63,651 bases of DNA, filler included, from Choristocarpus tenellus KU-1152 (GCA_964200185.2; 10 parts of 10 records of this genome joined end to end with filler, not necessarily neighbours in it), one strand, 5' to 3'. Counted from the whole stretch's first letter, positions 1-63,651 are shown. Notes: a model not told the origin generated them from the letters alone. Numbers and translations are program-made.

Positions 1-497
1 CACATGACGCTGCGGTTGAGGGGAGGGGAATGCAGAGACGAGGGGGTTGGGGGGGGGGGGGAGGCAATTACAATGGAGGAGGGCAAGAGGATACTAGGGG
101 CGAGCAGCAGGGGTCTAGGCCTCAGTTGGCCACAACCCGTGGTAGACGGGCAGGGGAGGATCGTCCGACAGCTGCACGAAATTCATTTGTCATGCCTCTC
201 CCCACCACTCCTGTGCAGCACACGACCCCTCAAGGGGGATCAGTGGTGACTCAAAAATCTTCCAGTAGCAGGCCGCTACTGGTGACACAAAAGGATGCTG
301 TGAGCAAGGTGCATCTAGTTCGGTGGTTGAGTACTTGCGCTTGACGATGTTTGAGCACAGTGCTTCATTTTCGTGTGCCCTTTGTTGTTGTCCCATCTGT
401 TGTACCGCATTCACTAGTTCAAGTCCCGCGTTCTCGACTGAGTTCAAGATGCCCTGATTGTCTCTGTCCTTCCCATAGCCATAGTCGTAATCCTATG

Positions 498-692
498 AAA
501 CGCCTGTCCACTTTACTGAAGTCCTTTGGATACTGTAGTAATAATATTTACGCACACTTTTGATGAGTGTGACCGTTTGTCCTTCCCATTGCCGTTGTCG
601 TAAACTTAAGAACGCCTGTCCACTTTACTGAAATTCTTCGGATACTGTAGTGATACTACTTACGCACACTTTTGCAGTGTGTGACCGTTTGT
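498..692. repeat. Two ~85-bp direct repeats
   Basis: AACGCCTGTCCACTTTACTGAA...GTGTGACCGTTTGT at ~499 and ~611. Confidence 0.85.
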
Positions 693-1298
693 TTATACCT
701 GTTGCAGTTTGTGCTCAATGTATATATTTACCACTAACCACACCATGGTAGTGGTGACATCGGTTGAAAGCTGTGCTGTACTGTGACCTGTAAGCTACCT
801 CCTTCGCTGATGTCGACCATGCCAGGATACCATCGGAGGGAGGGCTGTGAAAAGCAGTGGCAACTGTGGTGACATGACAGGTAGTGGAATGCAAAGCAAC
901 CGTAGTAACAGCCAGGGGCGTAGACAGAGAAAGGGTATCAAACCTTTTCAGGGGCAGGAGCAAGGGGAAGGACAGGGTCGAGGGCGTCAACGTGTGCAGA
1001 AGGAACAGAACGTTTCTACCTTGAGGATGAAACAACGGACACAAAAGAAGGGAGGGGCTGGGGTAGGTCCAAGCGGGGTGGCATTGGCCCGTGAGGCAGA
1101 AACATCGATCACAGGAGGGGACATGCTGACCCCTGTCCTGAGGCGACTCACGCACAAGACACTGTATGAACATCAAGGGGTATTAAGTGAGAGGAAGCCA
1201 CAGAGGTGAGGGCCACTCTAGTGGATGGTGTGAGGTGTGAGATGGATGTTGAATAGCTTGTTCTTTTGCAACTAGAGAGCTGCTGTGTGTTGTGCTTT

Positions 1299-1336
<38 letters not shown>

Positions 1337-2518
1337 TGTTTGTGTGTGTATGTTTTTGTGTGTTAAAACCTATTTCTGCTTTGAATTTGGTATGGATGGC
1401 ACCTTGTTCTCGATAGGGTAGTTGTGTTACCTGTAGGAGGGTGATTTGTTCTCTTTGGTAGTAGGGTTAGGGATAGCAGGTGCACTATGTCTTTGAGGAG
1501 CAAATCTACACTGTTGTCTTTTGTCTTTTGCTATGAATTACGACATTGCTGAAATTATTCAAACCTTTTTGTATTGTTTGAACTCCGATTTTGTATAAAA
1601 TCACTGAAAACACCTACTTTTGTTTCCATTTTGTGTCTGGGAATGTGAAAAACAATAATAATAATAATAATAGTGATGCTTGTATTGCTTCACGTGTAAG
1701 TATTTCGAACCTTGGACAATGTAACCGTCATACAAGACAAATCGACGTTTTAGTGTTGAAGCCATCACAGCATTTTCCAGAGACGGTCAGGAGCAAATGG
1801 CCAGGAGCAATGTCTTGACAACATTAGTTTTATGGCACACTGGCTTGACCACTTTCCTGACAACAGAAGATAGACTGTATATTCCCCCTGAATGTTTTGT
1901 CAGACAATGGATGTTATGAGTGAGTGTTTTGTGGGATAATGAGTGTTATGAGTGAGTGTTTTGTGGGACGTTGCAAGGTGCATGACCCCAGGGGTTGTCT
2001 CGGATGTCGGATGTGCACCAAATAGTTGTGGACATCATCCAGGCAAGTGATGTTAATGTCAAATTAATCAACCATGAGTGTTGCTCTGTACAACGTACCT
2101 TATACCTTATACCTTATACGAGCAAGGTAGCTACTCCCGATTGGTAGGTTATTTTGTACAGGTTAGAGAGAAAGTATACAATAGGTGTGTTCAGTAAATG
2201 AACCCGTGACAAGTGCAAAGCCCAGTCCGGGTGTCCTAACCCTAACCCTAATTGTCCTTTGATTCAGTTTAGCATACTTAAAGTTGAGATATTCTTCGTG
2301 TCAATGCTACACACCTTGGAGAACATAACACTCAACACTATGTTATGCCCTATAACACTGACGGTGTAAAAACATTCGTAGCACTATGTGGTGCTTGTAA
2401 AACTAGGGTCCAAAACACGTACAACATATGTTGCCATTTTAACTAGCACAAGTTATGCGGTGGCACACACTCTAATGTGGTAACATTGTGTTACAAGACA
2501 ATGTAGTGTCACGGCTTA

Positions 2519-2793
2519 GAGTCAAAGTATCTTAGAGGGTAGAGCTGCGTCCATATTGGGACCCCAAAAAAAAAAATGCGATTTTGAAGTATTTTTGGCT
2601 ATTGTGTTTGTTAGGAAGTGTCAATATCCTTGTTCCGGACACACCTTTTCATAATGTATACATTTTACCAACTCCGAAACGTTTTGGAGTCAGTAAAATG
2701 TCATAAAATACCCATAAGAAGCCAAGCCCTAAACGGGCAAACAGGGCAAAACTCGCACATAACATAACATAACCCTCTAAGATGCTTTCACTC
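2519..2793. mobile_element. MITE family A (Sola2-like), TSD CTTA
   Basis: TIR GAGTCAAAGTATCTTAGAGGGT / ACCCTCTAAGATGCTTTCACTC; 4-bp CTTA on both sides. Confidence 0.9.
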
Positions 2794-4955
2794 CTTAACG
2801 TTCTCCAAAGGGTTATGATCGCACACCATCATGTTGTGCCGAAACATGCATCAGGATGAAGTTGAGGGTATCGCACTGCTTATCAACGGACTTGACAGAC
2901 AGTAGTGTCTCTCATCGTTTTATTCAATTTGTTGTGTGGCATTGACTTTGATGTGCTTTGACAGGTCAAGGCGTGCTATCACTTCATTCCGTTGATGTAT
3001 TGTGACATCCGATTTAGATTCCCCCCTTAACCGTTATGATACTTTTTGTTGTGTTTTGTTATGTCACTGCAACGAAGATATGTCATAACTTTGCATTTCT
3101 TTTATTTCAGTGATATTTAACACAGAGTGTTGAAGCATGATGGCACAATATTGTGACAAAACGTGTGTGTTATGTTAAAAGGGCAACACTATGTAGTGCC
3201 CGTAACACTTACCACGATGATATATGCAACACGGCGTACATAACAAGTTGCGAAATGTTAACACATAGTGTTAACAAAGTGTTAACATAGAGTGACAAAA
3301 GGGCAATATTGTTCAAGGTGTGCAATGCTACTTGCTGGACTCCATGTCCCTGGCACATCTGGGGCAAAACATGTTAGGGTATGGATATCCTTTCCCTGTA
3401 CAAACTCCTTATCATCCTTATCCTTCTCTCATCTTGCCTTGTCCACCCTCTCTTGCTCTGTATCAGCATCAGGGGAACTTTCTATGACGTTCTGCGGTAA
3501 CTATGATGATGAGATGAGGGTCCTAGACTCATAAACATGTTCTTACACTCTACTATCGAACTCATAGGTCTAGTACAAAATCACAGAATGCTGTATATAA
3601 TATTGAGTGAAATCTGTAGACATTTTTCAAAACCAAAAACATTTTCAGAACTATTCTTGACTACAATTCGTAGAACTAAAGTGGTCGGAATTGTGTACAT
3701 ATTTTCTCTTCCCGTACGATACTGGCGATGTAGCGATGTAGGCTTTTTCCACAGCTGGTAATTTTTTTGTTGGAAGAAAATGTCGGAAAATTCTACCTGT
3801 GTGGCATCCTCTTCTTGTCATAGTACATAGTTTTAGATCGACGTCTTTAAAATTCCCCTGATGGTGATACAAGCATGAGAGTCAGAGAGAGAGGCAGGGG
3901 TGGCAAAGAGATTGCCAATACTGGCCAAGATCGTCCAAACATTATATACAGTCATAGAGCAAACACCCCGAATGTTGTCCTGACATAGGAAGCTGTGTGC
4001 TTGGAGAGTTCCATTGTCTGAAGTGTGTAGGGTTTGGTGAGAACCTGCTTGGGAATGTTAACTCCACTATGGATGTATGCTGTTCATGGTGGCGGTTTTC
4101 TCTGTTTGCGGCATGCTAGGTAGTGGTGACGTCTATCACACAGGATCGGCTCATCACCCCAGTGTGACATATCTGTCACCTGCCTATAATGATATCATTA
4201 CAGTGTAATTGATGAGCACTTAGGGTTACAAAGTGACTACATTGTTTGGCCAGGTTCAGAATAACTGCTTTTGCACTTCTTGGTTTGGTATTCCTTTACC
4301 ATTATGACTTCAAAAATGGTAACATCCCCTCGGATAGTTTTAGAATTTAAACAATACTTCGTGTGCAACAGCTGGAAAATGCCTGTAACAAACAATAGGT
4401 GGTCTTGTTGTTCTTAATGCACCATGCCAATTGCGATTTTATGTCTTCTGTGTAGAAAGAGAGCAACTTCCTTACTAAGCTTCATCCAAGAAAACGATCC
4501 AGCATGTGTAACTGCCTTTATACACTCTTCCCCTGAATGTAGTAAACACTGTAGTATTATAGTACAGTGCATAACAATAGAAGAATGAGACATTCATATT
4601 ATCCAGAGGGGACATATTGTAGATAATATTGTATGTCTAGTGCATGTTTTGCATGTGGTTCAAAATGATATTCTTAGGTACACCCTGGAGCAAACTGCGA
4701 ACAGCATAGCATAGAATACACCCTCATCTATGGGTCATAAAGAGGTGTAATGTTTTAACCAAAGTACCACACCCCAAAGTATCGCCTTCATTAGGAACCC
4801 ACTTGACCCAGTCCTCAATGAGCAAATTTGAGGGTGGTCCATTGCATGGGAACATTTTTCCTCACCACCCCATTAGCTCTTCTTAAAAAATCTTTGGGTC
4901 GTCATCGTGGATCTTTCAAATACTACTACATGATTATTTTCTCCTATCATCCCAG

Positions 4956-5076
4956 GCGTGGCGCCAAGACCATGATAAAACAAAGTTCCCGTTCAGCGGA
5001 ACAGCCCAGGCTGCAACAGAAGAGAAGTCAAGGGTGTGATGGGGCTTTTGATGTTTCTTCTTCAGCCCGAGTGCAG
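4956..5076 (+). CDS. Candidate exon, frame uncertain
   Basis: Pyrimidine tract plus CAG, GTGTGA donor, CpG-retaining patch. Confidence 0.25.
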
Positions 5077-5453
5077 GTGTGATACTTGTGCGCCATGTCC
5101 ATGTCACGACCTGAAAGAGACTTGTGTGCACAAACCCTAACTCTAACCCTAAGTGCACATGTATATAGATCTACAGAGTTATAAGGTATGTGAGATGCAC
5201 ACATTTGTTCGTTACACCATGGCACAGCAGTCAAACATCTCCTCTGTGATCCCCCTCCCATCCCCCTCAAGAGCTATGCTCATAAGCTCCAGGTCCATGA
5301 AACCCCATGCTTTCTGATTCCTTCGATATCCAAATCCCAGTAACATATTTGCACTCCTCTGTCACTTGCACCTCACCCTTACCACCTGCTCAAACCTGTA
5401 GCCCACCCCCCCCCCCTCCTTGTTCTTTGCACCTCCCCCTTTTTTTTCTTCCC

Positions 5454-5553
5454 NNNNNNNNNNNNNNNNNNNNNNNNNNNNNNNNNNNNNNNNNNNNTTA
5501 ATTAATTAANNNNNNNNNNNNNNNNNNNNNNNNNNNNNNNNNNNNNNNNNNNN
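5454..5553. other. Artificial contig spacer (also 25291-25390, 28601-28700, 37254-37353, 40417-40516, 46010-46109, 52803-52902, 56577-56676, 60018-60117)
   Basis: Identical 44 N + TTAATTAATTAA + 44 N, giving stops in all six frames. Confidence 0.98.
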
Positions 5554-7470
5554 TCGCGCATATGTATGCCCTGCGTTGGATTGCTTGCTTGAATAATTAG
5601 TGTGGTCGGTGGAGTCGTTTGACTGTCGATGGTGGAGGTGGTAGACTCTAAATTTATAGTTATGACAGGGACATTGGTGTCAAAGCACCATAGCCAGTAC
5701 CCGTCAAACCTATGTCCTCACTGTGTAAGATCCTTGTGATATATAGTGTTCAAAACAGTGTCAAGAAGAGCACAAAAAGTGGCCATTCATTTGAAACATT
5801 TTCTGCGTATCTTGAAGTTTTGAGTATTGACTTGTCAAAGATCCAGTTTCACCAATAAAACAGTGGGGCATGACTACGTTATACCATTGGTTGCATCTCT
5901 AAATTGGTTTTCTTCTGTAATAAGAATGATGAAGTAATGGTTATGAAATCAATCATACGCCAATCCCCACAGCACTGGAGTGTGCACGCTTTATTACCAC
6001 CCCATTCGGTGACTCGGTATGCCAATTTGAACCATGGAATGACCATTTTTCTAGGAGACCTTGGTACTAGCACCAGTGCTAATAATATCTTCTGGGAGAC
6101 TTAAGCTTGATGGCTGAACCTTTGGTGGTGTTTCTCTGTCTCTTTTCCTTAATGCCTTCCTTCTTGTGACATTTCTTCCACTTAAACCCCTCTTCTTTAC
6201 GAGGTATTGAACACAAGTTTGAGAGCTGTTCCTATAAATAATTATCAGAATTATTTTGAAACATACGTCAATATACTCCTCTGGGGGCGGCCTACCCAAC
6301 TTATGCAATGTGTGAGCATGGTGGAGAGGTGTAAAGAGTGAAGTGAGTGTCGTGCAGTTGATGTGAATTTGGCACATGGAGGAGAGAGGTTCAATGGTAG
6401 TGGTAAAATGGAGGTTTGAGGCCGATAGCCTTTTGATCTATTATGTATGGTATCAAGAATTTTGATCAAGATCAAGATCAAGGCCCTGCTGTCCTGCTAC
6501 TCTTTCCCAGCTTAATTTTGTTATTATAGTGATATACATGCCACTGGGAGGAGACCCAACACCAGTTTCATGTTTTTCTTTTCATGAGTCAATTTCCCCT
6601 GTATGCAGGTAGTACCCAGATAACCCTTGCAATGTTGTCCAGGTTCTCAGAAAAAAAAAATCAGAGGGAATCATTGGTTTCCTGGTCAAACAAGGTAGAA
6701 TAAGCTCAGATGAGACAGGTATGAATATTGGAGCAGTGCACCTGACTTCACAAGCTGAATCATTCCACCCTCAACCAACTTAAAGAATAGTCCTTAACTC
6801 TTGGATTGATATGTGCCACAACTGAAAATAGCTATAGCTCACAGCGGCAATAGGTTCCTCTTTACAAGAAAAGACCAGTATGCGGTTACCATTATAACTA
6901 GAACTAATGCTCCGCTTCACCTTCACTAAAACATGGCAAGATTTACGATTGTATCAGAGGACTACAAAAATAGTGCACACCATACATCAGGGATAGAGTA
7001 GTAGTAGTGTGCAGACAGGAAGAAAGCAGTTGTACGCGTATCCTATTTTCCTCATGCCCATAATTTAGATGGCATACATACACTAGTGCTGAGATTGAAT
7101 GTAGACCTACAAACAAGCAGGTAACCATACAATGCCACATCTTGGCGTAATATTCCTCTTACAATTCACTTTCCAGCCAATACTACAATAGACACCTTCC
7201 ACCATGGTATGGGCAATTTTGATGGTTGTAAGGCAAATATCAGGAGGATCTGTCGTGAGACTTATTTTTTCCTGCAGCTGATATTGCACTGGCATCACCT
7301 ATAATCTATGCATACTGTGGAGCAGCTGATTAAAGACCATTGAACGCTCAAGTTGGCACATTGCATATTTACACATCTATGATTACTTTGAGAGTCTTTC
7401 ATGACTCAATACCCTCCTAATTGTACCTGGTACTGACGTAAATATATCCTGTCCTTATCTACTGCTCATT

Positions 7471-7658
7471 TCAATCCAAATTGTCGACTATTGCTAGACT
7501 CTTACTCCCTGCTTCTACATCTGTGACTTCTGTGTATTCCTCTTCAACCACATTTGCCTCCCCATTTGGTAATACATTAGCACTACCACTGTCATTACTT
7601 TCAACACCCTCCACTACTTGTGCAGACACATTCCCCTCCTTAGCATTGCTCCCTTTGG

Positions 7659-7689
<31 letters not shown>

Positions 7690-7768
7690 CTTCTTCTTTG
7701 TGCTGACACCCTCTTCTTGCACCCACACAATATCACCATCAAAGCCCAATCCGTGAGCAAAAGTGGAC
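7471..7768 (-). CDS. SAPS-like gene terminal exon 12 (STFAHGLGF...poly-Lys...stop)
   Basis: CAG acceptor, phase fits exon 11, TGA stop at 7471-7473. Confidence 0.82.
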
Positions 7769-10700
7769 CTGGTATAGAGTGGAAATAATGGCACAGAGTG
7801 CAAATATGTAATAGCATAATAGTTGCGTTGGATGGTTTGCTGGTACTACTACACTCAAGTTAGCTCTACCTTATCCTCCCTTCACAAATTGGGGAAAAGA
7901 GATGGAAAATAATTCAATTATTTTGACTCCAAAGTACTACATATGAGTACACTTCACTTTGGGGAGGACAGGTACTCTAACTCTGCATCCAATTTTAATC
8001 ATGCCAATTAACTGCATACCCCTGTCACAGAACAAACCCATTGTTTATCTTTCCACACAATCCAGTTCAACTCTTAACGTCTTTCCTCCCAAGATTAATA
8101 TTGCTTATTACTGAGCACTTGTTTTGGTACAGACAACACACATCTGAGAACAAACCCTATTTCACAAGCATTATCAGTGTACATTCAGATGTAAATGCCA
8201 TGGAGAATTGAGCCCAAAATTTCCTTCATTGGTTAGCTGGAGTTGAAATCACAGAATTATGGCCATGTTACAAAAAAAAAGCGTACAAAAAATACAGTGT
8301 TTTCTTACAGTGTTTTCTTACAGTGTTTTCTCAACAAACTATTCCAGTCTACGCTTGGGCTACAAATCAAACCCAATTAGAGAAGGGGTGTTTTCAGTCA
8401 ATAGTTACACCTATCTAGATAGCTTCTTTTCCAGCACCAGCAACCTGCACACCACATCAGACAACATCCTTTGCATGCCTGTTATTGGCCTTGAAAAATC
8501 TCACCCATGGTCAATGCCATTATCTTCTGTAATCCCTGCTGATCCAAGGTTAGAGCTCATCACCTCTGCACCATCGATGCCATACTGGTTTATTGATGGT
8601 ACCTGCAGGGTAAGAACAATGAACCAAAACATATGAATCTACACAAACAATTCTCCATCCAAAATATGTCAAACACATTTGTCAAACACATTTGTAAAGA
8701 TGTCCATCACCAGTCCACATCAATAATAAATATAACACATGAGCTTGTGTCTTTGGACTAGCATCAACCTCAAGCACTATTTCTTGCAAGGGCCTCACCA
8801 ACACAACATGAGCTGAACCCAACTGACTTTCAAACTAGCTACATGTAGTACATTAAGGTTGGTCATAACCACGATGCGATATATAATGGTGGAGAGATGC
8901 CCTCACCGTGAATCCCAGTCCAGGGGTTAGCTGCTGCTCTGTTGCCTTTCGCAGTATGTGAACAAAATTTCTCCATGGTTGGTGGGAGGTCAAGTAAGCT
9001 CGCAAGAAGGATAAAGGAGGCAGTGTATCTGCCTGAAGTCGAATGACATTACACAGCTTCAGAATATAGCCTCGGTTGCCATCACTCTGGAGCAGGAGGC
9101 ACCACAGCATGCCAATCAATAGGGAAGGGGGGTAGGGAGCACGCATCAAGTTTGGGCAACAAAGCACATATTCATACAATTATTGTGAGACACTCAGTAA
9201 GAAATATTGCACTATAATTGTGTGCTTCATTTCACCAAAATTTTGTGAACATACTTCTCCATTGTAACCCACTTTTTAATATCGGGGGTTAACTTCGTCT
9301 GACTATTCAGCACACAGTTCTGTGAACCAGACTGGTCTACACCTCAGGCACATTGCTGGTGAAACGAGGAGGAGAATGCCCTATCAACACAGGAGGATGC
9401 TGTTTGATCCATCAACGTCACAGGAGGACCAACACAAGAGTACAGCAGACTAATCTGGATAAGGAACCTGCTATTATGTTGAATAAATCTTTCACATCAC
9501 ACGACTAGGACTGTTTTAGGTCATGTGCATTCTGGAGAAACAGATTGAAACTTGATATAACAAGAGAGTCACACAATGTCCACAATTGCCTACAAACATA
9601 CACAAAATGCTTTGCACCTGTCTTACGTCACAAGGCTCTATTAATGGAAGGAGATCATGCAACAAAGAGCTAAATCCCACCCGAAAGCTCTTGCCCAACA
9701 AAAGGTTAGATTTGTAGGTTTGATCAGCCTTCTTCACTCTTGTGCCTTGTCTCTCCAAACCTGCATACTCTAAAAACAGCCCCATCTGCTAACCTTTTGG
9801 GTGATATGGTGATAGCTATAGTGTAAAATCCATTATGTGAAATTAGATAATGTGAAATTAGATAACTCACCACGATAGGAATACTCCTTTCTCCCTGGCA
9901 GGAAGCATTTGAGTCAGACATTGCAAACGCAAAAACTACATTGTACATGGTACATGGTACATGTATCTCTGTAAAAATACTATCGCAGTAATTGGAGTAA
10001 AAGAATTTAAGATACCTCTATGTAAACATGCACATGATACAACAGACAAACATATCTATCTATTGCCTTTCTAAGCATTACAAGCAACTGCCGGATGATA
10101 AGAGTACTAAACAGTGACAGTTACACCTGAAGATGTAAAGCTACTCCACATTCCAATACAAATTGATAACAGCTTCTTAATCATACCCCAGTTTTCTCCC
10201 TTGCCATTCCGTAGTCTGCAATGTGCCCTGCCTACTACACAAATGTTACATGTAATAGGAGTACTACATGGTACATATTTATCAAGTCATTATAACCTCA
10301 CCTTGTCTCCAAGTGTGTACGCATCAACCAGTTGGGCAATCAGGCGTCCCTTGGTCATGGCGAAGGACATCGCCACCTCGTGATTACATTTCAGTGTTAC
10401 AAATATGAGCCTGTAGAAGGCAGCATGATAGAGATTGTTGTGCGGGTACTGGAAGAACCATGCACAGAGCACCTCCCACATCTCCGGTGGAAGTTCATCC
10501 AGTTGGAACCTATCTTGTTCTACAATCTCCACTATCAAGCCAACCAGCATGTATCGCAAGAGCGTGAAAGGTTGTTTTACCTTATACCCTGGGTGAAACA
10601 CCGAAGTGTTCACTTCTCCATCTTCACCCAACCTTGCCTCTTGCCCTGTTAGTTGACAGATAGTTGACAGAGTACACAATGTCAGGTAGACAGAATAGAA

Positions 10701-13700
10701 CTGACTGCACTGGTCATTCTTAAGCATACAACAGCTTACTCAATCATATTTACAAGCACCCGCGTAGCAAGGGATCATGGGGGTTGCTTGATTCAGAGGC
10801 ATAGTGAATTCTTTCACTTGAGTAGTAAATAGTATGAGCAATGCCAAATATAAATCTACACTTAAGAGTTGTTTGCAGCTGCTCTGTGTTTTGACTGTCA
10901 AATTATGAAGATGTGTCATTTTGTAAAATGATAACTAGTCCACACAGGTCCAGTTGCTCTTACCTTGTGTTTCATGGGATTTTTCACAATTCATTACTGC
11001 CTTACAGAGGCTTGGTAGCCATGTCTTCAGCCTCGAGTGGAGGAGATCTCTGACAGAGTTAAGTCGATTAGGCACAACAGTGGTGCTGTTCTGTACATAA
11101 GATGACTTCACACAACACAAGAACAGTGGACATGAGAATAAGAAGAGGTAAGTAGGGTCAGGACTCAACAAAATCACACTTGAGTACAGGGTGGATAATT
11201 GTGTGGCATGTCACAAAAGTGTAGGGACAAGCTGTCAATGGATCCTCTGAGGTTGTCTATTGTTCAGTCATGTAAGAGTCAGTGACCAGTCCTCATCTTG
11301 TAAAATGTTGGTATGGGAATTTGCTGTTGGACTGTGTAACTTTGTTCTCCTCTTTGACAGCTATTTTCCTTGTGTTGATAGCAACCTCAATACAACCAAC
11401 ATAATGCAATGGAAAGTGGTTGCAATATCCCTTCAATATCCCTTCACATAAACCATATACATTTTGTAACATCATTAAGATGTCAATGAACCTACACAGC
11501 ACATCACCACTGTACCACTGTTCCGTGTAGGTCACTCGACATACTACTGATTTATTTTACAAAAGCAAGACCCAAAGCTTTTTACATCCCTCTATTTCAA
11601 ATACTGGCTGACCAGAGCCCATCTTCCCATTTGCTTGTACAAGCCTAGGATGGGGCACTCCATGGTGTCACCAAAAATAGGTCATTTTTCCCAGCGCAAG
11701 CAAAGAGGTTGCCTACTTGTATATAATCTTGTAATTGTAATCTTGTAATTGTCATGCTCTCTCTCCACCAATTCCATTTTGACAACTCTTTGACTACCAT
11801 CCTTGTCCCCAGAGTGATTTGAACTCAGGATGTTTATACTGTAAACTCCAGAGTATTGAGGTACACCACACAGCAATCCATTGCATACCTCACTAGAACT
11901 GCTCCTAAGTTTGCACAAGTCATCTATTAATACGATCATGAGAGCTAGCAGCCTCAGCCTGACCCCAGGGCACTTCCTCTCAACACTGCATCAGATAAAG
12001 CTACATTACTGGGTCTTGTTTTAATAAATATTGTATTGAGACAAACTCTGCCTTCCTGATATTTCCCTCTCAAAAACAAGTTTGTGCACTACCAACTTCA
12101 ACATTGACTTCAACATTGACTTCAACATTGACATATTTTTAAATACTTCCGAGTATTATTTTATTACAACTTAACTGTTGCACATGTTGACATGGGAGAC
12201 AGAACCATGTGTAACATACAAGGGAGGCAACACAATGAATCCAACACAATGAATCCAACAACCGGGTCTGTTTTACTTCCAACTCAATCCACATGCACAA
12301 GTCTACATAGATCGCCATCACCCTGCAACCTACTGATGCTATTCACACTCTGCTGAGAACTGCTGACAGTCTTCAAATTGCTCCAGCAAGAAAGCTGCAC
12401 ACATTCAAAAGAGGCTCATCAAGTAAACTAATAAGTAATACTCCAACCACAGCCCTACAAATATGGTGTGAGAAATTCTCCCAACAAACACATCACCCCA
12501 GGGATCAATTATGACACTGCATACCCCCGAAATACCAGCAGACTAACTTTAGGTTGTACATGGTACTAATAACTAACAACAATGAACACTATAGAAGGTA
12601 TACAAAAGTGAGTATCTTAATATAAATATTACTATGATTGGCAAATGAAAATATAATCCTACCATATAATGTTAACATTAATACTACACTCTTGTACTCC
12701 AGTAGAAAACTATACTTTGATATCACCACTGTAGCATATCCTTAGCATACCTGGTTTGTGTTTGGACAAATAATATTTTCCTCTCTGGCTCCCTCAACAA
12801 TACCCAGGAGAGTACGAGCACCATCCGTACGTTGCTGAAGGATCAACCTTTCATTGGTTGCCATAGATGCCAAACCATCTACAATCTCTGGGCAGTAACC
12901 AATGGGCTGAAGAAGGAGTTCTCCATTACTGTCTTTTGATAACCGGTCTATCACCTGAATCACACAAAAGCAGCAAACAAACATTTAGTTGGTCAACACA
13001 CTAAGACATACACCTCCCTACACAACTTATCACAACATGATCTAAGTACTTGTCCTACATGACTCTCATCATCCACCATACACATCCACCATACATACAG
13101 ACAAATTCACTGCTCCTGATTTCATTGCCACACTAATGTTGAGCTATCACAACAAGAATCTTCCAAGCACCTTTGGGACAAAATAGGGTACAGCATGTAG
13201 AAAACCTACCTTGATCACCCCCACCCACCTGGAGAAACAAGTCAGAGCAAGCAGACACATGCTCAACACCACCACTTGGGTTGAACATAATCTCAGCCAC
13301 TCTAAGCAAAAAACGCCAATCTGCTAGACCAGAGTACAGCTTCCACTTGCTTGGTGGTGATGTCTGTGTGGAAGCAGGGATGGATCATCACAGATGCTCA
13401 AATACTGTCATGAGACACTGCATGCAGCATGTACCTTGTTGCACCCTTTCATTACTAGGTACCACACCACCCACATCATATTAATACTAATAGACACAAG
13501 AGGATATACACATACTTTTCCTGGGATGCACAGTAGTAGCAATCAAAAATGTGAGAGGGGTCTAAAGGGCCTGCCTGAGGAAACACCGCAAAAATCCTTT
13601 TTGTGAGATATGATGTGAGATATGATGTGAGATATGATGTGAGATATGATGTAAGATATGATGTGAGATATGATGTGAGATATGATGTGAGATATGATGT

Positions 13701-16700
13701 AAGATATGATGTAAAGGTCATCTACACCTTTTTTATGTTTCTTCCACACAGAAATTTCAAGGCTGCCACACAAGAAAAAACTTCAAGTTAAGTTGGAGGC
13801 AACACAGCAAAGGTCAGATGCCTTCATGCTCATTGAAATAAGTTTCAGTGACTCCTTCATGCTCATTGCTTCTCAGCATGGGTCACGATCATCTTCATGG
13901 TCAAACAAAGAGTGTTTGCGCACTATTTCCAATTATTTACGTTACATGATACAAGAAAAACCATTTGTCAAGTCTTGACATACACCAAATTTTTTTACAG
14001 TGTTTCCTTGGTCCTGGGGTCCAGCTCACAATCAACATTCACTACCATTTTCATTTTCTGCAAAGTTGATGTGGAAAACCTCCACCAATGGTAATACAGT
14101 CTACTAATGATGTAATCTAACCAAACTATTATCCATGTATCCATGTATCCATGTACTACTGTAATGAAAACGGCACACCCCTTACAAGGAGATGGTCAAG
14201 ATTTCAAAGGGTACCTGGTAGGAGTTTGTCATGCTGGACACAGAGGGAAAGGTCACCAGCTTTACCAATGTCTCTGCAACTGGTGGATACTCTGCCCATC
14301 CAAGCATTGGCCCCAGGCTTTGCTCCAAGGAGTTAGGACCTTGCACAATGGTCTCAAACACCTGACAAAACAATAAAGAGACATATTCATCACATAATCA
14401 ATCGACAAGAATTTCTTATCTTCCTACTACAGAAAAATTGTAATGACTATATAGACACACTGTGGAGCCACCCAGTACAGAACATTGTATAGTAATTATT
14501 AATGCAATGGATGCTCGTGTTTCCTATGACAAGCTCAAGAAATAAGCACTATCTTTGGGAAGACTTGATAATGATACTCCCACATACATCTCATTCAAAA
14601 AAACACTTGCAAGCACTCTCCTTTGTCAAACAGAGCTATTGATACTTCAATGAAAGGAAAAATATATTATGTTACAATATGCCCAATTACTTTGTACCTC
14701 ATCTGCGTGGGAGCGTAACAGGTAATCCAGGACTCTGCATGCATGAAAAAAGTTTCCCCTTGCACCAGGCCAAAACACCTTGAAAATGGCTGATGTGATT
14801 GCCCTAGCCTTCTTCTTCAAGAAAATTCTCACGGCATCTGATGGTTCATCGCTTGTCAGAAGCATTGTGGCCCTTAGGATTTTTTTTAATCCAAACAATA
14901 GGAAGGAACAAATGCATGATTAAGCAAGAATTCTAATGGGATGCAACACTTTCAGCAAGCAGTTTACCTAGTGGAAATATAAAAGTATTAATAGTTTCAA
15001 TTATTCAACAACAAAAGATATTAACAGTTTCTTAACAGTTTCAATTTCATGAAAACTAAACTTTGTTGTTGACATGGGACCCAAAGATTGCATCCAAATA
15101 TTGGCCCCAGGCAATTGTGCATTGATCATTACCATTGTTTCTAATCATGCCTCTTGCAAGATACTGTATAATGTTGCACGAGCATTCGCAAATAATACAT
15201 GCTAGGATGTAACAATGTCTAACAATGGAGGCAGGCAATGTTGCAAGTATAGGGCATAGGGACTCGTTCTACTTCAACCACACAGAATTAAATATTACAT
15301 GCTGCACCCAACCAATGAACTGTACACAATATGAAAGACCCTCAATGGAAAGACATAGCCTCAATGCACAAGTTGGGTTTTATGTGTGACAGTGTAATAC
15401 ACAGAAGAGTTCCCCACTCGCTTAATCAATGAACAGTTACATGATAACTATTCTGTGTCTCACTCAATGGACACCTTCTACATTTCATCCATTAAAGTTT
15501 CCAAACAAATTTTTCAGCAAACTTCAATAGGTAGTTGACCACCCTTACAAACATGGTAGTTTGTCGACACTCACTATGTAACAAAAAAATCAATGAAAGT
15601 GTGGAGATAGAAAATGATTCCACTCTCAGAAATCATATTGAAATGACTACGTATCACAGCTAAATTGCTCTATGGTCTCTCAAGTGCACACAGTTCTTAG
15701 TCTCGCCGGTGGTACTGGGGGTGGTCAACAAAAGGTTGGGGCCATCAGTCATACGGACGAAACCAGAATACTCTCAGCACAACAAAATCAAACACCTGTA
15801 ATGTGTGTGTGTGGCAATCTGGATTGAACCTCATCTGTCCTGATATCTGCTTGGTGCTGAATTCGCAGTAGTCACTACATCATTACATCTTCTGTTTGTG
15901 CTGCCCTGCATTGTTTTCTAGTTAATCACTCTATAAACAGTGACAGTTGGATTCAACCAATGTGTAGGATTTACAACACACAGTCATAGGCAAGGTACAT
16001 GACAGTTATCATGACAATAATCAATTCCACACTGAATATAGATATCAAAAATTTACACAACTGTGGAAATGCATGCATGTATAAATGAAACTAAGATTGA
16101 CCGAGTCTGTTACCTGCTGTTGTAGCTTCAGGAAGGGAACTTTATTGTCGCAGGCGACTACTTTACACAAAAGCTATCAAATACTCTCACATACTTTAAA
16201 GAGAGAGGAAGCACAACCCAACACACAAATGTTTCTTTATGTCCTCCTTCGACCTCAATCAATTCCTCCAAGCCCCATGTTTTGCCTACTGAGGTATTCA
16301 ATCATCAGCCCCACACTACACAATCTACAGGCAAAGAACCCACTCATGAAAACATTAACTGCAGTCGCCAGCAGCATCCTGGTTACATCAAAAATTTCTA
16401 GCATGTGATCAATCCCAAAGCAGTGATTCGCATTGCAAGTGCCAACTGGATCTGTGGCCTCCTGGGCAAACTTGAACAAGCCGAATTACATAATCAGTGA
16501 CACCATATACATCATCCTCAACTGCCAAGTGAATCTGCAGTTTAGTATCCTGTAGTCCCGAATCAAGAAAATCTATTACCACAGAGTAGTCATGCACAAC
16601 TACAGTTTTACTCTCTAAATAACAATAGCACCAAACACAACATACATTCTGCCAACTGTGAGCCAATCTTTCCACCCCAACATGAATAATAATCTTCAAC

Positions 16701-17863
16701 ACTACATTTCGGTACAAATTTCCTCCAACAAAGGGTCAAAACGCGAAACATCTTTCTTGCCATGAACACCCTTGAAGGGTCACTATGACAGTATAAGTGA
16801 AGGAACCTATGTGTTTTGAATCTGCTTCGAAGAACTAAACTTCTTAAACTCTAGAAAACCTGCAGTACAGCACATCGGAACGCACTCCAACACAAAACGA
16901 AGCACATCAAGCTTGGTCACAAGGGCAACGACTGAAACTGCACCCACACCTGAATGATAGTTTCAGTTCATCAGAAAGTCCATCCCCAGGTTCCGGTCGT
17001 TTTGGCCCTATTTGGCAGCCCCAGCCTTTTCTTGGGCTCACCCTATCCTCATCTTCCTCAGGTATCAAAGTAATAAAATTGATGTAAGCCTCGCACACTC
17101 CATCTTGTAATAGGAAATCAATCATCTGTTAATTCAATAGCATGGGTTGGTGTAAGGATATGGGCCGCCTACACTTCGACTGCAGTATTAAAAAATGCAC
17201 GGTGGGCACAGAAAAAGGTGAAGGAACCAACAGAACGAAGGGTGCATACGACGACCCTATACCATCGAGTATAGAAGCAGACAAGACATTTCTGACCACG
17301 GATAAAAGCCATCCGACTAGCATTCTCTCAACCTTATCTGTTATGAATGGATGCTCGAGCCCCAGCATAGTTAAAAGAAGATTCTTGTCCCGTTGCCGCT
17401 TTTCGTTCCCCCTCACTTCTACTGGACTATGGACTGCTGGTACCTGAGATTATTCAGCAGGATTTCGCATGTTTAACATGTTTGGTTGTGCGACGAATAT
17501 CATTTAGTGCAAGAGCATCGAGCAGCACAGATTTATGCAATGTTTTCCAACACATTCGCACTGGAGCATTGGTAGAGGAACACCCTACCACACTCGAATG
17601 CAACCTGGAAACTCCATGGAGTAGGCCGCTCATTCGCTCGTAAACACTTCCACCATCACATGTTTCAAGGCAGACCGCATATGCTTCGACCTTGGCACAC
17701 GCAGAAAATAGGCTATTTTCAAGGCACAAAGTAAGGCCAATGAGCATCAACACGAAAAACGTATGCAAGTCATTTCTCTACCCACCTGAGCCAATGTCCC
17801 CTTGACTGGAGTTGAGCTCGAGAAGGGTCCCTCATCATTACGGCATTCATCACTCACTGCCAT
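7471..17863 (-). CDS. 12-exon gene, ~690 aa, SAPS (SIT4-associated)/PP6 regulatory subunit-like helical protein
   Basis: Manually spliced minus-strand exons: 17863-17786, 17443-17333, 17125-16950, 14872-14698, 14361-14215, 13363-13229, 12954-12751, 11090-10964, 10645-10302, 9086-8907, 8602-8505, 7768-7471. All introns are GT..AG, phases are consistent, total 2073 nt from ATG to TGA. Motifs WFFQYPHNNLYHAAFYRLIF, NRGYILKLCN and IDHGSTFAHGLGF resemble SAPS-like proteins; the family call is from memory, not a search. Small extra exons could be missed. Confidence 0.85.
8505..8602 (-). CDS. SAPS-like gene exon 11 (VPSINQYG...GIDHG)
   Basis: CAG acceptor, GTGAGA donor, ends in phase 2. Confidence 0.8.
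8907..9086 (-). CDS. SAPS-like gene exon 10 (SDGNRGYILKLCNVIRLQAD...)
   Basis: CAG acceptor, GTGAGG donor, 180 nt. Confidence 0.88.
10302..10645 (-). CDS. SAPS-like gene exon 9 (HPGYKVKQPFT...WFFQYPHNNLYH...)
   Basis: CAG acceptor, GTGAGG donor, 344 nt, conserved-looking core. Confidence 0.9.
10964..11090 (-). CDS. SAPS-like gene exon 8 (NSTTVVPNRLNSVRDLLH...)
   Basis: CAG acceptor, GTAAGA donor; supplies the phase 0-to-1 change needed for exon 9. Confidence 0.8.
12751..12954 (-). CDS. SAPS-like gene exon 7 (VIDRLSKDSNGELLLQPIGYCPE...)
   Basis: CAG acceptor, GTATGC donor, 204 nt. Confidence 0.88.
13229..13363 (-). CDS. SAPS-like gene exon 6 (TSPPSKWKLYSGLADW...HVSACSDLFLQ)
   Basis: CAG acceptor, GTGGGT donor, 135 nt; absent from the ORF track. 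Confidence 0.82.
13603..13713. repeat. 12-bp tandem repeat (GTGAGATATGAT)x~9 in an intron
   Basis: Directly visible. Confidence 0.95.
14215..14361 (-). CDS. SAPS-like gene exon 5 (VFETIVQG...NSYQ)
   Basis: CAG/GT boundaries, 147 nt. Confidence 0.85.
14698..14872 (-). CDS. SAPS-like gene exon 4 (ATMLLTSDEPS...GNFFHACRVLDYLLRSHADE)
   Basis: AAG acceptor, GTACAA donor, phase fits exon 3. Confidence 0.88.
16950..17125 (-). CDS. SAPS-like gene exon 3 (MIDFLLQDGVCEAYINFIT...LKLSFR)
   Basis: CAG acceptor, GTGTGG donor, ends in phase 2. Confidence 0.88.
17333..17443 (-). CDS. SAPS-like gene exon 2 (VPAV...LLTMLGLEHPFITDK)
   Basis: CAG acceptor, GTTGAG donor, 111 nt. Confidence 0.85.
17786..17863 (-). 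CDS. SAPS-like gene exon 1 (MAVSDECRNDEGPFSSSTPVKGTLAQ)
   Basis: ATG at 17863, donor GTGGGT, phase 0 joins exon 2. Confidence 0.7.
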
Positions 17864-20535
17864 GCTGGTGAACAGTCGCCGTCGACCAGATAGTGTGCAT
17901 TGACACCCACAACTCTACACCTCCCACCTCAAAATCCAAATCAACTTGTCATGGTCATACCAGAAATTATGGAGTGAATCGAAAGAATGTGTATGTAATC
18001 GGCTGGAAACGATTCGATAAACTCAATCGAATCGAACCGTGGGTGTATGCCATCAAGGGTAAAGATACAGATACTACTCTGTATGTTGAAAACATTCTGT
18101 GATTTGAGGGTAAAAATCGAACCACAGAGATGTATGCGCAGTATATGATATAAAGGATAAAAATGTGCTGGAGGAATCGAAAAAAATTGAACAATCAAAT
18201 CGATTCAAAGATGGTGATTCGCAATGTATCTTTTGTTTTTCCCCACCTTAATCCAAAATACATTGAATTGATTTGATACTACTTATATTGTACTAATAGT
18301 GTGTTACAGAGAATGTACCTGATTTTGTAAGAGTGTTTTTTAAGTCAAATGAGGAAAGAAAAATATATGATAGAAGCGTCATTTCACAACACACCCCCAA
18401 TCACTATGTCAACACCTTCAAAGTGTTCTAGTGTTCTCCTCACGGAGCCTAGAGATAATGGGAATAAAGAGACTTTCACATGGGCCTTCGCAGAAATTAC
18501 TTACAGACTGGCTAACGCACGCATCGCCACCCAACCACACGGTTTAATCGTAATTCCAACTCAATCAAACATTCAACGGTTGTAAACCATTCCGTTCAAT
18601 GCACAAGTCCAACACTTAGATATGTTCAAAACAATTTGGATTCACAGTTCCTGTATCACATTGCCAATTATAGAATTGTATCCTACTCGCCCCCTCACTC
18701 CACAAACGTTGCTTCGATTGCGACGAAGGCACCTCACCCGTTTTTTATGATCTCATTCAGGTAAATTACTGAAGGATTGAAATAAGGTTTTGAAAGTAGG
18801 GGAATCTTTATTTTGTGTTTTTTTTCTACCCAATTAGGTAGAAGTTCATTCCTATTTGGAAGTTGTTCATTTCTTCTTAGTTTTGTTTTCTATTCCAACA
18901 GTTACACAAGGCTACGATGGGATGCGACCCAGTCATACCCGATCAGCCATTACGACAGATGTTGACCATGAGAACATGGCAGAGGTATTTGCAAAGGTAT
19001 GGGAACTGGCATACACCTCCTCCGACTTGTTACCCTTCGAGGGTTGGAAGTTCCACACCACATCCAGACTTTCAGCCCTGGCGAGGAGGAGTGCTACCCA
19101 GTCAAATTTGGCTCTTTCTTCAAGAAGGCATGTGCTCAGGCTTCTGCCTGACTGGCGTCTCTACCTAAAGAAGCATTTTGGAGGTATTGGTTAGTTTGAA
19201 TAGGGGTTCTAGATGCGATTGAGCTGCTGGATCTCAGTCTCATCAATGAGTGTGAGAGATGGATCATTTTTGCCTACATGGCTAAAAATCTTCAACAGTA
19301 TGCGCCACTCAGCTACTATCGAGGCCCTTCCCAAGATCCTGGCGGGATTCCTCCCCTGTGTGATGAATTCATATGAGGGAACACGAGATTTTCTTTTCCA
19401 ATTGGACGAGGGGGGAATGAAAGTCATGCCCTCAAGGACGAGGATACACCAAGGAGATCCCTTTGGCCCTTTTTTTTACTGTCTGCCCATAACAAAGGTC
19501 TCCAGTTCCAGTCCATGTTTGGAACCTAGGGGTTGTCCTTCCGAACCTTTCTCAATGACACATCCATCTCCTGTCGGAGAGATAACCCCATTGCCATTGC
19601 TGCTTTGAGCAGCTGAAAGGGGCCTGCTTGACGTGGGCATAGTCCTAAACATGGACAAGATCTATGCAGCACCACCTCAGGGTCACCAACCCATGCATTC
19701 CGAACTAGAACTCCTCCTGGGCATTGCAGCCATCGACCTGGCTCTGGCACCAGTGCATACAGATGGTTTGATCCAAACCTGTTTGACAGGGGTGATAGAG
19801 AGTTCAGGGTTACGGATACTGGCTACACACCTGGGCGAGATGGTGGACAAACCAGTTGCCAGATTCATCATTTCCTAGTCCCTCTCTCCCTGCTTGGGTT
19901 ACCTGGTGGGGGCCATCCCCCCACTGGACCTGGCAGGTCCCACCATGGAGTAAGCAGACAACACCTCCCTGTGGACACTAGGGGGGGTCATGGAGGCAGC
20001 AAACTCAGCTGAGGCAGCTGGTTCTTGTATCAGGTGTGTGACAATGGATCTCTTTGCCTGGAAGCAAACCAACAAGTATAGGCACAGCTGCGCATAAGTT
20101 CAGGGGGGTGAAAGTCTACCCTCCACGAGGCACTGACAATATGCAGCTCATATTGGCTTGTTGGTAACCACTCTCCCCACCTTTGAGGCCAGGCGACAAG
20201 GCTCCGAGATAGAGGCTCTTACACAGGCCATTTATACGAGCTCCACAGCACAGTCTCTGGGATCATGAATCCATGCTATCATCTCATTAGGAATCCCCTC
20301 AGAGGACCTGGCAGGGATTATTGATCAAGGCCGGGTTGACTGATCAGGCACAACCACTCCAGGTCCAGTTCTGGAGGTATACATCTTGGCAACTTATGAT
20401 GCTAGGGAAACAAGGAGGGTCCAGCAGGAAATTGCACTATAGACCGGATCCGCTTCAACTCCTTCAGGGCACAGCTAGCCAACTTTCCTGGAGATCGAGA
20501 GGAATAGGGAAGGAAAATTTCTTCGCTAGGTCTAA

Positions 20536-20794
20536 GAGTGAAAGTATCTTAGAGGGTACGAGTTTTGCCCTGTTTGTCCATTTGGGGCCTGACTTCCCAT
20601 GGTGTATTTTTTTTACATTTACCTACTCCAAAATATTTCGGAGTAGGTAAAATGTGTAAGTCATGAAAAGGTGTGTCCGGAACAAGGGTATTGACACTTC
20701 CCAACAAACATGATAGCCAAAATTACATCAAAATCACAACATTGGATTTTGACCCCAAATGGACGAGGCCCTACCCTCTAAGATACTTTGACTC
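20536..20794. mobile_element. MITE family A, TSD CTAA, inserted in LINE copy 1
   Basis: Full TIRs, perfect 4-bp TSD. Confidence 0.9.
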
Positions 20795-21684
20795 CTAACA
20801 CACTTCAGGGGCCAGTGTAGATAAGGGGCTAATGCATGGGCCACCACACAGCCCCTGGAGACAGCACACCAGATCCCTCCTGTGGAGTTCAGCCTCACTA
20901 CCACCAGGTCTCTAGGGAGAGAGGAGGTATTGTCAAACAGAGGTCCCTGATGGTCGTAAGAGGCAGAATGTTGACACTAGACATGCACGCACCAGCCCTA
21001 GGGCAGGAGGACAAGTACATCAGCACACACCAATCATGAAACGGTTGGGCCAAATCTGCCCAAGAATGGACGTCCCTCGCACAATGGAAGATGGGAGCCC
21101 GTTCACGGTGGGTAGGAACTCCCGTATCGATTTATTGTTCCATCTTGGGGCACTATCAGAGACTGGCTCTGTCCCTGATCAAGACAACTGCCTACTTCTT
21201 GATGTCGCTTTTGCAGAGGTCCAGGAAACTTGCTACCTGACCAACCCATCCACCAGCAATGATGTTGCTGCTGCGGCAACCAACGCACGAGAGTGCTCCC
21301 ATGACAAGGGATCTCAAAACCTTTGTGGAGGAAAGTTTGGGGGGGCCTCACTAAACAAGCAGATAATCTACCTGCTGAGATTGCCACCATGAGGTAGGGG
21401 GGAGAAGGGCTGGCCAGGAGGGGCCGCTGATGAAAAGGGGCTGTTAAGATTCGTTTGAGACAGAAGTTGCCATAACTGCAGTGGTAGGTCTTTGAAGGTG
21501 TTTCATGAGTTTTCAGCTGGAGATACTAGGCCTGTGAGTTTGAAGGGGCCTCACAAGAGGTTTGATATTCTTCCCTAGCTTCTCAAACGACTTCGTAGGG
21601 GTAGACTGGGAACTTAGCAATGTGAAACATTGATTCGTAAATATAACAGTCTCCCAGGGGACTTTACTGTATAGTTGGTACAAT

Positions 21685-21924
21685 GAATGAAAGTATCTTA
21701 GAGGGTACAGGTTTTGCCCTTTTTGTCCATTTGGGGCTTGGCTTCCCAAGGGTTTTTTTTTATGACATTTTACCCAATCCGAAATGTTTTGGAGTAGATA
21801 AAACGTATACGTTATGAAAAAGTGTGCAAGGATATTGACACTTCCTATCAAATACAATACCAAAATTACATCAAATGTCAACATTGGATTTTGCCCACGG
21901 CTCTACCCTCTAAGATACTTGTCT
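21685..21924. mobile_element. MITE family A, slightly deleted
   Basis: Homologous to other copies; right TIR damaged. Confidence 0.85.
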
Positions 21925-22989
21925 TAATTTGAGAAGGATATATGTTGGAAATGAGAACTATATATCAGAAGTTATAAATTTGGTGAAACAGTGTGACTTG
22001 GAAAATTGCTGATGTGGTGTAAAAAACTAACAATAGTATACGATCGGCACTATATTTGTTTTTTTGGTACCCCTGAAATCCATAGGGTTAGGGTTACAGA
22101 GAAACATACAGAGAAACGCCTTCAACTGACGAATTTCAAGAGTGCTCAATGGTGATACGCATAGTAGTACCTTGTGTGTTCCCCTTCAACAATTCGCTAA
22201 GGAAGTGTAGCCTTTATTATTTAAAAACACTGTGCAGTACTACATGCATTAGAGAGGGCATTAAACTATCAAAATATATACATCACCTCTATATAACATT
22301 GCGTCACGTCTCAAGAGTGACACATATTTCTTACAATCCCAAAGAAGGGTGGTCTACTGCTCACTCAGTGTTGTTCCACACAATGTTGAGGCTTTTCTCC
22401 TCTGAAACCCTAATCTTGTCCCACCTCCGGAACAATCTAAGCAAGGTCCTCCTGCACACACAAAACCTCGCCGAATAGTTTGTCCTATGTTCCCCAACTC
22501 TTTCTCCCTTCTCTGCTTAACCCAAATTTCCTCTTGAGCCTTGTGTAGGCCATTATTATACACAGCTGAGTAGGTGAACTAGTACTGGCAATGGTTAAAA
22601 AAAAAATCCTAACTACTTCTCCACATAGTAAAAAACTATTGCTAGTTATTGATATCATCACTACTACTACTTATTTTTTATATCGTCTAAGGGGTTCCAG
22701 ACCCATGGTCAAAAGACAGTCAGAAGAAGGCAGTACACCCTGGTTGAGAAAAAACAAATGTTACTGAAGAAGAAAAAAATGAAGAATACGAGGAAAAGGA
22801 AAATGAAAGAGAAAGAGGAAGAACTCAGTTTTTCTACAAAAGGAAACGTATAGGAACCAAGCCCTACGATAGATGCAATACACTACCAGTATCCAATACT
22901 TGGGATAGAACATTGTCAATGCCATCATAAAAAACTGCCTGGGCTTATGGGAATGGGGGTGGGGTGGGAAGGAAATTTGAGTGTCACAC

Positions 22990-24050
22990 CAGGTCCGTCA
23001 AATCCCAACACTACTCATCATATACTACACAAAGAAACAAAAGAACGGAAAGTAGGATTCCAGAATAATCAGCCCCGAAGAAGAAAGTCAATGAGAAGGC
23101 AGTTTTTAGCAGGCAGTGGTGAGTGCGCCTGTGCCCTGATCTGTTTGGATTACTTTAGCTGCAGCTTTAGCATGAGGTATGTCAGCTATCACACCTTCCT
23201 TGGAATGGCAGTGGTCCATGAATCTCATTATATCTTCAATCACATAGTTGTACCACCTGTGTTGGTTGTTGTCCACAAGCTTCATTTCTCAACCATGACC
23301 CTAAACTTCTCAAGTTCGTCTTTGAGGTACGTGAAGCAGATCTTCTCCTTTCCACCGTCCTCCTATTTTTCCATTTTCAATCTCCCCAAACATCATCTTT
23401 GGGAGTCAATCATCTCCCAAGTGTGTGACTAACCCTACAAACAGGACTCTCCGTTTTTGCACGGTTGGCTCATGGTAAATTGAAAGCACATGGTCGCCGC
23501 CTTAAACTCAGACACTGTCACCTTCAATGTCCTTGACTCTCAGACAATTCTTGCATCATCAGCATAAAGCATACCCCACTGGTGCCACTTAAGTTATACC
23601 CCACTCCCTGTTGCTCCTCCTCTGGTGTGGTTATTTGTGGAAGCTCCCTTGATGACAGCAAGTTCCTTGGGAGTGACTGAGGTAGACTCATCACCTTTAC
23701 AAGAAATTACTCCCCCCTTAATCAAATCAATAAAAAAATAACCAAAGTGAGAGATCCTGTCATACGAAGTTTGGGCAGTCTTCAGGCATCATCATCCGTT
23801 CTCATCCTTGAAAAATGAGACCACTACATCATCCCAACTAGGTGAGTATATGTAGACGTTGAAACCTGAAGGTGTTACTGACTTGCCTGCATGTCAAAAT
23901 GGGTGGCAAATGGTTTGTTTCGATTATCTCTTTTTTGGGAATTTACCCGTGTATGCAATGGGTCTCAGTGCCTGTAGTGGCAATGGGGATTCCCAGAACA
24001 ATTATTTATGTGTACATCGATGGCATCAAAGATACCATCGCTTCAAACGT
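22990..24050 (-). mobile_element. Decayed RTE-like LINE reverse transcriptase
   Basis: WGMLYADDARIV at 23578-23543 and downstream LPKMMFGE; boundaries approximate. Confidence 0.7.
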
Positions 24051-25221
24051 TTGCTTCGGAGTCACCTTCTAATTGAGGGATGATCTTGAGGTTATTCATG
24101 GTTGTGTTGGCCTCATTATTTGGTTCAACTTGCTTCTGGAATTTGAGTGCAGTAGGTCAGACTTGTTCATGCTCTTAATTACATCCAAGGAGCATTCTCA
24201 TTGAGGTGAGGCTTGTAGGGCATCTGCAACAGCTGTCCTTCCAGTCATAGATCTAGTGCAGTAACCACAGGGTGTTATCAAAATTGGAGCAAAGACAGGA
24301 CCGGACTGTAAGTTATAGAAAGGTGTAGGCCCATTTTCCCCATTGCGATTGGCCTTCTTAAAGTTTACCTCACCCCCTTTCAAACCTCTCCCACATTTTG
24401 CAGCAAGGTTGGTACAATACATACGGGGGGAGCTGCAAGCAGCTGGTCGATCATTGAGGTTTCAGACACCACAGGGAAAATGTTGTAGGCCCTCCAGTAC
24501 AACTAATTTTAATTATAGACCTGTACTCTGTAAATTGATGCACCTGGTCTTATCGTCAGTTGTAGAGGCATTGGCCAATTGCCAAATCATTTAGAAGAGA
24601 CGATTTGACAATGTATTCGGTTAAGTCTCCTCTCTACCTCTACATAATCAAATAGGGTTATAGATCATATTGTTTCCTGTTAGGAATGAGAGTGGAATAA
24701 ATCAGCCAATTGTCTATTTCTCATGGTGACCCACTTCACAAGGTGAGATAACTAATGGGGAAGAAATAATGGGGCGGATTAGATAACCTGAGTAAAGAGC
24801 TTCAAAATAGAAGTGTTCAATATGTCAAGTTTCGTCCCATCGCCAACTGCTGATACCAGCTAATAATGTGGGGGTAGGCGGCTTCGCATAAACCCTTTCT
24901 CCATTATTGATTTGGCTTCAAAAGAGCCCATGTATAGGTGGGTAACCCTTCATGAACGTGCCACTCAATCTAACCAACCTGCTTCAGTCCCTGATCAGTA
25001 CGGAGAGTCTTTCATTTTTTTGCGGTCAAGCTTCTCCCTTGTGCACCAACCTCTCACACCTTACTAGATGCCCATCCCCCACTGTTTTCAGGTGCCAAAG
25101 TAATAAGCAGGTTGATCAGCCACACTACTCAGGCGCTGATCTACACATGCTGCCAGCATTTCCAAAAGAGGTGGGTGGCAGTTGAAACAAAATATTTGCT
25201 CTCACCTTTATGATAGGGAGT

Positions 25222-25290
25222 GGGTCAAAGTATCTGGGAGGGGGTGGCGGCTGTCCATTTGGGGTCAAATTTTTCATGTCTCGATTTTTG
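25222..25290. mobile_element. MITE family B end at contig edge
   Basis: GGGTCAAAGTATCTGGGAGGGGGTGGCGGCTGTCCATT. Confidence 0.8.
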
Positions 25291-25390
25291 NNNNNNNNNN
25301 NNNNNNNNNNNNNNNNNNNNNNNNNNNNNNNNNNTTAATTAATTAANNNNNNNNNNNNNNNNNNNNNNNNNNNNNNNNNNNNNNNNNNNN

Positions 25391-25458
25391 AAAAATCGCG
25401 ACATAAAAAAATTGACCCCAAATGGACAGCCGCCACCCCCTCCCAGATACTTTGAGCC
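25391..25458. mobile_element. MITE family B end at contig edge (reverse)
   Basis: ...GCCGCCACCCCCTCCCAGATACTTTGAGCC. Confidence 0.8.
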
Positions 25459-25659
25459 TATCCTAAGAAGTGTCAGGAACAGGTCGCCTTTTTGGGATTT
25501 GCTGACATTGATGAGCGTAAAATGTGTAGTCATATACATTTGCGTGGGTCACGTTTTGGCATTGAGGGTAGGGCAAGTAATGTGGTGTGGGTCACAACCA
25601 ATCACAGTGCAGATTGATCCACTGAGGTTGTCAACATGCACCCAGCATGCCTCAGTCTA

Positions 25660-26520
25660 ATCTTTCACTTCCTTTCTGCACTGTTTACGAAGTCTTCTAC
25701 CTGCTTCTTCAGATAGATGTACCGACACAGTGATGTAGGATCGTGTCCCATGACGATCCCTCGCTTGGCGTATGGGTAAAACTTTGAACCAGGTCCCCTC
25801 TGCTGTTTCTTGGTAGACGTAGCACTCACTCCCCCAGGGCCGAAGCCTATCATAAGGGAATATATATTTTCTAGTCCAAACCTTTTCCTCTGGTTTCCAA
25901 ACACCTTGGATGGGAATATGTTGGACGAGGTAACAGCAAGGGTATGATTTTTCCAATCACTCTTCACACTGGTCCTGCAGCTGCAGCAATCCCAATTGAT
26001 GACTTGAATATACTAAAGTTGTGGTGATATTGAGCTCTGTCACTTCAGATCCCCGGAGTTACATAGGAGATACACATTTCCACTCCATTCTTCTCACTAC
26101 GCTTTCCACCTGTTAAGACAGATATTCATACCTTGGACGAGAGTGTGATCGTTAGGGCTGATACCACACCTGTTGCCTTGAGTTGTTTCAACAACCAGTA
26201 GTTTCCCTCCCAAGAACCTGTCTGATATGAGGTGCTGGACAGTCATTATTGTGTTTGTGTAGGATAGAATCCACATTGGGGGAGTGAATGTCTGGGACAG
26301 GTCTCATTTGAGATCTGTCTTGACACATTGATGGCACACTGTGCCCAGTGATATTTATTACGCGCGACACCTTTTGCCATCGAGGCCATGCCAGGGGAGG
26401 TTAGAACACGAATAATGCTATTCCTGAGTTTCTCCTGCACACTCTAGTCATGCCATGTTCAGCAGAAAGCAGAAGACCGGTGTTGTCTCTTTACTTTTGT
26501 CACACTAGGACCGCCAAGCT
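25660..26520 (-). mobile_element. Ty1/copia relic (pre-integrase/integrase region)
   Basis: LRPWGSECYV and SKFYPYAKRGIVMGHD..RYIY resemble the post-integrase segment of copia pol; frameshifted. Confidence 0.6.
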
Positions 26521-26914
26521 TCACTAAATATAAATGGTGTGGCCACTACTGATACCTACCTCAAGGAATCTATATATACATGATTGCAGCACGAATCTGT
26601 ATGAGGATGTTGAGATGAAAAGAGAGGGTGTGCTTTGAATGTTACACTACAGTAGTGCGTATTGAGTATACCTCAATAGTCGCCCTAGAATTTGGCAGAG
26701 GGTATCTGAGGAGAGGAAGGGCGATGAGGACATCATTGATGATGAGTCCATTGAAAGTAGCTCCTCCACTCAAGTATAACCTTATCAAGTTACAGCTTTC
26801 CGGCAGGGTTAGCTATGCGGGTAATTGTTGCCAACACAGAGGTGAGAGCAATGTCTTGTCCAGCACAGCAAATATACACAAAGGGAATAAAAAGAGAGCA
26901 TACTAGGCAGCGCC

Positions 26915-27135
26915 AACAAGTGGACAAGGCTAACCTCGACCCAGTGAGGTGAAAGGTTGAACTTGCCAGGTGGAAAGAAGATGAATCAAGCCAAGCTTAG
27001 TCGAGCACTACAGTGTTGATGTGAGGACCATTGCACGTATTAGAGCCAACAGCAAGAATGGGCCCGACAAAAATATTCTTGCTAGTGGGAATGGTGAGGG
27101 CAGGGCAGTTAACAAAGTACAGCACTCAGAGGCAC
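26915..27135 (+). pseudogene. Pogo/Tigger (CENP-B N-terminal HTH)-like transposase relic
   Basis: WTRLTSTQ*GERLNL..KKMNQAKL/VEHYSVDVRTIARIRAN: helix-turn-helix pattern with one stop and one frameshift. Confidence 0.4.
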
Positions 27136-27830
27136 TCATTGGTAATCTCTAATGACTGACGAAATCCCATTCAACAACAGCACTGCAAAGGTTCAGGAGT
27201 GGATATGAACTCCCTGACTGACTCATGCCGCGTTTCATTGTTCCTCTTCTTTCTCTGCACCAACAATTTACTGAACACTCATCACATTGTTGAAACGCAT
27301 TGCTGCATGAAGCGAATATAATATACCACTTCCAAATATACGAACCACACGTCATGTTTTATTCATATTTGTTTTAGGTAATAGACCTTTCCAGATTGTT
27401 CACTCTTAGTTTATCCTCAGTAAGGCACGTTTCTTTGTCTGGCACAGCTGTGGTTTAAGAGGGGTCCACAAACTACACTCTGAAGGATGAAAAAAGAAGT
27501 GCTGCTGTCGCTTGCATGCGTAACAACACTATAGTAGCCTCATAAACGACCTGGATAAATCGTAGTATCCTACACTGCACAAAAGATGATAGGAGGTTTC
27601 CCATGCATCGCATGAAGGGCATCCCATCTCTTGAGGTGAGTGGTGATGAGAGAGGGAGAAATCCTGTCATTCTTGACACCCAATATCTCAAGCCGATATC
27701 AAAATATATTGTACATATGCGAAGTGTATCTCAGCAGTTTGAATATCTCAAGATGGGGAGAGCACCCTCAGTAACTCTCCTACGTTGGAGTCCCAATCTT
27801 GTTTGGAATCACCTCAACTCATTCTCATAC

Positions 27831-27971
27831 GGTGACGTAGTGCCAACCATCATCGGAAAAGTGGTCACTGAAACATAACGATACTTCCAAAATAACAAGA
27901 CATCGAGGGGAGGTTGCAGAACCAATGATTGGGTCCGTTTGATTCATTGCAAGACACGGAGTTCTCACAAC
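27831..27971 (-). CDS. Candidate exon, unidentified gene (VVRTPCLAMNQTDPIIG...DGWHYVT)
   Basis: CAG acceptor after (TG)n, GTATGA donor, 141 nt open; possible upstream exon at ~28240-28445. Confidence 0.4.
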
Positions 27972-30350
27972 CTGAACGTACACACACACACACACACACA
28001 CACAAAGTTCTATTGAGTGGTAAAGATAATACTCCGGAGGAATAATAATAATAATAATAATAATAACTGTTGATCATCGTACAATATAATATCCCTTGCC
28101 TTTCAACCCCGTCAACATTGATATCATTTTTTAAAAAGAACAAGAAGTAGTTTACCCACCACTGAGTTCTTGGAGAGACCTACTACCAGAACATTCACGA
28201 CTTCCTCTGTCTCAACTCCTCTACCATCCATCGCACTACCCAGGACTTAGTGAGGGCACCGAACCGCTGGACCACGCTGCCTGTGCCAGACCCTCAAGTG
28301 CACCTCGAAGTCCGATTTCAGGGCCAAGGAACACTTCATCCTCTTGTTGTTGTTGTTGTTGTGGTTGACGCAAGGTTTCAGAACCAGACTCTGCCTGAAG
28401 CCCCTCCAACCAGGAAGTCTCTGCACCGGCACTCACAGAAGCCTTGAGTGCATAGAAACACCGACACGATAGCACCCACCATGATAGTAGGAAGAGAGAG
28501 AGAGAGAGAGAGGGTGTGTGTGAGGGGGGGGGGGGGGGGAAGGGGGGCGGTAAAAGCTTGGAAATGTCTAAAAAGCAGGGGGGGGGGGGGCGGAGATGGG
28601 NNNNNNNNNNNNNNNNNNNNNNNNNNNNNNNNNNNNNNNNNNNNTTAATTAATTAANNNNNNNNNNNNNNNNNNNNNNNNNNNNNNNNNNNNNNNNNNNN
28701 GCCAACCAAGAGTTCATTGTTTGAGAAATTTATTTTAAAAAATCCCTTTTGGGGCGTATTCAGGGGGGGGGGGGGGGGTAGGGTCAGGGTTAGGTTTAGG
28801 ATTATGTGGTTAAAGCAAGGCTCAAATCTGGAGCCATTTGCAACAGAGGTATTCTTCTTTATCTCGCTTACCCAAGGCCTTTTTCGTCTTCATGGAAGTT
28901 GTGTGTCTGGCAGTGCTATTTGTGCCTCTCACCCTTACCTTGGCTTGCAGAAATCGCTCGCCCCCATTTTGACCCCAACGTCCAGCCTCACCAATCCTTC
29001 CCAGCCCCGTGCTACTCGAATGTTTATGGTCATCCCGCCTCCCATGTTGGGGCCTACCCCGATCTTCTCCCAGATCATTGATACTGCAAACTTCTCCCAC
29101 AGCCTCAACTGCACCCCCCAACTCCAACTGCAAGTCTCCCTCGGCCCGGTCAAACCTAGATTTGGTGATGTGTCTGCGCCTGTAGCTCTCTGCTACGGGG
29201 GATAGTGGTGGTTGTGATTCAGTTGACTGGAAAGGATTGTAACCGAATCGACGCTGGGGTTTGCCAACAATATCTTCGAGATTCTGCCGCCTGGCAGCAG
29301 TGTGAGTAGCTGAGGAGACCTGCATGGGAAAGGATATGCAATGACCATGTAAGTGTCGGGGTGGGAGGAAGGATCTCTGCAAATCAAGGCAAACAGTCAT
29401 TCTTGTCAGGTTTTTTAGTCCTTTGACTTGTGGCTTTGTGAAGGGAGATATAGGAGCAAGGTTTTCCTTAGGTCCATACCTCCTTCTTGGCCAGATCTTC
29501 CCTTCGCTCGGCGTAAACCTTTGTGGTTGGATTGGAAAGAGAATCTACTCCAATGGCTCCTTGTGGGTAACGGTTCTTGAGGATAAAATCAAGCCTGTCG
29601 TTTTTTTGATGGAATGTATATCAAGTAGATAAAGTGTAATGAGGAACATGGCTGCAATGCACTATGCGCATGATCTTGCTGGAACGTTTGGGTGTGGGTC
29701 ATCATTAATCCCATCCTGCATAGCGCCTATTATTTGACCACAGTTGGCCTAACTGTGGAAGGTGCTACTACTGGAGAACTTATACCTCCATTGTACCCTT
29801 GCCATTCCATCCAATGGTGTCTGCATGGACACACAGACCTCATATCTTCAGGGTAAGGACAAGGTTCTGCCTCCCTGGCACGTCCTACACAAATTGATTT
29901 AAAGTACTCTGGTCCCTCACTCTTGTTGTGATTGTGCAGGTAAACGTCCTCCCAAGAATATTGGCAAACCTCTGCAACTCTAGTACTACCCTTTTACCTA
30001 TCGTCCAACAAAGACATGGTGAGATTTCGCACACAATAGTAACACTTTTTTTCTTCTACTTAAGCCGTAACCCTAAACACTGACCCTAACCCTACAGTGG
30101 GGTCACTATCACTTCACTAGTTCTTGTGCAGTGATAGATATAGTAGGAAATCGACTCTTCGTTCATCCATCTGGAGTACATGACAATTTTGATGCTTCGA
30201 TGTAGAAGTTAGCTCAAACCTAACCCCCTCTACGTGGATTATGCTCTAATATCGATATCTCATTATTATTTGGTCAATTGCTCTATATTAATACCTAATT
30301 TTCTGGTGCTGTGCTTTGTGATTCACCCTTTGAGCTCCTTGTGACCTAAC

Positions 30351-30417
30351 TTGGAAGTCGTTGAGCTCCCTGCGCTCCTGAGGGGTCAACAGTGCTTCTG
30401 TTGCTTGTGTGCCCGCC
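30351..30417 (-). CDS. Candidate small exon (AGTQATEALLTPQERRELNDFQ)
   Basis: Long upstream pyrimidine tract, AG acceptor, GTTAGG donor. Confidence 0.3.
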
Positions 30418-31805
30418 CTTGGCATCATAAATATGTGTTTTCCAAGGAAAGAATGGGAAGCATGGGTTGGCTCCAGAAAACAAAAAGGAGAAAGAGAAAA
30501 GAGGAGGCGGGAAGTCATGTAACAATATACTGGAAAGAAGTGTGATTGGGGGCAGGGAGGGAGGGGAGAGAGGGATTCAGGGACATACGTGGAGGTTGGG
30601 GGGTGATAGCAGGTAGGTGAGAAAGCTGTGGTACAGGAAAGGTTGTATGCCATTGAAATGATTGTTACTGCTAGTGTCTTCACAATTATTGTTAGAAAAT
30701 ATATGTGATAGCTAGTCAGTACTAGTCAAGACTGGTGTAGGGAACCCTGTAGGTTTCGGCAGCAGCACCCTGGGAAGTAATGGATATTCTCTGTCCTAGC
30801 TGTCACGAACAAGTCGATAGGACATTGGCAGATTGTTATGGCAATATGAAGGGATCTGGTGATAGTACAAATCGATTACCCTGTACAAAGAAACGGTGTA
30901 TATTTGCCGACATACTGAACTTTCTGCCTTAGCGAACAAATCAGCACAGCCATTGGTACAATGACTCAAAGGGAAGGAAACAGAAGCGTGTGAAGAGTTA
31001 TGGATATGGTCGAAATACTTTTTGGACTGGTACAAGAGACCCGCGCCAAAAAAATATTTGTATATGGTGGGATTTACCAATGGAGTCAAAAGGTTTTTGC
31101 TTGTAGAGTATTTTCCGATTGTGTTGTACACAACAACATGGGCTTGTGGTACGTTTATTCTGTTCTTGAGATCAATACTGTTCTGGTGTGATGTGTACAT
31201 GCGAAGTCTGTGTTTATATTCTGGTACTGCCAAACATCCCACCCAAGGTCCTGTACATGCAGAGAACAATATGCTTTTTTCACAGAGGTAGAAGGTTCAT
31301 CTTTTTCTAGAGCTTTAACTTCAAGGAAAACTGACATCATTAGGGTTGTTGATAGCAAACTTACTGTAATGGTCGCCAAGAGTCATGTCCTTCACGAAGA
31401 CATGATTATGGTATTATATCTCATCCCTGCACCATAGATTACTCACACACAACCCTTTAAGTGTTCTACTGCAACATAGTCCTATGCGTTTAAAAAAATA
31501 GTAAATGCTATTGCTGAGGAACTGTGCTTCTGGCAGTGAACAAGTCGACGGAAAGAGAGAGAGAGAGAGAAGTAAGTCACTCACCCATGGTGCTACACAT
31601 AGGAACATTTCCCCCAAGTGCTCGGAATAATTAGCAGGATTGAAGAGATAAAAAGGACGCTCCAAATGAGCTCCATAAATTGCGGAGGTGCCGCAGATAT
31701 GTAGTATTCTATTGATATCTAGGTGCTCAATAATTGGTACACCAGGAGGAAACAGGAAATTTATGTGCATTCAATCTGAGACCACAGCTACTTCTTCCAA
31801 GTACA

Positions 31806-32005
31806 TTAATTACTGCATCTGTCTTTGATTTATCTATTTTAGGCATCTCGCAAACTAGCTGAGTTCCATAGTACAAATTAATTTCTCCCTGATAGATATA
31901 CGCTCTTAAGTTATAACCAATTAACCTGCTAGGAACTGAGTAAGTTACTTGATCAATTCTAATTGTGCTTGATTTTGTTACTGTTAATTCAAGTATTTCT
32001 GAAGT
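31806..32005 (-). mobile_element. istA: Bacterial IS21-family transposase (IstA) C-terminal fragment
   Basis: LTVTKSSTIRIDQVTYSVPSRLIGYNLRAYIYQGEINLYYG contains the YSVPxRLIG motif of IstA; AT-rich, no introns. Confidence 0.8.
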
Positions 32006-32212
32006 TTGGTTGTTCATATACATGATAGAATCTTTCTTGTTTTTTAAACTGCATCATTATACATATCTGCGTATAATTATTTATATTACTTCTGCATATT
32101 AAATGAATTCTTAGCTTTTTAGTTGCTTATAATTCTCCTGCAGTTTTCTCTCTCGTACTAATGTGCGATATTTGACTAGCGCATCTTGCTCATCTGTAAT
32201 CAAAGCATTAAC

Positions 32213-32422
32213 AGTAATGATATTTTATTTAAACGTTATGCAAAATTGGATGTACTGATTTTAGATGACTTTGGATTAAAAACCTTATCAGCTGAGCAAT
32301 CTTCAGATTTATATGATCTGATAGCTGCAATGCATATTAACTCCAGCTTGATAATAACAAGTAATAGGAAAATTGAAAACTGGTCAGAAATATTTTTTGA
32401 CCCAGTTATGGCAAACGCAATA
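32213..32422 (+). mobile_element. istB: Bacterial IS21-family helper ATPase (IstB) fragment
   Basis: YAKLDVLILDDFGL...DLYDLI...SLIITSNRKIENWSEIFFDPVMANAI: Walker B and IITSN motifs of IstB; breaks off just before the expected LDR. Confidence 0.85.
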
Positions 32423-32739
32423 TGTGTATATAAAATGTCCTCAACATAAGAATACTGTAAGACAATGCGTGGAAACCACTAACCTACATATTTATATTAT
32501 TATGCCCTCTTACATTTTGCAGATGTGTCAGGGGAAACCTACATATCGTTCAAACGACAACAAAATTTTACAGTGAATCGATGGGTTCATCGTCATCCCA
32601 CCAATCGTTGGATGTGATTCATTAGGGGATACGTTGTGCAATCCTATACGTCATTCCAGTGTGTTCATGCGTTTTTTAATACAAGAGAAATCATGAAGAT
32701 GCTGGAGTGGAGTGAGTAAACATTACCACGGTTAAGACG

Positions 32740-35095
32740 GTCTCTGCCAGCATCCCTCGCCCTATGCACACAGTGGATCTCCTGGTGCATGAAGTACCCC
32801 CTCCAAGGCTACAGGGGGGAGGGCTATCAAAACGTTCAAGCTCCTTAATATGGTCTCTGGCGTTTTACTGACCAATGATGAAAAGTTCTCAAGGGAGGAA
32901 AGGTTAGCCCATGTAGCGTCGGGGAACATCCAGGAGTTGGTAGCATGGCCATTGGAACGATCTCCAAGGGTGCGAGTGTTCCCGTATCGCAGCCCAGAGC
33001 GCAAAGGACAGAAGAGACTTTCAGGGTGCTGGTTCCCAAGAACCTGAAACCACCAGACCTCTACATCAGGCTCAGTCTATCTTTGGCCCCAAGGGGATCT
33101 CCGAAGTTATCTCGATGACACATCCATTTCTGCAAGGTAGATGAACTGCACTACAACAGCTGCTTTCGAGTAACTGAAAACTTATCTACGTGAGGTAGGC
33201 ATCGCCCTCAATATGGACAAGACTTTGCTGCACCTCCCCAAGGCCACCAGCCCATGCCCTCAGAACTAGAACTTCTGACGACAGTAGAAATCAACCTGGA
33301 CCCGGACGGGAATAGTTTAGTTACATTAGGTGCTCCAGTGGAAACAGATTAATTAATCCAAACCCACATGGCTTGGGTGAGTGAGAGCTCAGGGTCACAA
33401 ATGCTGGGCCTTCACCTTTGCGAGGTAGAAGACAAACAAATTGCCTGACTCCTTAACTCTTGGTCCCACTCTTCCCACCTAGGTTATTCGGCAAGGGGAG
33501 TAGCAAGCAGATACCACATCACTGTGAACGCCAGAGAAGATCATGGGGGTAGCAGACTCAGCTGGAGGCACTGACTTCTTCAAAGAAGTGTCTGAAAATG
33601 GATCTCTTCGCCTGGAAACATAAGAAAACGTGCAGGCACAGATGCCCACAAGTTCGGGGGGGTTGGGTCTATCCTCCATGAAACATCACCAGCATGCAGC
33701 CTTTATATGATCACTGGTGGCCACTCTCCTCACCCTTTTACCAGGGTAACAAGGGTCTAACGGAGAGTCTTTCTCACAAGCCAACTGTATGAGCCCCACA
33801 ATTAGGACTCTGGGATCATCTATGCATACCCTCCTCTCGACAGGAGACCCTTCAGAAGACTTGGCAGGAATTATTGGCCAAGGCTGGGTGCCCTGGGGAG
33901 GGACAACAACCACTACACCTGCCCCAGAGGTCCAAACACTCTAGCAGCCCACAATGCCAGGGTCACTAGGAGGGCACAACATGAAACCACCCGACTCCTG
34001 AACAGGATCAGGTTCGACTCTTTCCGAATGCAATTGGCCAACGTACCAGATGATGTACAGAACAAGGGAGGAAAAATTCTTCACTAACCCTGACCCGCCA
34101 CCGGAGCCAGTGTGAACAAGGGGCAAATGCATGGGCCTCAACACAGCCCCTGGAACCAGCACGCCAAATCCCTCGCATAGAGTTTAGACTCACTGCCAGC
34201 AGATCCCTAGGGACGGAGGAGACCCTGTTCAACAGGTGCCCAGTGGTTGGTTGCGGGAGACATAATGCTGGCACTCGACATGCTTGTACCTGCACTAGGG
34301 TAGTGAAACAGGCACGCCAACACATACTAATGATGAAACATCTAGGTCATCTCTGCAAGGGAATGGGCATTCCTTGCACTATGGAGGATGGTAGCTCATT
34401 CACAATGGACAGGAATTTCCGCATGGATGTGGTCTTCCATGGGCACGTGCAGACACCAGATCAGCTCCCTACCAGGACAAAGGCCTCCCCCTGCATATTA
34501 TCTTTGTAGAAGTGCAAGCAGCCTCCCATCCGCCTCACTCATCCACCGGCATTGGTGTAGCTGCTGCTGTAGCTGACCTGTGAAAACATGCCCACTACGA
34601 GAGTTCTTTTGACCCTCGTAGTTTTAAACTCAACATTTTTGTGGTGGAAAGTTTTGGGCACCTCAGTGAGCAAGCAAAAAGACTTCTTGATGAGCTGGCC
34701 ACACACACGGTAGGGGGGAGAGGGTCGAGAGGTTACAGCACCAAAGGGGCTGTCAAATCCCGTTTATGAAAGAAATTGTCTGTCACTACACAATTGGCTC
34801 CAAGACACCAGGAGGAGCCTGTCAAATTCTTGGGATGTTTCCCTAGCTCCTTGCATTGTAGTGTAGGGCTAAGCTAGGATGGAGGCATAGCAGCAGTGCA
34901 CACAAAAATTTGTAATATGAGCATTTTGGGAGTGTTGTGGTATAGCTGGTTGTCAAAAAGAAAATAGAGTTTGGAGAGATATCTTTCACATTTACGACAA
35001 CTGTTACTTTTATAGGGGTCCTTACGATATTGAATTGTCTTTTTCCCTCTGACGCGCCTACAAAATGTTAGAGGGCTTAATAGTACACATAAATA
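32740..35095 (+). mobile_element. Decayed RLE (CRE-like) non-LTR retrotransposon, copy 2
   Basis: SYLDD near 33105, zinc knuckle CPVVGC...HACTC...QH, RMDVV and FVVESFG endonuclease motifs; colinear with copy 1; 3' UTR ends ...TACAAAATGTTAGAGGGCTTAATA. Confidence 0.8.
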
Positions 35096-36032
35096 AAAAT
35101 TCATCATATCAACATATCGTGTCATTTATTGTCAATCACCAACACCTACCTATCCTCCTGTAGAGAAAGATCAGACCTGGTGAGTCGTTACACAGCGTTT
35201 ATCAAACGATCCTATAACCCCTTTGGTTCTACAACACTATATTATTTAAAAATTAGAAGTAATGCTCAAATCCCTAGACTTTCTTCAAGACAGACACCTA
35301 TCAATACTCATTGTTCTGAAGTAATCAATTTGGTAATACAAATGCCCTGTACTCTTAATATGGAATTTTACTCATCTTTTTTATACTGAAGATATTCCAG
35401 TCAAGACAGGTCCGATTTTTACTCGGTTCTCACAAATCCAAACGATCTACTACGATCTCTCACACATAAAATAACTACCCTGAAAATACAATTTGGGTCC
35501 TTCTATGATCTTCACTCCTCTCTAGCTCGCATTACCTACATACTCATTTGTTGAAAGAAGTACCCGAAGAGTGACCAAGACAATGAGGTATTGAAAGATA
35601 ATCCGAGATGCTTCTATCTACCTTGCCTATCATTTGTACACATCGTTGTCTGTCACCTCCTCAGACGATATCCTTGAGATATTTGATGCACAACGTGTAC
35701 AAGGTCACCTGTATTCGACAGTGAAGGAGGATAGTGTCAGGTCCCCACCATCTGCCCTCAGGGTCCAGGGGCCAACAGTCTACAGTGTTCATTCTTTCAG
35801 AGGGTACTGACCTGTGGTGATGATGGCAACTGCGGTACATATTCTCTTTTGAATTGGAATGCATACTCTACACACCTTTCACCTTACACATATAGCCCAG
35901 TCATACACTACTTTTCTCATCTTCCAATTTCTAGTCGGAATTTTTTCTCACTCATTTATTTTATTCCTTATCCATGAACTACCACAATAGTAGCATGTAT
36001 GATATGCCGATACCTTTTCTCATCACCGTTCT

Positions 36033-36199
36033 GGCTCAAAGTATCTAGGGGGGGTGGCGATTGCCCATCTGGGACCAATTTTTCCGTGTCGCAATTTTTG
36101 GGTGATTTGGTTGCATGTCGAATGGATAATGCAAGTGTACTTTTTATGGTCCAAACAGACATCCTGGTGTAGACCCCCCCCGCCTAGATACTTTGGGTC
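36033..36199. mobile_element. MITE family B (~170 bp), TSD TTCT
   Basis: TIR GGCTCAAAGTATCTAGG / CCTAGATACTTTGGGTC; 4-bp TTCT on both sides. Confidence 0.85.
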
Positions 36200-36592
36200 T
36201 TCTATTATCCCACAGTCTATATTATCAGAACAAATCGTGCATGAGTTCTCCCTCTTTCTTCTTGACGTCACTTCATCACAATGTCTTCCCATCATATGAT
36301 CCCTGTCTCCATCGCCATTGTCTGCTGACAGGATTACAGACCAACTCAAAATACGATCATGGGATGTCGCAGGGCCATTGCAGATGCTGCAATGCTGGAT
36401 GTAGCTTGTCTTCGAGACTTACAACAAACATGGATAGATACATTCCGAAGAGAATTTTGAACTGACTGAATCAGAAAGTTTCAAGGTCAGGATTCTAGGC
36501 ATTTCTTTAACCTGCCTAACAAGAAACGTGCGCTCCACATAATATAACTTTCTCACTCATGGTAAAGGGGAAGTACTCCTTTTGGAAGGTAA

Positions 36593-36850
36593 GAGTGAAA
36601 GTATCTTAGAGGGCACGAATTTTGCCCTGTTTGTCCACTTGGGACTTGGCTTCCCATGGGTTTTTTCATGACATTTTCCTACTACAAAATGTTTCAGAGT
36701 AGGCAAAATGTATTCGTTACGAAAAGGTGCGTCCGGAACAAAGATGTTGACACTTCCTAACAAACACGATAGCCAAATTTCATCAAAAATACAACATTGG
36801 ATTTTGACCCCCAAACGGACGCGACTGTACCCTCTAAGATACTTTGACTC
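36593..36850. mobile_element. MITE family A (first of an inverted adjacent pair)
   Basis: Full TIRs. Confidence 0.9.
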
Positions 36851-36857
36851 TGAGTTA

Positions 36858-37127
36858 GAGTCAAATTATCTTAGAGGGTAGAGCCGCGTCCATATGAGGA
36901 CCCAAATCCAATGTTGCACTTTGATGTAATTTTGTCTATCGTGTTTATTAGGAGATGTCAATGTCCTTGTTCCAGACACACTTTCAGACACACTTTTCAT
37001 AACGTATACATTTTACCTACTCCGAAACATTTTGGAGTAGGTAAAATGTCATTAAAAACCCGTTGGGAAGCTAACCCCCAAATGGACAAACAAGGGAAAA
37101 CTCGTACGCTCTAAGATACTTTCACTC
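36858..37127. mobile_element. MITE family A (second of pair, opposite orientation)
   Basis: Full TIRs, 7 bp from the previous copy. Confidence 0.9.
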
Positions 37128-37187
37128 TCAATACGAGTCTCCTTGGTGCAGCGGCAGAGTCACTAGATATCTTGATAGTTGTGGATT

Positions 37188-37253
37188 GGATCAAAGTATC
37201 TGGGGGGGGGTGTCGGCGTCCGTTTTTCACTTTTTGGTGTGATTTGGTCGCAC
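37188..37253. mobile_element. MITE family C end (same TIR, different interior)
   Basis: GGATCAAAGTATCTGGGGGGGGTGTCGGCGTCCGTTTTTCAC; reverse copy at 52903-53042. Confidence 0.65.
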
Positions 37254-37663
37254 NNNNNNNNNNNNNNNNNNNNNNNNNNNNNNNNNNNNNNNNNNNNTTA
37301 ATTAATTAANNNNNNNNNNNNNNNNNNNNNNNNNNNNNNNNNNNNNNNNNNNNGGGTTTTGTAAAATCCCTTGAAGTAGAGGTGTATTGAAGAGGGGTAT
37401 TTTTGCATGGTGCTGTCTGTAGGGGTATGTAGGGCAGTGGTTGGGGACAGGAAGGGGGTAGAAGAGGAATAAGGCATGTTTAGCTTTGGGCGGTGAGAAG
37501 TAGGATTGCCTATATAATGAGAAGGCGGTCTTCACTAGATTTGAAACACGTGTTGAAGCAGGAGGTAGGGTAAAGAGCGTGTTGTGTTCAAATCATAGTG
37601 ATTGGACGGGTAGGATTCAGTTTGGTTCATTCACCATTAATAAAATAAAAAATAGAGGCCAAA

Positions 37664-37692
37664 GGTTAGGGTTAGGGTTAGGGTTAGGGGTT
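37664..37692 (+). repeat. Interstitial telomere-like (TTAGGG)n
   Basis: GGTTAGGGTTAGGGTTAGGGTTAGGGG; shorter tracts near 2235, 5135, 22082, 28779, 30068, 39291. Confidence 0.85.
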
Positions 37693-38887
37693 ATATTTTA
37701 ATTTTATTGTTCATGTTCCGCGTGAATGGGCAGTCCCATTTGTGCAATGCAGTTTTAACGTTTCCGTTACATGTTAGAGTACACTATGAAACTTTGCAGG
37801 GCTTTTCACCGGGCTGGGCAGTTAGCATGTCCACTGTTGGCTGTAGGATCGTGGGCAGGCCCATAGCCTGGCCATGTTGTAACAGTCGATGGGCATAGAT
37901 AGACTCATCGACTGTTTTCTGAACTTGGTTGTACATGGCTGATTGGCGGCCGGCCCCAGTGATGTTTGAGTAGTGACGGCCATGGACTTGGCCATGTTAG
38001 AATATTTCACCTATGGGCGACTAGGTGATACTTTTTTGACACCCAGGCTGGACACGTCATATGGGTATGCATCCATAGTTTTCATTCACTGTAGTTGTAT
38101 TTTGTATCCTTTATTGTATGTACTAAATATATTTATATATATATATGTATGTATGTTGTTATTTCTATTCTATTTTACTTTTTTACTTTCTTAGAGACTT
38201 CAGAATTGAGAATTGAGCGTGAATACATCATTGTGTTTTTGGTGTTAGGTTAGCTGAGGTGGTTTGTAACGTTGAGACATACTTTGACACCATATACCTA
38301 TACACTGTATTTTCACAATCGTTCATCAAGAGTCAAATATTTTAAAAAACAGGAACTTACGTAAATCAATTGAATTCCATGCATAGATGCCCCCTAACCT
38401 TCTCATTACACACAATTTCATATCGAAAAGTCCAGAGAAAATTCGAAATAGTACTATCTACATGCACATACTACCAGGGTAGAACTGAACCTTTCACATG
38501 GACATGCTTTCCTTCATGGACTAGTACAACACATACCAGACATGGTCAGGATATGGACCAGTTCCATACTTAGTGGACATGAACCAAGAGATGTTAAGTA
38601 AATTTTGGGACTGGACAGGGTTATCTTAATTTGTCAACAAGGTGAAACGCCCTGAAATGATTTGAGGCGGTTCGAGTTGTAGCAGTAGAGGATTATTGAT
38701 TTTTGATTATCATGAGTAGTAAAGAGGTGTTGATTTGATAAAAGCATGATGTGGTACTCAAGTGGAATACACGGAAGATATCATATGTTGTAGCACTGTG
38801 TAAAAGGACCTGGTACCCAGGAAAAAGAGGGGTGAAATGGGGCACATCACTTATAATTGCACATACATACATACATACACACATACA

Positions 38888-39153
38888 GAGTCAAAGTATC
38901 TTAGAGGGTAGAGCAGCATCCGTTTGGGGGCCAAAATCCAACGTTGCGATTTTGATGTAATTTTGGTGATGGTGTTTGTTAGGAAGTGTTAATATCCTTG
39001 TTTGGACACACCTTTTCGTAACGTATACATTTTATTTTACATACTCAGAAACATTTCGGAGTAGGTAAAATGTCATAAAAAAAAACCCGTGGGAAGCCAA
39101 GCCCCAAACAGACGAACAGGGCAAAACTCGTACCCTCCAAGATACTTTCACTC
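38888..39153. mobile_element. MITE family A, TSD TACA
   Basis: Full TIRs, perfect 4-bp TSD. Confidence 0.9.
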
Positions 39154-39548
39154 TACATGCATACACAATACAAGTATCGGGGAGTGTCTCTTCTACTTCA
39201 ATGTTTTCTTTTTAATGTCTGTTCAAGCACATGATACATACATTTTATGATGTAGTGTATATCTGTACCTCTATTTTCTTATTTTTGTTGTAACCCTAAC
39301 CCTAACACAACCCATCCACCGCCTATCGGTTTCGTCCTTTTTCCCTTGAAAGGTTCAGGACTTGTGATGTAGTCACTGACCATTGCACCTCATTGTTCCT
39401 CATTTTGATCTTATCATATTACTATTTCAACCATTTGTATGCCCTGGACTTGGTGTCTCATAATGTATTTTAGTACCTACCTGATGTTGTTGTTAGTCAA
39501 TCATTTATTTCCCATGAACACGTCCACCAATGCCATGTGTGTGTGCAG

Positions 39549-40319
39549 GGCTTGTATACCTCTTCTGTCTTCTTTGTCTCTCATGCGGCAACGCTAGCTA
39601 CACTCTGGATGGGCACAGGCATGGTGACCTCAGGGGAGATGACAGTGGGGTCACTGGCTGCCTTTGGGATGTACACCCACAAGCTGGGTGAGGCCGTGTC
39701 TGATCTCACCGAGGGGGTGTCTGGAGTTGCAAGGTGAAGCATGAAAGACTAGCACAGCGATCCTATTTGTGGGGGAGGGGGGGGGGAGGGCTTGGTGGGA
39801 GGGGGGGAGATATGTTGGTAGTGTGGTGGTTGCTTCCCTTCTTGGTTTGGTGTTTTGCACATATGTGTTGCAGGATAAGGAGCAGGTCTGTATTATCGAT
39901 CCATTCCATTATGTGTCACTTTTTGTAGTGCACTGCTAATACTGTTGTGGCAATGGCCCAGTGGTCGCCCTGGGTCGGCGGTGTCATAGCTTGTTCAAAT
40001 TGTTGTTGCAACCCCACACTCTCAGAACAAAGTACATCAATCTGTACATTGCTCTACAACTGCCCACTACACGTACATGGATATCTTTGCCTAAACTGCA
40101 TCTGTAGCAGATAGAGACTAGCCTGCCCATCGCTTCTGTCCCCAACATATCTCGGTTGACCATGTTTTGGTGTGCCTCTGCCGTCTACTACCTAGAGCAA
40201 AGGGGGCAGGGGGGCGGCTGTTCTCCTTGTTGGAGCGGGCACCGTTGATCACAGAGGGTCACGCCCTGCCCTCATTTCATCTTGAAGGGAGGGTGGAGTT
40301 CAAGGGCATCGACTTTGCA
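39549..40319 (+). CDS. Partial ABCB-type (MDL1/ABCB10/TAP-like) ABC transporter, 2 exons (39549-39733, 40196-40319)
   Basis: ...LWMGTGMVTSGEMTVGSLAAFGMY...|AKGAGGRLFSLLER...LEGRVEFKGIDFA: end of the TM domain and start of the NBD; GT-AG intron with consistent phase 2. Confidence 0.85.
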
Positions 40320-40679
40320 GTGAGTGAGGTGTTTTTTTCTGGGTGGGGGGGGAGGAGGGGGGGGGGTATTATTTATCTACAATTTTTTTTTCACTCACGG
40401 GAAAGAAAGTGTAACTNNNNNNNNNNNNNNNNNNNNNNNNNNNNNNNNNNNNNNNNNNNNTTAATTAATTAANNNNNNNNNNNNNNNNNNNNNNNNNNNN
40501 NNNNNNNNNNNNNNNNGAGTAGGTAGATGGGAAGCTAAGGAAGACAGTACAATATTTGATAGTGGTGAAGTAACTGATTAGTGGTTTCCACACTTACAAT
40601 GTTTTATAGTGTTCTTACGTTTAGGATATTTCCTTAGGGCTAATAACGACATATATATATATATATATATATATAGTTT

Positions 40680-41565
40680 TCATTGGTTTCCCCTCTAACA
40701 CATCTACAAAAAGTCAGAGGGCATAATAATATAATTAATATTTGAAATAATTGTTTGGGATGTTTCTGACATGTGAATAGTTTTCATGAGTTTTTCTCTT
40801 CTTGTCACTTCTGGAAAATATCAGAGGGCAAAATAATATAATATTTACGACTGTCAGATTCTTGGGATCCATCCACACCTCCTCGCCTTGGAGTGTAGGG
40901 CTTAGCTAGGTTGGAGACATAGAAGGGGAGTAGTGTATCATAACTGATAGTAAAATAGTAAGTAACAGAAAAAATATCTTTCAAACTTACGACAACTGAT
41001 ACTTTTTCAGGAGTTGTTCCGATATTGAATTGACTTTCATCGGTTTTTCCCGTGACACATCTACAAAATGTCAGAGGGCATAATAATATAACATTTGCAG
41101 ACACATTACGAGGATTCTTTTGACCCTCTTGTAGTTTAACCTCAATACCTTCGAGGTGGAAAGTTTTGGGCTACACACGCGGTACGGGGGAGAGGAGCTG
41201 GAGGTTACAGTAGGAAAGGAGCTGTCAAATCCTGTTTAGGACAGTGTCACGAGACAAGTAAGTGGCTCTATCAAGACGTGTCATGCATGTTAAGGTGGAG
41301 ACACCAAGGAGATGGGCAAGGAGGGGCCTGCCAGATTCTTGGGATGTTTCTCTACCTCCTGGCCTTGTGGTGTAGGGCTAAGCCAGGTTGGAGGCATAGG
41401 AGTGGAGCGGTGTAGGATAGATAGGTGGTACTCAAATAGCAAATATATTTTGGAAAATATATTTTAACATATACAACACCTACAACTTCTTGAGAAGTTA
41501 TAATTTTGAATTGACTTTTTTCTTTGACACACCTACAAAATGGTCGACAGCATAGTAATATAAAT
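40680..41565 (+). mobile_element. Cluster of 5'-truncated 3' ends of the same RLE LINE family
   Basis: Repeated TACAAAA(T/A)GTCAGAGGGCATAATAAT ends near 40705 and 41062, a degenerate end near 41535, and an FEVESFG segment matching 34600-35095. Confidence 0.7.
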
Positions 41566-43437
41566 ATTAATCATAATATTAATCTTAAAATGACACCTCA
41601 AAAAACACCTACTAAAATATTGTATATTGTATTCTTAAATGTACTCCTCTATCTTGATGTATCACTACAAAACCCTGGTCAAATTTTCGTATTTCTCTTC
41701 TTTGTGTTGTTCTTCTATATCCAATATACATCTGGTTCTTCCTCACCCATCATCTGGGTTCGAAGTATAGGTATAGTAATTCATAATTCGATCTAGCAAC
41801 CAATACTAAATTTAAGATATACTTCCACGTATGATCAACCCACAACTAATGGTTCCATGGTGTATGGATGACGTTAAAGACAGAAGATCCCATAGCACCT
41901 CGTTTGCTTCTCTTTCGTCTTACTTACCAACATTCGTGTGGGTCTATCGTTTTCTTAAATTAGTACATTTCTGTCTTGTGTAGGGTTTGAGGATCTCTGA
42001 CCATCTGGGAAGAGCGACCTGCGATACTGCTGTACCCTGTGCTTTAAATGTTTCTGGCCTCTTCTAGAAAGAGCGTTAACGAGGTTGGTCACTTTGGGCG
42101 ACAACATTGAGGCCATTACTTTTCGATACCATGTTTGGACTGCTAGAGACCAACACAGTGGTGAGGTATGATCCCATGTCACAGCATGCTTTTTGAGATG
42201 TTTCATCTCTCCTTTTCGACGTCTCGTGCTGTTCTATCGCCTTTTCTACATATTGGGAATTTTAGACCTTGTGATTTCTTGGTCTGCTTGAAACCGGTTG
42301 AATCGATACCGAAGGGATATGTCTACTTTGCAACGGTCGGCGCACACCATTGGTGATTGTCCGGTTCGCTTGCCGGATCCAAGATATCTTATAAAGAGAA
42401 GTCTGGTTTACTGGCACACAAGGTTCTACCCAACTGTTAAGTCATCGATTTCAATTTCCAGGTTCTGCTACGCTCTTTCCTTGTAGAAACTACAACCATG
42501 GAAAGTAGGCTGAACAAACGGAAGCACACCGCACCAGAAAGACATTAAATGTTTAACTGGGACGTAGAGAAAGTTGGGAAGGTCGGCAAGAGATGGGCTG
42601 GGTGTCGCCACGATGGGAAATAGGAGGCATGAACCTTGTTACCGTCCTCGGCACGTTGAGACCATGGGTTCGGATAGTCCTGCCTAAAATTGACAAAAAA
42701 AATGTACGCTACCTCATGGTAGGGTGATAGGGCGATCGAAACTTGAAATTCATATCCAATGGTAGCACCACGGTCTTTCACATCCATGACACAACCTCTT
42801 CCCGTTAAAATAATGCAAACCAATAGGTCGTGGCACATCCGCCTCCCAGACCCATTGCGAGGGAGAAGGGAGGAGTTCTACAAGGTAGGTTATTGAAATT
42901 TCTACCAATACGAAGCCCATGAGGTACTGAACAGGTCCAACGAAAGTTTTAGGATTGGATTTTTCTGCCCTACTTGAACATGTCCCTGTCCCATGCTGTA
43001 CGCTCGAAAACCCCGCCCACTCCCCCATCCAACCGAAACATGAATGATAGCTAATGTTAAAATAATGCGCTAATGAGTACCAATCCACCCTTTGAACTCG
43101 TCTCACCAGGTGCAGCTACGTCATGAGCCATTCACAGGTCACAGGTAGGAGAAAGACTGGAACTAACCTCAGAGAAAACAAGTAAATCTACAAATGCAAG
43201 TTGTTGGTACAACTACCTCATTTCCGACATCTGTACATTTGTCGCGGGTTGATTGGGGAAATGATTGTGACAAGTAACGAGAATTTCAAAAGCTGTGCAG
43301 GTGCATCATCTCAAATCCATCCCTAAAAGTGTATCTTTCTCTTCACCTTCAAGCTTCTAAGCTCACAATTTCTACCCCTTATCAGCTGGAGTTCTCCCCC
43401 TGACCCTTGTTTGCTACCCACCTCCAATCTTTTTAAG

Positions 43438-43587
43438 GAGTGTGAGCGTGAATGGCGAGGAGGTTACCTTGCCAACAGGAAGTACATCCCGAGTAGCTTC
43501 CAACACACTCACATTGCGTCTTGGCCGTCACACTTGCAGTGTGTGCATCCGAAATGCCCCTGGCCATCCAGGGCGCAACATCTACAG
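43438..43587 (+). CDS. Isolated candidate exon, unidentified gene (SVSVNGEEVTLPTG...LRLGRHTCSVCIRNAPGHPGRNIYR)
   Basis: Branch-like CTGAC, pyrimidine tract, AAG acceptor, GTGTGT donor, 150 nt open. Confidence 0.45.
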
Positions 43588-45931
43588 GTGTGTATTATGT
43601 AACAGCTAATGTGGTCTATGGGTACAATGTTAGGTTGAACACAGGGCGCTGCAAGCTAAGGGGATATTTAGAGTGGAAGTGTGCACTGAGCCCTGGCTGT
43701 TGCTTGTGCAAGATATTCAAAGCCGTGGGACCTGTGTCTGAAATAGTACATTCCAGCAGCTGCTTGGTTTCTTGTGTGTTGTCACTAAGAAACGTGATTC
43801 GAAGGATGCAATGAGCACAATGCATCATATCTGTTTTGTCAACTTTTTGGTGTTTCTTTTTTTGCCAGTGATATTCCAGTCTCTTGATAGAAATATCACA
43901 ATGCCAACCCCTCCTGTTTATCCACCCAGCCATTGTTCTATGGTTTAGGCATGCTGCATGTTGCCACATACACCAGTATCTGAGACACAAAAGAATCCCC
44001 AATACCTGAATTTCTGTGTAGTAAATGTCTTGATTTGTGGGGAAACATAACCTTAATGAGAGGAGAATGTAGTGCGGCTTCTGACCCTCCTGTGACTATT
44101 AGCCCCCACCCACTACTCTACTATCTATTTGTATTGTGTTGAATGGTAGGAATGCCAAAAATATTAGTATCACTATTAATAATACTAATGTGCATGTGGT
44201 AGTACACAGACAAACATATATTTTTTTACTTTTTATTTGACTTTTTGCAAGGCTCAAGAGTTCTACAATACACATTTTTATGTTTAGTTGGCATAAGAAA
44301 TAGCAGAAGCATGGTTGCAAGTTTTGTATTCGAATTCAAAGACCTACCTGCTATAGCTTTGGGTTACCAATCTGAACGAAAGTGCTATGCCCCACTCCTG
44401 CCTGGCACATGCCTCACAGTTGCTACACAATCCCCAATACTTCCTAGACCAGGTTACGTAACCCAATCCCTCTATCCCTGACTCCCTGATCAAAACCCTT
44501 CTACAACCTCTTTCACCTCCCCTTTCTTCACCCTCCGGTTGTGCCAAAAAATGTACTCAATGTCAGCTGTGTTGTTGATGGGGCCGCGGTGCAGGAACTA
44601 AATGAGGTGGTGGGTGACGGCCCTGAGGGAGACATGGACCACTTCATTAGCTCAGGAGATGTTGGGGTTGAGGGGGTGGGGGTAGCACGAGACAGGTATA
44701 CCCTTTTTAATTTAATTGCTAAGCTGGCAAGGAAGGGGAGGAGGGTAAAGGTTGTGATGGCTGGGAAGGGGGGCTGAAGAAATCAGAAAGAAGTGTGGTG
44801 GATCGTGCTGCAATTTTTTCGCCGTTTCATCAAGGGGAAATTTTGTAGTTTATCATTGTGTTTACTCAATCACTTTGGTGTTAAATCTTTCACATGGGCC
44901 CAAAGAGGTCTGAACCATGATGGGAAATTAGATATGTGGTGCTGTACTTCAGGGTTCAAAAGTCCAGAAAACCTTTTGAGTCCTGGGCTTATTTTTTGGC
45001 CCCTGAAACGCAGCTGAACATGAAGCATCACACATCTGGTTCCTCCAGACCCAGATGATATTGGATTGTCACAAAATCTTTGTAAAAACGACTCTGTGTT
45101 TGAAGAAAGAAAATCAGTCTTGTACTGTGTGAGGGGTTTGTTGAGGAGTATGTAGGGTGTGTCCTGTACATGTCATTTATTTTCTTTGGTGGTTAAAGGC
45201 TGAGCAAGCACTAGGCCTAAGAACTAAGTAGATGGAGTTCCCCAATTTCTGTGTGCAAAATAGAAGTTGTGGAAGCGGTGATGTAAAGTATCCAGTGTAT
45301 TTGCTCTCTTTGCGATGGTCTGAATGTGAGACCTATTGAATACCGTGTAGTAGGTAGTGGTTGATTGTAGTGGAATTTGGTAATGAGTTTTGTAGGAATT
45401 TTGATGGAATTTGTTGGTTCATGGTATAGTGGGATGTATACTTGTGGTCCACAGAGATGATTAGTCAAAAAGTAAAAAGGCGTGTGTGTGTGTGTGTGTC
45501 TTTTTGTTTGAAACAAGTAAATTTTAATTTTTGGCAGGAGGGTTCTTTTGTTAATGCTGAGGCTTGGCTGCTGGAGATGCAAGGTGTTAGATCTTGTGAG
45601 AACACTGTTTCAAGCTTTATCACTGTACTTTAAAGTTTATAGAGTTGTTGTCCTTAACTTTTTCGTCGGAGTGCGAGGAAAAGATTTGTTGAGAGAGGAG
45701 CTGATAAGATTCTGGTATTGTGCTATTTTTTTCTATATCCAAAGTTGATGGATTGAGCTCAAAGCCTAAGGGAGATGCTTCTCTCCAACTTTTCTACCTG
45801 CACGATTCATTGAAAACTTGGTTGAGAATCTTGCATCACAAGTTTAGATACTCTTGTGGGTAGACCTGCTTATCAATTTCTGGAGAATATCCCCAGTGCA
45901 TCTTAGTGCACATTCATAAAGCCCAGAGGAA

Positions 45932-45969
<38 letters not shown>

Positions 45970-46184
45970 GGGGGGTTTTTTTTGTTTGGGGAGGGGAAGA
46001 GGGGGGGGGNNNNNNNNNNNNNNNNNNNNNNNNNNNNNNNNNNNNNNNNNNNNTTAATTAATTAANNNNNNNNNNNNNNNNNNNNNNNNNNNNNNNNNNN
46101 NNNNNNNNNCCCATAGCGTCGTTTTAAGGTCGTTGGATTTGAGTTGTACATCCTGGAAGGTGAGCATTAAGGGGCGCCTGTAAC

Positions 46185-46337
46185 ATAGGTAGTGTGTATA
46201 CGTTATGAAAAGATGTGTCTGGAACAAGGATATTGAGACTTCTTAACAAACACGATAGCCAAAATTGCATCAAAATCGAGACATTTTATTTTTAACCCCA
46301 AACGGACGCGGCTCTACCCTCTAAGATACTTTGACTC
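46185..46337. mobile_element. MITE family A, partial
   Basis: One TIR plus internal homology. Confidence 0.8.
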
Positions 46338-46339
46338 TT

Positions 46340-46485
46340 CGACAACAGGGTGTCCATTCGGGCCCTGACCAGGAGAAGTGCACTACATTATCCATGTGAC
46401 GCAACCAAACCACCCAAAAATTGCGACATGGAAAAATGAGGGCACCGAAAGAACAGCCACCCCCCCCCCCAAGATGCTCTGAGCC
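46340..46485. mobile_element. MITE family B, reverse, partial
   Basis: Homologous to 36033-36199 and 52613-52795. Confidence 0.8.
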
Positions 46486-48077
46486 TAGAGGACACCTTTT
46501 CGAGGAACTCCCTCAAATTGGTCGCATGAACATCCATGGAATAACCGGGAGGATTCAATTACCTTTTTTCAGTACATGATTCAACTACGATTGAAAATCC
46601 TTTTGGGTTCATCCCTCCAATTGGGTACAAACATTTTTGGGATACCCAGATGATGAATTTTTTCTTCTCCCACGGAACTATTTGCCATGATATCTTGACC
46701 AGGCCTTCCTTTTCTCGTGTGCAAACAAAGCCCACATTGGGGGGGGGGGTGACGTAATGGACAGGTGTCATTGGGAGTTCTTACCGGTCAAATTCATGTC
46801 CGAGTGTTACAGCACGCTCTAAAGCTTACCTCGACGGGATGTATAGCTCCGATCCACAGGCCTATAGATGACGCTAATGCTCGTACAAGCCTCCCAGGAT
46901 ACTCCGACAGACAAAAGGTCCAATGAATATCAGGTCGGCAGATAAGGGTACTCTTATGAATGAACAACCATGAATATGAGAATTGGCATCAGCTAAGAGT
47001 GAGCCATGTGGGGGCTTGAGCCGTTTGGGGCCTCTTATCATCATTTACCGTTTTGTTTTTGTTTCAGTTTACAAACGTTGAAATACATCTGAGAACCGTT
47101 GGATACATTTCCAAGTTACGGATCTTACTCATTTACTTTTGGCAAATCGGAGTTCCCCCTTTTGGAGTTCCACACGCGTGTACACCGCTCGCGCTGGTTA
47201 AGTCGCAGGAAGGAGAACTAGCTGCTCTATTTGCCTGCAACACGTGTGCATGCACAAGTGTATTGCGCGCACATTTCTTTGTCATTGGTGTTGTTCACAT
47301 CAAGATCAATCACAAAGATATCCTGAGAATTCCCAGAGCACTTGTCGCGGACGGTCACAATGATGTGACGTCAATCATCGGATCATAAAAATAACCCAGA
47401 TTCATACCAATATTTAATGTTTGTGAGGCCTTTGGGGTTTGCTGAGCCAACCCCACCCCACCCCACCCCACCCCCCTTGGACACAACTAGTTAACATGAA
47501 TTTTCCCATTTCGAGAACATTTAAGCCTGAAGCGATGATGATCATCATGCTTTTTTGAACGTGAGTGAATTTGCACTTTGTTGCATCTCCTCCCGAAGGA
47601 AAATATCGCAGATCAAGGTTCAGATGGAATGGTCTGACTCTTTGAGGGGAAAGACAGGTCGGTATGGTGGATTCTGTTCAGTGGATACTCTTTAAAAGGC
47701 TGCAGAATGTGAAATTGACGGTTGAAAATTGCAACTATTTCGTTACACCCACGCCTTTCTACTGTTGTTGTATTGGTTGTTACATCATATTCCCTCTCAC
47801 ATCTTACTTGGTGTATACCCTCAAAACCGCAGAGTAACGTTTTGCATTAACATTAACCAAGTACTGTTACTTGTATGTGTATGTATGTCTTGGGGTAGCG
47901 AATGTTGGTGCATTCGTTCTTTTTATTCAGTGGGGGTATGCGATGTAAGTGACCAATCACTACAGTATGAATACGTAAGTGAAAGATGTTTTTTTGTGGT
48001 GATGGTGGTGTTGGAGTGAGAACGCAGAGAGATTGTTTAAATGTGATTATGGTGAAGTTAGATTTCCATCGTTAGAT

Positions 48078-48149
48078 TCACGTTTGGCGAAGGGGAATCG
48101 TGTGAGGCTCATAACCTCGAGGTCCCAGGATCGAAACCTGGAGCGTGAT
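48078..48149 (+). tRNA. trnM: tRNA-Met (CAT), initiator-like
   Basis: Cloverleaf: acceptor TCACGTT/AGCGTGA, D-arm GCGA-AGGGGAA-TCGT, anticodon arm TGAGG-CTCATAA-CCTCG, T-arm CCAGG-ATCGAAA-CCTGG (A54/A60 as in eukaryotic initiators); T-rich tract downstream. Confidence 0.85.
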
Positions 48150-48698
48150 TTGAGATTTGTTTTGTTCCTCGCATGAAATATGTACATCCAAGCATTCACG
48201 CGGATGTATGTTACCCGAACACAACCGTAGAACCGTCCCGTATCCTACTAGTATGTAACCATCTCTGGTTTTATGTTTCATTTCAAACTGGTATAGGAAA
48301 TTGCCCTTTACAGTATCATAGGTATGCACAGGAACGCTCAGATATGTATGCCCTTTAACTATCATCGAAAGTAAATGAATACAAATCTGGTAGTATTAAT
48401 TATCTGGAGAAGCATCTATCCCTATACGTGAAGTGGTTAATATTTTTACTCAATACCGATTCAGGTTATGAACTAGAGTTGCACAACAATATGAGTCCCG
48501 TACGAATGGAACCTTCACATGGGTTATCTCAAAGAGTTGCGAGGTACGAACTAGCAATGTTCCAGTATGTGGAAATCTCAGTTCCATACAACATGCAGTT
48601 CATGGCATTTCAACCAAAGTTATCCTCTTCTATTCCTGCTATTCGTTGCCCCACGTCCACCAAAAGGTGTATTTTTCGGACATTTTTTGGAGGGTCGG

Positions 48699-48882
48699 TG
48701 ATCGAAATATCCGGGGGGGGGAGTGGCGGCTGTCCATTCCTGGCTCCTTTCTTCATGTTGTGACTTTTGGGTTATTTGATTGCATTCGTCAGATGGATAA
48801 TGTAAGTGCACTTCTCCTGGTCAGGGCCCGAATGGACACCCTCATGTAGACCCCGCCGCCGTCCCCCCAGATGCTTTGAGCC
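48699..48882. mobile_element. MITE family B
   Basis: Degenerate left TIR; right TIR CCCAGATGCTTTGAGCC. Confidence 0.8.
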
Positions 48883-49969
48883 AGGGTGAGAGTAGGAAGA
48901 TACAGTGGCAAAACAAAAGGCCAAAACAGGCAAAGCATCGAGTCCACAGCAAGAGTTGGAATGGATAAGGAACAGGACTCGAAAATTTGGTGCTGAAATT
49001 GCACGCTTTTTGCTTGCTGCCATTAGTGGCCACTGCTACAATATTGCGTACCTACTAGCTTGCTTGCCTTGATTTGAAGTAGTATCGCTTAAGAATAGGA
49101 GCGCGCGATAAACGTGATACTTCTTCGTGCTCTGTGGTGAGTGTCAACAAGATTTTGAACCTGTTCCTGTCCGTTTACACGCAAACAGTACAATAGACCA
49201 CCTGGTCATGAGGTCATTGTCCGTTGCACAACTACTGACAAACCGTCCTTTGATGCTCCCGCTCCCATTGTAGAGTTGAAGTAAACGAGAGGTACACCGA
49301 GATGCGCAAAATTCGACTATTGACAAATGCGTATAGGATATTATCTGACTTCTGTAAGAACGTTTCAAACAATAGAGAAATCAACGCTCTCAAGTCAAAC
49401 TTAGCGCTTCATCCATAGAAATATGGGTGAATTGCCAAACATGGAAAAACTCGCTTAAAATGGAAAACGACCAATACCTCAACCTCTAGGTGCGTCAGCG
49501 CCATCTATAGGCTTGTAGACTGGAGCTACACATTCCGTGGAGGTAAGCTATGGAGCCTTTTGTAGCACTCTTGTTCACTGCTCCCAAAGACTGGAAATAT
49601 CTGACTTGTCCTTTCCTCCTTTTGTTTCTCCCTCGAGGTACTCAATCGGAGTATCAAGTCTCTCTCCCTTCCCCTTAATATAGTGACATAATAAGTACAT
49701 CTCTTGTTTCCTTAGCCACCTTCCGCCCTTCTGGAACTCTTACAATGCAAGCCTATGCCCGAATAGTGTATCATTGATCTGGTGGCTACTTCTGCATCGG
49801 AATACCGCGATTGCAACGCCGGAGACCCAAATAAACAGTGAGAGCACCAATTCACGACAGTGTGGGTGCGCACATAAAACGGAACCATGATTTTACTTGT
49901 GTGTATGTATGTCTGTCTATTGTTATTGTAGTTTTGTATATACTTACGCACAACTCGGGACATGTCCAT

Positions 49970-50226
49970 GCGCAAAGTACCCCAGAAGGCAAGGCCTCGT
50001 CCATTTGAGGGCCAAAATCCAATTTTGCGATTGTGATGAAATTTTGGCTATCGTATTTGTTAGGAAGTGTCAATATCCTTGTTCCAGTCACACCTTTTCA
50101 TTACGCATACATTTTACCTACTCCGAAAAAATTGGAGTAGGAAAATCTCATTAAAAGGCCCATGGGAGGCCAAGGCCCAAACGGACAAACAGAGCAAAAC
50201 TCGTACCCTCTAAGATACTTTCACTC
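49970..50226. mobile_element. MITE family A, degenerate left TIR
   Basis: Internal homology, intact right TIR. Confidence 0.85.
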
Positions 50227-52612
50227 TGGAACACATAGGAGTAATGCTACCAGCGCCCCCATGCATAATCTCGAAGTCTTCCCCTCATTACACGGAGGCC
50301 CTGAAGTCATGGTCTGGAGCACAGGCTGTTGATGCGATCCTGTAAACAGTCACACAGTAAGGCCGCCTACACGCTTGCATAGGCTCAAGGTTGTAGAGAG
50401 AGACCCTGAAGCCATGATATCGAGTGGAGGCCATTGATGCGACCATGCATGAATGCCCTCACATGCGGTCGCAAGGTCTGTTCCTCACTGGGTATGTGTG
50501 GCGTCTGAGCCACAGATTCGACGATGCCGACCCGTTCCCCTAAATTCGGAAGAAGTAGAAGATGAGATTGATTCAGGACTTCCCAACCAATCAGTAGCAG
50601 TCCCATGTAGTGAGCTGAGCATTCTCTCCAGTACGAAGAGATACGTTTGGATCTCCATGTCACAAAAAGCTCACACAGCTTACAATGATGAAAATGACAA
50701 TGCTCCCTTCAAATTACTTCTGAAGGGTCTACCAGTATTCAACGAGGAACCTGCAAATACATGTTTCACTCTCCTCTGTCAGCAAGGGAACCTTGGTCTG
50801 ACCTCTTCTCCACACATACCCCAGGTGTTCCAGGATGCCACCCAGACCCCGCAATAAGAATACCACTCCAAACTTTGCCCTTACACAACCCAACAACTCC
50901 CAACGGAACACCAAATTCCCTAAGGGGCGCTACATATACATGTATATTTCCAACTTGTCAAGGTGAGGTTTGGCGAGAAATCACCTCCTCTATCAGAACT
51001 CACTTGAACGCTCCCCCTCCAGCCCCTGAGGTGATATGGACATTCTCTTATTCCTCTTTTCAAGTTTTCCACATTTTGAGGACCTTATCGTATCTGACTC
51101 CCACTGATTGGTAGATAGCCTCCAACTCCCCACTCTAACCTACATGGTTGTGGATGATAACCTGCTAGTACAGGTTCAACAACCAACATGGTGGCTATCT
51201 TTGTGACTTCCCTCAGAGCAACGATAGAAAGGTTTGATGGATGTGCTGCATGATAACAAATAAATAGTAGGGGCAGTCTTGATTGCAACTAAAGCAGGTA
51301 CTCCACATACACCCTGACCAGATGATGCTCCCGTCCAAGGCATTTATTTCAGTGGAGGGAAACACACGAGACCTCATCTGGAATCTGAATCTCGTTTGTA
51401 TGTCCAATTCTATCTTCCCCACCTCGTCATCAAGAGAAGGTCACATGAGATACATCAACTCACCTTTCGTCAAGGCCACCAAAGTGAAAATTCACCCTCC
51501 ACACGTCTCCCCCCCCATTTTGGATGTATGTAGCTAGTGCAAACGTAGATTGTTTTTCACCACCCCCATATTTACCGCACCCTTACACCTATCCCTACGG
51601 GTGCTTAGTACCTCCTTGCCGCCAAGTCATCTTTGAAGTGTTGGGGATAAGCATGCAAGTCATGGTGGGCCGCTTCACTCATGGCGGTCATCCTTCAGAC
51701 CAGAACTCTCTCTATTACAAAGACAGCAGGAGTAGCGAGCTGGTGACGCCCCATGATACATGGGCATGAGCAATTCACGTCGGCAACTCATAATTTGGTG
51801 GCAGTTAAGGATGTTGGGGTTGGGGGTCGTGGGTAGGAAGGGAGAGGACGCAATGTCTTAGAAACAGGACTTAGAAGGAAGGGTAGTGGAACAGAACCTT
51901 TTCAGTTTGGGTAAGGGGGGTACATGAACATTGTAAGGAGATTGGCAGGAGTAAAGACAGGGTGGCTGTGAGAGGTGGCAGTGACAGATGTTGTGCTGAG
52001 TAGATCAGAGGAATGGGAAGTTGACAGGACGTGACAAACTAGAGGACAGAAAGGGTTTGAACACCGTTGTGAGTGGCCTGGGTGGGTTGTACTCCAACCC
52101 TCAGTTGTCAAAAAGGGATATAGCAGCTTTTTGCAGTAGTGTTTACAGCTTCAGAGACACTTGTTGTAAGAGATGAACGCTGGCTTTATCCGTACCTGTC
52201 CAGAAGTGGCAAGGGAAAACCTATCGTGTCCACTTTTTTCCCTTCTCTTCTCTGCTTGTTCCCAGTCCTTACTTCCTTTCCCTTCATATATCTTACCCCT
52301 CTTCGATGTCCTTAGTACACTGTTTCCATCACCGAATTCTGAATTGCTGGTGTGACTTGCTGACACCTGGTGCCAGTAAAGCATGGAATACCACCAACTC
52401 ACTACTCCTGCTGTCTAGAGAGAGACAAATATCTGAACGTTGGCAACCATGGATAGGGCCATACTGAATGGGCGAACTCTCTGCACGTGTACCTGATCAT
52501 CATGGTGGGCATCATTTTTCACAACACTCATCAGATGACCATGGGAGTCTGAACGATATGCTCAGTCTAAACGTCGCGTATTAAGGTATGATGAAGGCGG
52601 AGGCCAGCAGAA

Positions 52613-52761
52613 GGCTCAAAGTATCTGAGGGAGGGTGACGGCTGTCCATTCGGGGTCCATTTTTCCATGTCGTGATTTTTGGGTTAATTTGGTTGCATAC
52701 TTCAGATGGATAATGCCAGTGCACTTCTCCTGGTTGGGGGCCAGAATGGACACCGTGGTGT

Positions 52762-52792
<31 letters not shown>

Positions 52793-52802
52793 AGCGACCC
52801 CC
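52613..52802. mobile_element. MITE family B at contig end
   Basis: GGCTCAAAGTATCTGAGGG... running into poly-C. Confidence 0.8.
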
Positions 52803-52902
52803 NNNNNNNNNNNNNNNNNNNNNNNNNNNNNNNNNNNNNNNNNNNNTTAATTAATTAANNNNNNNNNNNNNNNNNNNNNNNNNNNNNNNNNNNNNNNNNN
52901 NN

Positions 52903-53042
52903 GCATCCGTTTCGGTCAATCAGATCTTTTTTTTGCTGACTTTTCAAATCCGACCCGCGCGACCAAATCACACCAAACAAGTGAAAATCGAAAAAAGGGT
53001 GAAAAACGGACGCCGATACCCCCCCCCCAGATACTTTGACCC
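52903..53042. mobile_element. MITE family C end (reverse)
   Basis: ...GGACGCCGATACCCCCCCCCCAGATACTTTGACCC. Confidence 0.65.
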
Positions 53043-53347
53043 TTAGTGAGTTGTATTTTGCTATTGTTGTGTTGATTCTTAACAAAATTGATCCCGATAG
53101 ATTTTATGGGATACGCCGCCTATTGATTGCTTGGGGATGTCTGAAATAGGGGGGGGGTTCAATAGACCCTTCTAAACATATCGGTAAATGATAGTAAAGT
53201 GAATTTCGAGTCAGAGTACATATTGTTGGCTGGTAAACACATACTCTTCTTCCATGAAGGGGACATTCCTTCTTTCAAAGGGTACTCCTATGCCGCACCT
53301 AAATGTAAACCAATCACCCACTTCCAACACCACATATTCTAGTGTTC

Positions 53348-53604
53348 GAGCCAAAGTATCTTAGAGGGTAGAGTCGCATCCATTTAGGGACCAGAGTCAA
53401 TGTTGCGATTTTTTATGTATAATTTTGGCTATGTTTGTTGGGAAGTGTCAATATCTATGTTCTGGACACACCTTTTCATAACGTATACACTTTCCCTACT
53501 CCGAAAATATTGGAGTAGAAAAATGTCATAAAAGAATCCATGGGAAGTCAAGCCCCAAATGGACAAACAGGGCAAAACTCGTACCCTCTAAGATACTTTA
53601 ACTT
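53348..53604. mobile_element. MITE family A, TSD GTTC
   Basis: TIRs and perfect 4-bp TSD. Confidence 0.9.
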
Positions 53605-53649
53605 GTTCATCACTTCTACTCCTACCTGAGGTGGAATGCACTATATATA

Positions 53650-54680
53650 TAGGACGACGGAGACCATGTGGCTTTGCCCTCCTAGTCAGGATACCCAAAC
53701 CGCGCAGATTTAGGCACTGAACCAGATCTATAAGCAGACTGGTAGGTTTAGTTTAACTTGGGGGAGCCATCAGCGACGATACGCCACTAATGCTGCTGAG
53801 AGCCAAACCAATTGAGAGATAGGTAGGTTTGAACCCTTTTGCATTCTATGCCATCGTTCTTACCCAGTGTAATACACATTTCATTGCTTTATGTGCACAA
53901 TTAGTATACGCATAATTGGTATCCCCCCTTTCCACACACAAAATTACACCATAAACTGCCAAAGGTGCGTTCAGCAATTTTACAAGATTGTCTACTTGTC
54001 CCCTTTCTAGGGATCCTTTAAATGCAACCCTGCCTACCTCTAAATTGGTTTTGCTCTGAGATCAGCCGGAGAATTCAGAAAGCTTGGAGCTGTTTTCGTG
54101 GATTCAGTCAAACGTTTTATGACTGGACCTCAGGTGTCTCAGTTGAGCTTCAGATTCGAATGGTCAAAGCTGAAGTACTTGAAGCTCTGATATGTGGCTA
54201 TACGACATAGACCCTCTGCCAGGTTCATTATCTGAACCTCTGCTCACACCATCATATATTCCTCCCCCATTGCATAGGTTTTCACATGCGGTAACACACC
54301 AATCATGTCCTATCCAAGATGCTCTTATGAAGACGGGTGTGAGAGTATATCGAGTAAGTTAACTCCCATGGGAGATGAGCAACTTCTCAAGATATTGGTG
54401 TTTGGGGAGTATGCGAATGTAGAACGGAAGCAATGTGGACCGGAGAAGAACAGATGAACATGCCTCCGAGATGACCGCAACAAGTTTGGATTGGAGTTAA
54501 GGGTTTGGAGCGTGAAGCTAGCTAACCAACTGAAGTGGTATGAGTACTTGGCTAATGGCACAATAAGGTTCGTGACCGAACAACTCACCAAGGAAGCTGT
54601 GATAGCTAATGTACGTCACACCAAAGCAGGAGCTAAGGTCGCCCAACCCACCACCACCACCAACATCACTGTTTACTGAA
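53650..54680 (+). mobile_element. Decayed RTE-like LINE 3' fragment, interrupted by a ~220-bp repeat
   Basis: YKQTGRF..LGGAIS, EISRRIQKAWSCF, IRMVKAEVLEALICG, LLKILVFGE. Confidence 0.7.
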
Positions 54681-55262
54681 AACTGTTTCTTTGTGGGTTT
54701 ATTCCCTTGTTTTTCTCCTGCGGGTTCTATTCTTCCTGTTAATGAGGCAAACTAATTGAAAGGTAGGAAGGGTTTGCGAGCCAAAGTATCTTAGAGGGTA
54801 GAGCCTCATCCATTTTGGGGCCAAAATCCAACGTTGCGATTTTGATGTAATTTTGGCTATCGTGTTTGTTTGGAAGTGTCAATATTCATGTTACGGCACA
54901 CCTTTTTTTGACGTTATAATTTTCCCTACACCTAAACATTTTGGAATAGGAAAATGTCATTAAAAAACCCACGGGAAGCCAAGCCCCAAATGGACAAACA
55001 GGGCAAAACTCCTACCCTCTAAGATACTTTCACTCAAGCGTTTGAAGGAGCCCGAGAAACGGCAAATAGACGTCATTTTGTACAATTGCAGAAAGAGTCT
55101 TTGCTTAATTGTGGTGTCATTTAGTGTGTGGAAATGAGGAATATCAATGTTGCACACTATTGTGCACATAGAGCAATGAAATAGAGTGTATTGTACAGGG
55201 TAAGAACGATGGCTTAAAATGCAAAAGAGTCCAAACTTGCTTACCTCCTAATTGATTTAGCT
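53800..55262. repeat. Two inverted copies of a ~220-bp dispersed repeat (53800-54022 and 55040-55262)
   Basis: Shared core TTTTGCATT...GCCATCGTTCTTACCC...TTTCATTGCT.TATGTGCACAAT on opposite strands. Confidence 0.75.
54778..55035. mobile_element. MITE family A
   Basis: Full TIRs. Confidence 0.9.
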
Positions 55263-56676
55263 ATTTATTTTTTCTTCTCTTCGTCTTTTTTCTTTTTCTA
55301 CTAATTTAATTTTTAGTCCTTATCGCCATTTGCCAAGTAGTGTACACAGGGAGTGTACCTATATTAAGAGAGGGTAAGGGCAAGCGAAAAAACTCTCTTA
55401 TATTCTGACCCTCTCTTATTTGATTTAAGAGATTTTTTCTCTTAAACCGAGGGGATCTTGATAAGCGAAACCTATGTTATATCGAGCAAAAGTGTTCGTA
55501 GGCACTTTTTATACTTGTCCCCGAACGATGACAGAGCGACGCCCTTGCTGTATGTCCTTCCCATGTGCCTTCGAGAGTAGTTACATGTAGATATGTATTG
55601 AACATTGCTGTCGGTGAGCTCATTTTGATGAAGCTGTGGTGGTGCAGCAAGCACCACATCTACACCACCCCTGCACAGTATACCAGTGTCATATGTATAC
55701 AGTATTGTAACTTGGGTAAAATTACACTCATTACGATGTATTCACTCATATGTATAGTACACCTTCCCAAGAAAAGCATCTGCAAGCCGCTGGATGACTG
55801 GGCAGATGACTCGCAGGTCAAATTCAAATCGACGTTCAAAGTCAATCTCCCTTCGATGCCCTACCCTATGTATTCTATTACATACTATAAGGACACCGCC
55901 ATGTACCCCCCATAACAATTATTCGCAAATAAAAAATCGCGACTGCCAACAAAACTTGAATGTCTGCTTGTTTGATTGCCCTTGCCTTGATTGTGCTGAG
56001 TCAAGCCAGCCTTGCTTTCCAGAGATGGTACGAAACATCATTCATGCGCTTCTTGAGAGTACAGCAGTGGAGGAATTGAGAACACTGAAGACGCTGCTCC
56101 TTTCCTCACGGCCATCATGGTCTTTAGGAATGTCAACGCTTCCACCTTCTCTGCAACGTCAAGCATTTACGATTGTCGGCACTGCAAGGCTTGTAGGATG
56201 CGCTTTTCTCCGAGCACCTTCCCCTCGCCCTTGTTCTTGTTATCGTGGCGCTTTGACGCCATGTAATCACCGGCTGGAGGACTAGAAGCCTTGCGCTTGG
56301 TAGGGCTCACGCAAAACTTACTCACGCGTTTCACATTTTGCTGGCGCCAAAAGGATCCACGACGCTGCAAATACCATGAATATAGTAGCGACAAACACGA
56401 CACTTTTGGCATGTATAGTGTGGTGGACCAGGAGTATTGTTATAGCATGCCTCAGAAGCTTACCTCCATCATGATGCACGTAAATGACTCCTGATGCACA
56501 AGTAGTCAAGTATGCTGGATTTATCACTTGGATTTATGTTCGATTAGACTCTTCCAACTCTATCGGACAGTTACGGNNNNNNNNNNNNNNNNNNNNNNNN
56601 NNNNNNNNNNNNNNNNNNNNTTAATTAATTAANNNNNNNNNNNNNNNNNNNNNNNNNNNNNNNNNNNNNNNNNNNN

Positions 56677-59130
56677 CTCAAGTTTGACTCCGTCCATGGG
56701 ACATGGTGAGAGCAACGATGACACTTAGCGTTGACTCTACTATGTGTCACGACCACTAGTACCTGCATGCTCTGTCTTCGACATTGGTGATGGTTCTAGA
56801 CTTGTTTACGTGGTATCTGTGGCGTGTCTCCCCTACCAAAGGCTGATAGGTCTGATCACATTTTCCACTGCATCAGTTTTAGCTCGGATACTTTTGACTT
56901 ATTTGCAACCCATCGATCTCCAAACAAATATTGCGCAGGGGTCCAGAGGTAGAGTACGAAGGGGCAAAAGACTCTATCGTCGTTGACGGCAAAAGTATCG
57001 CTGTCACAACAAACACTGAGATCGCTGACACGGACTGGTCTGGACATGGTATTGATATGGTCTGCTGCTGCACGGTAGGTGACGGGGAATGGACCGGATA
57101 AGAGGTGTTCAACGTTCACTTGAACTGGATCTAATAGAATGAGCACAAGCATTGGGATTGATGAATGGCTCTAGTTGTTGCTAAACGTTATAGGGTGGAA
57201 CACACTCATTCCTCCAGCATAATCTAGGCTGTGAGTTAGCTTTGAAGTGTTGTCCTGTTTCCTTGTGTTGTGTTGTTCCTCTCCGCCATTAAATTCGACT
57301 TCAGGGGGAGTAAAAAGGCTCGACAAACCTCAGTAAATGCGTGAGTGTTTTCTACAAAATGCAGACTTCGTCCATCTCTCCAGTTATTGCGTATTACTCT
57401 CCATATTAGTCTGAGGAATTATCCTATCCTTTCTTCAAATACACTAAACACCGCATTACTTCATAAAATAGCAATAACTGTAACTAACTTTTGTGTCATA
57501 CCCAGGTGTGATACCGGGGTATCTTTGTATTTCAGGATGCAATTGGTGCGTTTCAGTTATTGATATGGAATTCAACGCAATAGGAACTTGTGGTGTAGTG
57601 AATGGATATGAGTGAAAGTATCTTAGAGGGTACGAGTTTTTCCCTGTTTGTCCATTTGGGATTTGACTTCCCACGGGGTTTTTGTGACATTTTACCTACT
57701 CCGAAATGTTCAGAGTAGGTAAAATGTATACGTTATGAAAAGGGTGTGTCCAGAACAAAGATATTGATATCTCCTAACAAACACAATAGCCAAAATTACA
57801 TCAAAATCACAACATTGGATTATGGTCCCCAATCGGATGCGACTCTACCCTCTAAGATACTTTGACTCATGGCCCCCTCGAACAAAGTACTTCCCAATTC
57901 TCCAACAAACAAGATGGTATCAGAGCACAGGATCCATCACTCAACATTGCCACATTCTGTATACAAAGTATTCAGGCAGCTTTGGCCCCTTTTGAGCATT
58001 TGTTCTCATTGGTGAATGCTCAGACTACTGGGTTATTGTGGATTGGACACACTACACTTACAGAACTCTGCAAAGCAAACTCAAGACTTCTACTGTTCAA
58101 CCATGATCTAGAAATGAGTGAAAGTATCTTAGAGGGTACGAGCTTTTCCCTGTTTTTCCATTTGGTCTTGGCTTCCCATGGGTTTTTTAAATGACATCTT
58201 TCCTACTCTGAAATATTTCTGAGTAGGTAAAATGTGTAAGTTATGAAAAGGTGTGTCCGGAACAAGGATATTGATATCTCCTAACAAATATGATAGCCAA
58301 AATCAATCAAAATCACAACGTTGGATTTTGGTCCTCAAATGAATGTTTCAGAATAGGTCAAATGTATACGATATGAAAAGGTGTGTCCAGATCAAGGATA
58401 TTGACACTTCCCTAACAAACACAACAGTTAAAATTTCATCAAAACATCAACATTGGCTTTTGGTCCCCAAATGGACACGTCTCTTCCCTCTAAGATACCT
58501 TGGCCCTGTAGTGGTCCTACTACTAGTAGGAATATACCTTGTCTCTTGTTGTCACAAATGTCACACCAAGTACAGATCTTGTTGGTGTGTTCGATAGTCC
58601 CTTATTTTTGTGATTTTGCTGTTGTTTGTTGCATTCTGTCTGTTACGTTTCTTCTTACAAGATTCTTCCTACGGTTACGCCTCTTGTTTGGTTGTGTTTC
58701 CTCTGCCTCGTTACATTTTTTCATTTTATCAAAGTTCAACCACTGCAAAGGTATCAGGAAATGAGTTACAAGTGCAGTTGGTAATTTTTTATGTCAAGAA
58801 AAATATTTGTATTGTGTTAGACTCTGCTCTGTGGTATGCCGCAGCGAGCAAAACAATTAATACAAAAGTGCCTAGACCAAGTTGATATATGAATGTCCTA
58901 GAGACAGCCCAACCACAAAGAAAGCCATTCAAAGAACATGTATCGTGTAACCACTCATTGCACTAACCCTTTCCCGGATCTCTCTCTCTCTCTCTCATGT
59001 TTTGCACCCGCAAATCCCTGTGACAATTGACAATGAAAATGAGCAGGGAAAATTCCTCACCAAGGAAAAGCTTCAACCATACTTTGATGGAGGTGTTCAG
59101 AGGGTAGTAGTGTCTGCCCCAGTGAAGGAG
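56677..59130 (+). CDS. Partial glyceraldehyde-3-phosphate dehydrogenase, ArsJ-associated/Gap3 type (3 exons: 56677-56705, 56939-57074, 59047-59130)
   Basis: Spliced translation LKFDSVHGTWGPEVEYEGAKDSIVVDGKSIAVTTNTEIADTDWSGHGIDMVCCCTGKFLTKEKLQPYFDGGVQRVVVSAPVKE. Canonical GT-AG introns with phases 2 and 0. Matches the GAPDH NAD-binding domain; FDSVHGxW, IADTDWS, LQPYFD and APVKE are typical of the arsenate-associated subgroup. Both ends are cut by contig limits. Confidence 0.88.
57610..57868. mobile_element. MITE family A in GAPDH intron
   Basis: Full TIRs. Confidence 0.9.
58116..58506. mobile_element. MITE family A with internal duplication, in GAPDH intron
   Basis: Segment of ~58225-58340 repeated at ~58350-58475. 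Confidence 0.85.
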
Positions 59131-61510
59131 GTGAGGAAACATTACCATTGTCCCTTCCTTGCGTGTGCCTGTAAATGTGTTGTCTTTTGGGTGGATATAT
59201 TGTTGAGAAAAAAATTCCTGTAACTGTTTCTTTTTTTATCATCTGGGGGGTACTACAAGTGCGAGAGAGGGGAAGGGCGTTTTGTGTCCCGTGTCCTTTC
59301 TGGAAGGATAGCTATGCCGTTTCAGTACCGTGGAAGTGAATTTTGAAGTCATAAAGTCAGGAAAATGGTAGTACTGTGGAAGCAACCGACGGCAGAACGT
59401 AGTTTTGACAACATACCTGTCAGCAGTGTATGCACGTGTTGGTGATATACCTTTACAATGCCGTACTGAATAACAGATATCCCCCAATGTATTGGTTGCA
59501 GCTACTCAAATCATTTTGCCCTCGAGAATTGTAACACTGCCCAACTATTATCCAGTCATCTTTACTCCCTGTTGAGCAACGCCTGCCAGGTTACTACTGT
59601 TCTGTATTCTTGTTTTGTTGAAGAGGCGAATGTGATTCGATGATAAAATGCAAGGGACAAACCTTCACTCTTGTTTGCTGTGGATGAAATATCAACTTCT
59701 CCTGTGGCTTCACCTTTCGAAATGCCGTAGCTATCTGTAACCCCCTTCTTTAAAACCATCGCTTACGACATCATTCTAAGAGAGGTTATTTATAAACAGT
59801 GCAACTGATGAGTTGGAATTGGTTGCTGTACTAGGAGCTCTTGTTTTATACAGACGTTGTAGGAAGAAAAAGTGTCTCCTGTATGATAATAGTGGTTGTG
59901 TGGACAGCAGCGCAATTTGTTCTACTTCATGGCTTCAACATGCCCTTCTTCTCTTCACCCCCCCCCCCCCCCCCCCCCCCCCCCCCACCCCCCCCCCCCC
60001 CTCCCCACCGCCCACCCNNNNNNNNNNNNNNNNNNNNNNNNNNNNNNNNNNNNNNNNNNNNTTAATTAATTAANNNNNNNNNNNNNNNNNNNNNNNNNNN
60101 NNNNNNNNNNNNNNNNNCCATACATATTTTACCGGAACTGTCCGATAGAGTTGGAAGAGTCCAATCGAACACCTGTGCCCATGTAGGCGTATTGAGAGCT
60201 ACCCAACAAGAAATCAAGGGTAATCGCGGCGAAACAGATTGAGTCTACCTACTATCCTGTCATGGCATCTCTCCAGCATTTTGTTCCTGAGCTCCTTATT
60301 TGTAGAAAACTTGTTGCTGGATAGACATGATCGATGAACCCTTTGCATGCTGCCTTCAACAATGTGGTAAAGGTATAAATGAGGCCACTAATTGTACTGT
60401 TGTCCAGCAAGAACACGTTCGACAAAAGATATGGTGTTACTGGAAGTAAAGGAAAAGAGGTATAGTAACACAAAACCAGGTTCACAACTAGCATTACACA
60501 GGAACACTAAGGCCACGGACACAATCTAGAACTTCTCCCAACCATTGAACGGAGCTCTGAGATAGCCATCTTATGCCACAAAAGGGAGGCGTTCATGACT
60601 CCAAGGGAGGACTACGGTCTATTTGAGGAACATTTGCACAAGTGCTTTTTGTGAGGGTTGGGGAATGTCATTGTTCTAGCTTGCAGTCACATGCATATGA
60701 TGAATCTCTACTTCCCATACAAGATACATTCCAAGTGTACTCAAATTGATAATAAATCGTATTGGCTAGGTCTGAAGCCTTCATACACAGCGCATACGAT
60801 ATAGGTCAAACTTAGTTGCCTCGAAATTGGCCTTGAAATCGCTTCAAAATCACATGCACAACACCCCAACCCAGCTTCAAGCTCAATACATACCATGCTG
60901 TGTATGACAAGGAAGTCATACTTACTTACTCCTCCTCTTTTGTGTTGGCGGTCGAGCAGTACATGCCTCAATAGAATCCTCAACCCTCAACGCTTGTTTT
61001 AGTGCCTTCAGAAAATGGAAAACTCGTTTGAGGTGCATAATAGGTCTATGGCCCGCAAACCCAAGTGCTGCACCCCGACATAGTTTTCCTAAACCATGGA
61101 GAAAAGGAGAGAAAATGGATCAACAGTCTACCTCGAGGGAATGCCAACCTGGCATAGCTAATGCGTTCATACCTGTGCATCAACAGTGGCAGGGGGATGA
61201 TTGTGCTTGTCGACATTTGCTAGGTATCCTAATTGTACCTTTTGACCCTTGTCCTTGTGGATCAGACTTCATAGTTATTTTTTATGAAGTGTCGCTTGGG
61301 CCTTGACCACTAGAGATACAGAGTGTCTGTGAGGGGAGGTGGGGAGGGAGGGTAGGGGTACGGAATTTTTTGTTTGTTTGGGTACTCCTTCTTTCAAACG
61401 TGTGTGACGTGGTAGGTTGGGGCAGGGGTGGTGTGGACATCTGTTGTATATTCTGTGTTGTGTATGTGTATGTGTATGTGTGTTGTTACTATTTTTGATT
61501 CTGATACAAG

Positions 61511-61655
61511 GGAGAACTATACTTCGGTGCATTGTACAATCGAAACTGCATGCGAATTTATGTTCTGGGCAAGACGTCCTGGGGGCATTTTCGTTCTTCA
61601 CAGCTTGCTCAAATAACACGCGAAGGCACAGATACACTTCCTACTGGGGACAATG
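61511..61655 (+). CDS. Isolated candidate exon, unidentified gene (GELYFGALYNRNCMRIYVLGKTSWGHF...)
   Basis: AG acceptor after TG-rich tract, GTATGG donor, open frame, CpG retained. Confidence 0.4.
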
Positions 61656-61831
61656 GTATGGTCTGCTGTTGTGGTGGACACTGCTGCTACCACATGGATG
61701 CTTTCTGATGTGTTGTTGTGTGTACAGTTGAACAGGAACCCACAGAACAAATCTACGTTGATTCACCACCAGTGGATGCTCCCTTTGGTGCAAGCTGCCT
61801 TACCCCCATCATCATCATGCTATTATCTATT

Positions 61832-62091
61832 GAGTGAAAGTATCTTAGAGGGTACGAGTTTTGCCCTGTTTGTCCATTTGAGGCTTGTCTTCGCATGCCT
61901 TTTTTTAATGACATTTTCCTACTCCAATTTTTTTCGGAGTAGGTACAATGTATGCGTTATGAAAAGGTATGACCGGAACAAGGATATTTACACTTCCTAA
62001 CAAATACGATAGCCAAAATTACATAGAGATTGCAACATTGGAATTTGGCCCTCAAATGGACACGGCTCTACCCTCTAAGATACTTTGGCTC
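61832..62091. mobile_element. MITE family A
   Basis: Full TIRs; flanks TATT/TATA. Confidence 0.9.
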
Positions 62092-63611
62092 TATATTTGC
62101 AGCAAATTGCATAATTGACCCACAGGATAGACTGCCTTTTCATTTGCAGTAAGAAACAGGAGAGATGCTACAATTTAGCTGTTGCTGCTTGAAATTTGGA
62201 CAAGGTAACTATAGTTCCTCTGATAGCATCAGTTCAGACAGTTTGCGGGCAGAAAATATACCAAACTGAGAAGACATTTCTCTGGCTTCGCAGCAGACAG
62301 TGTAGAATAGGTAGACCAAGTCATATTCTCTGAGACTTTTGGGTAGCGTTATAGTGGATTTTGACAAGACCCCCGCAAACAGCAATGGAAATTTGATTCC
62401 GTCTTGTGCATTGATAACCTGCGCCACTACAGATCAAACTTATCTTGAACAACGAAAGCATATATTTTACTGCAGGGTGGGGCATTTTACATTTTTTCGA
62501 TCAAATCCCTCTGGATCTATGTTATGTACACATCCAAATTTCGTATTTGACTACTACTACTGTTGATGTTGCTGGTATGTAACTCAACTGATTTAACCTA
62601 ATTTATTTGGTTTGCTTCCCCATAATGCAAAATAGAGGTATCTTTGTCAGAGCCTCAGCCCCCCAACCCATTTTGTTAGAAGGCAAAAGAGTAGTTGATT
62701 CTTGAGCCTCAAATTTCAGCACATTTTATGATGTTAACTTCACTAACACATGTTCTAAATTCCTCAAGAGATTTTTTTTGTTCATTTATGGTAGGTTGAT
62801 GAATATCATCAATGCTCCATGATTTGTTTGAACTGTGTTTGCGGCTTACATTTACGCATGGAAAATTCGTATTATCCTGCATCTTGTACGTACATATATA
62901 CTCCCAAAAAGACGTGATGTACAACACGTATGTACGTATTTATGTGTGTAGACGAGTATGTATGTACGTACGTATCGATGTACATAAAAAAATGAAGTTG
63001 TGGCATAGTTCATGGTGTTGTTCTTTAATCCCTTTCATCCAGGACATTGTGGAGACTATAGTCAAAGTTGGTCGGGACAATCATCCATCTCTTAACCAAC
63101 GCGGAACACATTATCCAATATGAGGTTCTCGAATACGATGCAGTTTTATCCAACTCTGATATCACCATTACATATCTTCCGATTTATCTTCTTTGCTCTT
63201 TTTCCATCGAACTTACCACGAATACGGAGTTTAAACCAATATTTTGCGTGATAGAAAGCTGCACAATCTTTCACCTTTCCACAATACTACCCAGAGGCAT
63301 CGTTTGGGAGTACTTGCCTTTCTTTGTAATGGTGCCACACACGGAACAGATGAGTATCCCTTGCACATATTATTTTACTTCCTTTGCCCTCTGTATTCGT
63401 GATGAGTTGAATGTGATAAGAGCAAGAAGATCAATCGGGAAAAGTAGCAGCAGTATATTATGTAATAGTGGTAGCTCGTAGGTAGTTTTTTTGAATTTGT
63501 GCAATTCTTATCTCATCACCATCGCCATCACATTGGTATAATCATTATATGGGAGGTTCCCCTGTGTACAGCGATGCCTTTTCTTCTTCCCTGTGCAACG
63601 TTCAGGACGTT

Positions 63612-63651
63612 GGCTCAAAGTATCTGGGAGGGGGTGGCGGCTGTCCATTTG
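63612..63651. mobile_element. MITE family B start, cut by window end
   Basis: GGCTCAAAGTATCTGGGAGGGGGTGGCGGCTGTCCATTTG. Confidence 0.8.

Follow-up and report, generated by a model that had tools for sequence, protein, structure and literature searches.

A nuclear, intron-split GAPDH gene with features of the bacterial ArsJ-associated clade in an apparent brown alga or other stramenopile

The window, the whole 63,651-nucleotide stretch of DNA that was analyzed, includes a piece (56677-60017) carrying part of a type I GAPDH gene on the + strand. Three in-frame exon pieces, all on this strand and with GT-AG borders, correspond to residues ~46-128 of the enzyme. Exon piece 1 (56677..56705) is truncated by the edge of the piece and encodes LKFDSVHGT together with the first two bases of a tryptophan codon, which is interrupted by the phase 2 intron 1 (56706..56938; 233 nt, GT...AG). 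Through the split codon exon 1 translates as LKFDSVHGTW, and it is 80-90% identical to residues 46-55 of ArsJ-linked bacterial GAPDHs. Exon 2 (56939..57074) supplies the last base of the tryptophan codon plus 45 codons, GPEVEY...IADTDWSGHGIDMVCCCT, with the full translation GPEVEYEGAKDSIVVDGKSIAVTTNTEIADTDWSGHGIDMVCCCT. It is followed by intron 2 (57075..59046; 1972 nt, GT...AG, phase 0) and by the 28 codons of exon 3 (59047..59130), which encode GKFLTKEKLQPYFDGGVQRVVVSAPVKE. The start of intron 3 (59131..60017) reads GTGAGG, and the piece terminates in a poly-C tract.

The exon borders are defined by a donor that splits the tryptophan codon after exon 1 (G/GTGAGA, 56705/56706), an acceptor ending at 56938 (...GCGCAG) and a donor at 57074/57075 (ACG/GTAGGT) for exon 2, and an acceptor ending at 59046 (GAGCAG) and a donor at 59130/59131 (GAG/GTGAGG) for exon 3. 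The reading frame is continuous through exons 1-3, with neither stops nor frameshifts in 83 codons. When two ArsJ-linked bacterial GAPDHs were aligned to the piece by tblastn, these three exons were the only credible matches, colinear and matching query residues 46-55, ~61-91 and 97-128 respectively. The first-pass annotation had described three exons that splice in frame, and its translations are identical to those obtained here. No fourth exon was detected in the 887 nt 3' of exon 3 using ortholog exon peptides (E<=100). With three exons only, the piece covers roughly one quarter of the gene, 83 of ~335 codons, and the region containing the catalytic Cys and His residues lies outside it.

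Two copies of a MITE-like element (~260-390 bp) lie in intron 2; its 25-nt terminal inverted repeats show 96% complementarity. Copy 1 (57610..57868; ~259 bp, 25-nt terminal inverted repeats) is flanked by AT/AT, and its edges are marked by loose ends at 57609/57610 and by joints from 57868-57870. Copy 2 (58116..58506; ~390 bp) contains an internal duplication of ~130 bp and has a degenerate right end. Summed depth reaches 5.6e5-1.2e6 over copy 1, compared to 17.6 on its flanks, and 3e4-4e5 over copy 2. The unique parts, including the exons, have even depth of 17.6x and ~10x in contigs from two DNA runs of this organism. Summed depths of ~1e5-1e6 against this background show that the repeat family is very abundant in the genome. 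The GAPDH gene is thus a host nuclear gene whose introns bear a very high-copy host repeat.

Orthologous open reading frames were sought with an exon 2 word search followed by a full HMMER search. Nine eukaryote-type ORF fragments (P0001-P0009) were recovered from other assemblies, each representing its own 50% cluster, and all of them read through the same donor after VCCCT (CDC in P0009). The exon 2 profile search yielded no full-length eukaryotic protein, although such proteins may sit in 50% clusters that have bacterial representatives. In the ortholog contigs the exon borders are the same as in the window gene, and the phase 2 split of the tryptophan codon (ACTTG/GTGAGAG) is also present in L004, an ortholog described below. 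Intron 2 occupies the same position in the orthologs with a length of 413-841 nt, as against 1972 nt here, and intron 3 is ~200-550 nt long in two relatives, compared to at least 887 nt without an exon 4 in the piece. Identity of exon 3 to its counterpart in four orthologs (L004, L005, L006 and L024) is 82-93%. For exon 2, identity is 58-72% with four of the five orthologs that were located, L001 being the closest, and 51% with L006. Nei-Gojobori counts were made separately for each exon, the counts alone being added up, giving pN of 0.03-0.30 against the five orthologs with saturated pS (0.66-0.98). The coding sequence has therefore been under strong purifying selection over deep divergence. 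The terminal inverted repeat elements, the depth, the conserved intron positions and the selective constraint all agree with the earlier proposal of a domesticated nuclear gene whose introns carry host MITEs.

One ortholog, L004, is complete. It derives from the 53.5-kb Logan contig SRR23272286_4759 and contains a nine-exon GAPDH gene at positions 6649-13080 of L004, corresponding to ~9.6-16 kb on the contig. The gene begins at an ATG that is preceded, 15 codons upstream, by an in-frame stop. It contains an exon with the catalytic SCTTNC motif, TTVH and Gp_dh_C exons, and a TGA follows immediately after the last GAPDH exon. The start, catalytic exon and terminal TGA together indicate a stand-alone protein of ~335-340 aa without a fused domain, and no targeting extension is evident in the L004 protein. 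The suggestion that novelty might lie in the domain architecture is therefore not borne out; the L004 gene encodes a plain GAPDH.

The neighborhood of the L004 gene was examined over contig positions 1-50018, and includes genes for an RWP-RK protein, UVSSA, a WW-GT7 glycosyltransferase and DNA polymerase alpha subunit B (DPOA2). The best named relatives of the WW-GT7 open reading frame are from Hapterophycus, Laminaria, Scytosiphon, Ectocarpus and Choristocarpus, followed by other stramenopiles. The genes are arranged as GT7-UVSSA-(two small genes)-RWP-RK in Scytosiphon promiscuus, matching the L004 contig in both order and orientation. The RWP-RK proteins share 96% identity across 56 residues and 51% across 396, and a UVSSA exon is 82% identical. 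This common gene order places the L004 relative among the brown algae or their very close kin, and a seaweed host, as previously raised, is plausible. An animal origin of the L004 contig, to which animal DPOA2 fragments in the ESM Atlas pointed, was rejected on the basis of the RWP-RK exon (29.1 bits) and the brown-algal synteny. On the Scytosiphon contig CAXNAJ020000981.1, the next gene toward the expected GAPDH position is a spliced 1164-aa model.

Membership of the type I phosphorylating GAPDHs (PF00044/PF02800, TIGR01534) is seen in the match of the NAD-binding domain. Exon 2 matches Gp_dh_N at profile positions 57-95 (E=5.4e-6) with 27.1 bits, which falls below the 31.7-bit whole-protein cut-off because a fragment was scored, and its best PDB matches are GAPDH chains. 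Subfamily models were scored exon by exon. Among NCBIfam models exon 2 scores 21.1 bits with PRK08955, 20.2 with G3PDH_Arsen and 14.1 with GAPDH-I, and does not exceed 14.5 bits with the generic, E. coli-type, Bacillus-type and cyanobacterial-type models. For exon 3 the corresponding values are 28.8 bits for G3PDH_Arsen, 25.0 for PRK08955 and 15.0 for GAPDH-I. PRK15425 and PRK07403, which we take to represent the E. coli GapA/GapC-type and the cyanobacterial Gap2/GapA-type classes respectively, score 14.5 and 12.6 bits with exon 2, and neither matches exon 3. Summed over its nine exons, L004 gives 368.5 bits with G3PDH_Arsen, 344.7 with PRK08955, 263.4 with GAPDH-I, 217.3 with PRK07729, 200.6 with PRK07403 and 150.5 with PRK15425; the best of these lies below the 450-bit whole-protein cut-off, a fragment sum that understates the score. 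The GapC-type and GapA/B-type models thus rank below the ArsJ-type models for both the window exons and L004. PRK08955 (NF006512) scores nearly equally to NF033735 on every exon, and the two are indistinguishable on 83 residues. The arsJ-adjacent Pseudohongiella GAPDH itself scores 623 bits with PRK08955 and 560 with G3PDH_Arsen, and since PRK08955 also captures arsJ-adjacent enzymes it does not mark a separate function.

The exon 2 patterns N[TE][EK]IADTD and [GE]ID[MV]VCCC were sought in 185,579 bacterial and archaeal genomes, one per species, and gave two confirmed loci, in Pseudohongiella and Thiothrix, and at both of these the GAPDH gene is followed immediately by one encoding MFS_ArsJ (627 and 590 bits). 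These two loci and annotated plasmid records provided a panel of 15 reference enzymes, seven ArsJ-linked and eight other type I GAPDHs; arsJ lies directly downstream in 6/7 of the former, the Pseudomonas shirazica plasmid record listing no arsJ. Summed per-exon tblastn scores of the window exons are 73-97 bits with six of the seven ArsJ-linked references (51 for Bosea) and 17-67 bits with the eight others. For L004 they are 346-409 bits with the ArsJ-linked references (305 for Bosea) and 189-316 with the other type I enzymes.

The motifs proposed earlier as markers of the ArsJ type perform well on this panel. In an alignment with each exon in its own row, HGxW is present in all seven ArsJ-linked references and in none of the eight others, and the same distribution is seen for APV[K/T]; the other type I references have HGRF and APSKD or similar at these diagnostic sites. 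IADTDW is confined to the gammaproteobacterial ArsJ-linked references, being found in three of the four (the fourth has IVDTDW), and is absent from the other type I enzymes. The window gene bears HGTW, LQPYFDGGV and APVKE, the residues of the NF033735 clade. Together, the exon scans, the tblastn panel and the motifs support assignment of the gene to the GAPDHs of the ArsJ-associated bacterial clade, not to GapC or GapA/B, in accord with the first-pass annotation.

Exon by exon, the closest known family is the bacterial ArsJ-associated GAPDH (NF033735), described from the Pseudomonas aeruginosa ars operon (Chen et al. 2016). Three of the four gammaproteobacterial ArsJ-linked GAPDHs are ~55-57% identical over the L004 HSPs and 63-68% over the window exons, and the Pseudoalteromonas enzyme is 42.5% identical over longer HSPs. 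HGxW, IADTDW, LQxYxDxGV and APVKE are common to this family and the window gene. Unlike its bacterial counterparts, this gene lies in a nuclear genome and is interrupted by many introns, and arsJ does not adjoin it in the L004 relative. All eukaryote copies also have VCCCTG where the bacterial ArsJ-associated enzymes read IE[A/C][S/T]G.

Searching positions 1-50018 of L004's 53.5-kb contig by tblastn (E<=0.1-1) gave no match to ArsJ, nor was there one in 20 kb of Scytosiphon, and no called gene in the 50 kb of the L004 contig belongs to an MFS or PGK Pfam family. The tight GAPDH-ArsJ linkage of bacteria and green algae is thus missing in the L004 relative, which has neither the arsJ adjacency typical of NF033735 nor the GAPDH3-ArsJ-PGK3/4 neighborhood. 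The earlier suggestion of an As(V) efflux system consequently draws on homology and finds no support in linkage. A word search with a 69-aa conserved block of ArsJ gave 1180 matches; the 120 listed are mostly high-identity metagenomic MFS fragments, and the named ones among them are bacterial.

In bacteria, GAPDH and ArsJ provide arsenate resistance via 1-arseno-3-phosphoglycerate (Chen et al. 2016, as summarized in PMC7826186). Green algae without exception have either both GAPDH3 and ArsJ or neither, and mutation of arsJ or pgk3 renders Chlamydomonas sensitive to arsenate (PMC7826186). For Cyanidiales there is a report of arsJ alone (PMC9812998). On homology and such precedent, an arsenic role and a transporter partner for the gene described here are plausible.

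We consider it probable that this gene encodes a nuclear, stand-alone, NAD-type phosphorylating GAPDH of the ArsJ-linked bacterial clade, with an arsenic role suggested by homology. The three exons would form part of a single-copy nuclear locus and represent residues ~46-128 of a protein of ~335-340 residues, which would be the equivalent of the green-algal 'GAPDH3'. The gene would have been taken up from a bacterium in an ancient event, with later gain of spliceosomal introns at positions common to several divergent relatives, at least one of them a brown alga or very close kin, and with retention under purifying selection. By homology, the enzyme would accept arsenate instead of phosphate in its reaction with glyceraldehyde 3-phosphate to give 1-arseno-3-phosphoglycerate. 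Export of this product would fall to an ArsJ-like MFS permease whose gene lies at another site in the genome.

All phosphorylating GAPDHs can use arsenate, and subfamily membership alone is therefore no proof of a dedicated arsenic role. The gene could instead encode a bacterial-derived isozyme of normal cytosolic carbon metabolism, in glycolysis or gluconeogenesis, its tie to ArsJ having been lost after transfer. We regard this as possible, if rather unlikely. It is consistent with the lack of ArsJ within 50 kb in the L004 relative, where the neighbors (RWP-RK, UVSSA, WW-GT7 and DNA polymerase alpha subunit B) are unrelated, and with an L004 protein that has a standard catalytic core and no targeting extension; strong purifying selection is compatible with any essential function. 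However, stramenopiles already have several GapC-type isozymes that serve carbon metabolism, the diagnostic residues of the ArsJ-linked clade have been kept after long divergence, and the strict co-occurrence of GAPDH3 with ArsJ in green algae (PMC7826186) also speaks for an arsenic role.

The other alternatives concern the integrity and the source of the locus. A decaying or partial copy with repeat-swollen introns might account for an intron 2 well beyond the 413-841 nt of the relatives, and for the lack of exon 4 within 887 nt when intron 3 spans ~200-550 nt in two of them. A pseudogene is nonetheless improbable, as the 83 codons have no stop or frameshift, all six splice signals are canonical, and pN relative to the orthologs is as low as between the orthologs themselves, with exon 3 at 82-93% identity and synonymous sites saturated. 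Moreover, the piece merely ends, and a contig of one DNA run extends ~5 kb upstream of it. That the closest full-length relatives are bacterial could raise the question of bacterial contamination or of a misassembled bacterial fragment, to which we assign a negligible probability. Contamination is refuted by the intron structure, in which GT-AG introns with a very high-copy host repeat split the coding sequence; in two runs the depth matches that of the unique flanks, and assemblies made independently from other eukaryotes have introns at the same positions.

The ArsJ-clade reading has a close parallel in green algae, whose GAPDH3 is a bacterial ars-type enzyme encoded in the nucleus and distinct from GAPC/Cp and GAPA/B (Foflonker & Blaby-Haas 2020; PMC7826186). 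Conceptually the two agree, in that a GAPDH of bacterial ars type has been domesticated in the nucleus of an alga. The first-pass annotation was correct that similar genes have been noted in some algae, the GAPDH3-ArsJ-PGK association having been published for this group. The lineage here is apparently a brown alga or other stramenopile, as against green algae for GAPDH3, the two being likened by published description. In addition, ArsJ, GAPDH3 and PGK3/4 adjoin in green algae, with support from mutants (PMC7826186), whereas 50 kb of the L004 contig gave no ArsJ match and no called gene with a PGK Pfam family. The same chemistry has been proposed for Pteris vittata, in which the GAPDH GAPC1 arsenylates glyceraldehyde 3-phosphate and the transporter OCT4 removes the product (Cai et al. 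2019, as summarized in PMC7826186). The plant enzyme is of GapC type, a case of convergent recruitment, in contrast to the bacterial ars type described here.

Green algae thus already provide published examples of this kind of gene, with its bacterial origin and proposed chemistry (PMC7826186), and what is new here is probably the lineage. Our search of a paper library found no paper tying ArsJ or an ArsJ-type GAPDH to brown algae or diatoms. The differences worth noting are the missing ArsJ linkage in the L004 relative and the conserved VCCCTG. Quite tentatively, brown algae and their kin might have an ancient, intron-rich ArsJ-clade GAPDH with gammaproteobacterial-like motifs, unlinked to ArsJ and with a lineage-specific Cys-Cys-Cys ending a strand of the NAD domain, which could feed arsenate into brown seaweeds' unusual arsenic metabolism by a route other than simple ArsJ efflux.

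Brown seaweeds accumulate much arsenic, and to our knowledge their handling of arsenate taken up via phosphate uptake is only partly understood. The gain in knowledge is modest, as genes of this kind have been described before, along with their bacterial origin and likely chemistry. If the proposed reading is correct, it would represent acquisition or retention of an ArsJ-clade GAPDH outside the green lineage, and an ars-type GAPDH under selection would be a testable candidate for the first step of brown-algal arsenate handling. A second major group of algae would also join the green algae in the published GAPDH3/ArsJ story.

The codons for Cys-Cys-Cys-Thr lie in exon 2 of the window's ArsJ-associated-type GAPDH gene (window 57063–57074), and the motif V-C-C-C-T-G is common to the eukaryotic copies (the window and P0001–P0009, nine orthologous exon-2 fragments from other eukaryotes), with P0009 differing in having C-D-C. 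In contrast, the ArsJ-linked bacterial enzymes have I/V-E/D-A/C-S/T-G at this site. Three conserved cysteines in a row at the end of the NAD-domain strand are an uncommon feature; As(III) is known to bind to vicinal thiols.

One of the bacterial reference enzymes is encoded on the Pseudomonas shirazica plasmid CP075568.1 (L009), where, at positions 4005–6170, the ArsJ-associated GAPDH of the ars operon is followed by ~2.1 kb without a listed gene, the expected place of arsJ. The PLSDB gene table leaves out pseudogenes, and the arsJ of this plasmid may thus be broken, or merely unlisted, within this stretch.

Microsynteny between Logan contig SRR23272286_4759 (L004, L007, L022 and L023), from a relative with a complete ortholog, and CAXNAJ020000981.1 (L025 and L026) of the brown alga Scytosiphon promiscuus spans five called genes in one block: WW-GT7, UVSSA, a pair of small genes and RWP-RK. 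In the Logan contig the RWP-RK gene is ~2.5 kb from the ars-type GAPDH.

Long poly-C (or poly-G) tracts terminate both the piece under study (window 59960–60017) and related Logan contigs, such as the ortholog contig L001 (1–35 and 2580–2596). These ends are probably break points of short-read assembly without biological meaning. A (CT)n microsatellite (window 58978–58998) precedes the acceptor of exon 3 by ~50 nt and may belong to the polypyrimidine region of intron 2.

Intron 2 also contains two copies of a MITE-like family whose terminal inverted repeats are 25 nt long (ATGAGTGAAAGTATCTTAGAGGGTA). Copy 1 (window 57610–57868) has these 25-nt repeats and is flanked on both sides by AT, and copy 2 (window 58116–58506) includes an internal duplication of ~130 bp. 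Summed contig depth reaches 1e5–1e6 over these elements, compared with 17.6x for unique sequence, and the contigs of X1, a DNA sequencing run of this organism, that map to the family number more than 22,000; the family thus ranks among the most abundant repeats of the host.
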